From NCBI GenBank assembly GCA_964035545.1, contig OZ037773.1, positions 62,001-126,000 on the forward strand: a stretch of 64,000 bases of DNA. Reading direction: 5' to 3'. Below, in pieces: positions 1 to 64,000 of the stretch. The stretch's first letter is position 1, and the number at the start of each line of letters is the position of its first letter. This stretch comes from Bugula neritina (lineage: Eukaryota > Animalia > Bryozoa). Under the pieces are notes generated by a model. The model was given only the letters and a program-made list of their open reading frames with translations, searched no databases and was not told the DNA's origin. The position numbers were made by a program, and so were the translations under genes.

Positions 1-3000
1 CTATTGCCTCTGGGGGTTGGGAGCATGGGTTCGACCAGGTCGACAGCTACTACTTGCCACGGCCTTCCAGCATATAACCTTCGCCGTCCCGCTTCACCAG
101 GGAGACGGCCATGCTTGCTGGCCTGGCAGATTTCACACTGTTTTACTCTGAGTCGAACATCCCGCCCCATCTTGGGCCAATACCACCGGAGTTGCAATTT
201 GGAGATCACTCTTTTGACTCCTGCGTGAGCCTGCTTGTGAGTGTCCCAAATTAACTCACGGCGTATGGCAGTGGGACAGACCACCCTCTTCCTCTTCTCT
301 GCCTTAGCTGTTCCTTGCTGAGTCGTCGCCCTTCCTTTTTGGCCCGATATACGTCTGCCAACACTCCAGGCAGGTTTTCCTGAAGCCTCTTCAGTTGCCG
401 GACGTTATCGGCCAAAGCAGGGTTGGCGTGGAGGTTCTGTATAACCTCCGAGGGTTCGTCAACTGTCTGTTGGAGTTGACCCTGGTCCCAGTCAAACCGT
501 GCTCCGTGGTGAGCCAGTGTCTCTAACTCATATCGTGGGGGACCTCCATCCCTCTTTTTGATGTTGAGATACTGTTTACAACCCCCGCCAGGTCGTCGGC
601 TCAAGCCATTCGCATTGCTGTGCCTCTTACCCAGTCGATGTTCGATCGGGTAAGAAAACTCGGCTAGAATTTAGAGCCACCGGGTGACCTGACTAGACGG
701 TTCTGCTCTCTTGCACAACCAAATCAAGAAGGCATGATCCGTACGCAGCCGGAACTTCCTGCCATACAGATAGGGTCGGAAGTGCTTCACTGACTTGATT
801 ACTGCCAGCAACTCCTTGCCGGTAGTGCAGTAAATTCGTTCAGTGTGTGAGAGAGACATGCTGTAGTAAGCTACTACTACTTCCCGGCCTTCCTGCACCT
901 GCGACAGCACAACGCCAACATTCTAGTCACTGGCGTCTGTGTCGAGGATGTACTCCAGAGTAGGATCTAGTTAGACCAAGATGGGTGCCGCCAGTCGGCA
1001 ACCCTTGAGGCGGTCAAACCTCCACTGCCACGTCACTTCCTTTGCGGTGAGCCGGTTTAACGGCTGCGCTATCCCCGCAAAGTCTGGTATGTATTGCCTG
1101 TAATACTCTGCCAGACCCAGAAAAGCCTGGAGTCCGGTCAAGTCTTGGGGGGTGACCCAGTCTTCTATTGCCCGTACCTTTTCGAAATCTGTGGCCACGC
1201 CGTTTCGACCGACAACGTGCCCCAAATACTTGACCTCCGGCTGCAATAGGTTTTAGCTTCAAACCGGCACCTCTGAGTTTTTCGAAAACTTCTCTCAGAC
1301 GACTGACGTGTGTCTTGAAGTCTGGGGAGATCACGATGACGCCATCGAGGTAGATCAGCAGTGTCTTCCAATGGAGCCCGCTGAGGACTTGTTCCATCAG
1401 CCTCTGGAAGGTGGCTGGGGCGGAGGTCAGTCAAAACGGCAGTACCTTCCACTTCTACAATCCGTCCCATATTAAAAAACGCCGCCTTCTCCTGGGCGTC
1501 GGGACTCAGAGGGACCTGCCAGTAACCGCTCAATAAGTCTAACGTACTGAAGTACTTGCTGTCGGCTAGGGCCTCCAAGGAATCGTCAATACGAGGTAGA
1601 GGGTAGGCGTCCTGTATGGTCACGCTATTGAGCTTGCGGTAGTCCACACAGAACCGCCATCTTCCGTCTTTCTTCCGGACCAAGACGACCAGCGGGCTCC
1701 ATGCACTATGGGCTGGCTCTATGAGGCCTCGTTCCAGAGGATCCTGGAGCTGTCGGCTGACCTTCTTTTCCGGTCCCAACCTGCGTGTGGGTTGCCAAAT
1801 AGGGACTGTACCTGCAGTCAGCGGTATCTCGTGTCTGACAGCTCTAGTCAGTTCCACGTCATTGTCTCCGCTGCTGAACACATCACCGTAGTCGCGCAGC
1901 AACTTCGCCATGGCCTGGCATTCCTCGTTGCTTGCACAGCCACCACAGGCCGTCTCATACAACTCCTTGATGTGTGATGAAACAGTCCCCCGCCCTTTTT
2001 GCGGGCGCTGAGGGGGCCTTCCGTCGCGTCTCCCAGCGACGGTCCACGTCCTTTTCCTGGACAGAGTGAAAGCGGCCCAGCATGGATCCGGCAGGTAGCT
2101 TTATGGACTCCGTGAAGGGGTTTACGCACTGCACCAAGATCTCTCTATGCGCAGTCAGCTGGTTTAGACTGCTAGCAAGTTGGACTCTAGCGTGTGCACC
2201 TTCCACCACCCCCAGTCCGGAGATCTGGCTATTATTCACCCTGCAGTGAATAGTAGCCTGGGAGCGGCCTAGTATTGTACAGTTCTGTACTACATGCACG
2301 CCTCCCACTAGAGGACAGCCAAACTTATCGACACAGGCAAGTTCCCGCCCGGACATCACCATCACAGACTTGCTAAAGTCAATGTGACATCCGTGCCATT
2401 CCAGGAACGGCATCCCGAGAATAGCATCCTCTTTAAGCTGACTGACGATAAACGTCTCTTGGATAGCTTGATCTCGGATGCGTCCCGTCAGCTCAATTAT
2501 ACCATAGAAGGGAATGCACGACCCGTCAGCCAGGGTGCCATACTCCCCATCGTATGGTTCCATCTCGCTCCTGACCCTAGTGCTGAGGATGTCGAAAAGT
2601 TGGCGACTTATGAGGTTCGTGGTACAGCCCGAATCGAGCAGGAAGGTAACAGCTTTACCCGCAATCTTGCCGAGTAGGAAATAGCTGTTCCCATGGGGCT
2701 GCACCCGCACTCTTGCAGGAAGCACCTCTCTCGCTTTAAGTCGGGGAGGTGGTCGTTTGGAACGGTAGTAGGGTGACCTCGGAGGAGGGGGAGGCAAGTT
2801 TCCTGGCACCTGCACTGGTCCCCATTCCGATTCTTAGGCCGGTAGCCCGCCGAATAGGTTGTGGAGTGGCATAGAGAAGGTAACAGCGGGGCGGGGCCCC
2901 TTACCTGTCCGTCGCAGCTGCTGCCACCCGTAGTTGTTAGCACGCGGTACCCGTCTGGGTGACCTACGTTTCTTTTTCCATGGGGGATTCATCGCCGGCC

Positions 3001-3040
3001 CGCAAAAGGCGGAAACATCTGCGGGCCACGATAGCTTAAC
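1..3040 (-). pseudogene. pol: pol pseudogene of A1 (protease LLDSG, RT, RNase H, start of integrase)
   Basis: ORF fragments 1955-2815, 1165-1962, 971-1397, 671-910 and 251-604 are collinear with intact pol of C, with many frameshifts and stops; YLDD is mutated to YLDG. Confidence 0.93.
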
Positions 3041-3932
3041 CCCGGAGCAAGATGAGGGCAATATCTGCGGAAATGTCCTTGGTTTCCACATTCTCAGCAA
3101 AAACTAACTGCTTCCCCTGGTGGCGGTGCCAGTGGCCGTGGAGGCCCGCAGGCGGTACCTACCGGGGTTTTGTGTGTCAGTGCTGTCACCAGTTTAGCCA
3201 ACATGTCGGTCAGTTGGGCGACCTTCGATGCGGCGGTCAACTGTCCCACGGCAGCGGCCGTGGGGGGTTTGCCTCAAGATCAGCCGGAGCGACTGTGGAC
3301 TCTACCTCCACCTGGCGGGAAACCCCGCGGTTCCTATGCATCTGGTTTGCCAGAAGATAGGCTTCCCCTTCTGCAAGAGCGCCTTCGACTGTGGTAACTC
3401 CCCTAGCTAGAAATTGATGATGGAGTCTCAAGTCGTTGATAGATTGCACAAAGGCGTCAAAAGTATACCTCTCACGGTTAACTTGAGGTAGATCGCTATA
3501 CGCAATCTGCGCCAGCTTCATCACCGTGGCAATATGTTCTTGTAGCAGGGTGTAAGGATCACGCCGCAGCCTTTGTAGTCCGGCCCGAGCGTCTATGGCA
3601 GAGATGCCAAAGTTGGCCCGTAGAGAAGCAGAGATGCTGTCGATGTCCGGTCCTAACCCATAGGGCTTGGCCTTATCCATCAACGACATTCTGAGCTTCA
3701 GCAGGGCCACTCTGGGTGGCCATTGGGCAACATCCATAATGTCGCTGAACTCTTGTATGAATTGTTCCACTTCCTCTTTGCCCGTGAAGGTGGGTGCCTT
3801 TAACCGGTAACAGTCCTCGTTTAGCTCCTTCGGAGCTCTTCGCTCTTCTACTACATAATTACAAGGAACAAGATCATTTCCACGCTCACCTTCTATCGGC
3901 TGCGGGGGTGTTCGAGCATCCTCAGTCTCCAT
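2989..3932 (-). pseudogene. gag: gag of A1, frameshifted near the 3' end
   Basis: METEDARTPP...RLKAPTFTG...WPPRVALLKL, homologous to gag of C. Confidence 0.9.
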
Positions 3933-3948
3933 CGTTGATGTGCACAGT

Positions 3949-3966
3949 GTCCCACTGCTGCCACCA
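3949..3966 (-). promoter_or_regulatory. Primer-binding site (tRNA-Leu)
   Basis: TGGTGGCAGCAGTGGGAC, 1 nt after the LTR; near-complement of the tRNA-Leu 3' end ATCCCACCGCTGCCACCA. Confidence 0.88.
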
Positions 3967-3967
3967 C

Positions 3968-4329
3968 TGTTATCTTTTCAGTATTGTGGGTTAGTGTGCA
4001 ATCGAGTGACTTTCTATCATGTAAGCTAGATCAATTTCACCAGTGACATTCGAATTATAATAATATATTTGATACAATGATACACAATCTAAAAACTACA
4101 TCTATCAGAATACATCGACAGCTACTCAACACAATGTCTACAGTTTGCCACACTATTCCTAACTGACTGTTACGCGAGAAGTCACAGCTACTAATAATAG
4201 TTCATGATTCCTATTGGCGGGTTGCTGTCTCGGGTCATCTTCTTAATATACTTAGTGACCCCGTGCTGTACTTAGAAGGGAATTAACATTTACCCCGTTA
4301 TTACGATGGTAGCTCCACGAGCCACCACA
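3968..4329 (-). repeat. 5' LTR of A1 (X-type, related to the LTR of C)
   Basis: TG...CA termini; begins TGTGGTGGCTCGTGGA on the minus strand; adjacent PBS. Confidence 0.88.
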
Positions 4330-5504
4330 ATAATACGGTTATACTAGTAGTAGGTCTAATTGTTACACTAATGCTAATGATCATACCATTAGTAATAGTA
4401 ATGCTAATGCTTAGTTATACTTATACATATGTTATAGTTTTTACTCATTTATCGAATACAATTTTTATGGAGCTATAACATAAGTATTTAAAGTATAACC
4501 AAGTATTGCTGATAAAGTAGCTAATAATAGTAATTTAAAAATAATCACTCTTGCAGTTACAACTGATGATCATACTTGTGCTCAAACTGACACATTAAAA
4601 TTACATTTAGTTTTACTGGTGTCACAACTCACCAGGTGATACTATTGATCATTTATTTTCATGGTTATGAACTTGAAACCCATTATCAGTAATGACTATG
4701 AATAAGAGTCATACTAATAGTCTAATACCATATTTTTTACCATTAGTAATATTGTTGTACTAATACTAATAGTAATATTAGAAGATCAATTTTAAGCTCT
4801 TTTGATTTCACTTTGTGTTCATTTTCAGGGAATACTCAAACCAATTGATAAGAATAATTTTGATTAAATGCACAAAATCAATGAATGTAATTTACATTGG
4901 CTGAAATATTGAGTTTTACTTAGTCTTACCCTTCCTTATAGTTATAATAGCCTGTATTAGTAATAATATTGTAATGGAGCTTATACTGAAAGTAGTATCA
5001 ATTTTAATGTATGATTACTATTTTTTCAAGGAATAGCTTGGAAGACACCAATGGCAGAACTCAATAGCTAAAACTTAACACTAAGTTGGTTCTTGAAATA
5101 AAATATATGATTGACAAGAATCTAATTACTTGACTTCCTGAAAATTGATTGAAATGTAAGTATTTGTTGCTTTCCTAGTATTTTATTTGTGTTATAATAG
5201 CTGTTGATATATGCTGGATTATTTTGGTCTGTAGTTGACACTGAATTTATGTACCCATTACTTTATTATGCTGGAGGGTTTAAATCACTTTTGAATTATG
5301 ATAAAACTTTTTTGTTTGACTTATTTAGGATATTTGTGTAGTGAGATACATTACATAATATCATATTACATTTAACTTTCTAATTGTATTCAGCAAATCT
5401 ATTTTTGTAGATAAATATAAATTTTAAAATATGTAAAATTAAAACTATTTAATCCAACTGTGCAATCCATTTAATTAACCACAACTTTCTGCTGGTTGTA
5501 TGTA

Positions 5505-6302
5505 TGAGGGCAATTCAAAAAGTAAAGATAATTTTGCCATAAGTCAAGTTGTAATCGAATTAGGCACTTGATTTTTTTCAGCATAATTTCTTGGCCAGCA
5601 AACACCTTTCTGTCATCTTGGTACTATCTTTTTTATTTCCTCAGCATAAGATTCGGTAGATTGACTCAGTAAAATTTCGCTCGAAGTAGTTTGGACCTTG
5701 TCATGAGTCTCCTTGTGAACGAATAGTTTCGGTGTGAAACTTAGAGCACCAAAGAAATGGTACTTACAAGGTGAAGGACTAGGATTCTCCAATCGTTAAG
5801 GACTTAGTTGATGTTCTCAATGGTTTGAATGGCAGATTATGGCCTTCCGGTGTCTTTGTGGATATTACACTGTAATTACATGCCTATTCTCTTCTACTTA
5901 CTCTCTTTCTAAACCTAGATGAAATACACTGTTTATTAAATTAGCAAAGTTGTCGTTCAATGCTGTTACTTTCCTGACTGCCCTGACAAAAGTCTCTAAA
6001 TTCTCCAAATTGACTGGTCTAGCCGCCTCTTCTGCTATTGGCCTACCTGACTCAGGTTCACTCTCCAAAGAGGTTGTTCTTTCCTTAAAACTGTTAGCCC
6101 ATTTAAAAACTTGGTTTTGGTTTTAATAACTGTCACCATATTAAGCTTTCATTCCCCTATAAATTTCACTTAGTCTGACTCCCTGAAATGATTACTGTGT
6201 AAAGACAACTTCTGAAACAACGTAATATTAAAAAGATAGGTACATATTACAATTATATTTAGTTTTATAAAGAAATTATCTTTACTTTTCAAATCGCCCT
6301 CG
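5505..6302 (-). mobile_element. Internally deleted mariner (Tc1/mariner) element
   Basis: ~29-bp TIRs (TGAGGGCAATTCAAAAAGTAAAGATAATT / AATTATCTTTACTTTTCAAATCGCCCTCG) with TA flanks; minus-strand transposase relics FKWANSFKERTTSLESEPESGRP and SPSPCKYHFFGAL (YSPDL-region-like). Confidence 0.82.
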
Positions 6303-6655
6303 TAATTCTTTAAGTAAGCATTATGTGTGTCTGTTGCCTTGTTAAAATACTTGCCTATTCAAGTATTTTTGAGTCATTGGTTTTAATTATTTGAAACTTG
6401 GTTAGTCTGTGACTTGGTTTGCTTTGACTTGCTGTTACCTCAACATGACTCTGGTCACACTGCTTTCTGTTGTACACACTAATTCATCAGCGCTCATTTG
6501 GTGGGCAACTTCATACAATATAATAATAGCATTAGCTTATATAAATTTCTCTCTTTTTAGCATTACTTTTCCCTGGCAAGTTAATTAGCTACTGTATATC
6601 TCAGTCTATGAGCCAGTATGTATAATGTTTCCTATGATTTGTTGTTTTCAGGAAA

Positions 6656-6713
6656 ATGAAACTTTCCTGGATAACCATTTTCAAAATACTTCTAGCATCT
6701 AGCTACACTTTTG
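6656..6713 (+). CDS. IgSF membrane protein gene copy 1, coding exon 1 (signal peptide MKLSWITIFKILLASSYTF)
   Basis: TTTTCAG acceptor at 6651, ATG at 6656, phase-1 GTGAGT donor; hydrophobic leader. Confidence 0.75.
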
Positions 6714-7755
6714 GTGAGTTTATATTTTTAAAGCTAACATCTCCAGTGTTTGTTAAATCTGGTTCTTGATTTTTAATGAATCGCTCTAATGACAGCTCTA
6801 TTCCCTTCAGATATGATTCCTATGCTTACACAACTGTAAATAACAAAATGCCTTATTTCAACTTGTAATGTTTGTGAAATTCTAATGTGGCTGTTGGCTA
6901 GTTTAGCAGTGATTTTTTGACGTTTTTTATGCACCTACAGAGACTTTCAATAAATAAAACATATCGATTAAAGATACTGAAAAACATCCACCGGTACTTA
7001 GTTTAAAAGAGTTCCTTCTGTTTTGTTGCCTTTTTATGCAGTACATGATGTCATAGGTCATGCAGTATTCCCAGTTTAAATCAGTTTAAATATATAGCAA
7101 CATACCTACACATACCTATATAACGTTATATTGATTGCTAAACATGAAATAATAGATAATATGAATTCTTTGGAATAATATTCCAATTTTTACGAATTTT
7201 TGTGAGACAAAAAGACAGTATAATTCATTAAAAATAGACATTATCTTTAATGAATAGTTATTAATGAAATATTTTTTCTAATAACAAAAAGTATAGAAAA
7301 TGAAAAATTATTAACTTAATGCAGATCAAAGGAATTTATTTATGTGCTAACTGCTAAATAACAAGCAATTGATCTAAATTTATTTAAATGTTTATATATT
7401 CCAATAAGATTCAAATAATTTGCACAAAAAAATATATTTTACAAAAAATAAATAAATAGTGTCCAACTGGGAAGTGTCTATCTTGGGATCACACCTTTTA
7501 ATATATTTATAGTCTTAAAAATGTTCGAAGGATTTAATTAATCATCTTGGTTATCAATATATTTGCGTTGTTCGTTTTTGAAAAAAATGTTTTGTAGCAG
7601 TCATAAGAAGTTGTGAGAGTTGGACAAGAATTTTGATTTGTTTTGTTTTTTATCAAAGTGTTACATAACAGCCAGGATAAGTTGGACAAGATTCATTTTT
7701 CCTTTTTGCAATGTAGGTTCTGGTGAGCTAAACTGTTGAATCTATTTATGTTTAG

Positions 7756-8169
7756 CTGAACCATCTACAGAGATAGACTACACTACTCCAAGCTCACCTG
7801 ACTTCTATAAAGGTGAGGAGATAACCTTCACATGTGAAGCATATGGTTATACTGATCTGAGAAGCTTACGGTTACGATATGAAGCTGATGGAGGCAGTAC
7901 AGTCTCTCAAAGTGGATGTGGTCGAAGTGCTGAGGATGACACAGTATGGGAGAGTGCACCATCTCCAGATATTATTACTGTCTCTGGAATAGAAGGACCT
8001 GGAGTCAGTAATGCACACTGTAGTTCTATTGGTAAACCTGAAGGGTTCACTTTTTCTGTACAACTCACTGCAACTGATTCATCACTCAGAGGGAAGTTCT
8101 ACTGTAAAGGGTTTGAAGGAGGAAGTGTGGGAGAAATTCTCTCCTCAGAAGTTTCAATGGAAGTCAAAG
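7756..8169 (+). CDS. IgSF gene copy 1, exon 2: N-terminal V-like Ig domain
   Basis: TTTAG acceptor; 414-nt open phase 1-1 exon: GEEITFTC...LRGKFYC...MEVK, with an extra Cys pair. Confidence 0.85.
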
Positions 8170-8763
8170 GTGAACACTTCAAACTAGTTTCTTTGGTCAC
8201 TGATAGCCTTTATATACCACTTTAGCATTTTCTAGTACAACTTCTCATAGTTTTTACCAACTTCCTGCTTCCTCCTGATAGACAAATTTAACTGTTCCCA
8301 AGATTGGTATTGTTGGTATTAAAATAGTATGTTTGGTATGCATTATATGGATAGTGGATAGTATTTGTTTTATTTGGCCATTGTTGGATGATTCTGTCCA
8401 ATATCTCATGAGAAGATCTAATGATAAAATTCAACTTATCCCATGATGATGGTGGTTAGTTAAATCAAAATAGTATATTTGCTATCGTTGTTGGGTAGAG
8501 GACAAATTTTAGTTTATTATACCTTTGTTGGAGATTTTCTGGTCAGAATCACATAAGGATATCTGGTTGGCATGTAGTTTTAAATAACTGTTATCATAGA
8601 CAGACTTGGAATGTTGCAGTGTTGCTGTTTAAATTTACACTTTTTATTGCTACAATTTACCCAGAATATAGCACATGGTCTTTACTGCAGTCCTAACCTA
8701 ATTTACAATACATTGATGCACCTGTATTTGAAAATGTATATTATGCACTCTTTCATTCTACAG

Positions 8764-8874
8764 TTGCACCAACTGGCATATCACTTAATAAACCAGCAAC
8801 TATTATAGAAGGGGAAGAGTTTACCTTTGATTGTAACTCTACAGGAGCAGATCCTGTGTCAGTCTATGAATACA
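8764..8874 (+). CDS. IgSF gene copy 1, exon 3: Ig domain 2, first half
   Basis: CTACAG acceptor, GTAAGT donor, 111 nt: APTGISLNKPATIIEGEEFTFDCNSTGADPVSVYEY. Confidence 0.85.
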
Positions 8875-9021
8875 GTAAGTATATACATGTCTAAATGTTG
8901 TGCAACAAGCTTTCCCAGGCTTTCTATCTAAGAAACTAGAAACAAATTAAATTTTTTGATTTAATTAACAACAAACTAGGTTTTAGTTTAGCTAATTATT
9001 TTATACAAGTGATGTAATATA

Positions 9022-9227
9022 CAGTGGTCCCTCCATATCTCAGAGCTGTCCATTCCTGACAAAGTAACATAGGACATGAGAAGAACTTGAATTTTCTTTT
9101 TGTGACTTATGTATATGTGTGTATATAGAGACAAAATGTTGGCATTTAAGCGTTCTGTGAGTTAACTCTGGTATTCTGCTATGTCACAGATAAGGGTATC
9201 AGACCAGTAGGTTTCGAGGGAGCACTG
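9022..9227. mobile_element. Small pogo/Tigger-like MITE in intron
   Basis: TA-flanked TIRs CAGTGGTCCCTC / GAGGGAGCACTG. Confidence 0.6.
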
Positions 9228-9951
9228 TATTCCTATTTAATTATATAAATATTTGAATGTTGTAAAACTCTGAGAATATTATCTAATGAGTTTACAATAG
9301 TTTATAAATCGGTTTGCTATAATAGATTGAAATGTAAGAAGTTAGATGATTGGACAAAAAGTGTCTACAGTCTTTTTCAGTTTCAATTAAATAACCAATA
9401 ATATTCATCAACCACAAACTAACTCGCCTGTTATATCGTGAAATTTTTTATTAGAATTAAGCTGGAACTAATTTTTTTTTGCTGAAAGAAGGTTTAGGGC
9501 TGATTTAGCAACTGTAACAAAAACATTTTTCTAATTTATTTTTAAAGTATTGCAGGAAAGTAGAAAATGTGCACAGATAAGTCCTGAGCGAATTTACCAT
9601 AGAAGTGTGCTTGTAGACTGTATTTATACTTTTTACTTCTTCTCTGGTAGTTTTCTTGTCATGACACACTTCACTTATGCAGTATTAAAATATTCTTATA
9701 TATGTTAGTTTTCATTTGCATTCTGTTTTATAATGAATTTTGTTCGAGTATGTGCTGAAATGATTTAGGATTTCTGATTGCATGAAAATCAAATTTTCAG
9801 TCACCCTTACCTTTACCTTTACCATTCAACCTTAAAAGAGTATGTAAATGAAAACTAACACATTACTATAAGAATCTTTCAGTACTGCATCGGTGAAGTG
9901 TGCAGGGAGTCTTTAAAGAATTAGTATACATAGACATGTTTTATTTATTAG

Positions 9952-10092
9952 AGGTAAATGGTAACACAGTGGCTGAAAAATATACTCCTACTGAGGCAGA
10001 CAGAGCTGGACTAACTTTATCTTGTACAGATACGAAACATTCTAACTGGAAGAGAGGGAATACTGAACAAACTGTTGCCATCACACCACAGT
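9952..10092 (+). CDS. IgSF gene copy 1, exon 4: Ig domain 2, second half
   Basis: TTATTAG acceptor, GTAAGT donor, 141 nt: VNG...TPTEADRAGLTLSC...ITPQ. Confidence 0.82.
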
Positions 10093-10174
10093 GTAAGTAA
10101 GCACCATCAATATTTTTCTTGTTATACCTACTTTTTGAATGTGAAATTTCTAGTTCACATGTAAGGTGCTAGAC

Positions 10175-10510
10175 CAGGGGTGTCCAACCTTTCAAAGGGA
10201 GTGCCACTGAAGGGGAATATTCCAGTGGCAAGAGCCATATTTTGAACTTTAGTTTGAACTGGGTACCGCAGCGTCAGTTATTTTTAGATATTTTATTCTA
10301 AAGTCTTATTTATCAATACAAAATAAAGTCCCAATAGTTACTGCATACTACATTTTGTAGCATTTATATAAATAATACATTTAAAAGGTGGTTTTTCTCT
10401 CAAATTCATATATGTGTGAAAAATAGTTTTATTTGTTATGCCTTTGAGAGCCACATAAATGTAGGCTGGGGGCCACATCCGGTCCTAGGGCCTCCTGTTA
10501 GACAGCCCTG
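10175..10510. mobile_element. hAT (Charlie-like) MITE in intron
   Basis: TIRs CAGGGGTGTCCAAC / GTTAGACAGCCCTG; imperfect 8-bp TSD TGCTAGAC / TGCTATGA. Confidence 0.7.
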
Positions 10511-10533
10511 TGCTATGAATTTTGTTTTTGTAG

Positions 10534-10764
10534 ACTTGGATAGAAAGGCTGATGCTCCAGATCCCATTGTGAAAGAACTCAACCCTGGACAACCTGATGC
10601 TAGACTATATTGTAGCCAACATGTGGATGCCAACCCACCACCCTCTACATTCACTTGGACATATAATGGAGTTGTGACAACTGAATCATCCAATGAGCTG
10701 ACTCTAATTCCTCGAAATAACAGTGTAACAGAAACAGCTGAATGTACAGCTGCAAATGGCTTAT
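10534..10764 (+). CDS. IgSF gene copy 1, exon 5: Ig domain 3
   Basis: TTTGTAG acceptor, GTAAGA donor, 231 nt: LYC...DANPPPSTFTWTYNG...ECTAANGL (I/C2-type motif). Confidence 0.88.
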
Positions 10765-10891
10765 GTAAGAATCAGCACTCATATACAAATGAATGAGAAT
10801 TGTAAATGTTTTTTCTAATTTGCTAATGTTAGTCGTAGATATTCAAGTTTCAACTTAGTTTTTCTTTAAAATTTCTTTAAATCGATTTCAG

Positions 10892-11058
10892 CAAAGACAG
10901 TGACTATCAAATGGAACATAATGTGGAAGGATACTGCTACAATACCCTCTCCAACCCCCACTACAACTGCTGTGAACAAGGGCGGTCTGATAGGTGGCAT
11001 ATTTTCTACTTTCATCACAGTGATAGTTGCAATAGTAGTCTCAACAGTGATTAGATAA
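10892..11058 (+). CDS. IgSF gene copy 1, exon 6: Thr/Pro stalk and transmembrane helix, TAA right after the TM (total about 373 aa)
   Basis: TTTCAG acceptor; PSPTPTTTAVNK-GGLIGGIFSTFITVIVAIVVSTVI-R-stop; GTATG donor follows at 11066. Confidence 0.82.
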
Positions 11059-12642
11059 TCAAAAGGTATGCTTTTGTTATCCATTGCTGGAATTATAATA
11101 AATTATTATAAAATGTAATAGGTGCTAAGAAACCGAGTCATACATTGCATTAAATGTAGTTGCAGCAAATACAAACTGCCACTGTGTAAAATGAAGGGCG
11201 TTTAAACAGGTTAATTGGACTCCTTTTCTTGCGTAGTGTCGCTAAATGGCAATTGTGACTGGATACCCTTCTTAGCATCACTAGCAGTCTTTGCTGGGAA
11301 TAGTAGCAAGAAATAGTTATTTATCACTTTTTGTATAAGCTGATCCACCAGAAAATCAATAATAAGTATTACACAAAACTGACATATTGTAGGGAACATA
11401 TGCTATTCACTAATTATGCAGGTATATAAGACTAAAGCTGATAACTGCCAACATAGAGTATTGATATCATTTATTTAGTAAGAATTATACATGAGTTAAA
11501 TAGAGTACACAAGTGTGTAGAATTACATAACTTGACAAATAATAAGCATGCAACCTAACTATTCAAGTGTTACTATTCAACTGCTGATGCACGCTGCTTA
11601 TGATCTCACATTATTAGCTCCATCCCAAAGCATTAGCTGCAGCTACTGATGCAAGCTGCTAATGTTTGTATGATCATTAGCTCCATTCTAATTGGTTGAT
11701 CCCATTCATTTTTCACAGAAGTAGCGTAACAATGTAGGCAGTACCAGGCTGAGTGTAGCTTAGCGTATCCAAGACATGAGAGCAGTGGAGTAATTATAAG
11801 AGTTGCCCTTCCGATATACCATAAATCACCACAATATATAACACCTCAGCAACAATAGAAGGATGACGAACTGTTGAAAACAAACAATATTCAATTGCCT
11901 ACCATCATAGATCATCTACTTGGCTTATACTGTTCAACTAGCCTGCCTTTGAGTTTTGAGTAATATCTATACCACAGCAATTGGGCAAATGTGATTGGTC
12001 ACTTGAGTTTCACTCATTTCGATCAAGTGGCATAATTTTAAGATTGGAAAATCTTATTAGTGTGGCCTTAATCCAACCTATTTTGTCCCATTCAGTTTCG
12101 GATTGTCAAGATTTTATTGTCTCTTTGATCTCATTTCAGTATCCTGATTATTAATATGTACTGAACTTCTTTATAAGTATTTCTCCACTTTTGACAGCAA
12201 CTTTTCAGTTCAGTCACTTCTATTTTTATGTGCAATGTTTGTATTTGATTTGAAATTAAACCAATTGATAATACAGTCAAATTTTTTACTCAAACTATCA
12301 TGATCTTTAGTTGATTAAATTTGCTTTTATCAACTTTTTCAACAATATTGTTTTCACTGGTACAGTTCGCTCCATTCTAATGTAACCATGTAACATTAGG
12401 CTTCAAACTTTTCACCCAGCTCAACTATACACTGCGGTTCCATGACTGCTCATTGTGCGAATGAATGTCCTCACCGATTATTTGTGGTTTGCATTAGCTT
12501 ATAGTTGGAGTTTCATTCAATGCAACTATTTCTCTTGGCCAATTTCTTTATGAAGCCTGTGCACAAAATGTGTCATTAAGCAATTGTTTCTGATTGGTTT
12601 GTGTGTTACGTTAGTTTAAAATAACATTATTGTCATTTGCAG

Positions 12643-12695
12643 AAAACAAACTCCAAAATAATGAGAATACAGGAGACCCCAAAAGAACGAGATGA
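12643..12695 (+). other. Probable terminal exon of IgSF gene copy 1 (tail ENKLQNNENTGDPKRTR*, now downstream of a stop)
   Basis: TTTGCAG acceptor, phase-compatible with the 11066 donor; AATAAA at 12990. Confidence 0.5.
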
Positions 12696-13564
12696 GACTT
12701 TCACTGTCTTTTTGCAGATACATTAGCTATTGATAAAATCTCACTCATTTTTACTGAAGAAACAAAATAGATATTGGGTGTGTTGACGTTCTCTCCCCTA
12801 ACTGCCAAATTTCTCTATACTATGAAATGCATTTGGAATTTGAAGTTTTTATTCTGTAGATTATTTCGCTATTGAAACTATTTGTTTTTTCATGATTGTG
12901 ATTTGCTTCATGTTTTTTTTCTGTTTCATTTCATGTATTGTTCAAAATGACTACAATAACATTTTACACTCTGTACCAAAATAATGATCAATAAATTGGT
13001 AACAGTTTTATGCATACCTTGATGCAGATACTTTTATTTGAAACTCATGAGACGTACCTACCAAATTTAAAGTCGAAATCATACAATTGATCAGTGAAAT
13101 CCATGTTAAACAAGGTTTTCAACAATATCTAAGGAATGCTTTGCAGATTTGAGAGATCTTCTGAACAATATAGCATTCTGAAAATTAGCAAAAATCACAG
13201 CAACTAAAATTGCTGTCATTAAAATAATAATAATAATAATTACTTTGTACAAATATATAGACAGATTAACAGTTGATAGAAGTTATTGCAGTAAGTGTGT
13301 TTAGTACTAATATATATATATAGTTCACAAAACTGTTGTTGAGCTTTTCATCAAAATAAAACTAAATTATTTATACAGAACAATCAATCCAAAAAAGAAT
13401 GAAAAAGTTTATCAAAAAACCCAACAAAAAGTAACAGGAAACAAAACAAAAAGTAGTTGTATAATTGGAGATGAAAAAAAATTTAACCAAGTTATATATT
13501 GTATGCAGATAAACTAGTTTATTAAAAAATTTGGTGAGGTTATAAAATTTTTGCAAGGCCACTC

Positions 13565-13632
13565 CTAACCCTCACTAGGGTTGGAACCTGAGACCCCCAT
13601 TTCCCAAAGCAAGTGCTAACCAGTACACCACA
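13565..13632 (-). mobile_element. tRNA-derived SINE head or tRNA pseudogene remnant
   Basis: Minus strand shows A-box-like TGGTGTACTGGTTAGCAC and B-box-like GGTTCCAACCC at tRNA-like spacing; no clean cloverleaf. Confidence 0.4.
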
Positions 13633-14363
13633 TGTATGACTGGGTAGTCTCATCACCGTACATGCATATGTATATACACATACACAGAATGATTCAAGCG
13701 TAAATCTCTTTGAAATGGCAATAATATTATGCATTCATCTCACTAAAAGTATGAAGTTGATTATTATCTCTTTTCATTTTAATGATATTTTAGTTGAGGC
13801 AACAGTTTGACTGCAAACTATTCTTGAATAAATTAACCTGCAGTAATCAGCCTCTGCACCTCTTCATGCATAACAGGTTGGACTTCTGCTTCTTTCCATT
13901 TCTTAAGCATAAAAGTTTTTTTTTCTGTTAACACAACAATGCTACTAAAAAGCACCCACAATTTACCTTTACAGATGACTACTTTTTGTACTAATAGAAA
14001 ACTCAATGCTCATTGCCTGTACTCAAAATAAAATTTGGAACGCTATTATTCAAGAAAAAAAATTAAAAAAAACCTCAACAAATTTATTCAATGAAATCCA
14101 TAACCCTGCTAAATTAACAATTGTTTTTGCCAGAGACAGATATTGTAATGGTTAGAAGAAGTATACCTCCCAGTACCTCCTGCTAAACATGACTATAGAT
14201 TATGGTGAAACTACCATCAAGGACGACAACTTCACAAACCCTTGCCGCATGCCGGTGCCCTATTAGTAACTACGGATGACACCGCCGGAATCTGTGTCAT
14301 TCAATCGGAATCCACTCTGTGTATATAAGCAATGTGCGTGTGCGTGCGTACGTCTGCGCGCGT

Positions 14364-14545
14364 GTGTGTATGGAAGGAGTGCATAGAGAGTGTGTATGGA
14401 AGGAGTGGATAGAGAGTGTGTATGGAAGGGGTGGATAGAGAGTGTGTATGGAAGGGGTGGATAGAGTATATAGAAGGAGTGGATAGAGAGAGCATGAGAG
14501 GAGTGGATAGAAAGTGTGTGTAAGGGGAGAGTGTATGGTAGAATA
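14364..14545. repeat. ~26-bp minisatellite (TGTGTATGGAAGGRGTGGATAGAGAG)n
   Basis: Direct tandem units that decay to the right. Confidence 0.85.
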
Positions 14546-15179
14546 CATGGTAGAGTAAATTTTCAATCAGAAATTCAGGACATATAGTATAGCCATACAA
14601 ACACCATGACATAAAAGTTTTATAATTAATGCATTAAATAGCACCAAAACATTATTCAAAGGTACAAATTACCCTTTTTATTGATAGTAAAAATTTAATT
14701 TAGGTCATATTATACTGATATAGAATAATTTATGAAAACGTGCTATAACAATTATAATCTCTACAATGTCGATTATCTGCGAGATTTCTTGGCAGCTTTT
14801 TATCAGTAGTTTGTCTTTGCTTAGTGCAACCCAATGGCAAGTTAAAAGTTTCTAGTAGGTTATAGTATTGCAAGTATTTTTCATTTGCGCATTTGACACA
14901 TGTGCATTAGTCTCTAAAAGTAAAGACAGCTATAAATTGTTTTTGTTGCTCTTGTAAACATGAGAATTGTTTACTGAATGGAAAAGCATATCATTCCTTT
15001 CTACTTTGAAAACTCCAGGGTCTCCTACTAACTGCAGTGTGATATATTTCTTTCAACTCTGTAGTGTATATTGCTTCGCAGCTTATCTGGTACTTAGTAA
15101 CGTCAGTCATGCAGCATTTGGATGCTCTCCTCTTCAGTATTTATGCCTACTTGGCAAACAATTTTACCATCTTTTAAAG

Positions 15180-15548
15180 AGACAAACAGACTAACAGAGA
15201 AACTAGTGAACAGACAGACTATCAGAGAAACTAGCGAACAGACAGACTATCAGAGAAACTGGTGAACAGACAGACTATCAGAGAAACTAGTGAACAGACA
15301 GACTAGCAGAAGAACTAGTGAACAGACAGACTATCAGAGAAACTAGTGAACAGACAGACTAGCAGAGAAACTAGTAAACAAACAGACTATCAGAGAAACT
15401 GGTGAACAGACAGACTAGCAGAGAAACTAGTGAACAAACAGACTATCAGAGAAACTAGTGAACAGACAGACTATCAGAGAAACTGGTGAACAGACAGACT
15501 ATCAGAGAAAGTAGTGAACAAACAGACTAGCAGGGGAACTAGTGAATG
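15180..15548. repeat. 28-bp minisatellite (CAGAGAAACTAGTGAACAGACAGACTAT), about 13 units
   Basis: Head-to-tail units with no spacers. Confidence 0.93.
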
Positions 15549-15705
15549 GACATGGATAAGAAAATCAAAACAACGGAAATGCATTGTGGGGAGGAGCAGT
15601 GAGAATTATAGATTCTGGGTTTCCCGAATTTACACAACTTACTCTGCTTGGAAAAAAGAGCTATTGAATAATACTCTTCTTTACGATAAGAATCTGTGCG
15701 GACGC

Positions 15706-15706
<1 letters not shown>

Positions 15707-15754
<48 letters not shown>

Positions 15755-15811
15755 AGTACGTGTGTGTGTGTGCGTGTGTGTGTGCGTGTGCGTATGCGTG
15801 TGTGCGTGTGT
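15707..15811. repeat. (GT)n microsatellite
   Basis: Direct reading. Confidence 0.95.
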
Positions 15812-16305
15812 AGTGTTGAGATTTGAAGACCGTATAAACTGCAGTAGTTTTCCCTTTGTCATTTGAAAGCATTTATTTAAAAGTTTGTTACTTAATTAAA
15901 ATATTTTTATCCTTTAATCACATTATTTTATTGTAATTTATAAAATTTCATGCCAATACTATTGTTATAGAGAAGTTACAGAGAAGTAAGATAAGATTTG
16001 AAGTTATCTTCTCTCTGAGCCAAGAGGTCACTCAGATTGATACGGTACGCACTTTAGCCAATTGACTTACAGAAATGAGATGACATCTTAAAACAAAATT
16101 TTCAAACCTAGATTAATTTTTACACTGTTGTCATATAAAGTTAGGTTATTTCTTGCTATAGATTGAAGAGAAAATATTTACTTTAGTGTATCTGTGTTAT
16201 TAGCTTTACCCCTAGTTTGCTATCAGTTCATCAATCTACCAACATTCCGACGGGAGCAGATAAAACTGTATCTTCAGCTGTTTTAAGACTGACTTGTGGT
16301 CACAC

Positions 16306-16613
16306 TGTAGTGGGCAGTGAAGCGTAGGGCCATGTGCTCACTAGCCAATTACATGCGGACACGTGACCTTTTCCCGGTATTATAACTGGGTTCTAGTTTA
16401 TGTTAGTAGTGTGCTCAGTCGGAGCGTGATGTTGTATACAATCAGAGATCTTACGTTTTATATGTGTATTCTTAACTAGTGTTACTTATATTTTATCAGT
16501 GTGTATCAAATATATCTACTATCGCAACTCTCCGTCTAGTACTTCAACATGCAACGTGGATAACTAGATAATACACGAACTCCCACACTTAATATAATTG
16601 CAAAATGATAACA
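16306..16613 (+). repeat. 5' LTR of B1 (Y-type)
   Basis: TGTAGTGGGCAGTGAAGCG...GATAACA followed by G and the PBS TGGTGGCAGCGGTGAGAT. Confidence 0.87.
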
Positions 16614-16678
16614 GTGGTGGCAGCGGTGAGATTCTGTATACTGACACGGATGCAACCTGACTGAAGACTACAACCAAG

Positions 16679-19600
16679 ATGGCGAGAGCACCAACTCGAC
16701 AAGGAGAAGGTGAGCCTGCTACTATAATAGCCCCAGAGGGCCCAGCATTACAAGAGGAAGAGGCTTATCGGTACCGGTTGAAAGCTCCCACCTTTACTGG
16801 GTCGGAAGATGTTGAATGATTCATACAGGAGTTTAGAGAGGTAATAGACATCGCTCAATGGCTGCCCAGAGTGGCCCTTATTCAATTGCGGAGGGCATTG
16901 GCGGAGCAAGCTAAACCGAACGGGCTAGGAACCAACATAAACGGGATCTTTGCTGCGCTACGGGCCCGCTTCGGCATCTCCGCAGTAGACGCCAGGGCCC
17001 GCTTACAGAAGTTGTGCCGCGCCCTGCGGACCCCGTTACAAAAACATGCTGCTACGGTGAAGAAACTGGCGCAAGTTGCGTATGGCGACCTGCCAGCACA
17101 ACACCAAGAGCGCTACACTTATGATGCTTTCGTCCAGTCACTGAATGACCTGGGCCTACACCACCAACTAGAAGCCAAAGGAGTGACCACAGTAGAGGAC
17201 GTCCTAAAGGCTGGAGAGGCTTACTTGTTGGCTACTCAACTGCATAGAGGGCAAGGAAGCCCGCCGCCGGCTGGAGTTAATGCCGCAGGAGGATATGTGG
17301 CACCACAATCTCCCTCTCGGACTATGGTGGTCCCCGAAGTTCCCCCCTTGAAAGCAGAAGTAAACCGCATAATGGAGATGCTGGAACTGCTAGTAGCAGT
17401 TCTTGCCAACACTGGCCACAGTCAGGCCCGGCGGTTGCCCCCAGCACTTGTGGGTCCGGGCTGGGGTGGTGGTGGTCAGAGCCACCCCCAGCGAGGACAA
17501 CCCCAGGGCAAGGGGGTGTTAAACTGTCAAGGCACGTGGACGCCTTCCCTCTCTGCTGGCCAAGACTGGAGGAACATGGTGGGACACGCCGCGGCCTGTC
17601 TGTACAGACACGACGGTATGCCCCCCCCCCCCAAGTGGCAGGTACCACTTAGGACTAGCCGACCCTCACGGCGGCCGAGTACCTTCTCCCTGCCACTCAC
17701 TAACCGGTTCCACCGGTTACCCGAGGAAGAGTAGCCTGCCACTGATATAGAGCCGGAAGGCCCAGTGGGGGGCTCCGAGCCCCGCCGGCGCCAACCACGC
17801 CGCCGGAAACCCGGTAAACCACGGGTAAAACCCTCGCAGCCCTACCCAGTCAGAACTGAGCATGAGGGGGGTGAAAGTACAACCACACGGAGATAGCTAT
17901 TTCCTACCCGGAAAAGTGGCGGGTAAAGCTGTCACTTTCCTGTTAGACTCCGGCTGTACTACAAACCTTCTCAGTCGCAGGGTCTTCGAGACACTGCCCC
18001 GCCGGGACAGGGATAGAGTACGACCGTATACGGGAGAACATGGCACCCTAGCAGATGGGTCGTGTATCCCCTTCCACGGTATCATCCAACTCACTGGGCG
18101 TGTCCGAGACCAGGCTGTACAGGAGACCTTCGTCATAAGCCAGCTGGAGGAAGATGCTATCCTCGGAATGCCCTTCTTGAAACGGCACCAATGCCGCATA
18201 GACTTTAGCAAGTCGGCAATGCTGATGGGCAGGCGAGAACTCGCCTGTGTGGATAAGTCCGGGCGTCCTCTAGTGGGCGGTGTCCAGGTAGTCCAGAACT
18301 GCACCATACCGGGACGCTCTCGGGTCACTATCCACTGCCAAGTGAACAATAACCTGGACTCGGGGTGGTTGGAGGCGCGCACTAAATAATCCAACTTGCC
18401 AGCAGTTTAAACCAGCTGACTGAGCGAGGAGAGATCTTAGTGCAGTGTGTAAACCCCTTTACTGAGTCCACCAAGCTACCAGCTGGATCTATGCTGGGCC
18501 GGTTCGACTCTGTCCAATGGGAGGACGTGGGCCCGTCGCTGGGAGATGCGACGGAGGAACCCCCTCGACACCCTAACAAGGGGCGAGGGGCTGTCCCAAC
18601 ACACATCCGGGAGCTATATAAGACAGCCTGTGGTGGCTGCGCGAGCAACGAGGAACGCCAGGTTATGGCGAAGTTGCTTGGTGATGTGTTCAGTGGCGGA
18701 GATCACGACGTCGGACTGACTGAAGCTGTCAGACACGAAAGACCGCTGACTGCAGGGACAGTCCCTATTCAGCAACCCACGTGCAGGTTGGGGCCAGAGA
18801 AAGAGAAGGAGGTCAGCCGACAAGTCCGGGATCTTCTGGACCGAGGCCTCATCGAGCCAGCCCACAGTGCGTGGAGCTCGCCGGTCGTGTTGGTCTGGAA
18901 GAAAGACGGCAGTTGGCGGTTTTATGTGGACTACCACTAGCTCAATAGCGTAACCATACAAGACGCCTACCTTCTATCTCGTATTGATCAATCCCTGGAC
19001 ACCCTAGCCGGCAGCAAGTACTTCAGTACGTTAGACTTGTTGAGTGGTTACTGGCAGGTTCCTCTGAGTCCTGACGCCCAGAAGAAGGCGGCGTTTATAA
19101 CATGGGACAGACTGTGGAAGTGGGAGGTGCTGCTTTCTGGGCTAACCTCCACCCCGGCCACCTTTCAGATGCTGATGGAGCAAGTCCTCAGTGGACTCCA
19201 CTGGAAAACACTGCTGATCTACCTTAATGGTGTCATCGTGATCTCTCCAGACTTCGAGACACACAACAGTCATCTGCGGGAGGTTTTCGAAAGACTCCGA
19301 GGTGCCGGTCTGAAGCTAAAACTATTCAAGTGCGCTCTGTTGCAGCCGGAGGTCAAGTATCTGGGGCACGCTGTCGGTCGAAACGGCGTGGCAACGGATC
19401 CCAAAAATAACAGGCTATAGAGGACTGGGTCACCCCCCAAGACTTGACCGGACTCCAGGTTTTCTTGGGTCTGTTAAGGTATTACAGACAATACATACCA
19501 GACTTTGCGGGGATAGCACAGCCGTTAAACCGGCTCACCGCAAAGGGAGTGACGTGGCAGTGGACCCCGGTCGAACAAGGAGTGTTCGACCGTCTCAAGG

Positions 19601-20755
19601 GTTGCCTACTGACGGCACCCATCACGGCCTACCCAGACCCTACTCTGGAGTACATCCTCAACACAGACGTCAGTGACCAGAATGTTGGCGCTGTGCTGTC
19701 TCAAGTGCAGGAAGGCCGAGAAGTAGTAGTAGCCTACTACAGCAAGTCTCGCTCACCCACTGAACGAAATTACTGCACTACCGGCAAGGAGTTGCTGGCA
19801 GTAATCAAGTCAGTGAAGCACTTCCGACCATACCTGTACGGCAGGAAGTTCTGGCTGCGTACGGATCATGCCTCTCTGATCTGGTTGTGGAAGAGAGCAG
19901 AACCGTCCAGTCAGATCGCCCGGTGGCTCGAAATCCTGGCTGAGTTCTCCTACCGGATCGAACATCGACCGGGCAGGAGACACAGCAATGCGGATGGTTT
20001 GAGCCGCCGACCTGATGGAGGTTGCAAACAGTGTTTCAACAATGGGAGGAGGGACGGAGGTGCCCCGCGATGTGAACTAGAGACGCTGGCTCACCCCGGA
20101 GCACAGTTTGACTGGGACCAGGGTCAACTCACACAGAAGGTTGACGAGTCCCGGGAGGTTGTACAAAACCTCCGCGCCAACCCTTTTTTTGCCAATAATG
20201 TCCGGGAGCTGAAGAAGCTTCAGGAAGAGCTGCCTGGAGTAGTGGCAGACATATATCGGGCCAAAAAGGAAAAGCGACGACCCAGCTAAGAACAACTACG
20301 GCAGGGATGCGCCGAATTCCAGCTGTTCTGCTAGCGTTGGGACTCGCTGAGGATCGGGCAGGAAGGTCTGCTGACCATTTCTCTAGCTGCTAGCGGCAGA
20401 CACCCAGAGAGGAAGAGGGTGGTCTGCCCCAGCGCCATACGTCGTGAGTTAATTTGGGACACTCACAAACAGGCTCACGCAGGAGTCAAGAGAGCGATCT
20501 CCTAATTAAAACTCCGGTGGTACTGGCCCAAGATGGGGCGCGATGTCCGACTCAGAGTAAAACAGTGTGAATTCTGCCAGGCCAGCAAGCATGGCCGTCT
20601 CCCTGGCGAAGCGGGACGGCAGAGGTTATATGCTGGAAGGCCGTGGCAAGTAGTAGCTGTCGACCTGGTCAGACCCTTGCCCCTAACCCCCAGAGGCAAT
20701 AGTTGGATCTTTGTTTTGACCGACCACTTTACGAGGTGGGCGGACGCTCTGGCCA
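16679..20755 (+). pseudogene. gag-pol pseudogene of B1
   Basis: ORFs 16871-17734 (gag), 17862-18389 (PR), 18440-19420 (RT), 19444-20289 (RH) and 20533- (INT), broken by stops and frameshifts. Confidence 0.92.
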
Positions 20756-21253
20756 CACATAATGTTTATACATAAATAATATTGCCAAACCAAACCATTA
20801 ATAAATATTTGTCGAGCGGAGATAACTCCTCTGATTACCTCTGCATACCACCTACATTTTTATTCTACAGTTATTGGATTGCAGACATTAATTTCAAAGC
20901 AAAATTATCAAATAATATTTAACTTGTTAATTGTCTCCTCTTGAATCAATTATTAGGCGAAAATTTATTTTCATTCAAGTAATATGAATATAAATATATA
21001 TATACATATTTAAATAAGTTTATAAACTATTAAAGTTATTGTTATACAAATATTATTTTAAAAATATTTTTCGTTCCACACTTTTAAGCTATACATATGT
21101 ATTCAAACCATTAGTTCCAATCACAGTCACTATTAGCACATCATTCTGTAAATACATCAAGTTGCTGCGCAGTATCTACTCTGCAAAATACAAATTACTG
21201 TGTGTTCTTTGATCTGACAATATTAAATTATATTGTTATTGATGCGATGAAAC

Positions 21254-23281
<2,028 letters not shown>

Positions 23282-24167
23282 GATGAAACTTGTATTGCAA
23301 GCGCGCTACTATGCTACTCGCTGTAAGTTCAGTCTGCAACGAACATCCGGGCTGCCAAAGCGTAAAGCCACAGCCAATGGGCGAGGGCGTGCTGCTATCT
23401 AATTATTGAATTGACTACTAGCAGTCGTTGCGTAGGCGGGAATCAAACGATGCGATAACTTAGTTGAATGAAACGTTATGCTAAACGCAACACTGAATGC
23501 CTGATCAACTATTAGGTATTCATCACACATTGGTAATTTTACTACTGGAATTAATTATTGTAAGTGCTAACTTGACAGTTGGTGACTATGTTTAGTTGTC
23601 GATTGGTGTGTTGCAGTAGTGTAGTAGTAGTACGTAGAAACTGTCATAAAAAACGTCAACGTATACACATTTATCACTACTTTAAATTTGAATAAGAGTT
23701 GAAATGTTGTTCATCAAATTCAATTTTGAGGACAAACGGTATTTTGATTTAAATTCAATGATAATACTAAATCTAATTGATTTTCATTTTTTTCGAATTT
23801 GATATTTAAATTTCAATCATCATCATATTTAAGTTTATATTTATATTTATTATCCATTATGATTATCATTATGATTGTCATTATGATCATCATTTGAATA
23901 GTAATGAATCATGATATAAATAACATTAACTGATTACATTTACTGATCAAACAGCAAATGTTGTAAATGTAACAAGTACAACTACAAGTGCTAACCCTGG
24001 TCTAATAGTAATATAAGTTTTCACTAGAGGCTTCCCTCTCTATAGGTATAGGCATTTTAGTTGCTGCGGAAGTGCTACGTCAACTGAGATAATAATAAAC
24101 TGTAGCAATGCTGTTATGATTTTTGTTATCATTATGATTAACTAAGTGATTATCATTAATGACCATG

Positions 24168-24473
24168 TGTTATGTTTTTCAGTTTTAGGGTTGATATGCT
24201 ATCCAGAGAGTCTATTTATCTAGTATAGAACTGCACCAGGCTAAGTCGAGTGAACGAGTATATTTTATACACAACTATACATTATAAAAACACGATACAT
24301 TATTTCTAACAAGTTACACATCTAATCTATTTCACACTCTAGCTTCGACTGAGTTAGCAGCGGGAAACTACAATTGCTGCTAACTATCAACTACGCTAAT
24401 TGGCTATCCATTGTTCCGGGTCAATTACGCGACCCCACATGTTGTGCTGCTGGTAGTTCCACGAACCACCACA
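24168..24473 (-). repeat. 3' LTR of C
   Basis: TG...CA; identical to 31364-31669. Confidence 0.97.
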
Positions 24474-24487
24474 CCGCCCCCACCAGC
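24474..24487 (-). promoter_or_regulatory. Polypurine tract of C
   Basis: GCTGGTGGGGGCGG abutting the 3' LTR; the same sequence is in B2. Confidence 0.8.
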
Positions 24488-24759
24488 AGAAAGCCATCTT
24501 TCTGATATATATAAAAAAAACATTCAATAGTAATTGTATACATCAGTGGACAAAAAAAATACATAATATACAGGAAGAGACATAATAATAGACAGAGTCA
24601 TGGTAGCGATCCGTTGCATACAATTGGCCAGCTGTAGATAGACGAGGAATACTAGCTAGCTGTGGTAGTAGACAAGGATTAACCTGTCTAGCAGTTAAGC
24701 ATTTGCACGAGTTTGGTTCCTCACCAAATGTGGAGTTGCGGAGTATTCTGGGTAGCATA

Positions 24760-25547
24760 CTAGAGTCCTTGTTGGGCACGCCGGTGCTTGGCTTGGCATG
24801 TACGCAGTTTCCGTTTCATACGGCATACGGATCCCTTCAGCTGGAAGAGTCCTGTGGTAGTGTTAAGTAGATCTGGTGCCAGCTGGGTGAACTCTTCTTG
24901 TAGTCGTAGGAGGCGTTCTTCTACTGTAGCTAGTCGTACTGGGTCTGGGGACGGTGTCCGTCTGCGGCGTAAGGGTGGACTGGGGGACCTGGTCCGTCTC
25001 TTCGCCGGGGTAGGGGAGATCTCTCCTTCTTCTGGATATGTAGTTTCCTCGGGGGTGTATGTAATTGGAGGGCGGTCAGACACCAACGGAGATTGTTGTC
25101 GGGCGTTGTCTAACACACGTTGGAACCCCGAGGATAGAACTGCTAATAGCATGGCCTTCTTTACCAGAGGTCGTATATATGTGAGGAACTCCGGGTACAG
25201 CTTAGCGTCGACCACATAGTTTTCTCCAGGGAAACAGCCCGCCGCTCTGTGTCTGGTGACGGGGTAGGGATACACATCATTGTACCCGCAGGGGCAGAAG
25301 GTCAGTAGGAGATGAGCATTGACGTGTAGTTTAAGGGAGCGGTGGGAGGCGCAATCTTCACCACAGATCTGGCATCTCGTCCGTCCTCTGGACCCCCAGG
25401 CTGTTTCTATTTCTTCTTCGGTTTGTGGAGACACCCACCGCCAACGGCGGCGTAGTGGCTCAGGCCGGTCACCACTAGCATAGTCCTCCGGATACGGAGC
25501 GGGAAGTGTTCTATCCCGTACCCTGGTTGTAGCGGGTCGAGTGTAAT
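24760..25547 (-). CDS. ORF3 exon 2: C2H2 and C2HC zinc fingers, RS/SP basic tract, coiled coil (spliced product about 270 aa)
   Basis: CQIC-x12-H-x3-H and CPC-x12-H-x4-C; preceded by TACTAAC (25573-25567) and a TTTTTCAG acceptor (25548); no upstream in-frame ATG of its own. Confidence 0.88.
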
Positions 25548-25811
25548 CTGAAAAAGTTTCAACAGTGTTAGTACAGTACACTGCTGTGTTGTCAGCTTGA
25601 ACAGCTTGGCAACTCCTAATTCAGTTACCTCGTAGAGATTAATGATAGTGAATAGTCAGATAGAACCGTATTGCAATGAGATTATAAAAATCTCTAAGTC
25701 AAACTGAGTTCTTACTACGGTATTTCACTAACCTATCTCCAGCTCGATTGACTCAGTGAGTCAGAGCTGAGCGATGCAATCTAGTTTCGTATTAAGATAT
25801 AGTTAACTCAC

Positions 25812-25836
25812 CCCACGATCTGTTGTCGTAAGACAT
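25812..25836 (-). CDS. ORF3 exon 1 (micro-exon MSYDNRSW + G)
   Basis: ATG TCT TAC GAC AAC AGA TCG TGG G|GTGAGT; phase 1 matches exon 2; homologous micro-exons in B2, D and A2. Confidence 0.8.
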
Positions 25837-26089
25837 ACTGAATATGTGAAATGGTTTGAACTACTGCTTAGAAACACGTCTACTCTTGACTACATCAGCG
25901 TATGAAAAGATCGAGCAACGTGGTTGGGGTGCGTGATTAAGACTTTGTGCACCCGGCGGATGAATTTTGTTTCTACTTCCGTCGATACAAAAGTTGATAT
26001 TTCCGTGGTGTTGACAACTCCCACATTTGCTCGATTCTTTTCTCGTACGGTTTTCCCCTAGACTTTCATGTGTGCCGCTTTTAACGCAG

Positions 26090-29000
26090 TCACATACGAA
26101 GTCCTTCAAGTATGCGGGGGGTTGCCTCGTACGCTGTCCCCTTTCTAGGGGGGGGTGACACGCTTGCCGGTTCGTTAGTAGGGGCCTCTAATGGCGTCTC
26201 TACTTCACCGTCAGCAGTCACCTCTTCTTGTTCTCCGGATGCAGCCCCTCCCTCCGTGGGGTTTTGCACTTCCGGAACCGGCTCGGTTTCTGGAAGTGAT
26301 GGAATCAGACTTGGCGGTGGCGGACACGCTTCTGTTGGCAGAAGCTGCCGCTCCTCTCTCACCAAGTTTTCTTCCCGCGGTATGACCACTTCGTATTCAG
26401 GTCCATGCCGCCGTCGCCCGCGCGTTGTTGTCTGCCTTCTGGGCTCTAACAACGGGGGGGCTTCTCCCACCCCGCCGGGGCTAGCCCAATACGGTTTCAA
26501 GCGAGACTCATTCTGGATAGACACCTGTCCTGAGCGCTCAATCTTGTACGTATGATTGGGCATAGCCTCGACGACCACGTAGGGGCCTACGAACTTAGGC
26601 TTCAGCTTATCAGCCTGTCCGCGGCGCCTACGGTAATTGACCATCCACACCTTATCTCCTCTTTGATAGAGGGGTGGTTCATCGGAATCTTCGTGCCGCA
26701 CCTTCCACTGCTGTTGACGCAGTATCTCGTGTGCGGCCTTCATCCGTTCCACTAGTTCACTGGCATACTCGTGGATTGAGTTATCCTGCTCTGGAACGTG
26801 ATAGGTGAGATGGTCAGGGACACGAGTCTCTCTCCCGAGCATCAAGAGGTTTGGGGTCTCACCAGTACTGGTGTGTGGGGTGCTACGGTATGCACGCATG
26901 ACTTGCGGCAACACCGTATCCCATTCCTCTTGACCTCGTCCAAGGAGGAGACTCCGGAGTGCATCACCTAGCATCCGGTTGTTGCGCTCCACCACCCCGT
27001 TACCTTGGGGGTGGTAGGGGGTGGTCCTGCTCTGATTTACTCCCCAGAGGTGGCAAAGGTCGCTCATCAGTTGAGACTGGAATTGAGCGCCTTGATCAGA
27101 GTGTATCTGTTCGGGAAGCCCAAAATAACAGAATACATGTTGGTCTAGTGCCCTGGCCACTGTTGGGGCTGATGCATCTGGGATAGCCAGAGCATCCGCC
27201 CACCTAGTAAAGTGGTCGGTTAGTACTAGGATCCAATTATTGCCTCTGGGGGTCAGGGGCATGGGTCCGACCAGGTCTACAGCGACTACTTGCCAGGGCC
27301 TGCCAGCATATAGCCTCCGCCGTCCTGCTTCACCAGGGGGGCGGCTATGCTTACTGGCCTGGCAGATCTCACACTGTTTGACTCTGAGCCGGACGTCACG
27401 CTCCATCTGCGGCCAATACCACCGGAGTCGTAATTTGGATATCACTCGCTTGACCCCTGCGTGGGCCTGCTTGTGAGTATCCCAAATCAACTCACGGCGG
27501 ATGGCTGTGGGGCAGACTACCCTCTTCCTTTCCGGGTGTCTGCCGCTGGCAGCTAGAGAGATGGTTAGCAAACCATCCTGCCCGATCCGCAGCGAGTCCC
27601 AACGCTGACAGTATAGCCGGAACTCGGCGCATCCCTGTCTTATGCGTTCCTCGCTGGGTCGTCGCCCTTCCCGTTTGGCCCGGTATATGTCTGCCACGAC
27701 TCCAGGCAGTTCTTCTTGGAGCTTCTTCAGCTCTCGAACATTACCGGCCAGTACAGGGTTGGCGCGGAGGTTTTGCACATCCTCCGGGGACTCATCAACT
27801 CTCTGCCTGAGTTGACCTTGATCCCAGTCAAACGGTGCTCCGTGATGAGCCAGCGTCTCCAACTCGCATCGTGGGGGACCTCCATCCCTCCTCTCGATGT
27901 TGAGACACTGTTTGCAACCTCCGTCAGGTCGGCGACTCAACCCATCCGCATTGCTGTGTCTCTTGCCCGGTCGATGTTCGATCCGGTACGAGAATTCAGC
28001 TAGGATTTCGAGCCACCGGGCGACCTGACTAGAGGGCTCTGCTCTCCTGCACAACCAGATCAGCGAGGCATGATCCGTACGCAGCCGGAACTTCCTGCCA
28101 TATAGGTATGGTCTGAAGTGCTTCACTGACTTGATTACTGCCAGCAGTTCCTTGCGGGTAGTGCAGTAATTTCGTTCAGCGGGAGAGAGAGACTTGCTGT
28201 AGTAGGCTACTACTACTTCTCGGCCTTCCTGCACTTGTGACAGCACAGCGCCAACATTCTGGTCACTGGCGTCCGTGTCTAGGATGTACTCCAGAGTGGG
28301 GTCTGGGTAGGCCAAGATGGGCGCCGTTAGGAGGCAGCCCTTGAGGCGGTCGAACGCTTCTTGTTCGACTGGGGTCCACTGCCACGTCACTCCCTTTGCG
28401 GTAAGCCGGTTTAAAGGCTGGGCTATGCCCGCAAAGTCTGGTATGTATTGCCTGTAATACCCTACCAGCCCCAAGAAAGCCCGGAGTCCGGTCAAGTCTT
28501 GGGGGGTGACCCAGTCTTCTACTGCCCGTACCTTTTCGGGATCCGTTGCCACGCCGTTTCGACCGACAACGTGCCCCAGGTACTTGACCTCCGGCTGCAA
28601 CAGAGCGCACTTGGAAGGTTTGAGCTTAAGACCGGCACGTCGGAGTCTCTCGAAAACCTCCTGCAGACGACTGACATGTGTCTCGAAGTCTGGAGAGATT
28701 ACGATGACATCATCGAGGTAGACCAGCAGTGTCTTCCAATGGAGTCCGCTAAGGACTTGTTCCATCAGCCTCTGGAAGGTGGCTGGGGCGGAGGTTAACC
28801 CGAAGGGCAGCACCTTCCACTTCCACAAACCGTCCCGTGTGATAAACGCCGCTTTCTCTTGGGCGTCGGGACTCAGAGGAACCTGCCAATAGCCGCTTAG
28901 CAAGTCTAACGTACTGAAGTACTTGCTGCCGGCTAGGGCGTCCAATGACTCGTCAATACGAGGTAGAGGGTAGGCGTCCTGTATGGTTACGCTATTGAGT

Positions 29001-30490
29001 TTGCGGTAGTCCACACAGAACCGCCAACTGCCGTCTTTCTTCCGGACCAGTACGACTGGCGAGCTCCACGCACTATGGGCGGGCTCTATCAGTCCCCGGT
29101 CCAGAAGATCCCGTACTTGTCGGCTAACCTCCTTCTCTTTCTCCGGCCCCAGCCTGCGTGTGGGCTGCCGGACAGGGACTGTCCCTGCAGTCAGCGGTAT
29201 TTCGTGTCTGACAATTCCAGTCAGTCCCACGTCATGCTCTCCGCTGCTGAACACATCACCGTAGTCGCGTAGTAACTTGGCCATAGCCTGGCGCTCTCTG
29301 TTACTCGCGCAGCCGCCACTGGCTGTTTCGTATAACTCCCGGAGATGTGTTGGGACTGCCCCTCGTCCCTGAATAGGGTGTCGAGAGAGTGCCTCCGTCG
29401 CATCACCCAGCGACGGGCCTACGTCTCCCTCCTGAACAGAGTGAAAACGGCCCAGCATCGACCCAGCCGGGAGCTTGATAGGCTCGGTAAAGGGGTTGAC
29501 GCACTGCACTAAGATCTCCCCTTGTTCAGTCAGCTGATTCAGACTGCTGGCAAGTTGGATCTTTTCGTGCGCGCCTTCAACCACCCCGAGTCCAGAGATC
29601 CGGCTACTATTCACCCTGCAGTGAATGGTAGCCCGGGAGCGGCCTGGTATGGTACGGTTGCGTACCACTTGCACACCTCCCACTAAAGGGCAGCCGAACT
29701 TGTCGACGCAGGCGAGTTCCCGCCCGGACATCATCATTGCAGATCTGCTAAAATCTATGTGACATCCGTGCCGTTTAAGGAACGGCATCCCGAGGATAGC
29801 ATCCTCCTTGAGCTGACTGACGATGAACGTCTCTTGGATCGTTTGATCGCGGACTCGTCCCGTCAGCTCAATTATACCATAGAAGGGAAGGCATGACCCG
29901 TCAGCTAGGGTGCCGTACTCCCCTTCGTATGCTTCCATCTCGCCCCTGACCCTAGCACTGAGGGTGTCGAAGAGTTGGCGGCTTAAGAGGTTTGTGGTAC
30001 AGCCCGAATCAATGAGAAAAGTAACAGCTTTGCCTTCCAGTTTACCGGGCAAGAAATAGCTGTTCCCATGGGGCTGCACCTGAACTCTCCCTTCAGGCCT
30101 TACTCTCGCAGGGAGTACCTCCCTCGCTTTGGGTCGCGAAGGAGGTCTCTTGGGGCGGTGATAGGTAGGCCTCGGGGGTGCCGAGGCTAGATTCTCAGCT
30201 ACCTTTGCGTGCTCCCATCCAGATTCTTGGACTTGTAGCCCTGTGAATCTGTTGTGAAGGGGCATAGAAAAGGCAGCCGCGGGGCGAAGCCCCTTGCTGG
30301 TCCGTCGTGGCTGTTGCCACTGTTGGTTGCCAGTACGCGGTACCCGTCTGGGTGACCTGCGTTTCTTCTTCCCTAGAGGTTTCGTCGGCCCGCGGAAGGT
30401 GGGAACATCTGCGGGCCGCGGTAGTTTAACCCCTGATTTAGGAAGGGACAATATCGGCGGAAATGTCCTTGATTTCCGCACTCCCAGCAA
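26090..30490 (-). CDS. pol: Pol polyprotein (PR-RT-RNase H-INT), expressed by -1 frameshift from gag
   Basis: LIDSG protease, YLDD RT, TDAS RNase H, HHCC integrase zinc finger, DDE core, KFVGPY (GPY/F) module, Pro/Glu-rich tail. Confidence 0.97.
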   Translation of the reverse strand: MLGVRKSRTFPPILSLPKSGVKLPRPADVPTFRGPTKPLGKKKRRSPRRVPRTGNQQWQQPRRTSKGLRPAAAFSMPLHNRFTGLQVQESGWEHAKVAENLASAPPRPTYHRPKRPPSRPKAREVLPARVRPEGRVQVQPHGNSYFLPGKLEGKAVTFLIDSGCTTNLLSRQLFDTLSARVRGEMEAYEGEYGTLADGSCLPFYGIIELTGRVRDQTIQETFIVSQLKEDAILGMPFLKRHGCHIDFSRSAMMMSGRELACVDKFGCPLVGGVQVVRNRTIPGRSRATIHCRVNSSRISGLGVVEGAHEKIQLASSLNQLTEQGEILVQCVNPFTEPIKLPAGSMLGRFHSVQEGDVGPSLGDATEALSRHPIQGRGAVPTHLRELYETASGGCASNRERQAMAKLLRDYGDVFSSGEHDVGLTGIVRHEIPLTAGTVPVRQPTRRLGPEKEKEVSRQVRDLLDRGLIEPAHSAWSSPVVLVRKKDGSWRFCVDYRKLNSVTIQDAYPLPRIDESLDALAGSKYFSTLDLLSGYWQVPLSPDAQEKAAFITRDGLWKWKVLPFGLTSAPATFQRLMEQVLSGLHWKTLLVYLDDVIVISPDFETHVSRLQEVFERLRRAGLKLKPSKCALLQPEVKYLGHVVGRNGVATDPEKVRAVEDWVTPQDLTGLRAFLGLVGYYRQYIPDFAGIAQPLNRLTAKGVTWQWTPVEQEAFDRLKGCLLTAPILAYPDPTLEYILDTDASDQNVGAVLSQVQEGREVVVAYYSKSLSPAERNYCTTRKELLAVIKSVKHFRPYLYGRKFRLRTDHASLIWLCRRAEPSSQVARWLEILAEFSYRIEHRPGKRHSNADGLSRRPDGGCKQCLNIERRDGGPPRCELETLAHHGAPFDWDQGQLRQRVDESPEDVQNLRANPVLAGNVRELKKLQEELPGVVADIYRAKREGRRPSEERIRQGCAEFRLYCQRWDSLRIGQDGLLTISLAASGRHPERKRVVCPTAIRRELIWDTHKQAHAGVKRVISKLRLRWYWPQMERDVRLRVKQCEICQASKHSRPPGEAGRRRLYAGRPWQVVAVDLVGPMPLTPRGNNWILVLTDHFTRWADALAIPDASAPTVARALDQHVFCYFGLPEQIHSDQGAQFQSQLMSDLCHLWGVNQSRTTPYHPQGNGVVERNNRMLGDALRSLLLGRGQEEWDTVLPQVMRAYRSTPHTSTGETPNLLMLGRETRVPDHLTYHVPEQDNSIHEYASELVERMKAAHEILRQQQWKVRHEDSDEPPLYQRGDKVWMVNYRRRRGQADKLKPKFVGPYVVVEAMPNHTYKIERSGQVSIQNESRLKPYWASPGGVGEAPPLLEPRRQTTTRGRRRHGPEYEVVIPREENLVREERQLLPTEACPPPPSLIPSLPETEPVPEVQNPTEGGAASGEQEEVTADGEVETPLEAPTNEPASVSPPPRKGTAYEATPRILEGLRM
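30369..30430 (-). promoter_or_regulatory. -1 ribosomal frameshift signal: G_UUA_AAC plus H-type pseudoknot
   Basis: Heptamer 30430-30424; 5-nt spacer; stem CGGCCCGC/GCGGGCCG; loop TTCCC pairs with downstream GGGAA; pol is in the -1 frame. Confidence 0.82.
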
Positions 30491-31332
30491 AAACTGACTG
30501 TTTCTCCCTGTGGCGGCGCCGATGGCCGCATGGGCTCAGGGGCGGTACTCACTGGGTTTTGTGGTGTCAGTGTTGCTATCAGCTTGGCTAGCATGTCCGT
30601 CAGTTGAGTGACTTTTGATGCCGTCGCCAACTGGGACACGGCAGCCGCGGCGGGGGTTTCCTCCCCTTGTCCCGCGGCCGTGTCTGCGCGGTCTATCTCC
30701 ACTTGGCGGGAGCTTCCGCGACTTTTATGCATTTGGTTAGCTAGGAGGTAAGCTTCCCCCTCAGTCAGAGCATCTTCAACGGTGGTGACTCCCCTAGCTA
30801 GAAACTGGTGGTGGAGACCCAGATCGTCGACAGATGCTATGAAAGCGTCGAGGGTGTACCTCTCGCGGTTGACTGGGGGCAAGTCGCTGTACGCGATCTG
30901 TGCCAGCTTCATGACCGCGGCGGCATGCTCCCGCAGCGGGGTGCGGGGATCACGCCGCAACCTCTGCAATCGGGACCTGGCATCTGTAGCAGAGAGGCCA
31001 AAGCGGGCCCGCAGAGAAGCAAAGATATTATCAATGTCTACGCCCAGCCCATAGGGCTTGGCTTTGTCCATCAATGCCATTCTAAGCTTCAACAGGGCCA
31101 CCCTAGGGGGCCACTGAGCGACGTCCATTACGTCGCTAAACTCTTGGATAAATTGTTCCACCTCCTCTTCACCCGTGAAGGTGGGCGCCTTTAACCTGTA
31201 GCGGTCTTCAGCTAGTTCTCGCGGAACCCTTCGCTCTTCTACTACATGGTTAACAGGCATTGTCTCTACAGCATTGTCTCTACGCTCACCTTCGATTGCC
31301 GGTGGTTGAGTTCCAGCATTTTCAGTCTCCAT
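30373..31332 (-). CDS. gag: Gag (319 aa) with a C-terminal CCHC zinc knuckle
   Basis: ATG 12 nt after the PBS; CWECGNQGHFRRYC. Confidence 0.96.
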   Translation of the reverse strand: METENAGTQPPAIEGERRDNAVETMPVNHVVEERRVPRELAEDRYRLKAPTFTGEEEVEQFIQEFSDVMDVAQWPPRVALLKLRMALMDKAKPYGLGVDIDNIFASLRARFGLSATDARSRLQRLRRDPRTPLREHAAAVMKLAQIAYSDLPPVNRERYTLDAFIASVDDLGLHHQFLARGVTTVEDALTEGEAYLLANQMHKSRGSSRQVEIDRADTAAGQGEETPAAAAVSQLATASKVTQLTDMLAKLIATLTPQNPVSTAPEPMRPSAPPQGETVSFCWECGNQGHFRRYCPFLNQGLNYRGPQMFPPSAGRRNL

Positions 31333-31344
31333 CTTGGATGCACT

Positions 31345-31362
31345 ATCCCACCGCTGCCACCA
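31345..31362 (-). promoter_or_regulatory. Primer-binding site (tRNA-Leu)
   Basis: TGGTGGCAGCGGTGGGAT, an 18-nt complement of the metazoan tRNA-Leu(AAG/TAG) 3' end. Confidence 0.93.
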
Positions 31363-31363
31363 C

Positions 31364-31669
31364 TGTTATGTTTTTCAGTTTTAGGGTTGATATGCTATCC
31401 AGAGAGTCTATTTATCTAGTATAGAACTGCACCAGGCTAAGTCGAGTGAACGAGTATATTTTATACACAACTATACATTATAAAAACACGATACATTATT
31501 TCTAACAAGTTACACATCTAATCTATTTCACACTCTAGCTTCGACTGAGTTAGCAGCGGGAAACTACAATTGCTGCTAACTATCAACTACGCTAATTGGC
31601 TATCCATTGTTCCGGGTCAATTACGCGACCCCACATGTTGTGCTGCTGGTAGTTCCACGAACCACCACA
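31364..31669 (-). repeat. 5' LTR of C
   Basis: Identical to the 3' LTR; followed by the PBS. Confidence 0.97.
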
Positions 31670-31683
31670 CATGATTGAGATAT

Positions 31684-31998
31684 TGTTATAATTTCCACAA
31701 TTATAATAAGTATGGGGATTCGTGTATACTATAGTTATCCACGTTGCATTGCCAAACACCAGACGAGTAATTAAGAGAGAAGAAGATTTATTTCCCACAC
31801 TAAGTACACAAGTAAAAGTAGTATAGTTTTAGTAGCACACATATATAAAACATTTATCCTAGTACACTCAGCATCACGCTTTAACTGAATTGTATTATGA
31901 AACTGTCCGGAAGCCTTTCTGCTTCACCGGGGGTAATCACGTACTTAGTGGGGATTGGCTAGTGAGCACGTGGCGCTTACGCTTCACTGGCCACTACA
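31684..31998 (-). repeat. 3' LTR of A2 (Y-type)
   Basis: Minus strand TGTAGTGGCCAGTGAAGCG...TATAACA preceded by PPT GCTGGAGGAGGCGG; homologous to the B 5' LTR. Confidence 0.85.
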
Positions 31999-32303
31999 CC
32001 GCCTCCTCCAGCAGGGAGCCTACTTCCTGCTAAAAAAATGAGTGGGAGGGAAGCGTAAAAAAAAAACATGAATATATATATATATATAAAAAAATACGAT
32101 ACCGGAATAAAAATGTACATAAGAAAAAATACTAAGATACGTGTATCTTAGTGTTTTTTCTTGTGTGTACACAATTAATATCTTTCTAATCCTATTTACA
32201 AAATACAGTTTTCACAGCCCCGGTGGAGCACCAGGATGGAGGGAGACGGAGGAAATATATCCGGAGACGAAGGTGGTGTAGGGAGAGGGGAAAGAGTGTC
32301 ACA

Positions 32304-32794
32304 CTAATCCTTAGTGGCACGTTTCAGCCGATTTATAGACTCCTGGAGGGACTTCAACTCGCTGCTTTTACTCTGAGAGCCAACAGATGCACTTCCCTCT
32401 CGAGCTCGTTGGTCCTTACTTCGACTTCCCGCAGGTTACGGGCCAGTGGAGAGGAACGGGAGGGGAACTGATGAGGTCGATGTCTCCGGATCTTTACAAC
32501 ATAATTCTAGTGACAATCGACTGTTACTAGTCTGAGAGTCACAACTTTTATAAGGCACTCCAGAGACCAGTTGATTACGTGTAGACTGACCAAGAATGAC
32601 AGTGTCTAGCTCGAGATCTAACAGATCGTCGGCCATTACTGCGTCCTCATCGTCATTCACGTTAAACGTGGTCCCCAGTAACTCTGATTCAATCCGACTG
32701 ATTAGTTCAGAATTAACTGGCATCGGGCCTGTTTCCATAGATAGTAACACAAGACTTATACAGGCTTACCTGTGAACTTGGTATTGATCGACAT
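32304..32794 (-). pseudogene. Short ORF3 variant of A2 (micro-exon 32794-32770; coiled-coil exon from ~32491, frameshifted)
   Basis: ATG TCG ATC AAT ACC AAG TTC ACA G|GTAAGC; downstream RNLREVEVRTNELEREVHLLA...ELKSLQESINRLKRATKD* aligns to the ORF3 C-terminus. Confidence 0.6.
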
Positions 32795-32903
32795 ACTCAA
32801 CGTTCAGTAGTGGTAGTTGTGAGCTTAAGAGGTAGTTGTGAAATACGTCTGCCCTTGGCGATGTCAGCGTAGGAAAAGGCCGGGCAGCGTGTTTGCTCTT
32901 TGC

Positions 32904-35900
32904 TCAGAGCGCATCAATTCCTCCCACTACTCCGCCCTCGCAAAAGTTGATATTTGCGTGGGGCTCACAACTCTTACATTTGCCCGATAATTCTCTCGTA
33001 CGGTTTCCCCCTAGACTTTCATACGCGCCGCTTTGGACGCAGTCACATACAAAATCTTTTAAATATGATGGGGGTTGCCTCGTACGTTGTCCCCGCTCTA
33101 GGGAAGGTGACGCACTCACCGGTGGACTAGTGGGTACCACTGGCGGTGCTTCTGGTTCACTGGTAGTGATTACTTCTTCCCGTTCTCCTGATGGAGCCCC
33201 TCCCTCCGTGGGGGTTTGCACTTCTGGAACCGGCTCGGTTTCCGGAAGTGATGGTATCAGATTTGGTATAGGAGGCGGCGGACGCACCTCTGTGGGTAGG
33301 AGCGGACGCTCGTCTCGTACCAAGTCCTCTTCCAGCGGAATGACCACTTCATACTCATGTCCATACCGCCGTCACCCACGCGTTGTCGTCTGCCTCCTGG
33401 GCTCCAACAAAGGGGGGGGGCTTCGCCCACTGTGTCTGTGCTAGCCCATTACGGCTTCAAGCAAGCCTCAATTTGGATGGACATCTGTCCTGAGCGCTGG
33501 ATCTTGTAGGTATGGTTGGGCATAGCCTCGACTATCACCTAGGGTCCCACGAACTTAGGCTGTAACTTAGCCGCCTGCCCGCGACGCCTACGATAATTGA
33601 CCATCCACACCCAATCTCCTGTCTGATAGAGGGGTGGTTCCTTGGAATCCTCGCGCCGCACCTGCCACTGCTTCTCCCGCAGCATTTCGTGTGCGACCCT
33701 CATCCGTTCCACTAGTTCGCTGGCATACTCGTAAATCGAGCTGTCTTGCTCTGGAATGTGGTAGGTAAGATGGTCAGGAACCCGGGTCTCTTTCCCGAGC
33801 CTCAGGAGGTTTGGGGTCTTACCAGTACTGGTGTGCGGGGTGCTACGGTATGCGCGCATGACTTGTGGCAATACCGTATCCCATTCCTCTTGACTGCGTC
33901 CGAGTAGTAGACTCCGGAGCGCATCACCTAGCATCCGGTTATTGCGCTCCACCACCCCGTTGCCTTGGGGCTGGTAAGGAGTGGTCCTGCTCTGATTTAC
34001 TCCCAGGAGGCAGCAAAGGTCGCTCATCAGTTGAGACTGAAATTGAGCGCCTTGGTCAGAGTGTATCTGCTCGGGGAGGCCAAAGTAGCAGAATACATGT
34101 TTGTCTAGCACCCTGGCCACTGTCGGGGCTGACGCACCTGGAATAGCCAGAGCGTCTGCCCACCTGGTAAAGTGGTTGGTTAATACTAAGATCCAACTAT
34201 TGCCTCTGGGGGTTGGGAGCATGGGTTCGACCAGGTCGACAGCTACTACTTGCCACGGCCTTCCAGCATATAACCTTCGCCGTCCCGCTTCACCAGGGAG
34301 ACGGCCATGCTTGCTGGCCTGGCAGATTTCACACTGTTTTACTCTGAGTCGAACATCCCGCCCCATCTTGGGCCAATACCACCGGAGTTGCAATTTGGAG
34401 ATCACTCTTTTGACTCCTGCGTGAGCCTGCTTGTGAGTGTCCCAAATTAACTCACGGCGTATGGCAGTGGGACAGACCACCCTCTTCCTCTTCTCTGCCT
34501 TAGCTGTTCCTTGCTGAGTCGTCGCCCTTCCTTTTTGGCCCGATATACGTCTGCCAACACTCCAGGCAGGTTTTCCTGAAGCCTCTTCAGTTGCCGGACG
34601 TTATCGGCCAAAGCAGGGTTGGCGTGGAGGTTCTGTATAACCTCCGAGGGTTCGTCAACTGTCTGTTGGAGTTGACCCTGGTCCCAGTCAAACCGTGCTC
34701 CGTGGTGAGCCAGTGTCTCTAACTCATATCGTGGGGGACCTCCATCCCTCTTTTTGATGTTGAGATACTGTTTACAACCCCCGCCAGGTCGTCGGCTCAA
34801 GCCATTCGCATTGCTGTGCCTCTTACCCAGTCGATGTTCGATCGGGTAAGAAAACTCGGCTAGAATTTAGAGCCACCGGGTGACCTGACTAGACGGTTCT
34901 GCTCTCTTGCACAACCAAATCAAGAAGGCATGATCCGTACGCAGCCGGAACTTCCTGCCATACAGATAGGGTCGGAAGTGCTTCACTGACTTGATTACTG
35001 CCAGCAACTCCTTGCCGGTAGTGCAGTAAATTCGTTCAGTGTGTGAGAGAGACATGCTGTAGTAAGCTACTACTACTTCCCGGCCTTCCTGCACCTGCGA
35101 CAGCACAACGCCAACATTCTAGTCACTGGCGTCTGTGTCGAGGATGTACTCCAGAGTAGGATCTAGTTAGACCAAGATGGGTGCCGCCAGTCGGCAACCC
35201 TTGAGGCGGTCAAACCTCCACTGCCACGTCACTTCCTTTGCGGTGAGCCGGTTTAACGGCTGCGCTATCCCCGCAAAGTCTGGTATGTATTGCCTGTAAT
35301 ACTCTGCCAGACCCAGAAAAGCCTGGAGTCCGGTCAAGTCTTGGGGGGTGACCCAGTCTTCTATTGCCCGTACCTTTTCGAAATCTGTGGCCACGCCGTT
35401 TCGACCGACAACGTGCCCCAAATACTTGACCTCCGGCTGCAATAGGTTTTAGCTTCAAACCGGCACCTCTGAGTTTTTCGAAAACTTCTCTCAGACGACT
35501 GACGTGTGTCTTGAAGTCTGGGGAGATCACGATGACGCCATCGAGGTAGATCAGCAGTGTCTTCCAATGGAGCCCGCTGAGGACTTGTTCCATCAGCCTC
35601 TGGAAGGTGGCTGGGGCGGAGGTCAGTCAAAACGGCAGTACCTTCCACTTCTACAATCCGTCCCATATTAAAAAACGCCGCCTTCTCCTGGGCGTCGGGA
35701 CTCAGAGGGACCTGCCAGTAACCGCTCAATAAGTCTAACGTACTGAAGTACTTGCTGTCGGCTAGGGCCTCCAAGGAATCGTCAATACGAGGTAGAGGGT
35801 AGGCGTCCTGTATGGTCACGCTATTGAGCTTGCGGTAGTCCACACAGAACCGCCATCTTCCGTCTTTCTTCCGGACCAAGACGACCAGCGGGCTCCATGC

Positions 35901-38128
35901 ACTATGGGCTGGCTCTATGAGGCCTCGTTCCAGAGGATCCTGGAGCTGTCGGCTGACCTTCTTTTCCGGTCCCAACCTGCGTGTGGGTTGCCAAATAGGG
36001 ACTGTACCTGCAGTCAGCGGTATCTCGTGTCTGACAGCTCTAGTCAGTTCCACGTCATTGTCTCCGCTGCTGAACACATCACCGTAGTCGCGCAGCAACT
36101 TCGCCATGGCCTGGCATTCCTCGTTGCTTGCACAGCCACCACAGGCCGTCTCATACAACTCCTTGATGTGTGATGAAACAGTCCCCCGCCCTTTTTGCGG
36201 GCGCTGAGGGGGCCTTCCGTCGCGTCTCCCAGCGACGGTCCACGTCCTTTTCCTGGACAGAGTGAAAGCGGCCCAGCATGGATCCGGCAGGTAGCTTTAT
36301 GGACTCCGTGAAGGGGTTTACGCACTGCACCAAGATCTCTCTATGCGCAGTCAGCTGGTTTAGACTGCTAGCAAGTTGGACTCTAGCGTGTGCACCTTCC
36401 ACCACCCCCAGTCCGGAGATCTGGCTATTATTCACCCTGCAGTGAATAGTAGCCTGGGAGCGGCCTAGTATTGTACAGTTCTGTACTACATGCACGCCTC
36501 CCACTAGAGGACAGCCAAACTTATCGACACAGGCAAGTTCCCGCCCGGACATCACCATCACAGACTTGCTAAAGTCAATGTGACATCCGTGCCATTCCAG
36601 GAACGGCATCCCGAGAATAGCATCCTCTTTAAGCTGACTGACGATAAACGTCTCTTGGATAGCTTGATCTCGGATGCGTCCCGTCAGCTCAATTATACCA
36701 TAGAAGGGAATGCACGACCCGTCAGCCAGGGTGCCATACTCCCCATCGTATGGTTCCATCTCGCTCCTGACCCTAGTGCTGAGGATGTCGAAAAGTTGGC
36801 GACTTATGAGGTTCGTGGTACAGCCCGAATCGAGCAGGAAGGTAACAGCTTTACCCGCAATCTTGCCGAGTAGGAAATAGCTGTTCCCATGGGGCTGCAC
36901 CCGCACTCTTGCAGGAAGCACCTCTCTCGCTTTAAGTCGGGGAGGTGGTCGTTTGGAACGGTAGTAGGGTGACCTCGGAGGAGGGGGAGGCAAGTTTCCT
37001 GGCACCTGCACTGGTCCCCATTCCGATTCTTAGGCCGGTAGCCCGCCGAATAGGTTGTGGAGTGGCATAGAGAAGGTAACAGCGGGGCGGGGCCCCTTAC
37101 CTGTCCGTCGCAGCTGCTGCCACCCGTAGTTGTTAGCACGCGGTACCCGTCTGGGTGACCTACGTTTCTTTTTCCATGGGGGATTCATCGCCGGCCCGCA
37201 AAAGGCGGAAACATCTGCGGGCCACGATAGCTTAACCCCGGAGCAAGATGAGGGCAATATCTGCGGAAATGTCCTTGGTTTCCACATTCTCAGCAAAAAC
37301 TAACTGCTTCCCCTGGTGGCGGTGCCAGTGGCCGTGGAGGCCCGCAGGCGGTACCTACCGGGGTTTTGTGTGTCAGTGCTGTCACCAGTTTAGCCAACAT
37401 GTCGGTCAGTTGGGCGACCTTCGATGCGGCGGTCAACTGTCCCACGGCAGCGGCCGTGGGGGGTTTGCCTCAAGATCAGCCGGAGCGACTGTGGACTCTA
37501 CCTCCACCTGGCGGGAAACCCCGCGGTTCCTATGCATCTGGTTTGCCAGAAGATAGGCTTCCCCTTCTGCAAGAGCGCCTTCGACTGTGGTAACTCCCCT
37601 AGCTAGAAATTGATGATGGAGTCTCAAGTCGTTGATAGATTGCACAAAGGCGTCAAAAGTATACCTCTCACGGTTAACTTGAGGTAGATCGCTATACGCA
37701 ATCTGCGCCAGCTTCATCACCGTGGCAATATGTTCTTGTAGCAGGGTGTAAGGATCACGCCGCAGCCTTTGTAGTCCGGCCCGAGCGTCTATGGCAGAGA
37801 TGCCAAAGTTGGCCCGTAGAGAAGCAGAGATGCTGTCGATGTCCGGTCCTAACCCATAGGGCTTGGCCTTATCCATCAACGACATTCTGAGCTTCAGCAG
37901 GGCCACTCTGGGTGGCCATTGGGCAACATCCATAATGTCGCTGAACTCTTGTATGAATTGTTCCACTTCCTCTTTGCCCGTGAAGGTGGGTGCCTTTAAC
38001 CGGTAACAGTCCTCGTTTAGCTCCTTCGGAGCTCTTCGCTCTTCTACTACATAATTACAAGGAACAAGATCATTTCCACGCTCACCTTCTATCGGCTGCG
38101 GGGGTGTTCGAGCATCCTCAGTCTCCAT
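32904..38128 (-). pseudogene. gag-pol pseudogene of A2
   Basis: Same lesions as A1, plus integrase ORF 33539-34480 and tail 32904-33347. Confidence 0.93.
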
Positions 38129-38163
38129 CGTTGATGTGCACAGTGTCCCACTGCTGCCACCAC

Positions 38164-38525
38164 TGTTATCTTTTCAGTATTGTGGGTTAGTGTGCAATCG
38201 AGTGACTTTCTATCATGTAAGCTAGATCAATTTCACCAGTGACATTCGAATTATAATAATATATTTGATACAATGATACACAATCTAAAAACTACATCTA
38301 TCAGAATACATCGACAGCTACTCAACACAATGTCTACAGTTTGCCACACTATTCCTAACTGACTGTTACGCGAGAAGTCACAGCTACTAATAATAGTTCA
38401 TGATTCCTATTGGCGGGTTGCTGTCTCGGGTCATCTTCTTAATATACTTAGTGACCCCGTGCTGTACTTAGAAGGGAATTAACATTTACCCCGTTATTAC
38501 GATGGTAGCTCCACGAGCCACCACA
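38164..38525 (-). repeat. 5' LTR of A2
   Basis: Duplicate of 3968-4329. Confidence 0.88.
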
Positions 38526-39700
38526 ATAATACGGTTATACTAGTAGTAGGTCTAATTGTTACACTAATGCTAATGATCATACCATTAGTAATAGTAATGC
38601 TAATGCTTAGTTATACTTATACATATGTTATAGTTTTTACTCATTTATCGAATACAATTTTTATGGAGCTATAACATAAGTATTTAAAGTATAACCAAGT
38701 ATTGCTGATAAAGTAGCTAATAATAGTAATTTAAAAATAATCACTCTTGCAGTTACAACTGATGATCATACTTGTGCTCAAACTGACACATTAAAATTAC
38801 ATTTAGTTTTACTGGTGTCACAACTCACCAGGTGATACTATTGATCATTTATTTTCATGGTTATGAACTTGAAACCCATTATCAGTAATGACTATGAATA
38901 AGAGTCATACTAATAGTCTAATACCATATTTTTTACCATTAGTAATATTGTTGTACTAATACTAATAGTAATATTAGAAGATCAATTTTAAGCTCTTTTG
39001 ATTTCACTTTGTGTTCATTTTCAGGGAATACTCAAACCAATTGATAAGAATAATTTTGATTAAATGCACAAAATCAATGAATGTAATTTACATTGGCTGA
39101 AATATTGAGTTTTACTTAGTCTTACCCTTCCTTATAGTTATAATAGCCTGTATTAGTAATAATATTGTAATGGAGCTTATACTGAAAGTAGTATCAATTT
39201 TAATGTATGATTACTATTTTTTCAAGGAATAGCTTGGAAGACACCAATGGCAGAACTCAATAGCTAAAACTTAACACTAAGTTGGTTCTTGAAATAAAAT
39301 ATATGATTGACAAGAATCTAATTACTTGACTTCCTGAAAATTGATTGAAATGTAAGTATTTGTTGCTTTCCTAGTATTTTATTTGTGTTATAATAGCTGT
39401 TGATATATGCTGGATTATTTTGGTCTGTAGTTGACACTGAATTTATGTACCCATTACTTTATTATGCTGGAGGGTTTAAATCACTTTTGAATTATGATAA
39501 AACTTTTTTGTTTGACTTATTTAGGATATTTGTGTAGTGAGATACATTACATAATATCATATTACATTTAACTTTCTAATTGTATTCAGCAAATCTATTT
39601 TTGTAGATAAATATAAATTTTAAAATATGTAAAATTAAAACTATTTAATCCAACTGTGCAATCCATTTAATTAACCACAACTTTCTGCTGGTTGTATGTA

Positions 39701-40498
39701 TGAGGGCAATTCAAAAAGTAAAGATAATTTTGCCATAAGTCAAGTTGTAATCGAATTAGGCACTTGATTTTTTTCAGCATAATTTCTTGGCCAGCAAACA
39801 CCTTTCTGTCATCTTGGTACTATCTTTTTTATTTCCTCAGCATAAGATTCGGTAGATTGACTCAGTAAAATTTCGCTCGAAGTAGTTTGGACCTTGTCAT
39901 GAGTCTCCTTGTGAACGAATAGTTTCGGTGTGAAACTTAGAGCACCAAAGAAATGGTACTTACAAGGTGAAGGACTAGGATTCTCCAATCGTTAAGGACT
40001 TAGTTGATGTTCTCAATGGTTTGAATGGCAGATTATGGCCTTCCGGTGTCTTTGTGGATATTACACTGTAATTACATGCCTATTCTCTTCTACTTACTCT
40101 CTTTCTAAACCTAGATGAAATACACTGTTTATTAAATTAGCAAAGTTGTCGTTCAATGCTGTTACTTTCCTGACTGCCCTGACAAAAGTCTCTAAATTCT
40201 CCAAATTGACTGGTCTAGCCGCCTCTTCTGCTATTGGCCTACCTGACTCAGGTTCACTCTCCAAAGAGGTTGTTCTTTCCTTAAAACTGTTAGCCCATTT
40301 AAAAACTTGGTTTTGGTTTTAATAACTGTCACCATATTAAGCTTTCATTCCCCTATAAATTTCACTTAGTCTGACTCCCTGAAATGATTACTGTGTAAAG
40401 ACAACTTCTGAAACAACGTAATATTAAAAAGATAGGTACATATTACAATTATATTTAGTTTTATAAAGAAATTATCTTTACTTTTCAAATCGCCCTCG
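39701..40498 (-). mobile_element. Deleted mariner element (duplicate copy)
   Basis: Duplicate of 5505-6302. Confidence 0.82.
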
Positions 40499-40851
40499 TA
40501 ATTCTTTAAGTAAGCATTATGTGTGTCTGTTGCCTTGTTAAAATACTTGCCTATTCAAGTATTTTTGAGTCATTGGTTTTAATTATTTGAAACTTGGTTA
40601 GTCTGTGACTTGGTTTGCTTTGACTTGCTGTTACCTCAACATGACTCTGGTCACACTGCTTTCTGTTGTACACACTAATTCATCAGCGCTCATTTGGTGG
40701 GCAACTTCATACAATATAATAATAGCATTAGCTTATATAAATTTCTCTCTTTTTAGCATTACTTTTCCCTGGCAAGTTAATTAGCTACTGTATATCTCAG
40801 TCTATGAGCCAGTATGTATAATGTTTCCTATGATTTGTTGTTTTCAGGAAA

Positions 40852-43800
40852 ATGAAACTTTCCTGGATAACCATTTTCAAAATACTTCTAGCATCTAGCT
40901 ACACTTTTGGTGAGTTTATATTTTTAAAGCTAACATCTCCAGTGTTTGTTAAATCTGGTTCTTGATTTTTAATGAATCGCTCTAATGACAGCTCTATTCC
41001 CTTCAGATATGATTCCTATGCTTACACAACTGTAAATAACAAAATGCCTTATTTCAACTTGTAATGTTTGTGAAATTCTAATGTGGCTGTTGGCTAGTTT
41101 AGCAGTGATTTTTTGACGTTTTTTATGCACCTACAGAGACTTTCAATAAATAAAACATATCGATTAAAGATACTGAAAAACATCCACCGGTACTTAGTTT
41201 AAAAGAGTTCCTTCTGTTTTGTTGCCTTTTTATGCAGTACATGATGTCATAGGTCATGCAGTATTCCCAGTTTAAATCAGTTTAAATATATAGCAACATA
41301 CCTACACATACCTATATAACGTTATATTGATTGCTAAACATGAAATAATAGATAATATGAATTCTTTGGAATAATATTCCAATTTTTACGAATTTTTGTG
41401 AGACAAAAAGACAGTATAATTCATTAAAAATAGACATTATCTTTAATGAATAGTTATTAATGAAATATTTTTTCTAATAACAAAAAGTATAGAAAATGAA
41501 AAATTATTAACTTAATGCAGATCAAAGGAATTTATTTATGTGCTAACTGCTAAATAACAAGCAATTGATCTAAATTTATTTAAATGTTTATATATTCCAA
41601 TAAGATTCAAATAATTTGCACAAAAAAATATATTTTACAAAAAATAAATAAATAGTGTCCAACTGGGAAGTGTCTATCTTGGGATCACACCTTTTAATAT
41701 ATTTATAGTCTTAAAAATGTTCGAAGGATTTAATTAATCATCTTGGTTATCAATATATTTGCGTTGTTCGTTTTTGAAAAAAATGTTTTGTAGCAGTCAT
41801 AAGAAGTTGTGAGAGTTGGACAAGAATTTTGATTTGTTTTGTTTTTTATCAAAGTGTTACATAACAGCCAGGATAAGTTGGACAAGATTCATTTTTCCTT
41901 TTTGCAATGTAGGTTCTGGTGAGCTAAACTGTTGAATCTATTTATGTTTAGCTGAACCATCTACAGAGATAGACTACACTACTCCAAGCTCACCTGACTT
42001 CTATAAAGGTGAGGAGATAACCTTCACATGTGAAGCATATGGTTATACTGATCTGAGAAGCTTACGGTTACGATATGAAGCTGATGGAGGCAGTACAGTC
42101 TCTCAAAGTGGATGTGGTCGAAGTGCTGAGGATGACACAGTATGGGAGAGTGCACCATCTCCAGATATTATTACTGTCTCTGGAATAGAAGGACCTGGAG
42201 TCAGTAATGCACACTGTAGTTCTATTGGTAAACCTGAAGGGTTCACTTTTTCTGTACAACTCACTGCAACTGATTCATCACTCAGAGGGAAGTTCTACTG
42301 TAAAGGGTTTGAAGGAGGAAGTGTGGGAGAAATTCTCTCCTCAGAAGTTTCAATGGAAGTCAAAGGTGAACACTTCAAACTAGTTTCTTTGGTCACTGAT
42401 AGCCTTTATATACCACTTTAGCATTTTCTAGTACAACTTCTCATAGTTTTTACCAACTTCCTGCTTCCTCCTGATAGACAAATTTAACTGTTCCCAAGAT
42501 TGGTATTGTTGGTATTAAAATAGTATGTTTGGTATGCATTATATGGATAGTGGATAGTATTTGTTTTATTTGGCCATTGTTGGATGATTCTGTCCAATAT
42601 CTCATGAGAAGATCTAATGATAAAATTCAACTTATCCCATGATGATGGTGGTTAGTTAAATCAAAATAGTATATTTGCTATCGTTGTTGGGTAGAGGACA
42701 AATTTTAGTTTATTATACCTTTGTTGGAGATTTTCTGGTCAGAATCACATAAGGATATCTGGTTGGCATGTAGTTTTAAATAACTGTTATCATAGACAGA
42801 CTTGGAATGTTGCAGTGTTGCTGTTTAAATTTACACTTTTTATTGCTACAATTTACCCAGAATATAGCACATGGTCTTTACTGCAGTCCTAACCTAATTT
42901 ACAATACATTGATGCACCTGTATTTGAAAATGTATATTATGCACTCTTTCATTCTACAGTTGCACCAACTGGCATATCACTTAATAAACCAGCAACTATT
43001 ATAGAAGGGGAAGAGTTTACCTTTGATTGTAACTCTACAGGAGCAGATCCTGTGTCAGTCTATGAATACAGTAAGTATATACATGTCTAAATGTTGTGCA
43101 ACAAGCTTTCCCAGGCTTTCTATCTAAGAAACTAGAAACAAATTAAATTTTTTGATTTAATTAACAACAAACTAGGTTTTAGTTTAGCTAATTATTTTAT
43201 ACAAGTGATGTAATATACAGTGGTCCCTCCATATCTCAGAGCTGTCCATTCCTGACAAAGTAACATAGGACATGAGAAGAACTTGAATTTTCTTTTTGTG
43301 ACTTATGTATATGTGTGTATATAGAGACAAAATGTTGGCATTTAAGCGTTCTGTGAGTTAACTCTGGTATTCTGCTATGTCACAGATAAGGGTATCAGAC
43401 CAGTAGGTTTCGAGGGAGCACTGTATTCCTATTTAATTATATAAATATTTGAATGTTGTAAAACTCTGAGAATATTATCTAATGAGTTTACAATAGTTTA
43501 TAAATCGGTTTGCTATAATAGATTGAAATGTAAGAAGTTAGATGATTGGACAAAAAGTGTCTACAGTCTTTTTCAGTTTCAATTAAATAACCAATAATAT
43601 TCATCAACCACAAACTAACTCGCCTGTTATATCGTGAAATTTTTTATTAGAATTAAGCTGGAACTAATTTTTTTTTGCTGAAAGAAGGTTTAGGGCTGAT
43701 TTAGCAACTGTAACAAAAACATTTTTCTAATTTATTTTTAAAGTATTGCAGGAAAGTAGAAAATGTGCACAGATAAGTCCTGAGCGAATTTACCATAGAA

Positions 43801-45254
43801 GTGTGCTTGTAGACTGTATTTATACTTTTTACTTCTTCTCTGGTAGTTTTCTTGTCATGACACACTTCACTTATGCAGTATTAAAATATTCTTATATATG
43901 TTAGTTTTCATTTGCATTCTGTTTTATAATGAATTTTGTTCGAGTATGTGCTGAAATGATTTAGGATTTCTGATTGCATGAAAATCAAATTTTCAGTCAC
44001 CCTTACCTTTACCTTTACCATTCAACCTTAAAAGAGTATGTAAATGAAAACTAACACATTACTATAAGAATCTTTCAGTACTGCATCGGTGAAGTGTGCA
44101 GGGAGTCTTTAAAGAATTAGTATACATAGACATGTTTTATTTATTAGAGGTAAATGGTAACACAGTGGCTGAAAAATATACTCCTACTGAGGCAGACAGA
44201 GCTGGACTAACTTTATCTTGTACAGATACGAAACATTCTAACTGGAAGAGAGGGAATACTGAACAAACTGTTGCCATCACACCACAGTGTAAGTAAGCAC
44301 CATCAATATTTTTCTTGTTATACCTACTTTTTGAATGTGAAATTTCTAGTTCACATGTAAGGTGCTAGACCAGGGGTGTCCAACCTTTCAAAGGGAGTGC
44401 CACTGAAGGGGAATATTCCAGTGGCAAGAGCCATATTTTGAACTTTAGTTTGAACTGGGTACCGCAGCGTCAGTTATTTTTAGATATTTTATTCTAAAGT
44501 CTTATTTATCAATACAAAATAAAGTCCCAATAGTTACTGCATACTACATTTTGTAGCATTTATATAAATAATACATTTAAAAGGTGGTTTTTCTCTCAAA
44601 TTCATATATGTGTGAAAAATAGTTTTATTTGTTATGCCTTTGAGAGCCACATAAATGTAGGCTGGGGGCCACATCCGGTCCTAGGGCCTCCTGTTAGACA
44701 GCCCTGTGCTATGAATTTTGTTTTTGTAGACTTGGATAGAAAGGCTGATGCTCCAGATCCCATTGTGAAAGAACTCAACCCTGGACAACCTGATGCTAGA
44801 CTATATTGTAGCCAACATGTGGATGCCAACCCACCACCCTCTACATTCACTTGGACATATAATGGAGTTGTGACAACTGAATCATCCAATGAGCTGACTC
44901 TAATTCCTCGAAATAACAGTGTAACAGAAACAGCTGAATGTACAGCTGCAAATGGCTTATGTAAGAATCAGCACTCATATACAAATGAATGAGAATTGTA
45001 AATGTTTTTTCTAATTTGCTAATGTTAGTCGTAGATATTCAAGTTTCAACTTAGTTTTTCTTTAAAATTTCTTTAAATCGATTTCAGCAAAGACAGTGAC
45101 TATCAAATGGAACATAATGTGGAAGGATACTGCTACAATACCCTCTCCAACCCCCACTACAACTGCTGTGAACAAGGGCGGTCTGATAGGTGGCATATTT
45201 TCTACTTTCATCACAGTGATAGTTGCAATAGTAGTCTCAACAGTGATTAGATAA
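40852..45254 (+). CDS. IgSF membrane protein gene copy 2 (exons 40852-40909, 41952-42365, 42960-43070, 44148-44288, 44730-44960, 45088-45254; probable last exon 46839-46891)
   Basis: Duplicate of 6656-11058 with the same splice sites and the same post-TM TAA. Confidence 0.83.
43218..43423. mobile_element. pogo/Tigger-like MITE (duplicate)
   Basis: Duplicate of 9022-9227. Confidence 0.6.
44371..44706. mobile_element. hAT MITE (duplicate)
   Basis: Duplicate of 10175-10510. Confidence 0.7.
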
Positions 45255-48200
45255 TCAAAAGGTATGCTTTTGTTATCCATTGCTGGAATTATAATAAATT
45301 ATTATAAAATGTAATAGGTGCTAAGAAACCGAGTCATACATTGCATTAAATGTAGTTGCAGCAAATACAAACTGCCACTGTGTAAAATGAAGGGCGTTTA
45401 AACAGGTTAATTGGACTCCTTTTCTTGCGTAGTGTCGCTAAATGGCAATTGTGACTGGATACCCTTCTTAGCATCACTAGCAGTCTTTGCTGGGAATAGT
45501 AGCAAGAAATAGTTATTTATCACTTTTTGTATAAGCTGATCCACCAGAAAATCAATAATAAGTATTACACAAAACTGACATATTGTAGGGAACATATGCT
45601 ATTCACTAATTATGCAGGTATATAAGACTAAAGCTGATAACTGCCAACATAGAGTATTGATATCATTTATTTAGTAAGAATTATACATGAGTTAAATAGA
45701 GTACACAAGTGTGTAGAATTACATAACTTGACAAATAATAAGCATGCAACCTAACTATTCAAGTGTTACTATTCAACTGCTGATGCACGCTGCTTATGAT
45801 CTCACATTATTAGCTCCATCCCAAAGCATTAGCTGCAGCTACTGATGCAAGCTGCTAATGTTTGTATGATCATTAGCTCCATTCTAATTGGTTGATCCCA
45901 TTCATTTTTCACAGAAGTAGCGTAACAATGTAGGCAGTACCAGGCTGAGTGTAGCTTAGCGTATCCAAGACATGAGAGCAGTGGAGTAATTATAAGAGTT
46001 GCCCTTCCGATATACCATAAATCACCACAATATATAACACCTCAGCAACAATAGAAGGATGACGAACTGTTGAAAACAAACAATATTCAATTGCCTACCA
46101 TCATAGATCATCTACTTGGCTTATACTGTTCAACTAGCCTGCCTTTGAGTTTTGAGTAATATCTATACCACAGCAATTGGGCAAATGTGATTGGTCACTT
46201 GAGTTTCACTCATTTCGATCAAGTGGCATAATTTTAAGATTGGAAAATCTTATTAGTGTGGCCTTAATCCAACCTATTTTGTCCCATTCAGTTTCGGATT
46301 GTCAAGATTTTATTGTCTCTTTGATCTCATTTCAGTATCCTGATTATTAATATGTACTGAACTTCTTTATAAGTATTTCTCCACTTTTGACAGCAACTTT
46401 TCAGTTCAGTCACTTCTATTTTTATGTGCAATGTTTGTATTTGATTTGAAATTAAACCAATTGATAATACAGTCAAATTTTTTACTCAAACTATCATGAT
46501 CTTTAGTTGATTAAATTTGCTTTTATCAACTTTTTCAACAATATTGTTTTCACTGGTACAGTTCGCTCCATTCTAATGTAACCATGTAACATTAGGCTTC
46601 AAACTTTTCACCCAGCTCAACTATACACTGCGGTTCCATGACTGCTCATTGTGCGAATGAATGTCCTCACCGATTATTTGTGGTTTGCATTAGCTTATAG
46701 TTGGAGTTTCATTCAATGCAACTATTTCTCTTGGCCAATTTCTTTATGAAGCCTGTGCACAAAATGTGTCATTAAGCAATTGTTTCTGATTGGTTTGTGT
46801 GTTACGTTAGTTTAAAATAACATTATTGTCATTTGCAGAAAACAAACTCCAAAATAATGAGAATACAGGAGACCCCAAAAGAACGAGATGAGACTTTCAC
46901 TGTCTTTTTGCAGATACATTAGCTATTGATAAAATCTCACTCATTTTTACTGAAGAAACAAAATAGATATTGGGTGTGTTGACGTTCTCTCCCCTAACTG
47001 CCAAATTTCTCTATACTATGAAATGCATTTGGAATTTGAAGTTTTTATTCTGTAGATTATTTCGCTATTGAAACTATTTGTTTTTTCATGATTGTGATTT
47101 GCTTCATGTTTTTTTTCTGTTTCATTTCATGTATTGTTCAAAATGACTACAATAACATTTTACACTCTGTACCAAAATAATGATCAATAAATTGGTAACA
47201 GTTTTATGCATACCTTGATGCAGATACTTTTATTTGAAACTCATGAGACGTACCTACCAAATTTAAAGTCGAAATCATACAATTGATCAGTGAAATCCAT
47301 GTTAAACAAGGTTTTCAACAATATCTAAGGAATGCTTTGCAGATTTGAGAGATCTTCTGAACAATATAGCATTCTGAAAATTAGCAAAAATCACAGCAAC
47401 TAAAATTGCTGTCATTAAAATAATAATAATAATAATTACTTTGTACAAATATATAGACAGATTAACAGTTGATAGAAGTTATTGCAGTAAGTGTGTTTAG
47501 TACTAATATATATATATAGTTCACAAAACTGTTGTTGAGCTTTTCATCAAAATAAAACTAAATTATTTATACAGAACAATCAATCCAAAAAAGAATGAAA
47601 AAGTTTATCAAAAAACCCAACAAAAAGTAACAGGAAACAAAACAAAAAGTAGTTGTATAATTGGAGATGAAAAAAAATTTAACCAAGTTATATATTGTAT
47701 GCAGATAAACTAGTTTATTAAAAAATTTGGTGAGGTTATAAAATTTTTGCAAGGCCACTCCTAACCCTCACTAGGGTTGGAACCTGAGACCCCCATTTCC
47801 CAAAGCAAGTGCTAACCAGTACACCACATGTATGACTGGGTAGTCTCATCACCGTACATGCATATGTATATACACATACACAGAATGATTCAAGCGTAAA
47901 TCTCTTTGAAATGGCAATAATATTATGCATTCATCTCACTAAAAGTATGAAGTTGATTATTATCTCTTTTCATTTTAATGATATTTTAGTTGAGGCAACA
48001 GTTTGACTGCAAACTATTCTTGAATAAATTAACCTGCAGTAATCAGCCTCTGCACCTCTTCATGCATAACAGGTTGGACTTCTGCTTCTTTCCATTTCTT
48101 AAGCATAAAAGTTTTTTTTTCTGTTAACACAACAATGCTACTAAAAAGCACCCACAATTTACCTTTACAGATGACTACTTTTTGTACTAATAGAAAACTC

Positions 48201-48559
48201 AATGCTCATTGCCTGTACTCAAAATAAAATTTGGAACGCTATTATTCAAGAAAAAAAATTAAAAAAAACCTCAACAAATTTATTCAATGAAATCCATAAC
48301 CCTGCTAAATTAACAATTGTTTTTGCCAGAGACAGATATTGTAATGGTTAGAAGAAGTATACCTCCCAGTACCTCCTGCTAAACATGACTATAGATTATG
48401 GTGAAACTACCATCAAGGACGACAACTTCACAAACCCTTGCCGCATGCCGGTGCCCTATTAGTAACTACGGATGACACCGCCGGAATCTGTGTCATTCAA
48501 TCGGAATCCACTCTGTGTATATAAGCAATGTGCGTGTGCGTGCGTACGTCTGCGCGCGT

Positions 48560-48741
48560 GTGTGTATGGAAGGAGTGCATAGAGAGTGTGTATGGAAGGA
48601 GTGGATAGAGAGTGTGTATGGAAGGGGTGGATAGAGAGTGTGTATGGAAGGGGTGGATAGAGTATATAGAAGGAGTGGATAGAGAGAGCATGAGAGGAGT
48701 GGATAGAAAGTGTGTGTAAGGGGAGAGTGTATGGTAGAATA
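48560..48741. repeat. ~26-bp minisatellite (duplicate)
   Basis: Duplicate of 14364-14545. Confidence 0.85.
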
Positions 48742-49375
48742 CATGGTAGAGTAAATTTTCAATCAGAAATTCAGGACATATAGTATAGCCATACAAACAC
48801 CATGACATAAAAGTTTTATAATTAATGCATTAAATAGCACCAAAACATTATTCAAAGGTACAAATTACCCTTTTTATTGATAGTAAAAATTTAATTTAGG
48901 TCATATTATACTGATATAGAATAATTTATGAAAACGTGCTATAACAATTATAATCTCTACAATGTCGATTATCTGCGAGATTTCTTGGCAGCTTTTTATC
49001 AGTAGTTTGTCTTTGCTTAGTGCAACCCAATGGCAAGTTAAAAGTTTCTAGTAGGTTATAGTATTGCAAGTATTTTTCATTTGCGCATTTGACACATGTG
49101 CATTAGTCTCTAAAAGTAAAGACAGCTATAAATTGTTTTTGTTGCTCTTGTAAACATGAGAATTGTTTACTGAATGGAAAAGCATATCATTCCTTTCTAC
49201 TTTGAAAACTCCAGGGTCTCCTACTAACTGCAGTGTGATATATTTCTTTCAACTCTGTAGTGTATATTGCTTCGCAGCTTATCTGGTACTTAGTAACGTC
49301 AGTCATGCAGCATTTGGATGCTCTCCTCTTCAGTATTTATGCCTACTTGGCAAACAATTTTACCATCTTTTAAAG

Positions 49376-49744
49376 AGACAAACAGACTAACAGAGAAACT
49401 AGTGAACAGACAGACTATCAGAGAAACTAGCGAACAGACAGACTATCAGAGAAACTGGTGAACAGACAGACTATCAGAGAAACTAGTGAACAGACAGACT
49501 AGCAGAAGAACTAGTGAACAGACAGACTATCAGAGAAACTAGTGAACAGACAGACTAGCAGAGAAACTAGTAAACAAACAGACTATCAGAGAAACTGGTG
49601 AACAGACAGACTAGCAGAGAAACTAGTGAACAAACAGACTATCAGAGAAACTAGTGAACAGACAGACTATCAGAGAAACTGGTGAACAGACAGACTATCA
49701 GAGAAAGTAGTGAACAAACAGACTAGCAGGGGAACTAGTGAATG
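49376..49744. repeat. 28-bp minisatellite (duplicate)
   Basis: Duplicate of 15180-15548. Confidence 0.93.
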
Positions 49745-49901
49745 GACATGGATAAGAAAATCAAAACAACGGAAATGCATTGTGGGGAGGAGCAGTGAGA
49801 ATTATAGATTCTGGGTTTCCCGAATTTACACAACTTACTCTGCTTGGAAAAAAGAGCTATTGAATAATACTCTTCTTTACGATAAGAATCTGTGCGGACG
49901 C

Positions 49902-49902
<1 letters not shown>

Positions 49903-49960
<58 letters not shown>

Positions 49961-50017
49961 AGTACGTGTGTGTGTGTGCGTGTGTGTGTGCGTGTGCGTA
50001 TGCGTGTGTGCGTGTGT
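49903..50017. repeat. (GT)n microsatellite (10 nt longer than copy 1)
   Basis: Direct reading. Confidence 0.95.
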
Positions 50018-50884
50018 AGTGTTGAGATTTGAAGACCGTATAAACTGCAGTAGTTTTCCCTTTGTCATTTGAAAGCATTTATTTAAAAGTTTGTTACTTA
50101 ATTAAAATATTTTTATCCTTTAATCACATTATTTTATTGTAATTTATAAAATTTCATGCCAATACTATTGTTATAGAGAAGTTACAGAGAAGTAAGATAA
50201 GATTTGAAGTTATCTTCTCTCTGAGCCAAGAGGTCACTCAGATTGATACGGTACGCACTTTAGCCAATTGACTTACAGAAATGAGATGACATCTTAAAAC
50301 AAAATTTTCAAACCTAGATTAATTTTTACACTGTTGTCATATAAAGTTAGGTTATTTCTTGCTATAGATTGAAGAGAAAATATTTACTTTAGTGTATCTG
50401 TGTTATTAGCTTTACCCCTAGTTTGCTATCAGTTCATCAATCTACCAACATTCCGACGGGAGCAGATAAAACTGTATCTTCAGCTGTTTTAAGACTGACT
50501 TGTGGTCACACTGTAGTGGGCAGTGAAGCGTAGGGCCATGTGCTCACTAGCCAATTACATGCGGACACGTGACCTTTTCCCGGTATTATAACTGGGTTCT
50601 AGTTTATGTTAGTAGTGTGCTCAGTCGGAGCGTGATGTTGTATACAATCAGAGATCTTACGTTTTATATGTGTATTCTTAACTAGTGTTACTTATATTTT
50701 ATCAGTGTGTATCAAATATATCTACTATCGCAACTCTCCGTCTAGTACTTCAACATGCAACGTGGATAACTAGATAATACACGAACTCCCACACTTAATA
50801 TAATTGCAAAATGATAACAGTGGTGGCAGCGGTGAGATTCTGTATACTGACACGGATGCAACCTGACTGAAGACTACAACCAAG

Positions 50885-53800
50885 ATGGCGAGAGCACCAA
50901 CTCGACAAGGAGAAAGTGAGCCTGCTACTATAATAGCCCCAGAGGGCCCAGCATTACAAGAGGAAGAGGCTTATCGGTACCGGTTGAAAGCTCCCACCTT
51001 TACTGGGTCGGAAGATGTTGAATGATTCATACAGGAGTTTAGAGAGGTAATAGACATCGCTCAATGGCTGCCCAGAGTGGCCCTTATTCAATTGCGGAGG
51101 GCATTGGCGGAGCAAGCTAAACCGAACGGGCTAGGAACCAACATAAACGGGATCTTTGCTGCGCTACGGGCCCGCTTCGGCATCTCCGCAGTAGACGCCA
51201 GGGCCCGCTTACAGAAGTTGTGCCGCGCCCTGCGGACCCCGTTACAAAAACATGCTGCTACGGTGAAGAAACTGGCGCAAGTTGCGTATGGCGACCTGCC
51301 AGCACAACACCAAGAGCGCTACACTTATGATGCTTTCGTCCAGTCACTGAATGACCTGGGCCTACACCACCAACTAGAAGCCAAAGGAGTGACCACAGTA
51401 GAGGACGTCCTAAAGGCTGGAGAGGCTTACTTGTTGGCTACTCAACTGCATAGAGGGCAAGGAAGCCCGCCGCCGGCTGGAGTTAATGCCGCAGGAGGAT
51501 ATGTGGCACCACAATCTCCCTCTCGGACTATGGTGGTCCCCGAAGTTCCCCCCTTGAAAGCAGAAGTAAACCGCATAATGGAGATGCTGGAACTGCTAGT
51601 AGCAGTTCTTGCCAACACTGGCCACAGTCAGGCCCGGCGGTTGCCCCCAGCACTTGTGGGTCCGGGCTGGGGTGGTGGTGGTCAGAGCCACCCCCAGCGA
51701 GGACAACCCCAGGGCAAGGGGGTGTTAAACTGTCAAGGCACGTGGACGCCTTCCCTCTCTGCTGGCCAAGACTGGAGGAACATGGTGGGACACGCCGCGG
51801 CCTGTCTGTACAGACACGACGGTATGCCCCCCCCCCCAAGTGGCAGGTACCACTTAGGACTAGCCGACCCTCACGGCGGCCGAGTACCTTCTCCCTGCCA
51901 CTCACTAACCGGTTCCACCGGTTACCCGAGGAAGAGTAGCCTGCCACTGATATAGAGCCGGAAGGCCCAGTGGGGGGCTCCGAGCCCCGCCGGCGCCAAC
52001 CACGCCGCCGGAAACCCGGTAAACCACGGGTAAAACCCTCGCAGCCCTACCCAGTCAGAACTGAGCATGAGGGGGGTGAAAGTACAACCACACGGAGATA
52101 GCTATTTCCTACCCGGAAAAGTGGCGGGTAAAGCTGTCACTTTCCTGTTAGACTCCGGCTGTACTACAAACCTTCTCAGTCGCAGGGTCTTCGAGACACT
52201 GCCCCGCCGGGACAGGGATAGAGTACGACCGTATACGGGAGAACATGGCACCCTAGCAGATGGGTCGTGTATCCCCTTCCACGGTATCATCCAACTCACT
52301 GGGCGTGTCCGAGACCAGGCTGTACAGGAGACCTTCGTCATAAGCCAGCTGGAGGAAGATGCTATCCTCGGAATGCCCTTCTTGAAACGGCACCAATGCC
52401 GCATAGACTTTAGCAAGTCGGCAATGCTGATGGGCAGGCGAGAACTCGCCTGTGTGGATAAGTCCGGGCGTCCTCTAGTGGGCGGTGTCCAGGTAGTCCA
52501 GAACTGCACCATACCGGGACGCTCTCGGGTCACTATCCACTGCCAAGTGAACAATAACCTGGACTCGGGGTGGTTGGAGGCGCGCACTAAATAATCCAAC
52601 TTGCCAGCAGTTTAAACCAGCTGACTGAGCGAGGAGAGATCTTAGTGCAGTGTGTAAACCCCTTTACTGAGTCCACCAAGCTACCAGCTGGATCTATGCT
52701 GGGCCGGTTCGACTCTGTCCAATGGGAGGACGTGGGCCCGTCGCTGGGAGATGCGACGGAGGAACCCCCTCGACACCCTAACAAGGGGCGAGGGGCTGTC
52801 CCAACACACATCCGGGAGCTATATAAGACAGCCTGTGGTGGCTGCGCGAGCAACGAGGAACGCCAGGTTATGGCGAAGTTGCTTGGTGATGTGTTCAGTG
52901 GCGGAGATCACGACGTCGGACTGACTGAAGCTGTCAGACACGAAAGACCGCTGACTGCAGGGACAGTCCCTATTCAGCAACCCACGTGCAGGTTGGGGCC
53001 AGAGAAAGAGAAGGAGGTCAGCCGACAAGTCCGGGATCTTCTGGACCGAGGCCTCATCGAGCCAGCCCACAGTGCGTGGAGCTCGCCGGTCGTGTTGGTC
53101 TGGAAGAAAGACGGCAGTTGGCGGTTTTATGTGGACTACCACTAGCTCAATAGCGTAACCATACAAGACGCCTACCTTCTATCTCGTATTGATCAATCCC
53201 TGGACACCCTAGCCGGCAGCAAGTACTTCAGTACGTTAGACTTGTTGAGTGGTTACTGGCAGGTTCCTCTGAGTCCTGACGCCCAGAAGAAGGCGGCGTT
53301 TATAACATGGGACAGACTGTGGAAGTGGGAGGTGCTGCTTTCTGGGCTAACCTCCACCCCGGCCACCTTTCAGATGCTGATGGAGCAAGTCCTCAGTGGA
53401 CTCCACTGGAAAACACTGCTGATCTACCTTAATGGTGTCATCGTGATCTCTCCAGACTTCGAGACACACAACAGTCATCTGCGGGAGGTTTTCGAAAGAC
53501 TCCGAGGTGCCGGTCTGAAGCTAAAACTATTCAAGTGCGCTCTGTTGCAGCCGGAGGTCAAGTATCTGGGGCACGCTGTCGGTCGAAACGGCGTGGCAAC
53601 GGATCCCAAAAATAACAGGCTATAGAGGACTGGGTCACCCCCCAAGACTTGACCGGACTCCAGGTTTTCTTGGGTCTGTTAAGGTATTACAGACAATACA
53701 TACCAGACTTTGCGGGGATAGCACAGCCGTTAAACCGGCTCACCGCAAAGGGAGTGACGTGGCAGTGGACCCCGGTCGAACAAGGAGTGTTCGACCGTCT

Positions 53801-56353
53801 CAAGGGTTGCCTACTGACGGCACCCATCACGGCCTACCCAGACCCTACTCTGGAGTACATCCTCAACACAGACGTCAGTGACCAGAATGTTGGCGCTGTG
53901 CTGTCTCAAGTGCAGGAAGGCCGAGAAGTAGTAGTAGCCTACTACAGCAAGTCTCGCTCACCCACTGAACGAAATTACTGCACTACCGGCAAGGAGTTGC
54001 TGGCAGTAATCAAGTCAGTGAAGCACTTCCGACCATACCTGTACGGCAGGAAGTTCTGGCTGCGTACGGATCATGCCTCTCTGATCTGGTTGTGGAAGAG
54101 AGCAGAACCGTCCAGTCAGATCGCCCGGTGGCTCGAAATCCTGGCTGAGTTCTCCTACCGGATCGAACATCGACCGGGCAGGAGACACAGCAATGCGGAT
54201 GGTTTGAGCCGCCGACCTGATGGAGGTTGCAAACAGTGTTTCAACAATGGGAGGAGGGACGGAGGTGCCCCGCGATGTGAACTAGAGACGCTGGCTCACC
54301 CCGGAGCACAGTTTGACTGGGACCAGGGTCAACTCACACAGAAGGTTGACGAGTCCCGGGAGGTTGTACAAAACCTCCGCGCCAACCCTTTTTTTGCCAA
54401 TAATGTCCGGGAGCTGAAGAAGCTTCAGGAAGAGCTGCCTGGAGTAGTGGCAGACATATATCGGGCCAAAAAGGAAAAGCGACGACCCAGCTAAGAACAA
54501 CTACGGCAGGGATGCGCCGAATTCCAGCTGTTCTGCTAGCGTTGGGACTCGCTGAGGATCGGGCAGGAAGGTCTGCTGACCATTTCTCTAGCTGCTAGCG
54601 GCAGACACCCAGAGAGGAAGAGGGTGGTCTGCCCCAGCGCCATACGTCGTGAGTTAATTTGGGACACTCACAAACAGGCTCACGCAGGAGTCAAGAGAGC
54701 GATCTCCTAATTAAAACTCCGGTGGTACTGGCCCAAGATGGGGCGCGATGTCCGACTCAGAGTAAAACAGTGTGAATTCTGCCAGGCCAGCAAGCATGGC
54801 CGTCTCCCTGGCGAAGCGGGACGGCAGAGGTTATATGCTGGAAGGCCGTGGCAAGTAGTAGCTGTCGACCTGGTCAGACCCTTGCCCCTAACCCCCAGAG
54901 GCAATAGTTGGATCTTTGTTTTGACCGACCACTTTACGAGGTGGGCGGACGCTCTGGCCATCCCAGATGCGTAAGCCCCGCAGTGGCCAGGGCGCTAGAC
55001 CAACATGTATTCTGTTACTTCGGGCTCCCCGAACAGATACACTCTGATCAGGGTGCTCAGTTCCAGTCTCAAATGATGAGCGACCTCTGCCGCCTCTGGG
55101 GAGTAAATCAGAGCAGGACCACCCCTTACCATCCTCAAGGTAACGAAGTGGTGGAGCGCAATAACCGGATGCCAGGTGATGCGCTCCGGAGTTTATTCCT
55201 CGGACGCAGTCAGGAGGAGTGGGACACGGTATTGCCGCAAGTCATGCGGGCATACCGTAGCACCCCGCACGCCAGTACTGGTGAAACCCCAAACCTCCTA
55301 ATGCTCGGGAGAAAGACTCGACTCTCTGACCATCTCACCTACCACGTTCCAGAGCAAGACAGCTTGGTCCACGAGTATGCCAGCGAACTTGTGGAACGGA
55401 TGACGGTCGCACACGAAATGCTGCGGGAAAAACAGTGGCAGGTGCGGCGCGAGGATTCCGAGGAACCACCCCTCTATCAGACAGGAGATTGGGTTTGGAT
55501 GGTCAATTACCGTAGGCGTCGCGGACAGGCGGCTAAGCTACAGCTCAAGTTCGTGGGACCCTACGTCATAGTCGAGGCTATGCCCAACCATACCTACAAG
55601 ATCGAGAGCTCAGGACAGGTGTCTATCCAAAATGAGGCTCGCTTGGAGCCGTATTGGGCTAGCCCAGATGCAGTGGGAGAAGCCCCGCCCCTTCTGTTGT
55701 TAGAGCCCAGTAGGCAGACGACAATGCGTGGGCGACCGCGGCATGGACCTGAATATGAAGTGGTCATTCCGCGGGAAGAAGACTTGGTACAAGACGAGCG
55801 ACCACTTTTGCCTACAAAAGTGCGTCCGCCGCCTCCTACACCAAGTCTGATTCCATCACTTCCGGAAACCGAGCCGGTTCCGGAAGTGCAAATCCCCACG
55901 GAGGGAGGGGCTCCATCCGGAGAACAGGAAGAAGTAACCACTACCGGTGAAGTAGAGGCGCCGCCAGAGGCCCCTGCTAGTCCACCAGTGAGTGCGCCAC
56001 CTTCCCTGGAGCGGGGACAACGTACAAGGCAACCCCCATCATATTTCAAAGACTTCGTATGTGACTGCATTAAAAGCGGCGCGTATGAAAGTCTAGAGGG
56101 GAACCGTACGGGGAAAGTATCGAGCAATTGTGGGAGTTGTCAACACCACGGAAATATCAACTTTTGTATCGGCGGAGTTGAGAATAAAATCATCCGCCGG
56201 GGGTGCAAAGTCCTAGTCACGCGCTCCAACCACGTTGCTCGATCTTTTCTTATGCTGATGCAGTCAAGAGCAGACGTGTTCCTAGTCAATACTAGTTCAA
56301 ACCATTTCACAAATTCAGTATGTCATACGATACCGGATCGTGGGGTGAGTTAA
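50885..56353 (+). pseudogene. gag-pol pseudogene of B2
   Basis: Fragments as in B1 plus integrase core, GPY/F and tail ORF 54908-56353. Confidence 0.92.
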
Positions 56354-57363
56354 CTATGTCTTGATATGGAAACTAGATTGCATCACTCAGCTTCGACTCG
56401 CCTGAGTCAATTGAGTTGGAGATAGGTTAGTGAACTACAGTGGTAGGAACTCAGTTTGACTTAGAGATTTCACAATCTCACTCCAATATGTGTTCTGTTC
56501 CAACTACTCACTGCCGTAAATCTCTACGAGTATTAACTGAACGAGCAGTTGCCAGGCTGTCCAAGCCGACAACACTACAGTGTAATGTACTAACACTGTT
56601 GAAACTCTTTCAGGTTACACTCGACCCGCTGTACCCAGAGTACGGGATAGAGCACCTCTCGCTCCGCACCTCAAGGAGTACGCCAATGGCAGACGACCTG
56701 AGCCACTGCGCCGCCGCTGGCGGTGGGTGTCGCCGGAGACGGAGAGGCAGATAGAAGCAGCCTGGGGACCGCAAGGAAGGACACAGTGTCCGATCTGTTA
56801 CGAAGAGTGCCCGTCTCACCGCTCATTGAAGCTACATGTCAACGCACACCTCCTACTAACCTTCTGTCCCTGCAGATAAAATGATGTCTACCCCTATCCC
56901 GTCACCCGACATCGAGCAGCTGGCTGTTTCCCCGGAGAGAACTCTGTGGTCGACGCTAAGCTTTACCCGGAATTTCTGACTCTAATACGGCCCTTAGTGA
57001 AGAAAGCAACATTACTGGCCGTCCTAACCTCCGGCTTCCAGCATGTATTAGACTATGCCAGGCAACAATCTCCATTGGTGTCTGACTGCCCTCAAATTAC
57101 TTATACCCCAGAAGAGTTCACATCCCAAAAAGAAGAAGAAGAAGCTTCACCCCCCCCCTCGTAGAAAACAAACCGTATTTCCGGACCCAGCTTGCCTGGC
57201 CACTGTAGAGGAGCGTCTCTTTCAGCTGCAGGCCGAGTTTACCCAGTTAGCTCCAGACCTACTCAGTACTTCAACGGGACTTTACCAACTGAAGGGCTCG
57301 GTAGGCCGGATTAAAAGAAAGCTACGTGCCCGTCAAGCTAAGCACAGGCTTACCAAACACTGA
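56320..57363 (+). pseudogene. ORF3 pseudogene of B2 (micro-exon 56320-56344, intron 56345-56613, exon 2 from 56614)
   Basis: MSYDTGSW G|GTGAGT...TACTAAC...CTTTCAG|; CPICYEECPSHRSLKLHVNAH; premature TAA at 56877 and a later frameshift. Confidence 0.85.
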
Positions 57364-57648
57364 CTCTGATTTTTCTGCCCGGAATGACCCGTAAGCCCCA
57401 CCTTCTTGGAAGTCCAAGACTATCATGTAAATGCTTGACAGCTCAACCTCCTTGTCCAACACCACAGCTAGCGGTATCCTCTCTCTACAGCTAGCCAATT
57501 GTATGTGACATGCTGTTATAATGATTATGTCTGTCATTGTTGTATCTATATATATGTTAATGCCTTTTTCTTTTGGTCTACTGGTGTTATGTGTGTTAAC
57601 AGTAAAATATTTTGTATCAGAAAGAGGGCTTTCTGCTGGTGGGGGCGG

Positions 57649-57948
57649 TGTGGTGGCTCGTGGAAATATTAATTCCCCCACTAGTGCAGCACGAGGTCAC
57701 GCAAATGACCCGGAACAATGGACAGCCAATTAGCGACACTGATAGTTAGTAGCAGTAGTTAGTTTTCCCGCTGTTAGTTAGTCGAGGATAGAGTGCTAAA
57801 TTGTATAGATGTATAGATTTACTGAATGTATTTGTATAGTTTTCGTGATGTATTCTTGTGTGTAAAATATACTCGTATTAACTCGGCTTATCCTGGTGAA
57901 GTTCTCTAGCAAATAAATAGACTCTCTGGATTGCACATCAACCCTAAA
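57649..57948 (+). repeat. 3' LTR of B2 (X-type, truncated)
   Basis: TGTGGTGGCTCGTGGA...ATCAACCCTAAA; clearly homologous to the LTR of C. Confidence 0.85.
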
Positions 57949-58182
57949 TGGGTTTGGCAATATTATTTATGTATAAACAATATGTGTGGTTATATGTGTA
58001 TTGTGTAATGGTAGCACTCAGGTTATAAATTCCGTGAGACAAATTTAGGACCTGCCTCTCTGGAAATGAATAAAACTATGGATTTTGCATGCGTTTTAAA
58101 ATATCTATTTGATAATAATATGAAAGCAAAATTTTAAGACAAGAAAAATTATTATAATAACTAAACCCAAAAGAAATAAAAT

Positions 58183-58183
<1 letters not shown>

Positions 58184-58258
<75 letters not shown>
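58184..58258. repeat. (CA)n(TA)n microsatellite at the truncation point of D
   Basis: Direct reading. Confidence 0.9.
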
Positions 58259-58260
<2 letters not shown>

Positions 58261-59238
58261 TAGCGACCCTTTGAAATCCCGCTGAGCCCTTCAATTCACT
58301 AAGGCCCATTGTAGTACTGAGTAAGTCGGGGGCCAATTGAGTAAATTTATCCTGCAGTCGTAGGAGTCTTTCCTCGACGGTTGTTAGTCGGTTAGGCCTG
58401 GTCGGAGTTGGCGTCGCTTCTTCTGGAGAATCTGATGCTTCCATGGAGGTGTTGTCTGGCCAGGGTATGATTGCAGCGACCGTTTTTACCATAGGGGATT
58501 ATTGACGGGCGGCTGTTAGCAGTGTATAAAATCCGGAGGATAATGCCCAGGTCAAAGCCTTCTTAACCACTGGTCTGACGGCTTCTAGATACTGGTCGTA
58601 ATTGTCCGCGTCCACTACATAGCCTTCGCCTGCAAAACAGTCCATCATATGTGCCACGGCGGGGTATGGGTATACGTCGTGAAATTTGCACAGACAGAAG
58701 CGTAGTAGGAACTGTGCATTCACATGAAGCCGTAGTCCTTGGTGTGAGGGAAGCTCCTCATAACACACGTGGCAGGTTCGTTGTGAGCCACTTGGTCCCC
58801 AGGCTTCTTCAATTTGTCGCTCCGTCCGTCGTGACACCCATTTATGTCTTCGACGCAGTGCCACGGGCAGTCCGTTGTCTGTTTCCGGTCCGTTATCCAA
58901 GGAGGAGAGGGGGTAGATCTTGTGACCCGGAGTTGGTCGATCGAGTGTGATCTGCAAGAGTATAGCAGTGTAAAGAGGGTACACTGAGTACAGCCGGCGT
59001 ATACAGCCTGGCGAGTACTTAACTCAATTTGACACTCGTGAGGCTCAGTTAATGAATAGTTGATCGAGAACACACACCGCTACGACAGACTGTTCAGTCT
59101 TAAAGTCAATGTGAGTTCTCACCCCTAAAAATCATTATCGAGTCTCCAGCTTATTCTGTTACTGTTAAGCTGATTAATACAGTTTAGTTCTCGTACCAAA
59201 AACATAACTAACTCACCTCTCGATTCTTGGCAAGCCAT
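58259..59238 (-). pseudogene. ORF3 pseudogene of D (micro-exon 59238-59217, intron 59216-58952)
   Basis: MACQESR G|GTGAGT...CTCTTGCAG|AT; CHVCYEELPSHQGLRLHVNAQ...CLCKF; RLTTVEERLLRLQ coiled coil; frameshifts. Confidence 0.82.
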
Positions 59239-59532
59239 TGTAACGAGAGTGGTATGTTTATGATTTCTACGTACGTCTACTCAAAGCTGTATCAATGTGA
59301 TAAAAGAACGAGCAGCGTGGTTGTGAAACGTGGCTAGGACTTATTACTTCCGGCGTATGAATCTCGTTTGAGATTCCGCCGAAGCAAAAGTTGATATTCT
59401 CGTGGTGTTCACAATTCCCACGTCTTGCCCTCTTCCCCATACGGTACCTCGTGGGACGTTTGACCGCGCCCTGAACGGCACGAGGTAAGTCCTTGAGATA
59501 CGCAGGGGTTTGTCTAGAACACCGTTTTCAAG

Positions 59533-59765
59533 GTGTCGTCACCAACCAAGGCGGTTTACTCACCCGTGGACGGTCACGTCTCACGGGTGGTGCCTCCAGC
59601 CAGTTTGTGACAAATGGAGCTTTCCTAGCATCTCCATACGGAGCCTGGGGAAGTGTCGTCCTCAGCCAAGGCGGTTTACTCACCCGTGGAGGGTCACGTC
59701 TCACGGGTGGTGCGTCCAGCCAGTTTGTGACAAATGGGGCTTCCCCAGCATCTCCGTACGGAGCC
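59533..59765. repeat. 120-bp tandem duplication in the pol tail of D
   Basis: Units start at 59533 and 59653. Confidence 0.9.
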
Positions 59766-60934
59766 CCTCCGGTGGGGGGTTTTGCACTTCCAGGTCGGTT
59801 TCTGACCTAGGAAGTGGTGGCGGCAGCTTGGACGCTGAAGGCGGTGAGCGCACTTCCCTGAACGGGTGTGGCTTTTCCTGCCTCGCCACAGCTTTGGGTT
59901 GCATCCTGGGCGTTTTGTCGACCAGGTCAGCAGTCTCTGTCTGCCCGGGCCCTTTTGCACTTTGCCTTCACCGCCCCACCTTGTCAGGAGGGCGGCCGTG
60001 CTTACTGGCCCGGCAGACTCCGCACTGCCTAACTCTGGGCCGTACTTCACGCTCCATGTTAGGCCAGTACCACCAGAGTTGTAGTTTGGTGAGCACCTGT
60101 TGGCCTCCCCCGTGAGCCTGTTGGTGTACCTCTTCTATCAACTCACGGCGGATGGCGGCAGGACAGAGGGTCCTCTCCTGGTCTGGCTGGTTGTGGTTAG
60201 TGGCCAAAGATATGGTCAGTAGACCATCCGGCCCGATCCGTAGTGCGTTCCAACGTCAGCAGTACAGCTGCCACTCGGCGCAGCCCGGCTTCCGTTGTTT
60301 GTCACTGGGTCGTCGCCCTTCCCGTTTTATTTGATAGACGTCGGCTACCACACCCGGAAGATGTTCCTGAAGGTGTCGTAGCTCCTTGACGCCATCGGTT
60401 GAGACGGGTTCGGCGTGGAGGTCCTGTGCCACCTCTGGGGGCATGTCAGGGTCCCCAAGGTGAGGTGCAGCCGCGGTTTTGTGTAGTAACGTGGCCGTCT
60501 CTTGGCGCTTCTCGTTATCTACACAACCGTCTGATTCTCCCCCACGAGTCCCCGGGCTGTGCGGGGCGTGGGATGAGGCAGTCCTCCGCCCTAGAGACGG
60601 GCTCTCTAGAGGACTTCCCATCGCGGTTTCCCGCGATGGCCTGCTGTTACTTTCTTGAACAGAAGGAGTACAGCTCGGTGGAGAGGTGGGTGGTAGGTTC
60701 ACCGTCTCCGAAGGGGAATGGAGGCATGGCACCGAGGTCTTTCCTTTCCCTGTCAGCTGGTTAGAGCTGCAGGCAGGTGGGACGCTCGGGTGCGCGCTCT
60801 CTACAACTCCCGTCCTGGAGGTGCGGCCACCGTCCACCTGGCGGTGGACGGCGCCCCGGGGGTGGCCGGGCATAGTACAGGTACGTACTATCGGCTCTTC
60901 TCCCGTTAGAGGATGGCCAATTTTATCGACACAG

Positions 60935-61690
60935 CACAGGATAGTTAAGGGCAACCATTTAGCTGCAACTGCCTTGCTGAGGTTTGCATTGTAATCATAT
61001 AAGAATTCAGTACCAGTAAAATAAAATCTCACCTAATTGTGCTAGAGTCAAAATTTAAAAACTATGTTGTAGATCTTCTTTTTCTCCAGTGTAACTTTTT
61101 TGGAAATTTCAATTTTCATTTTTTTTGCGCAGTTATAGACAAAAAACTGCCAAATTTTGGCCAATTTTGCCTGAAAAGCTGACTTTTCAGTACCAGTAAA
61201 ATATCTCAGCAGCAAAGCATGATATCTGAATAAAAATTGCACTGCTGGAATCCTGAGATATTTTTCCAGTGTAAGTTTTTTTCTTTTTTCAATAACTCTG
61301 CTAGATTGCTCACAAATTGGTGATTTATACACTGAAATTGCCATATTTTCTCATAAGAAACTAGCAGCGCGCAGCGCTTCACGCTTCACTGAGCACGTAG
61401 GGATGAGAAGATATTGGCGCCTACATAATAATTACAGACTAGCTAGCTGGCAGGCTATAATGAATAGCTTGCTTTGTACTTTGTTTATGTAGCACCAATA
61501 ATGGAATGTTGATAGATAACGCAGCCCTAACGAAGGTTGCTGCTTATTGGTTGTAGTTTTATCTTAGGCTAAACAATTACAAGTAGGCAACACGCATGCC
61601 ACCCGCAGGGCAATATTATTCAAGAACCCGAACTACATTTTGAGAGAAATTTATGATATTCTTAGTGAGGATGCCCTTAACTATCCTGTG
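60935..61690. mobile_element. Non-autonomous CACTA/EnSpm-like (CMC) DNA transposon nested in D
   Basis: 19-bp perfect TIR CACAGGATAGTTAAGGGCA; 2-bp TSD AG; removal restores pol ...ELACVDK... (TCGACAC-AG-GCGAG). Confidence 0.85.
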
Positions 61691-62345
61691 AGGCGAGCTC
61701 CCGGCCGCCCATAAACATCGCAGATTTACCAAAATCGATGCGACATCCGTGTCGTTGTAAGAATGGCATCCCAAGGATGGCGTCCTCTTGGAGCTGTCTG
61801 ACGATGAACCTCTCCTGGATGGTCTGGTCACAGACGCTCCCAGGGAGTTCAATGATACCGTAGAAGGGGATGCACGACCCGTCTGCCAGGGTGCCATGAT
61901 TGCGTTCGTACGGTCCCAACCTGCTTCGGATCTGAGCGCTGAGTGTGTCGAAGAATCGACAACCCAGGAGGTTGGTGGTGCAGCCCGTGTCTAACAGGAA
62001 TTTGGCAGGCTTGCCGGCTATTTGTCCTGGTAGAAACAGGCTGCTCTCGTGGGGATGTAGTGGTATCTTGGGTGACTTCATCTCCCTCGCCCTGGCGGAG
62101 GAGTTAGGTTCCTGACGACGACTGGGGACCAGCTGTCGAGGGGAGGGGCGCCACGCCTTGCGGCGTTTGAGCTTTTCCCTCCGCAGACTTTGCGGTCCGT
62201 CGTTTGTCGAACCTGTTGCGGGGTGGCATTGAGAACACCGGCGGCGAGCGGCTTGTACAGCCTGCTTGCCGTCCTGGTGGCCGTTTCGCGAGGTCCCGGA
62301 CGGGTGTCTGGCGTGGCGGACGCCACTGTGTCCTCCCTTGGGGTT

Positions 62346-63281
62346 TTAACGGCGGCCCGCCGGATGTGGGAGCATCCGCGGGCCGTCGTAGTTTAACCCT
62401 GGTTGAAGTCGGGGGCAGTGTTTCTGGAAGTGTCCTGGTCTTCCGCACTCCCAGCAAGAGGGGTGTCCTCTACCAGGCGACTGTACCGGTAGCCCGTCAA
62501 GCTCACGGGTGGTGTCTAGCTGGCTTAGAGGGGCCAAGGCGGAGACCAATTCGGCTAGCATGTAGGTCATTTGTGCGACCTTCGATGCCACCGTCATCTG
62601 CGTCACCTTGGCCACCGCTGGAGTTTCCGCGTGAGAAGCGGTAGGAGCAGCGGAGGGCTCCATGTCCACCTGGCGAGAAGTCACACGGTTCCGGTGCAGT
62701 TGACTCGCCAGAAGGTAAGCTTCCCCTTCTGCGAGCGCACCTTCGACCGTGGTGACTCCCCTCGCCAGGAGTTGGGGATGGAGTCCCAAGTCGTTGATGG
62801 ATTGCACGAAGGCATCATAAGTGTACCTCTCACGGTTTACTTGCGGCAGATCGCGGAACGCGATCTGCGCCAATCTCATTACCCTGGTAGCGTGCTCTTG
62901 TAGCGGCGTGTGAAGATCACGTCGCAGTCTTTGGAGACGGGCCCGCGCATCTACAGCGGAGATACCAAAACAGGCTCGCAGGGAAGCAAAGATACCGTCG
63001 ATGTCCGGTCCCACTCCGTATGGCTTGGCGTTGTCTGACAGCGCCATCCTGAGCTTGAGCAATGCTATTCTGGGCAGCCACTGTGCAACCTCCATTACAT
63101 CTTGAAATTCCTGAACGAATTGCTCCACCGGCTGCTCACCTGAGAAGGTGGGCACCCTCAGCCGGTACTTCTCTTCATAACATTCCCTATGCACTCTCAC
63201 TTCTGGTTCTATAGGTATAGCAACGTTATCTTCCTCACCTTCATTCCTTCGAATGGGTAGCTCTGTGCCTCTTTCTGTCAT
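62346..63281 (-). CDS. gag: Gag of D (311 aa, open, CCHC knuckle)
   Basis: CWECGRPGHFQKHC; homologous to gag of C; GTTAAAC slip site at 62397-62391. Confidence 0.9.
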   Translation of the reverse strand: MTERGTELPIRRNEGEEDNVAIPIEPEVRVHRECYEEKYRLRVPTFSGEQPVEQFVQEFQDVMEVAQWLPRIALLKLRMALSDNAKPYGVGPDIDGIFASLRACFGISAVDARARLQRLRRDLHTPLQEHATRVMRLAQIAFRDLPQVNRERYTYDAFVQSINDLGLHPQLLARGVTTVEGALAEGEAYLLASQLHRNRVTSRQVDMEPSAAPTASHAETPAVAKVTQMTVASKVAQMTYMLAELVSALAPLSQLDTTRELDGLPVQSPGRGHPSCWECGRPGHFQKHCPRLQPGLNYDGPRMLPHPAGRR

Positions 63282-63316
63282 CTTGATATACGCAAAGATC
63301 CCACCGCTGCCACCAC

Positions 63317-63663
63317 TGTTGTGAATTTTAGCACAATTATTAAGCGTGGATTGTATGCGTATTTAGTGTCAATTTAACTAGTAATCACTAGTCTGGCTTG
63401 CGTACGATAACCTTTATTTAACTCGATAAACATAATTATAACATCACATCAAAATACCACAATACATCAATCAATTATAAACACATGTTACTACTACGAG
63501 TCCCTGCTCTCAACAACACATGGTTTCTGCTGGCTAACCCGCGAACAGTGACTTGACCGGAACCTTGCCTTCCGGTCCTTCTGATTGGATAGTAGAACAT
63601 AATTATAAGTATTCCCATACATGAGGGGACGACCCCATTATTATACTACGTAATACCATTACA
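63317..63663 (-). repeat. 5' LTR of D (third LTR type)
   Basis: TGTAATGG...ACAACA followed by G and a perfect tRNA-Leu PBS. Confidence 0.8.
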
Positions 63664-64000
63664 ATATTTACTACAAATTTCAAAAATAGCATAAATTAAG
63701 TAGTATTACTGTGCCTATTTGCATCCAATTTACTAGTCTTACATTTATAGCAACTATAACGTATTTTGTGTAAAATGGTTATTGCAAGTATTATTCAATT
63801 CATATTCACGTTGTAATCACAGCGAAGCTTAAACTTTATAGCTTTGTATTTACGTGCATGATTGGGTTTCAATTTTTTTTAAATTTTATATGCATTGAAA
63901 ATATGTTTAAAAACTTTACCAATGAACAAAAATAAAAAAAATAGACACATAAAATAAAAGAAAATAAAATCACAAAAGTGGCAAAATTTTTCCTTAATAA
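63664..64000. mobile_element. Arm of the same hAT-like element as 21254-23281
   Basis: Highly similar to 22863-23200. Confidence 0.8.

What the first reader, a model, noticed from the sequence alone, without database searches (positions are those of the whole stretch)
24760..25836. Gypsy lineage carries a spliced, intron-containing third gene (not env) between pol and the 3' LTR
Seen: the ORF at 24760-25581 has no usable ATG, but is preceded by TACTAAC...TTTTTCAG|AT. 264 nt upstream lies ATG TCT TAC GAC AAC AGA TCG TGG G|GTGAGT, which splices in frame (G+AT = Asp) to give about 270 aa. The same arrangement recurs in B2 (MSYDTGSW, 269-nt intron, TACTAAC, synonymous changes TCT/TCA and GAC/GAT), D (MACQESR, 265 nt) and A2 (MSINTKFT, GTAAGC, about 278 nt), always in phase 1. 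Established: elements that copy through RNA lose constitutively spliced introns, and the env of errantiviruses has a signal peptide and TM helix, which are absent here. Inference: this is a selected accessory gene with regulated splicing, giving a complex-retrovirus-like design I do not recognise from described Gypsy families.
Basis: partly seen in the sequence, partly recalled or inferred. Interest (0 to 1): 0.92.

Follow-up and report, generated by a model that had tools for sequence, protein, structure and literature searches.

The report
Spliced accessory gene in bryozoan Gypsy
A young, intact Gypsy retrotransposon, most likely from the bryozoan Bugula neritina, carries a selected third gene for a zinc-finger/coiled-coil protein that can only be translated after splicing. 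A strongly conserved folded RNA sits just before its splice acceptor, so the layout resembles a retrovirus with a regulatory gene rather than one with an envelope gene.

Summary
Element B (24168-31669, minus strand) has identical LTRs, intact gag and pol, and a third ORF. That ORF's first in-frame Met lies after its conserved domain.

An ATG mini-exon (25835-25812), a GT donor, a 264-nt gap and a phase-1 acceptor (exon from 25547) recur in 13 copies from the window and related contigs. Mini-exon lengths are 22, 25 and 31 nt.

ORF3 is under purifying selection (dN/dS about 0.1-0.3). It has no transmembrane segment, so it is not env.

- **Donor in gag:** every ORF3-bearing copy has a conserved phase-1 donor about 14 codons into gag. 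One genomic contig (L010) joins that donor exactly to the ORF3 acceptor. So the acceptor serves a classical subgenomic splice. Use of the local mini-exon remains inferred.
- **Constrained "intron":** the 264 nt are about as constrained as ORF3's amino-acid-changing sites. They fold into a structure with 15 compensated base pairs and have no Rfam match.

Spliced ORF3 messages, non-env ORF3s and the Cer1 CERV protein are published precedents. I rate this a new variant of a known kind. No RNA data were available.

The parts
24168..31669 (-). Element B: full-length Gypsy-type LTR retrotransposon, flanked by a 4-bp target duplication (31673-31670 and 24167-24164)
   Evidence: Self-BLAST shows 100% identical LTRs. 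The ends and the duplication were read. gag, pol and ORF3 have no breaks.
31364..31669 (-). 5' LTR (306 nt)
31346..31362 (-). Primer-binding site, near-identical in all lineages
   Evidence: Pattern search over the window and loci.
30373..31332 (-). gag ORF (319 aa)
   Evidence: No Pfam hit. The position and the overlap with pol fit gag.
31288..31332 (-). gag ATG plus 14 codons plus one base (exon ends at 31290), then a GT donor at 31289-31288; phase 1
   Evidence: Conserved in every ORF3-bearing copy, with 10 or 14 codons. Absent from relative L014, which lacks ORF3. Joined to the ORF3 acceptor in L010.
26090..30490 (-). pol ORF (protease, RT, RNase H, integrase), overlapping gag in another frame
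   Evidence: Pfam; ORF list.
25836..26089 (-). Conserved non-coding spacer between the pol stop and the mini-exon ATG. It is conserved in sequence with little predicted structure. It is a candidate internal promoter or protein-binding region.
   Evidence: Alignments; sliding identity 0.57-0.65 between lineages.
25812..25835 (-). Mini-exon: ATG plus 7 further codons plus one base; phase-1 donor follows
   Evidence: ATG and A at -3 are invariant; lengths are 22, 25 and 31 nt.
25548..25811 (-). 264-nt stretch bounded by GT and AG. It is the local intron and also the last part of the large gag-to-ORF3 intron. It forms a conserved structured RNA.
   Evidence: RNAalifold gives 57 pairs, 15 of them compensated. 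MFE z-score is -2.68. Divergence is 0.11-0.44, against ORF3 pS of 0.62-0.83. No Rfam match.
24760..25547 (-). Main ORF3 exon (261 codons plus stop): two zinc-finger-like motifs, two helices, a disordered Pro/Ser/Arg-rich linker, and a long C-terminal helix with a basic tail
24474..24505 (-). Purine-rich tract just upstream of the 3' LTR (bounds approximate)
   Evidence: Read; similar tracts occur in relatives.
24168..24473 (-). 3' LTR (306 nt)
56320..57370 (+). Copy B2: mini-exon, 269-nt intron and ORF3. The gene is broken (1 frame change, 2 stops). The end bound is approximate.
58220..59238 (-). Copy D: mini-exon (22 nt), 265-nt intron and ORF3. The gene is broken (1 stop). The low bound is approximate.
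32300..32794 (-). Copy A2: mini-exon with a GTAAGC donor, a candidate acceptor 278 nt on, and only short reading frames that recall the C-terminal coiled coil. No ORF3 match at E<=1e-3.

Best explanation
ORF3 is a selected accessory gene of one Gypsy lineage in the bryozoan host. It encodes a basic protein with zinc-finger and coiled-coil features and no membrane segment. I infer from these features that it binds nucleic acid.

ORF3 has no start codon of its own and is read only from spliced RNA. All routes use one phase-1 acceptor (AG at 25549-25548).

- **Route 1 (supported by a natural product):** the LTR-driven transcript is spliced from a phase-1 donor 14 codons into gag (31290/31289) to that acceptor. 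This removes gag-pol. The protein starts with 14 Gag residues, as in a retroviral subgenomic mRNA.
- **Route 2 (inferred from conservation only):** a local ATG mini-exon (25835-25812) is spliced over the last 264 nt to the same acceptor. How ribosomes reach that ATG is unknown. It could be an internal promoter in the conserved spacer or a second splice into the spacer.

The 264 nt in front of the acceptor form a conserved folded RNA. It is present only in RNA that has not been spliced at this acceptor. Its helices enclose the branch-point region and pair the local donor with the tract before the acceptor.

I infer that it is a cis element of the unspliced genomic RNA. It would limit splicing and/or mark that RNA for export or packaging. 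ORF3 protein may be its partner.
For: **Gene and selection**
- 72 relatives, down to 47% identity.
- pN is 0.12-0.41 against pS 0.56-0.84. dN/dS is 0.10-0.31 wherever dS is not saturated.

**No own start**
- The first in-frame Met lies after the conserved domain.

**Route 1**
- The donor lies in gag after 10 or 14 codons plus one base in every ORF3-bearing lineage.
- It is absent from the nearest pol relative without ORF3, L014.
- L010 joins the primer-binding site, gag leader and donor exon exactly to the ORF3 exon. The result is an open 261-aa frame.

**Route 2**
- The ATG and A at -3 are invariant across 13 copies.
- Lengths of 22, 25 and 31 nt all leave one extra base, and a GT donor follows.

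**RNA element**
- 57 pairs, 15 of them compensated, with 95.9% of cells paired.
- Slid controls give 30-45% paired and 2-4 compensated pairs. None of 500 shuffles reaches 15.
- Many G-U pairs fit the sense strand only.
- MFE z-score is -2.68.
- Divergence equals ORF3 pN and is 2-5 times below pS.

**Protein**
- C-x2-C-x12-H-x3-H spacing followed by a Cys/His cluster. Net charge is +15. Maximum hydropathy is 1.24.
- In the AlphaFold2 model, residues 40-88 are confident and a long helix spans 208-260.
Against: - No transcript evidence of any kind was available.
- Route 1 rests on one contig from a short-read assembly.
- The upstream LTR-like sequence of that contig differs from its downstream LTR. 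It is therefore a recombinant or partly mis-assembled outside the junction.
- A search for a second such fusion found none.
- No copy or protein shows the mini-exon fused to ORF3.
- The structure was predicted from the same 12 related sequences on which the pairs were counted. These represent only about six lineages.
- The protein model is of moderate quality (mean pLDDT 63). Nothing links the protein to the RNA.
Confidence: 0.7

Rival explanations
1. ORF3 would be a self-contained two-exon gene with its own promoter in the spacer. Only the 264-nt intron would be removed, and the gag donor would play no part.
For: - The ATG, A at -3, the frame and the GT donor are conserved in 13 copies.
- A block conserved in sequence but not in structure lies just upstream, as a promoter would.
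Against: - The gag donor is conserved in step with ORF3 and is absent where ORF3 is absent.
- The only spliced product seen uses the gag donor.
- No mini-exon fusion was found among about 190 family proteins.
Confidence: 0.15
2. The mini-exon is never translated. Its GT motif would be a decoy donor or simply one arm of the folded RNA. It would hold spliceosome parts unproductively near the acceptor so that most RNA stays unspliced. ORF3 would then be made by route 1 only.
For: - The donor motif pairs with the tract before the acceptor in the consensus fold.
- The whole 264 nt is constrained.
- No mini-exon fusion product was seen.
Against: - A decoy needs neither an invariant ATG nor A at -3.
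- It also needs no open frame whose three length classes all keep phase 1.
Confidence: 0.25
3. The L010 junction is not a splice product. It would be a chance genomic deletion or an assembly artefact, so the gag donor would be only a coding feature of Gag.
For: - There is a single contig, and its two LTR-like ends do not match.
- Two bases at the junction are ambiguous between the two sides.
Against: - Both ends fall exactly on a GT and an AG that are conserved across lineages, and the frame is kept.
- The two sides share no long word that could mislead an assembler.
- The donor stays fixed while the Gag peptide around it varies in sequence and length.
Confidence: 0.05
4. ORF3 is an envelope-type gene, or a decayed remnant of one.
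For: It sits between pol and the 3' LTR, and it is expressed by a subgenomic splice as errantivirus env is (PMC4276936).
Against: - There is no hydrophobic segment.
- There are no env or fusion-protein hits in Pfam, PDB sequences, or Foldseek against PDB or BFVD.
- The protein is basic, with zinc-finger spacing.
Confidence: 0.02
5. ORF3 is a passenger: a captured piece of a host zinc-finger gene with no role for the element.
For: The N-terminal domain has relatives in RefSeq gene models of another bryozoan, Watersipora subatra.
Against: - Purifying selection acts across element lineages whose synonymous sites are saturated.
- Splice signals and the RNA element are conserved together with ORF3.
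Confidence: 0.03

Closest known systems
Errantivirus (insect Gypsy) env expression, and the retroviral subgenomic env mRNA in general
   Same: A third ORF lies between pol and the 3' LTR. It is read from a spliced subgenomic RNA that lacks gag-pol (PMC4276936). Here the donor lies a few codons into gag, so the product begins with Gag residues. From my own knowledge, unchecked here, avian leukosis-type retroviruses do the same.
   Different: The product is not a glycoprotein: it has no signal peptide, no membrane anchor and no fusion-protein homology. An extra ATG mini-exon and a conserved folded RNA precede the acceptor.
CERV of the C. elegans Gypsy-type element Cer1 (PMC10309623)
   Same: Both are accessory proteins of an LTR retrotransposon made from spliced RNA, with an N-terminus shared with Gag. 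Both have a putative leucine zipper, a basic nuclear-type motif and a Cys-rich putative zinc finger. CERV is needed for export of the unspliced genomic RNA, which is the role I consider possible here.
   Different: CERV is 517 aa from five exons that overlap gag, and it has a G-protein-like domain. ORF3 here is about 270 aa and lies after pol. No sequence relation was seen, but CERV itself was not compared. No function has been shown here.
Non-env ORF3s of bdelloid rotifer LTR retrotransposons (PMC5408684)
   Same: These are lineage-specific third ORFs of non-envelope type, including a coiled-coil class. The paper says such ORF3s are typically expressed from spliced messages.
   Different: The protein families differ (GDSL lipase, DEDDy exonuclease and others). 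No zinc-finger type, mini-exon or conserved RNA element is described there.
Rev/RRE and constitutive transport elements of retroviruses (as summarised in PMC10309623)
   Same: A structured RNA lies in a region that splicing removes. It therefore marks unspliced RNA, and a small basic accessory protein comes from the spliced RNA.
   Different: The likeness is in layout only. Binding, export signal and dependence are all untested, and there is no sequence or Rfam relation.

Membership tests
Ty3/Gypsy (Metaviridae) LTR retrotransposon | Two LTRs, target-site duplication, primer-binding site next to the 5' LTR, purine tract before the 3' LTR | tested here: met
Ty3/Gypsy (Metaviridae) LTR retrotransposon | pol domain order: protease, RT, RNase H, integrase | tested here: met
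   Pfam positions along the 1466-aa ORF.
Errantivirus-type element (env-bearing Gypsy) | ORF3 is an envelope glycoprotein with a signal peptide, a membrane anchor and fusion-protein homology | tested here: not met
   Maximum hydropathy is 1.24. No family or fold hits.
Errantivirus-type element (env-bearing Gypsy) | ORF3 is read from a spliced subgenomic RNA lacking gag-pol | tested here: inconclusive
   The donor and acceptor are conserved, and one genomic copy carries the exact junction. No RNA data.
Rev/RRE-like or CERV-like export module | Accessory protein translated from spliced RNA of the element | tested here: inconclusive
   Same evidence as above.
Rev/RRE-like or CERV-like export module | Structured RNA present only in unspliced RNA | tested here: met
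   The covarying fold at 25548-25811 lies inside both candidate introns.
Rev/RRE-like or CERV-like export module | The protein binds that RNA and is needed for export of unspliced RNA | not testable with these tools
   No binding, localisation or expression data.
Rev/RRE-like or CERV-like export module | Sequence or fold homology to Rev, Rex, Rec or CERV | tested here: not met
   No such named hit in PDB sequences, or in Foldseek against PDB or BFVD. The profile search gave hits from the Bugula samples, ENA and Logan, and among the ten I looked up, Watersipora RefSeq models. CERV itself was not fetched or compared.
Classical C2H2 zinc finger | C-x2-4-C-x12-H-x3-5-H spacing and a beta-beta-alpha fold | tested here: inconclusive
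   The spacing is present at C58, C61, H74 and H78. The model has confident short strands and a helix there. Pfam and Foldseek hits to C2H2 fingers fall below threshold.
Any Rfam RNA family | Covariance-model match | tested here: not met
   No match at E<=1 in 24100-31700 on either strand.
Spliceosomal GT-AG intron (the local 264 nt) | GT donor, branch-point-like motif 18-40 nt before a pyrimidine tract and AG, and phase kept with the flanking exons | tested here: met
   Met in nine of 13 copies; each of the other four carries one disabling change.
Spliceosomal GT-AG intron (the local 264 nt) | Removal seen in RNA or in a processed copy | tested here: not met
   No fused product among the family proteins. 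The one RNA- or DNA-derived Logan contig I read keeps the stretch. No RNA-seq was available.

The most novel reading that the evidence does not exclude
The zinc-finger/coiled-coil ORF3 protein and the 264-nt folded RNA form a matched pair. The protein, made only from spliced RNA, would bind the element that only unspliced RNA keeps. It would then drive export or packaging of the genomic RNA. That would be an independently evolved Rev/RRE-like or CERV-like circuit in a lophotrochozoan Gypsy element. The mini-exon would give a second, separately regulated way to make the protein.
Probability: 0.22. Interest if true: 0.85.

Novelty: new variant of a known kind. Interest (0 to 1): 0.6.

Why it matters
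All retroelements that splice face the same problem. They must keep some RNA unspliced, export it and package it, while also making spliced messages. How LTR retrotransposons outside the retroviruses solve this is known in detail for very few cases, Cer1 being one.

This lineage offers a compact natural example with many diverged copies. It has two conserved donors that share one acceptor in the same phase. It has a selected accessory protein of a new family. It also has a constrained, covarying RNA placed exactly where it can tell unspliced RNA from spliced RNA.

That makes the question testable with ordinary expression and structure data from a marine invertebrate. It also adds an undescribed RNA motif and an undescribed protein domain, shared with gene models of another bryozoan.

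Tried and rejected
- **Metagenome scan:** a scan of JGI metagenome contigs with the ORF3 alignment found pattern matches but no relatives. That collection seems not to hold the Bugula samples, so I used contig look-ups instead.
- **RNA and protein libraries:**
  - Rfam gave nothing.
  - Pfam on ORF3 and on 40 relatives gave only sub-threshold coiled-coil and zinc-finger hits.
  - PDB sequences gave nothing significant.
  - Foldseek against PDB and BFVD gave nothing below E=1.
- **Second fusion:** a search for another gag-ORF3 fusion, using the N-terminus of the natural fusion protein P0024, returned only P0024 itself.
- **Spacer fold:** a consensus fold of the spacer 25872-26028 is weak (-6.3 kcal/mol, 2 compensated pairs). 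I do not claim structure there.
- **In-frame cassette exon:** I considered the mini-exon as an in-frame cassette between the gag donor and the ORF3 acceptor and rejected it. The sequence upstream of the ATG varies in length by non-multiples of three, and in B it holds an in-frame stop.
- **Doubly spliced mRNA:** a conserved pyrimidine tract followed by CAG lies in the conserved block that ends 40-50 nt upstream of the mini-exon ATG. It could be an acceptor for a doubly spliced mRNA. Its branch-point-like motif is too close to the AG, and nothing supports it, so I leave it open.
- **Promoter tool:** the promoter/terminator scan is built for bacteria and was not used.
- **tRNA:** no tRNA gene in the window matches the primer-binding site.
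- **Other ORFs:** the 82-codon ORF across the pol end and spacer is not kept in relatives that have single-base indels there.

Full report
**1. Observation**

- The minus-strand ORF at 24760-25581 translates to a 273-codon frame. Its first Met comes only after the conserved Cys/His domain.
- Upstream lie an ATG at 25835, eight codons plus one base ending at 25812, and GTGAGT from 25811. TACTAAC is at 25573-25567, followed by a pyrimidine tract and AG at 25549-25548. The exon resumes at 25547 in frame. The gap is 264 nt.
- B2 (269 nt), D (265 nt) and A2 (GTAAGC donor, candidate acceptor 278 nt on) match his account, all in phase 1.

**2. The element and its host**

Element B spans 24168-31669 on the minus strand.
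- It has 306-nt LTRs that are 100% identical, a 4-bp target duplication, a primer-binding site and a purine tract.
- It has a 319-codon gag. It also has a 1466-codon pol with the domain order protease, RT, RNase H, integrase.
- gag, pol and ORF3 have no breaks. It is therefore a recent insertion.

The other copies in the window are decayed. The counts below come from tblastn against B's proteins and are lower bounds.

| Copy | gag | pol | ORF3 |
|---|---|---|---|
| A2 | 1 frame change, 1 stop | 5 frame changes, 9 stops | no detectable ORF3 |
| B2 | 1 stop | 3 frame changes, 7 stops | 1 frame change, 2 stops |
| D | none seen | 2 frame changes, 3 stops | 1 stop |

- The elements are 51-57% GC and lie in DNA of about 31% GC.
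- Nearly all ORF3 relatives come from two JGI samples. Their contig names carry the prefix AY690838, the accession of the Bugula neritina mitochondrial genome. A protein identical to the window's own ORF3 frame is held in JGI/IMG.
- The host is therefore most probably that bryozoan, an animal.

**3. The gene is real and selected**

- The main exon, searched by reference, finds 72 unnamed relatives down to 47% identity.
- On nine copies with a long open frame, pN is 0.12-0.41 and pS is 0.56-0.84. dN/dS is 0.10-0.31 wherever dS can be estimated.
- A profile search with no length limit gives 125 hits. The distant hits share only the N-terminal domain and reach 596 aa.
- Among the ten hits I looked up are two RefSeq models of another bryozoan, Watersipora subatra. 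One of them, compared by hhalign, gives probability 98.6% and E 1e-15.

**4. Splicing**

*The donor in gag.*
- Every ORF3-bearing copy has a near-identical primer-binding site (at most one base differs) and then the gag ATG.
- After 10 or 14 codons plus one base comes a GT donor in phase 1. It stays fixed while the Gag peptide around it varies. In B the exon ends at 31290.
- L014 comes from an ENA sample. It is the nearest pol relative (72% identity) and has the same primer-binding site. It has no ORF3, no spacer and no such donor.

*The natural junction.*
- Contig L010 carries the primer-binding site, gag ATG, 14 codons and the extra base. These are joined directly to the first base of the ORF3 exon. 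ORF3, the purine tract and an LTR follow.
- The gene caller read it as one open 261-aa protein, P0024.
- Both ends fall exactly on the conserved GT and AG. I read this as a reverse-transcribed copy of the spliced subgenomic RNA.
- Caveats: it is a single short-read contig. Its upstream LTR-like sequence differs from its downstream LTR. No second case was found.

*The local mini-exon.*
- It is supported by comparison only. In 13 copies the ATG and A at -3 are invariant.
- The lengths of 22, 25 and 31 nt all keep phase 1, and GT follows.
- Four of the 13 copies carry one disabling change each, in the mini-exon or in one of its two splice signals.
- No protein or copy shows the mini-exon fused to ORF3.

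**5. The 264 nt are not a plain intron**

- Between lineages they diverge by 0.11-0.44. This equals ORF3's pN and is 2-5 times less than its pS. The spacer upstream is similarly conserved.
- RNAalifold on 12 copies predicts 57 pairs, 15 of them with compensatory changes on both sides.
- In my controls, 95.9% of cells are paired. Slid partners give 30-45% paired and 2-4 compensated pairs. None of 500 shuffles reaches 15.
- Frequent G-U pairs fit the sense strand only. The sequence of B folds better than 199 of 200 shuffles.
- One hairpin holds the branch-point motif. An outer helix pairs the local donor with the tract before the acceptor.
- Rfam has no match.
- Limit: the structure was derived from the same few, related sequences on which it was tested.

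**6. The protein**

- It has classical C2H2 spacing followed by a Cys/His cluster, then two helices and a disordered Pro/Ser/Arg-rich linker. It ends in a helix of about 50 residues with a basic tail.
- Net charge is +15 and there is no hydrophobic segment.
- No significant family, sequence or fold match was found.

**7. Mechanism**

- Shown or nearly shown: the gene is selected, it needs a start codon supplied by splicing, and the acceptor has been used with the gag donor.
- Inferred: the mini-exon gives a second start, and the folded RNA is a cis element of unspliced RNA.
- That element could control splicing, export or packaging. The 5' leader before gag is under 50 nt in the copies read (about 13-50 nt) and leaves little room for such signals.
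- The protein may act on that RNA.

**8. Comparison with what is known**

- Errantivirus env is made from a spliced subgenomic RNA (PMC4276936).
- Rotifer LTR elements carry diverse non-env ORF3s, which that paper says are typically expressed from spliced messages (PMC5408684).
- Cer1 makes the spliced protein CERV. It shares its N-terminus with Gag, has a zipper and a Cys loop, and is needed for export of genomic RNA (PMC10309623).
- The present case is a new protein family, a new RNA element and a two-donor layout within that known kind.
Noticed in passing
window 1-20753 and 34197-54958: About 20.7 kb is present twice at close to 100% identity. It includes partial Gypsy copies and the tandem arrays. 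At least one base differs between the two copies. This is either a segmental duplication or an assembly artefact.
   Followed up: partly
window 15182-15546 and 14364-14519 (again about 34.2 kb further on); 22097-22851: There are tandem arrays with a 28-nt unit (13 copies) and a 26-nt unit (6 copies), and a (TA)n tract of about 750 nt in a 20% GC stretch.
   Followed up: no
window 31670-31690: Element B is inserted about 10 nt beyond the 3' LTR end of copy A2, in the same orientation. The window is a cluster of copies from one family.
   Followed up: partly
L014:858-7382 (ENA ERZ27264286): This related Gypsy element (pol 72% identical) has the same primer-binding site. Its pol is followed at once by a purine tract and LTR. 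It has no ORF3, no spacer and no donor in gag.
   Followed up: yes
proteins P0009, P0011, P0013, P0014, P0017 and others: A sub-lineage of at least 12 protein clusters has an in-frame ATG two codons before the acceptor. It lies inside the pyrimidine tract and could allow translation without splicing in that lineage.
   Followed up: no
window 24940-25010 (ORF3 residues about 180-205): The B/L006 lineage carries an Arg/Ser/Pro-rich insert that the other lineages lack. It recalls RS-type or nuclear-localisation segments.
   Followed up: no
P0212, P0260 (Watersipora subatra XP_067940964.1, XP_067944745.1): RefSeq gene models of another bryozoan contain the N-terminal zinc-finger domain of ORF3. 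Whether these are host genes or element-derived is unknown.
   Followed up: partly
L010:400-836 versus L010:1938-2282: The LTR-like sequence upstream of the spliced copy has CAAT-like and TATA-like motifs. It is unrelated to the downstream LTR, which resembles that of copy D. This points to a recombinant element or an assembly switch at the shared primer-binding site.
   Followed up: partly
window 25861-26109 (minus strand): An 82-codon ORF with a TTG start spans the pol end and the spacer. Relatives have single-base indels there, so it is probably chance.
   Followed up: partly
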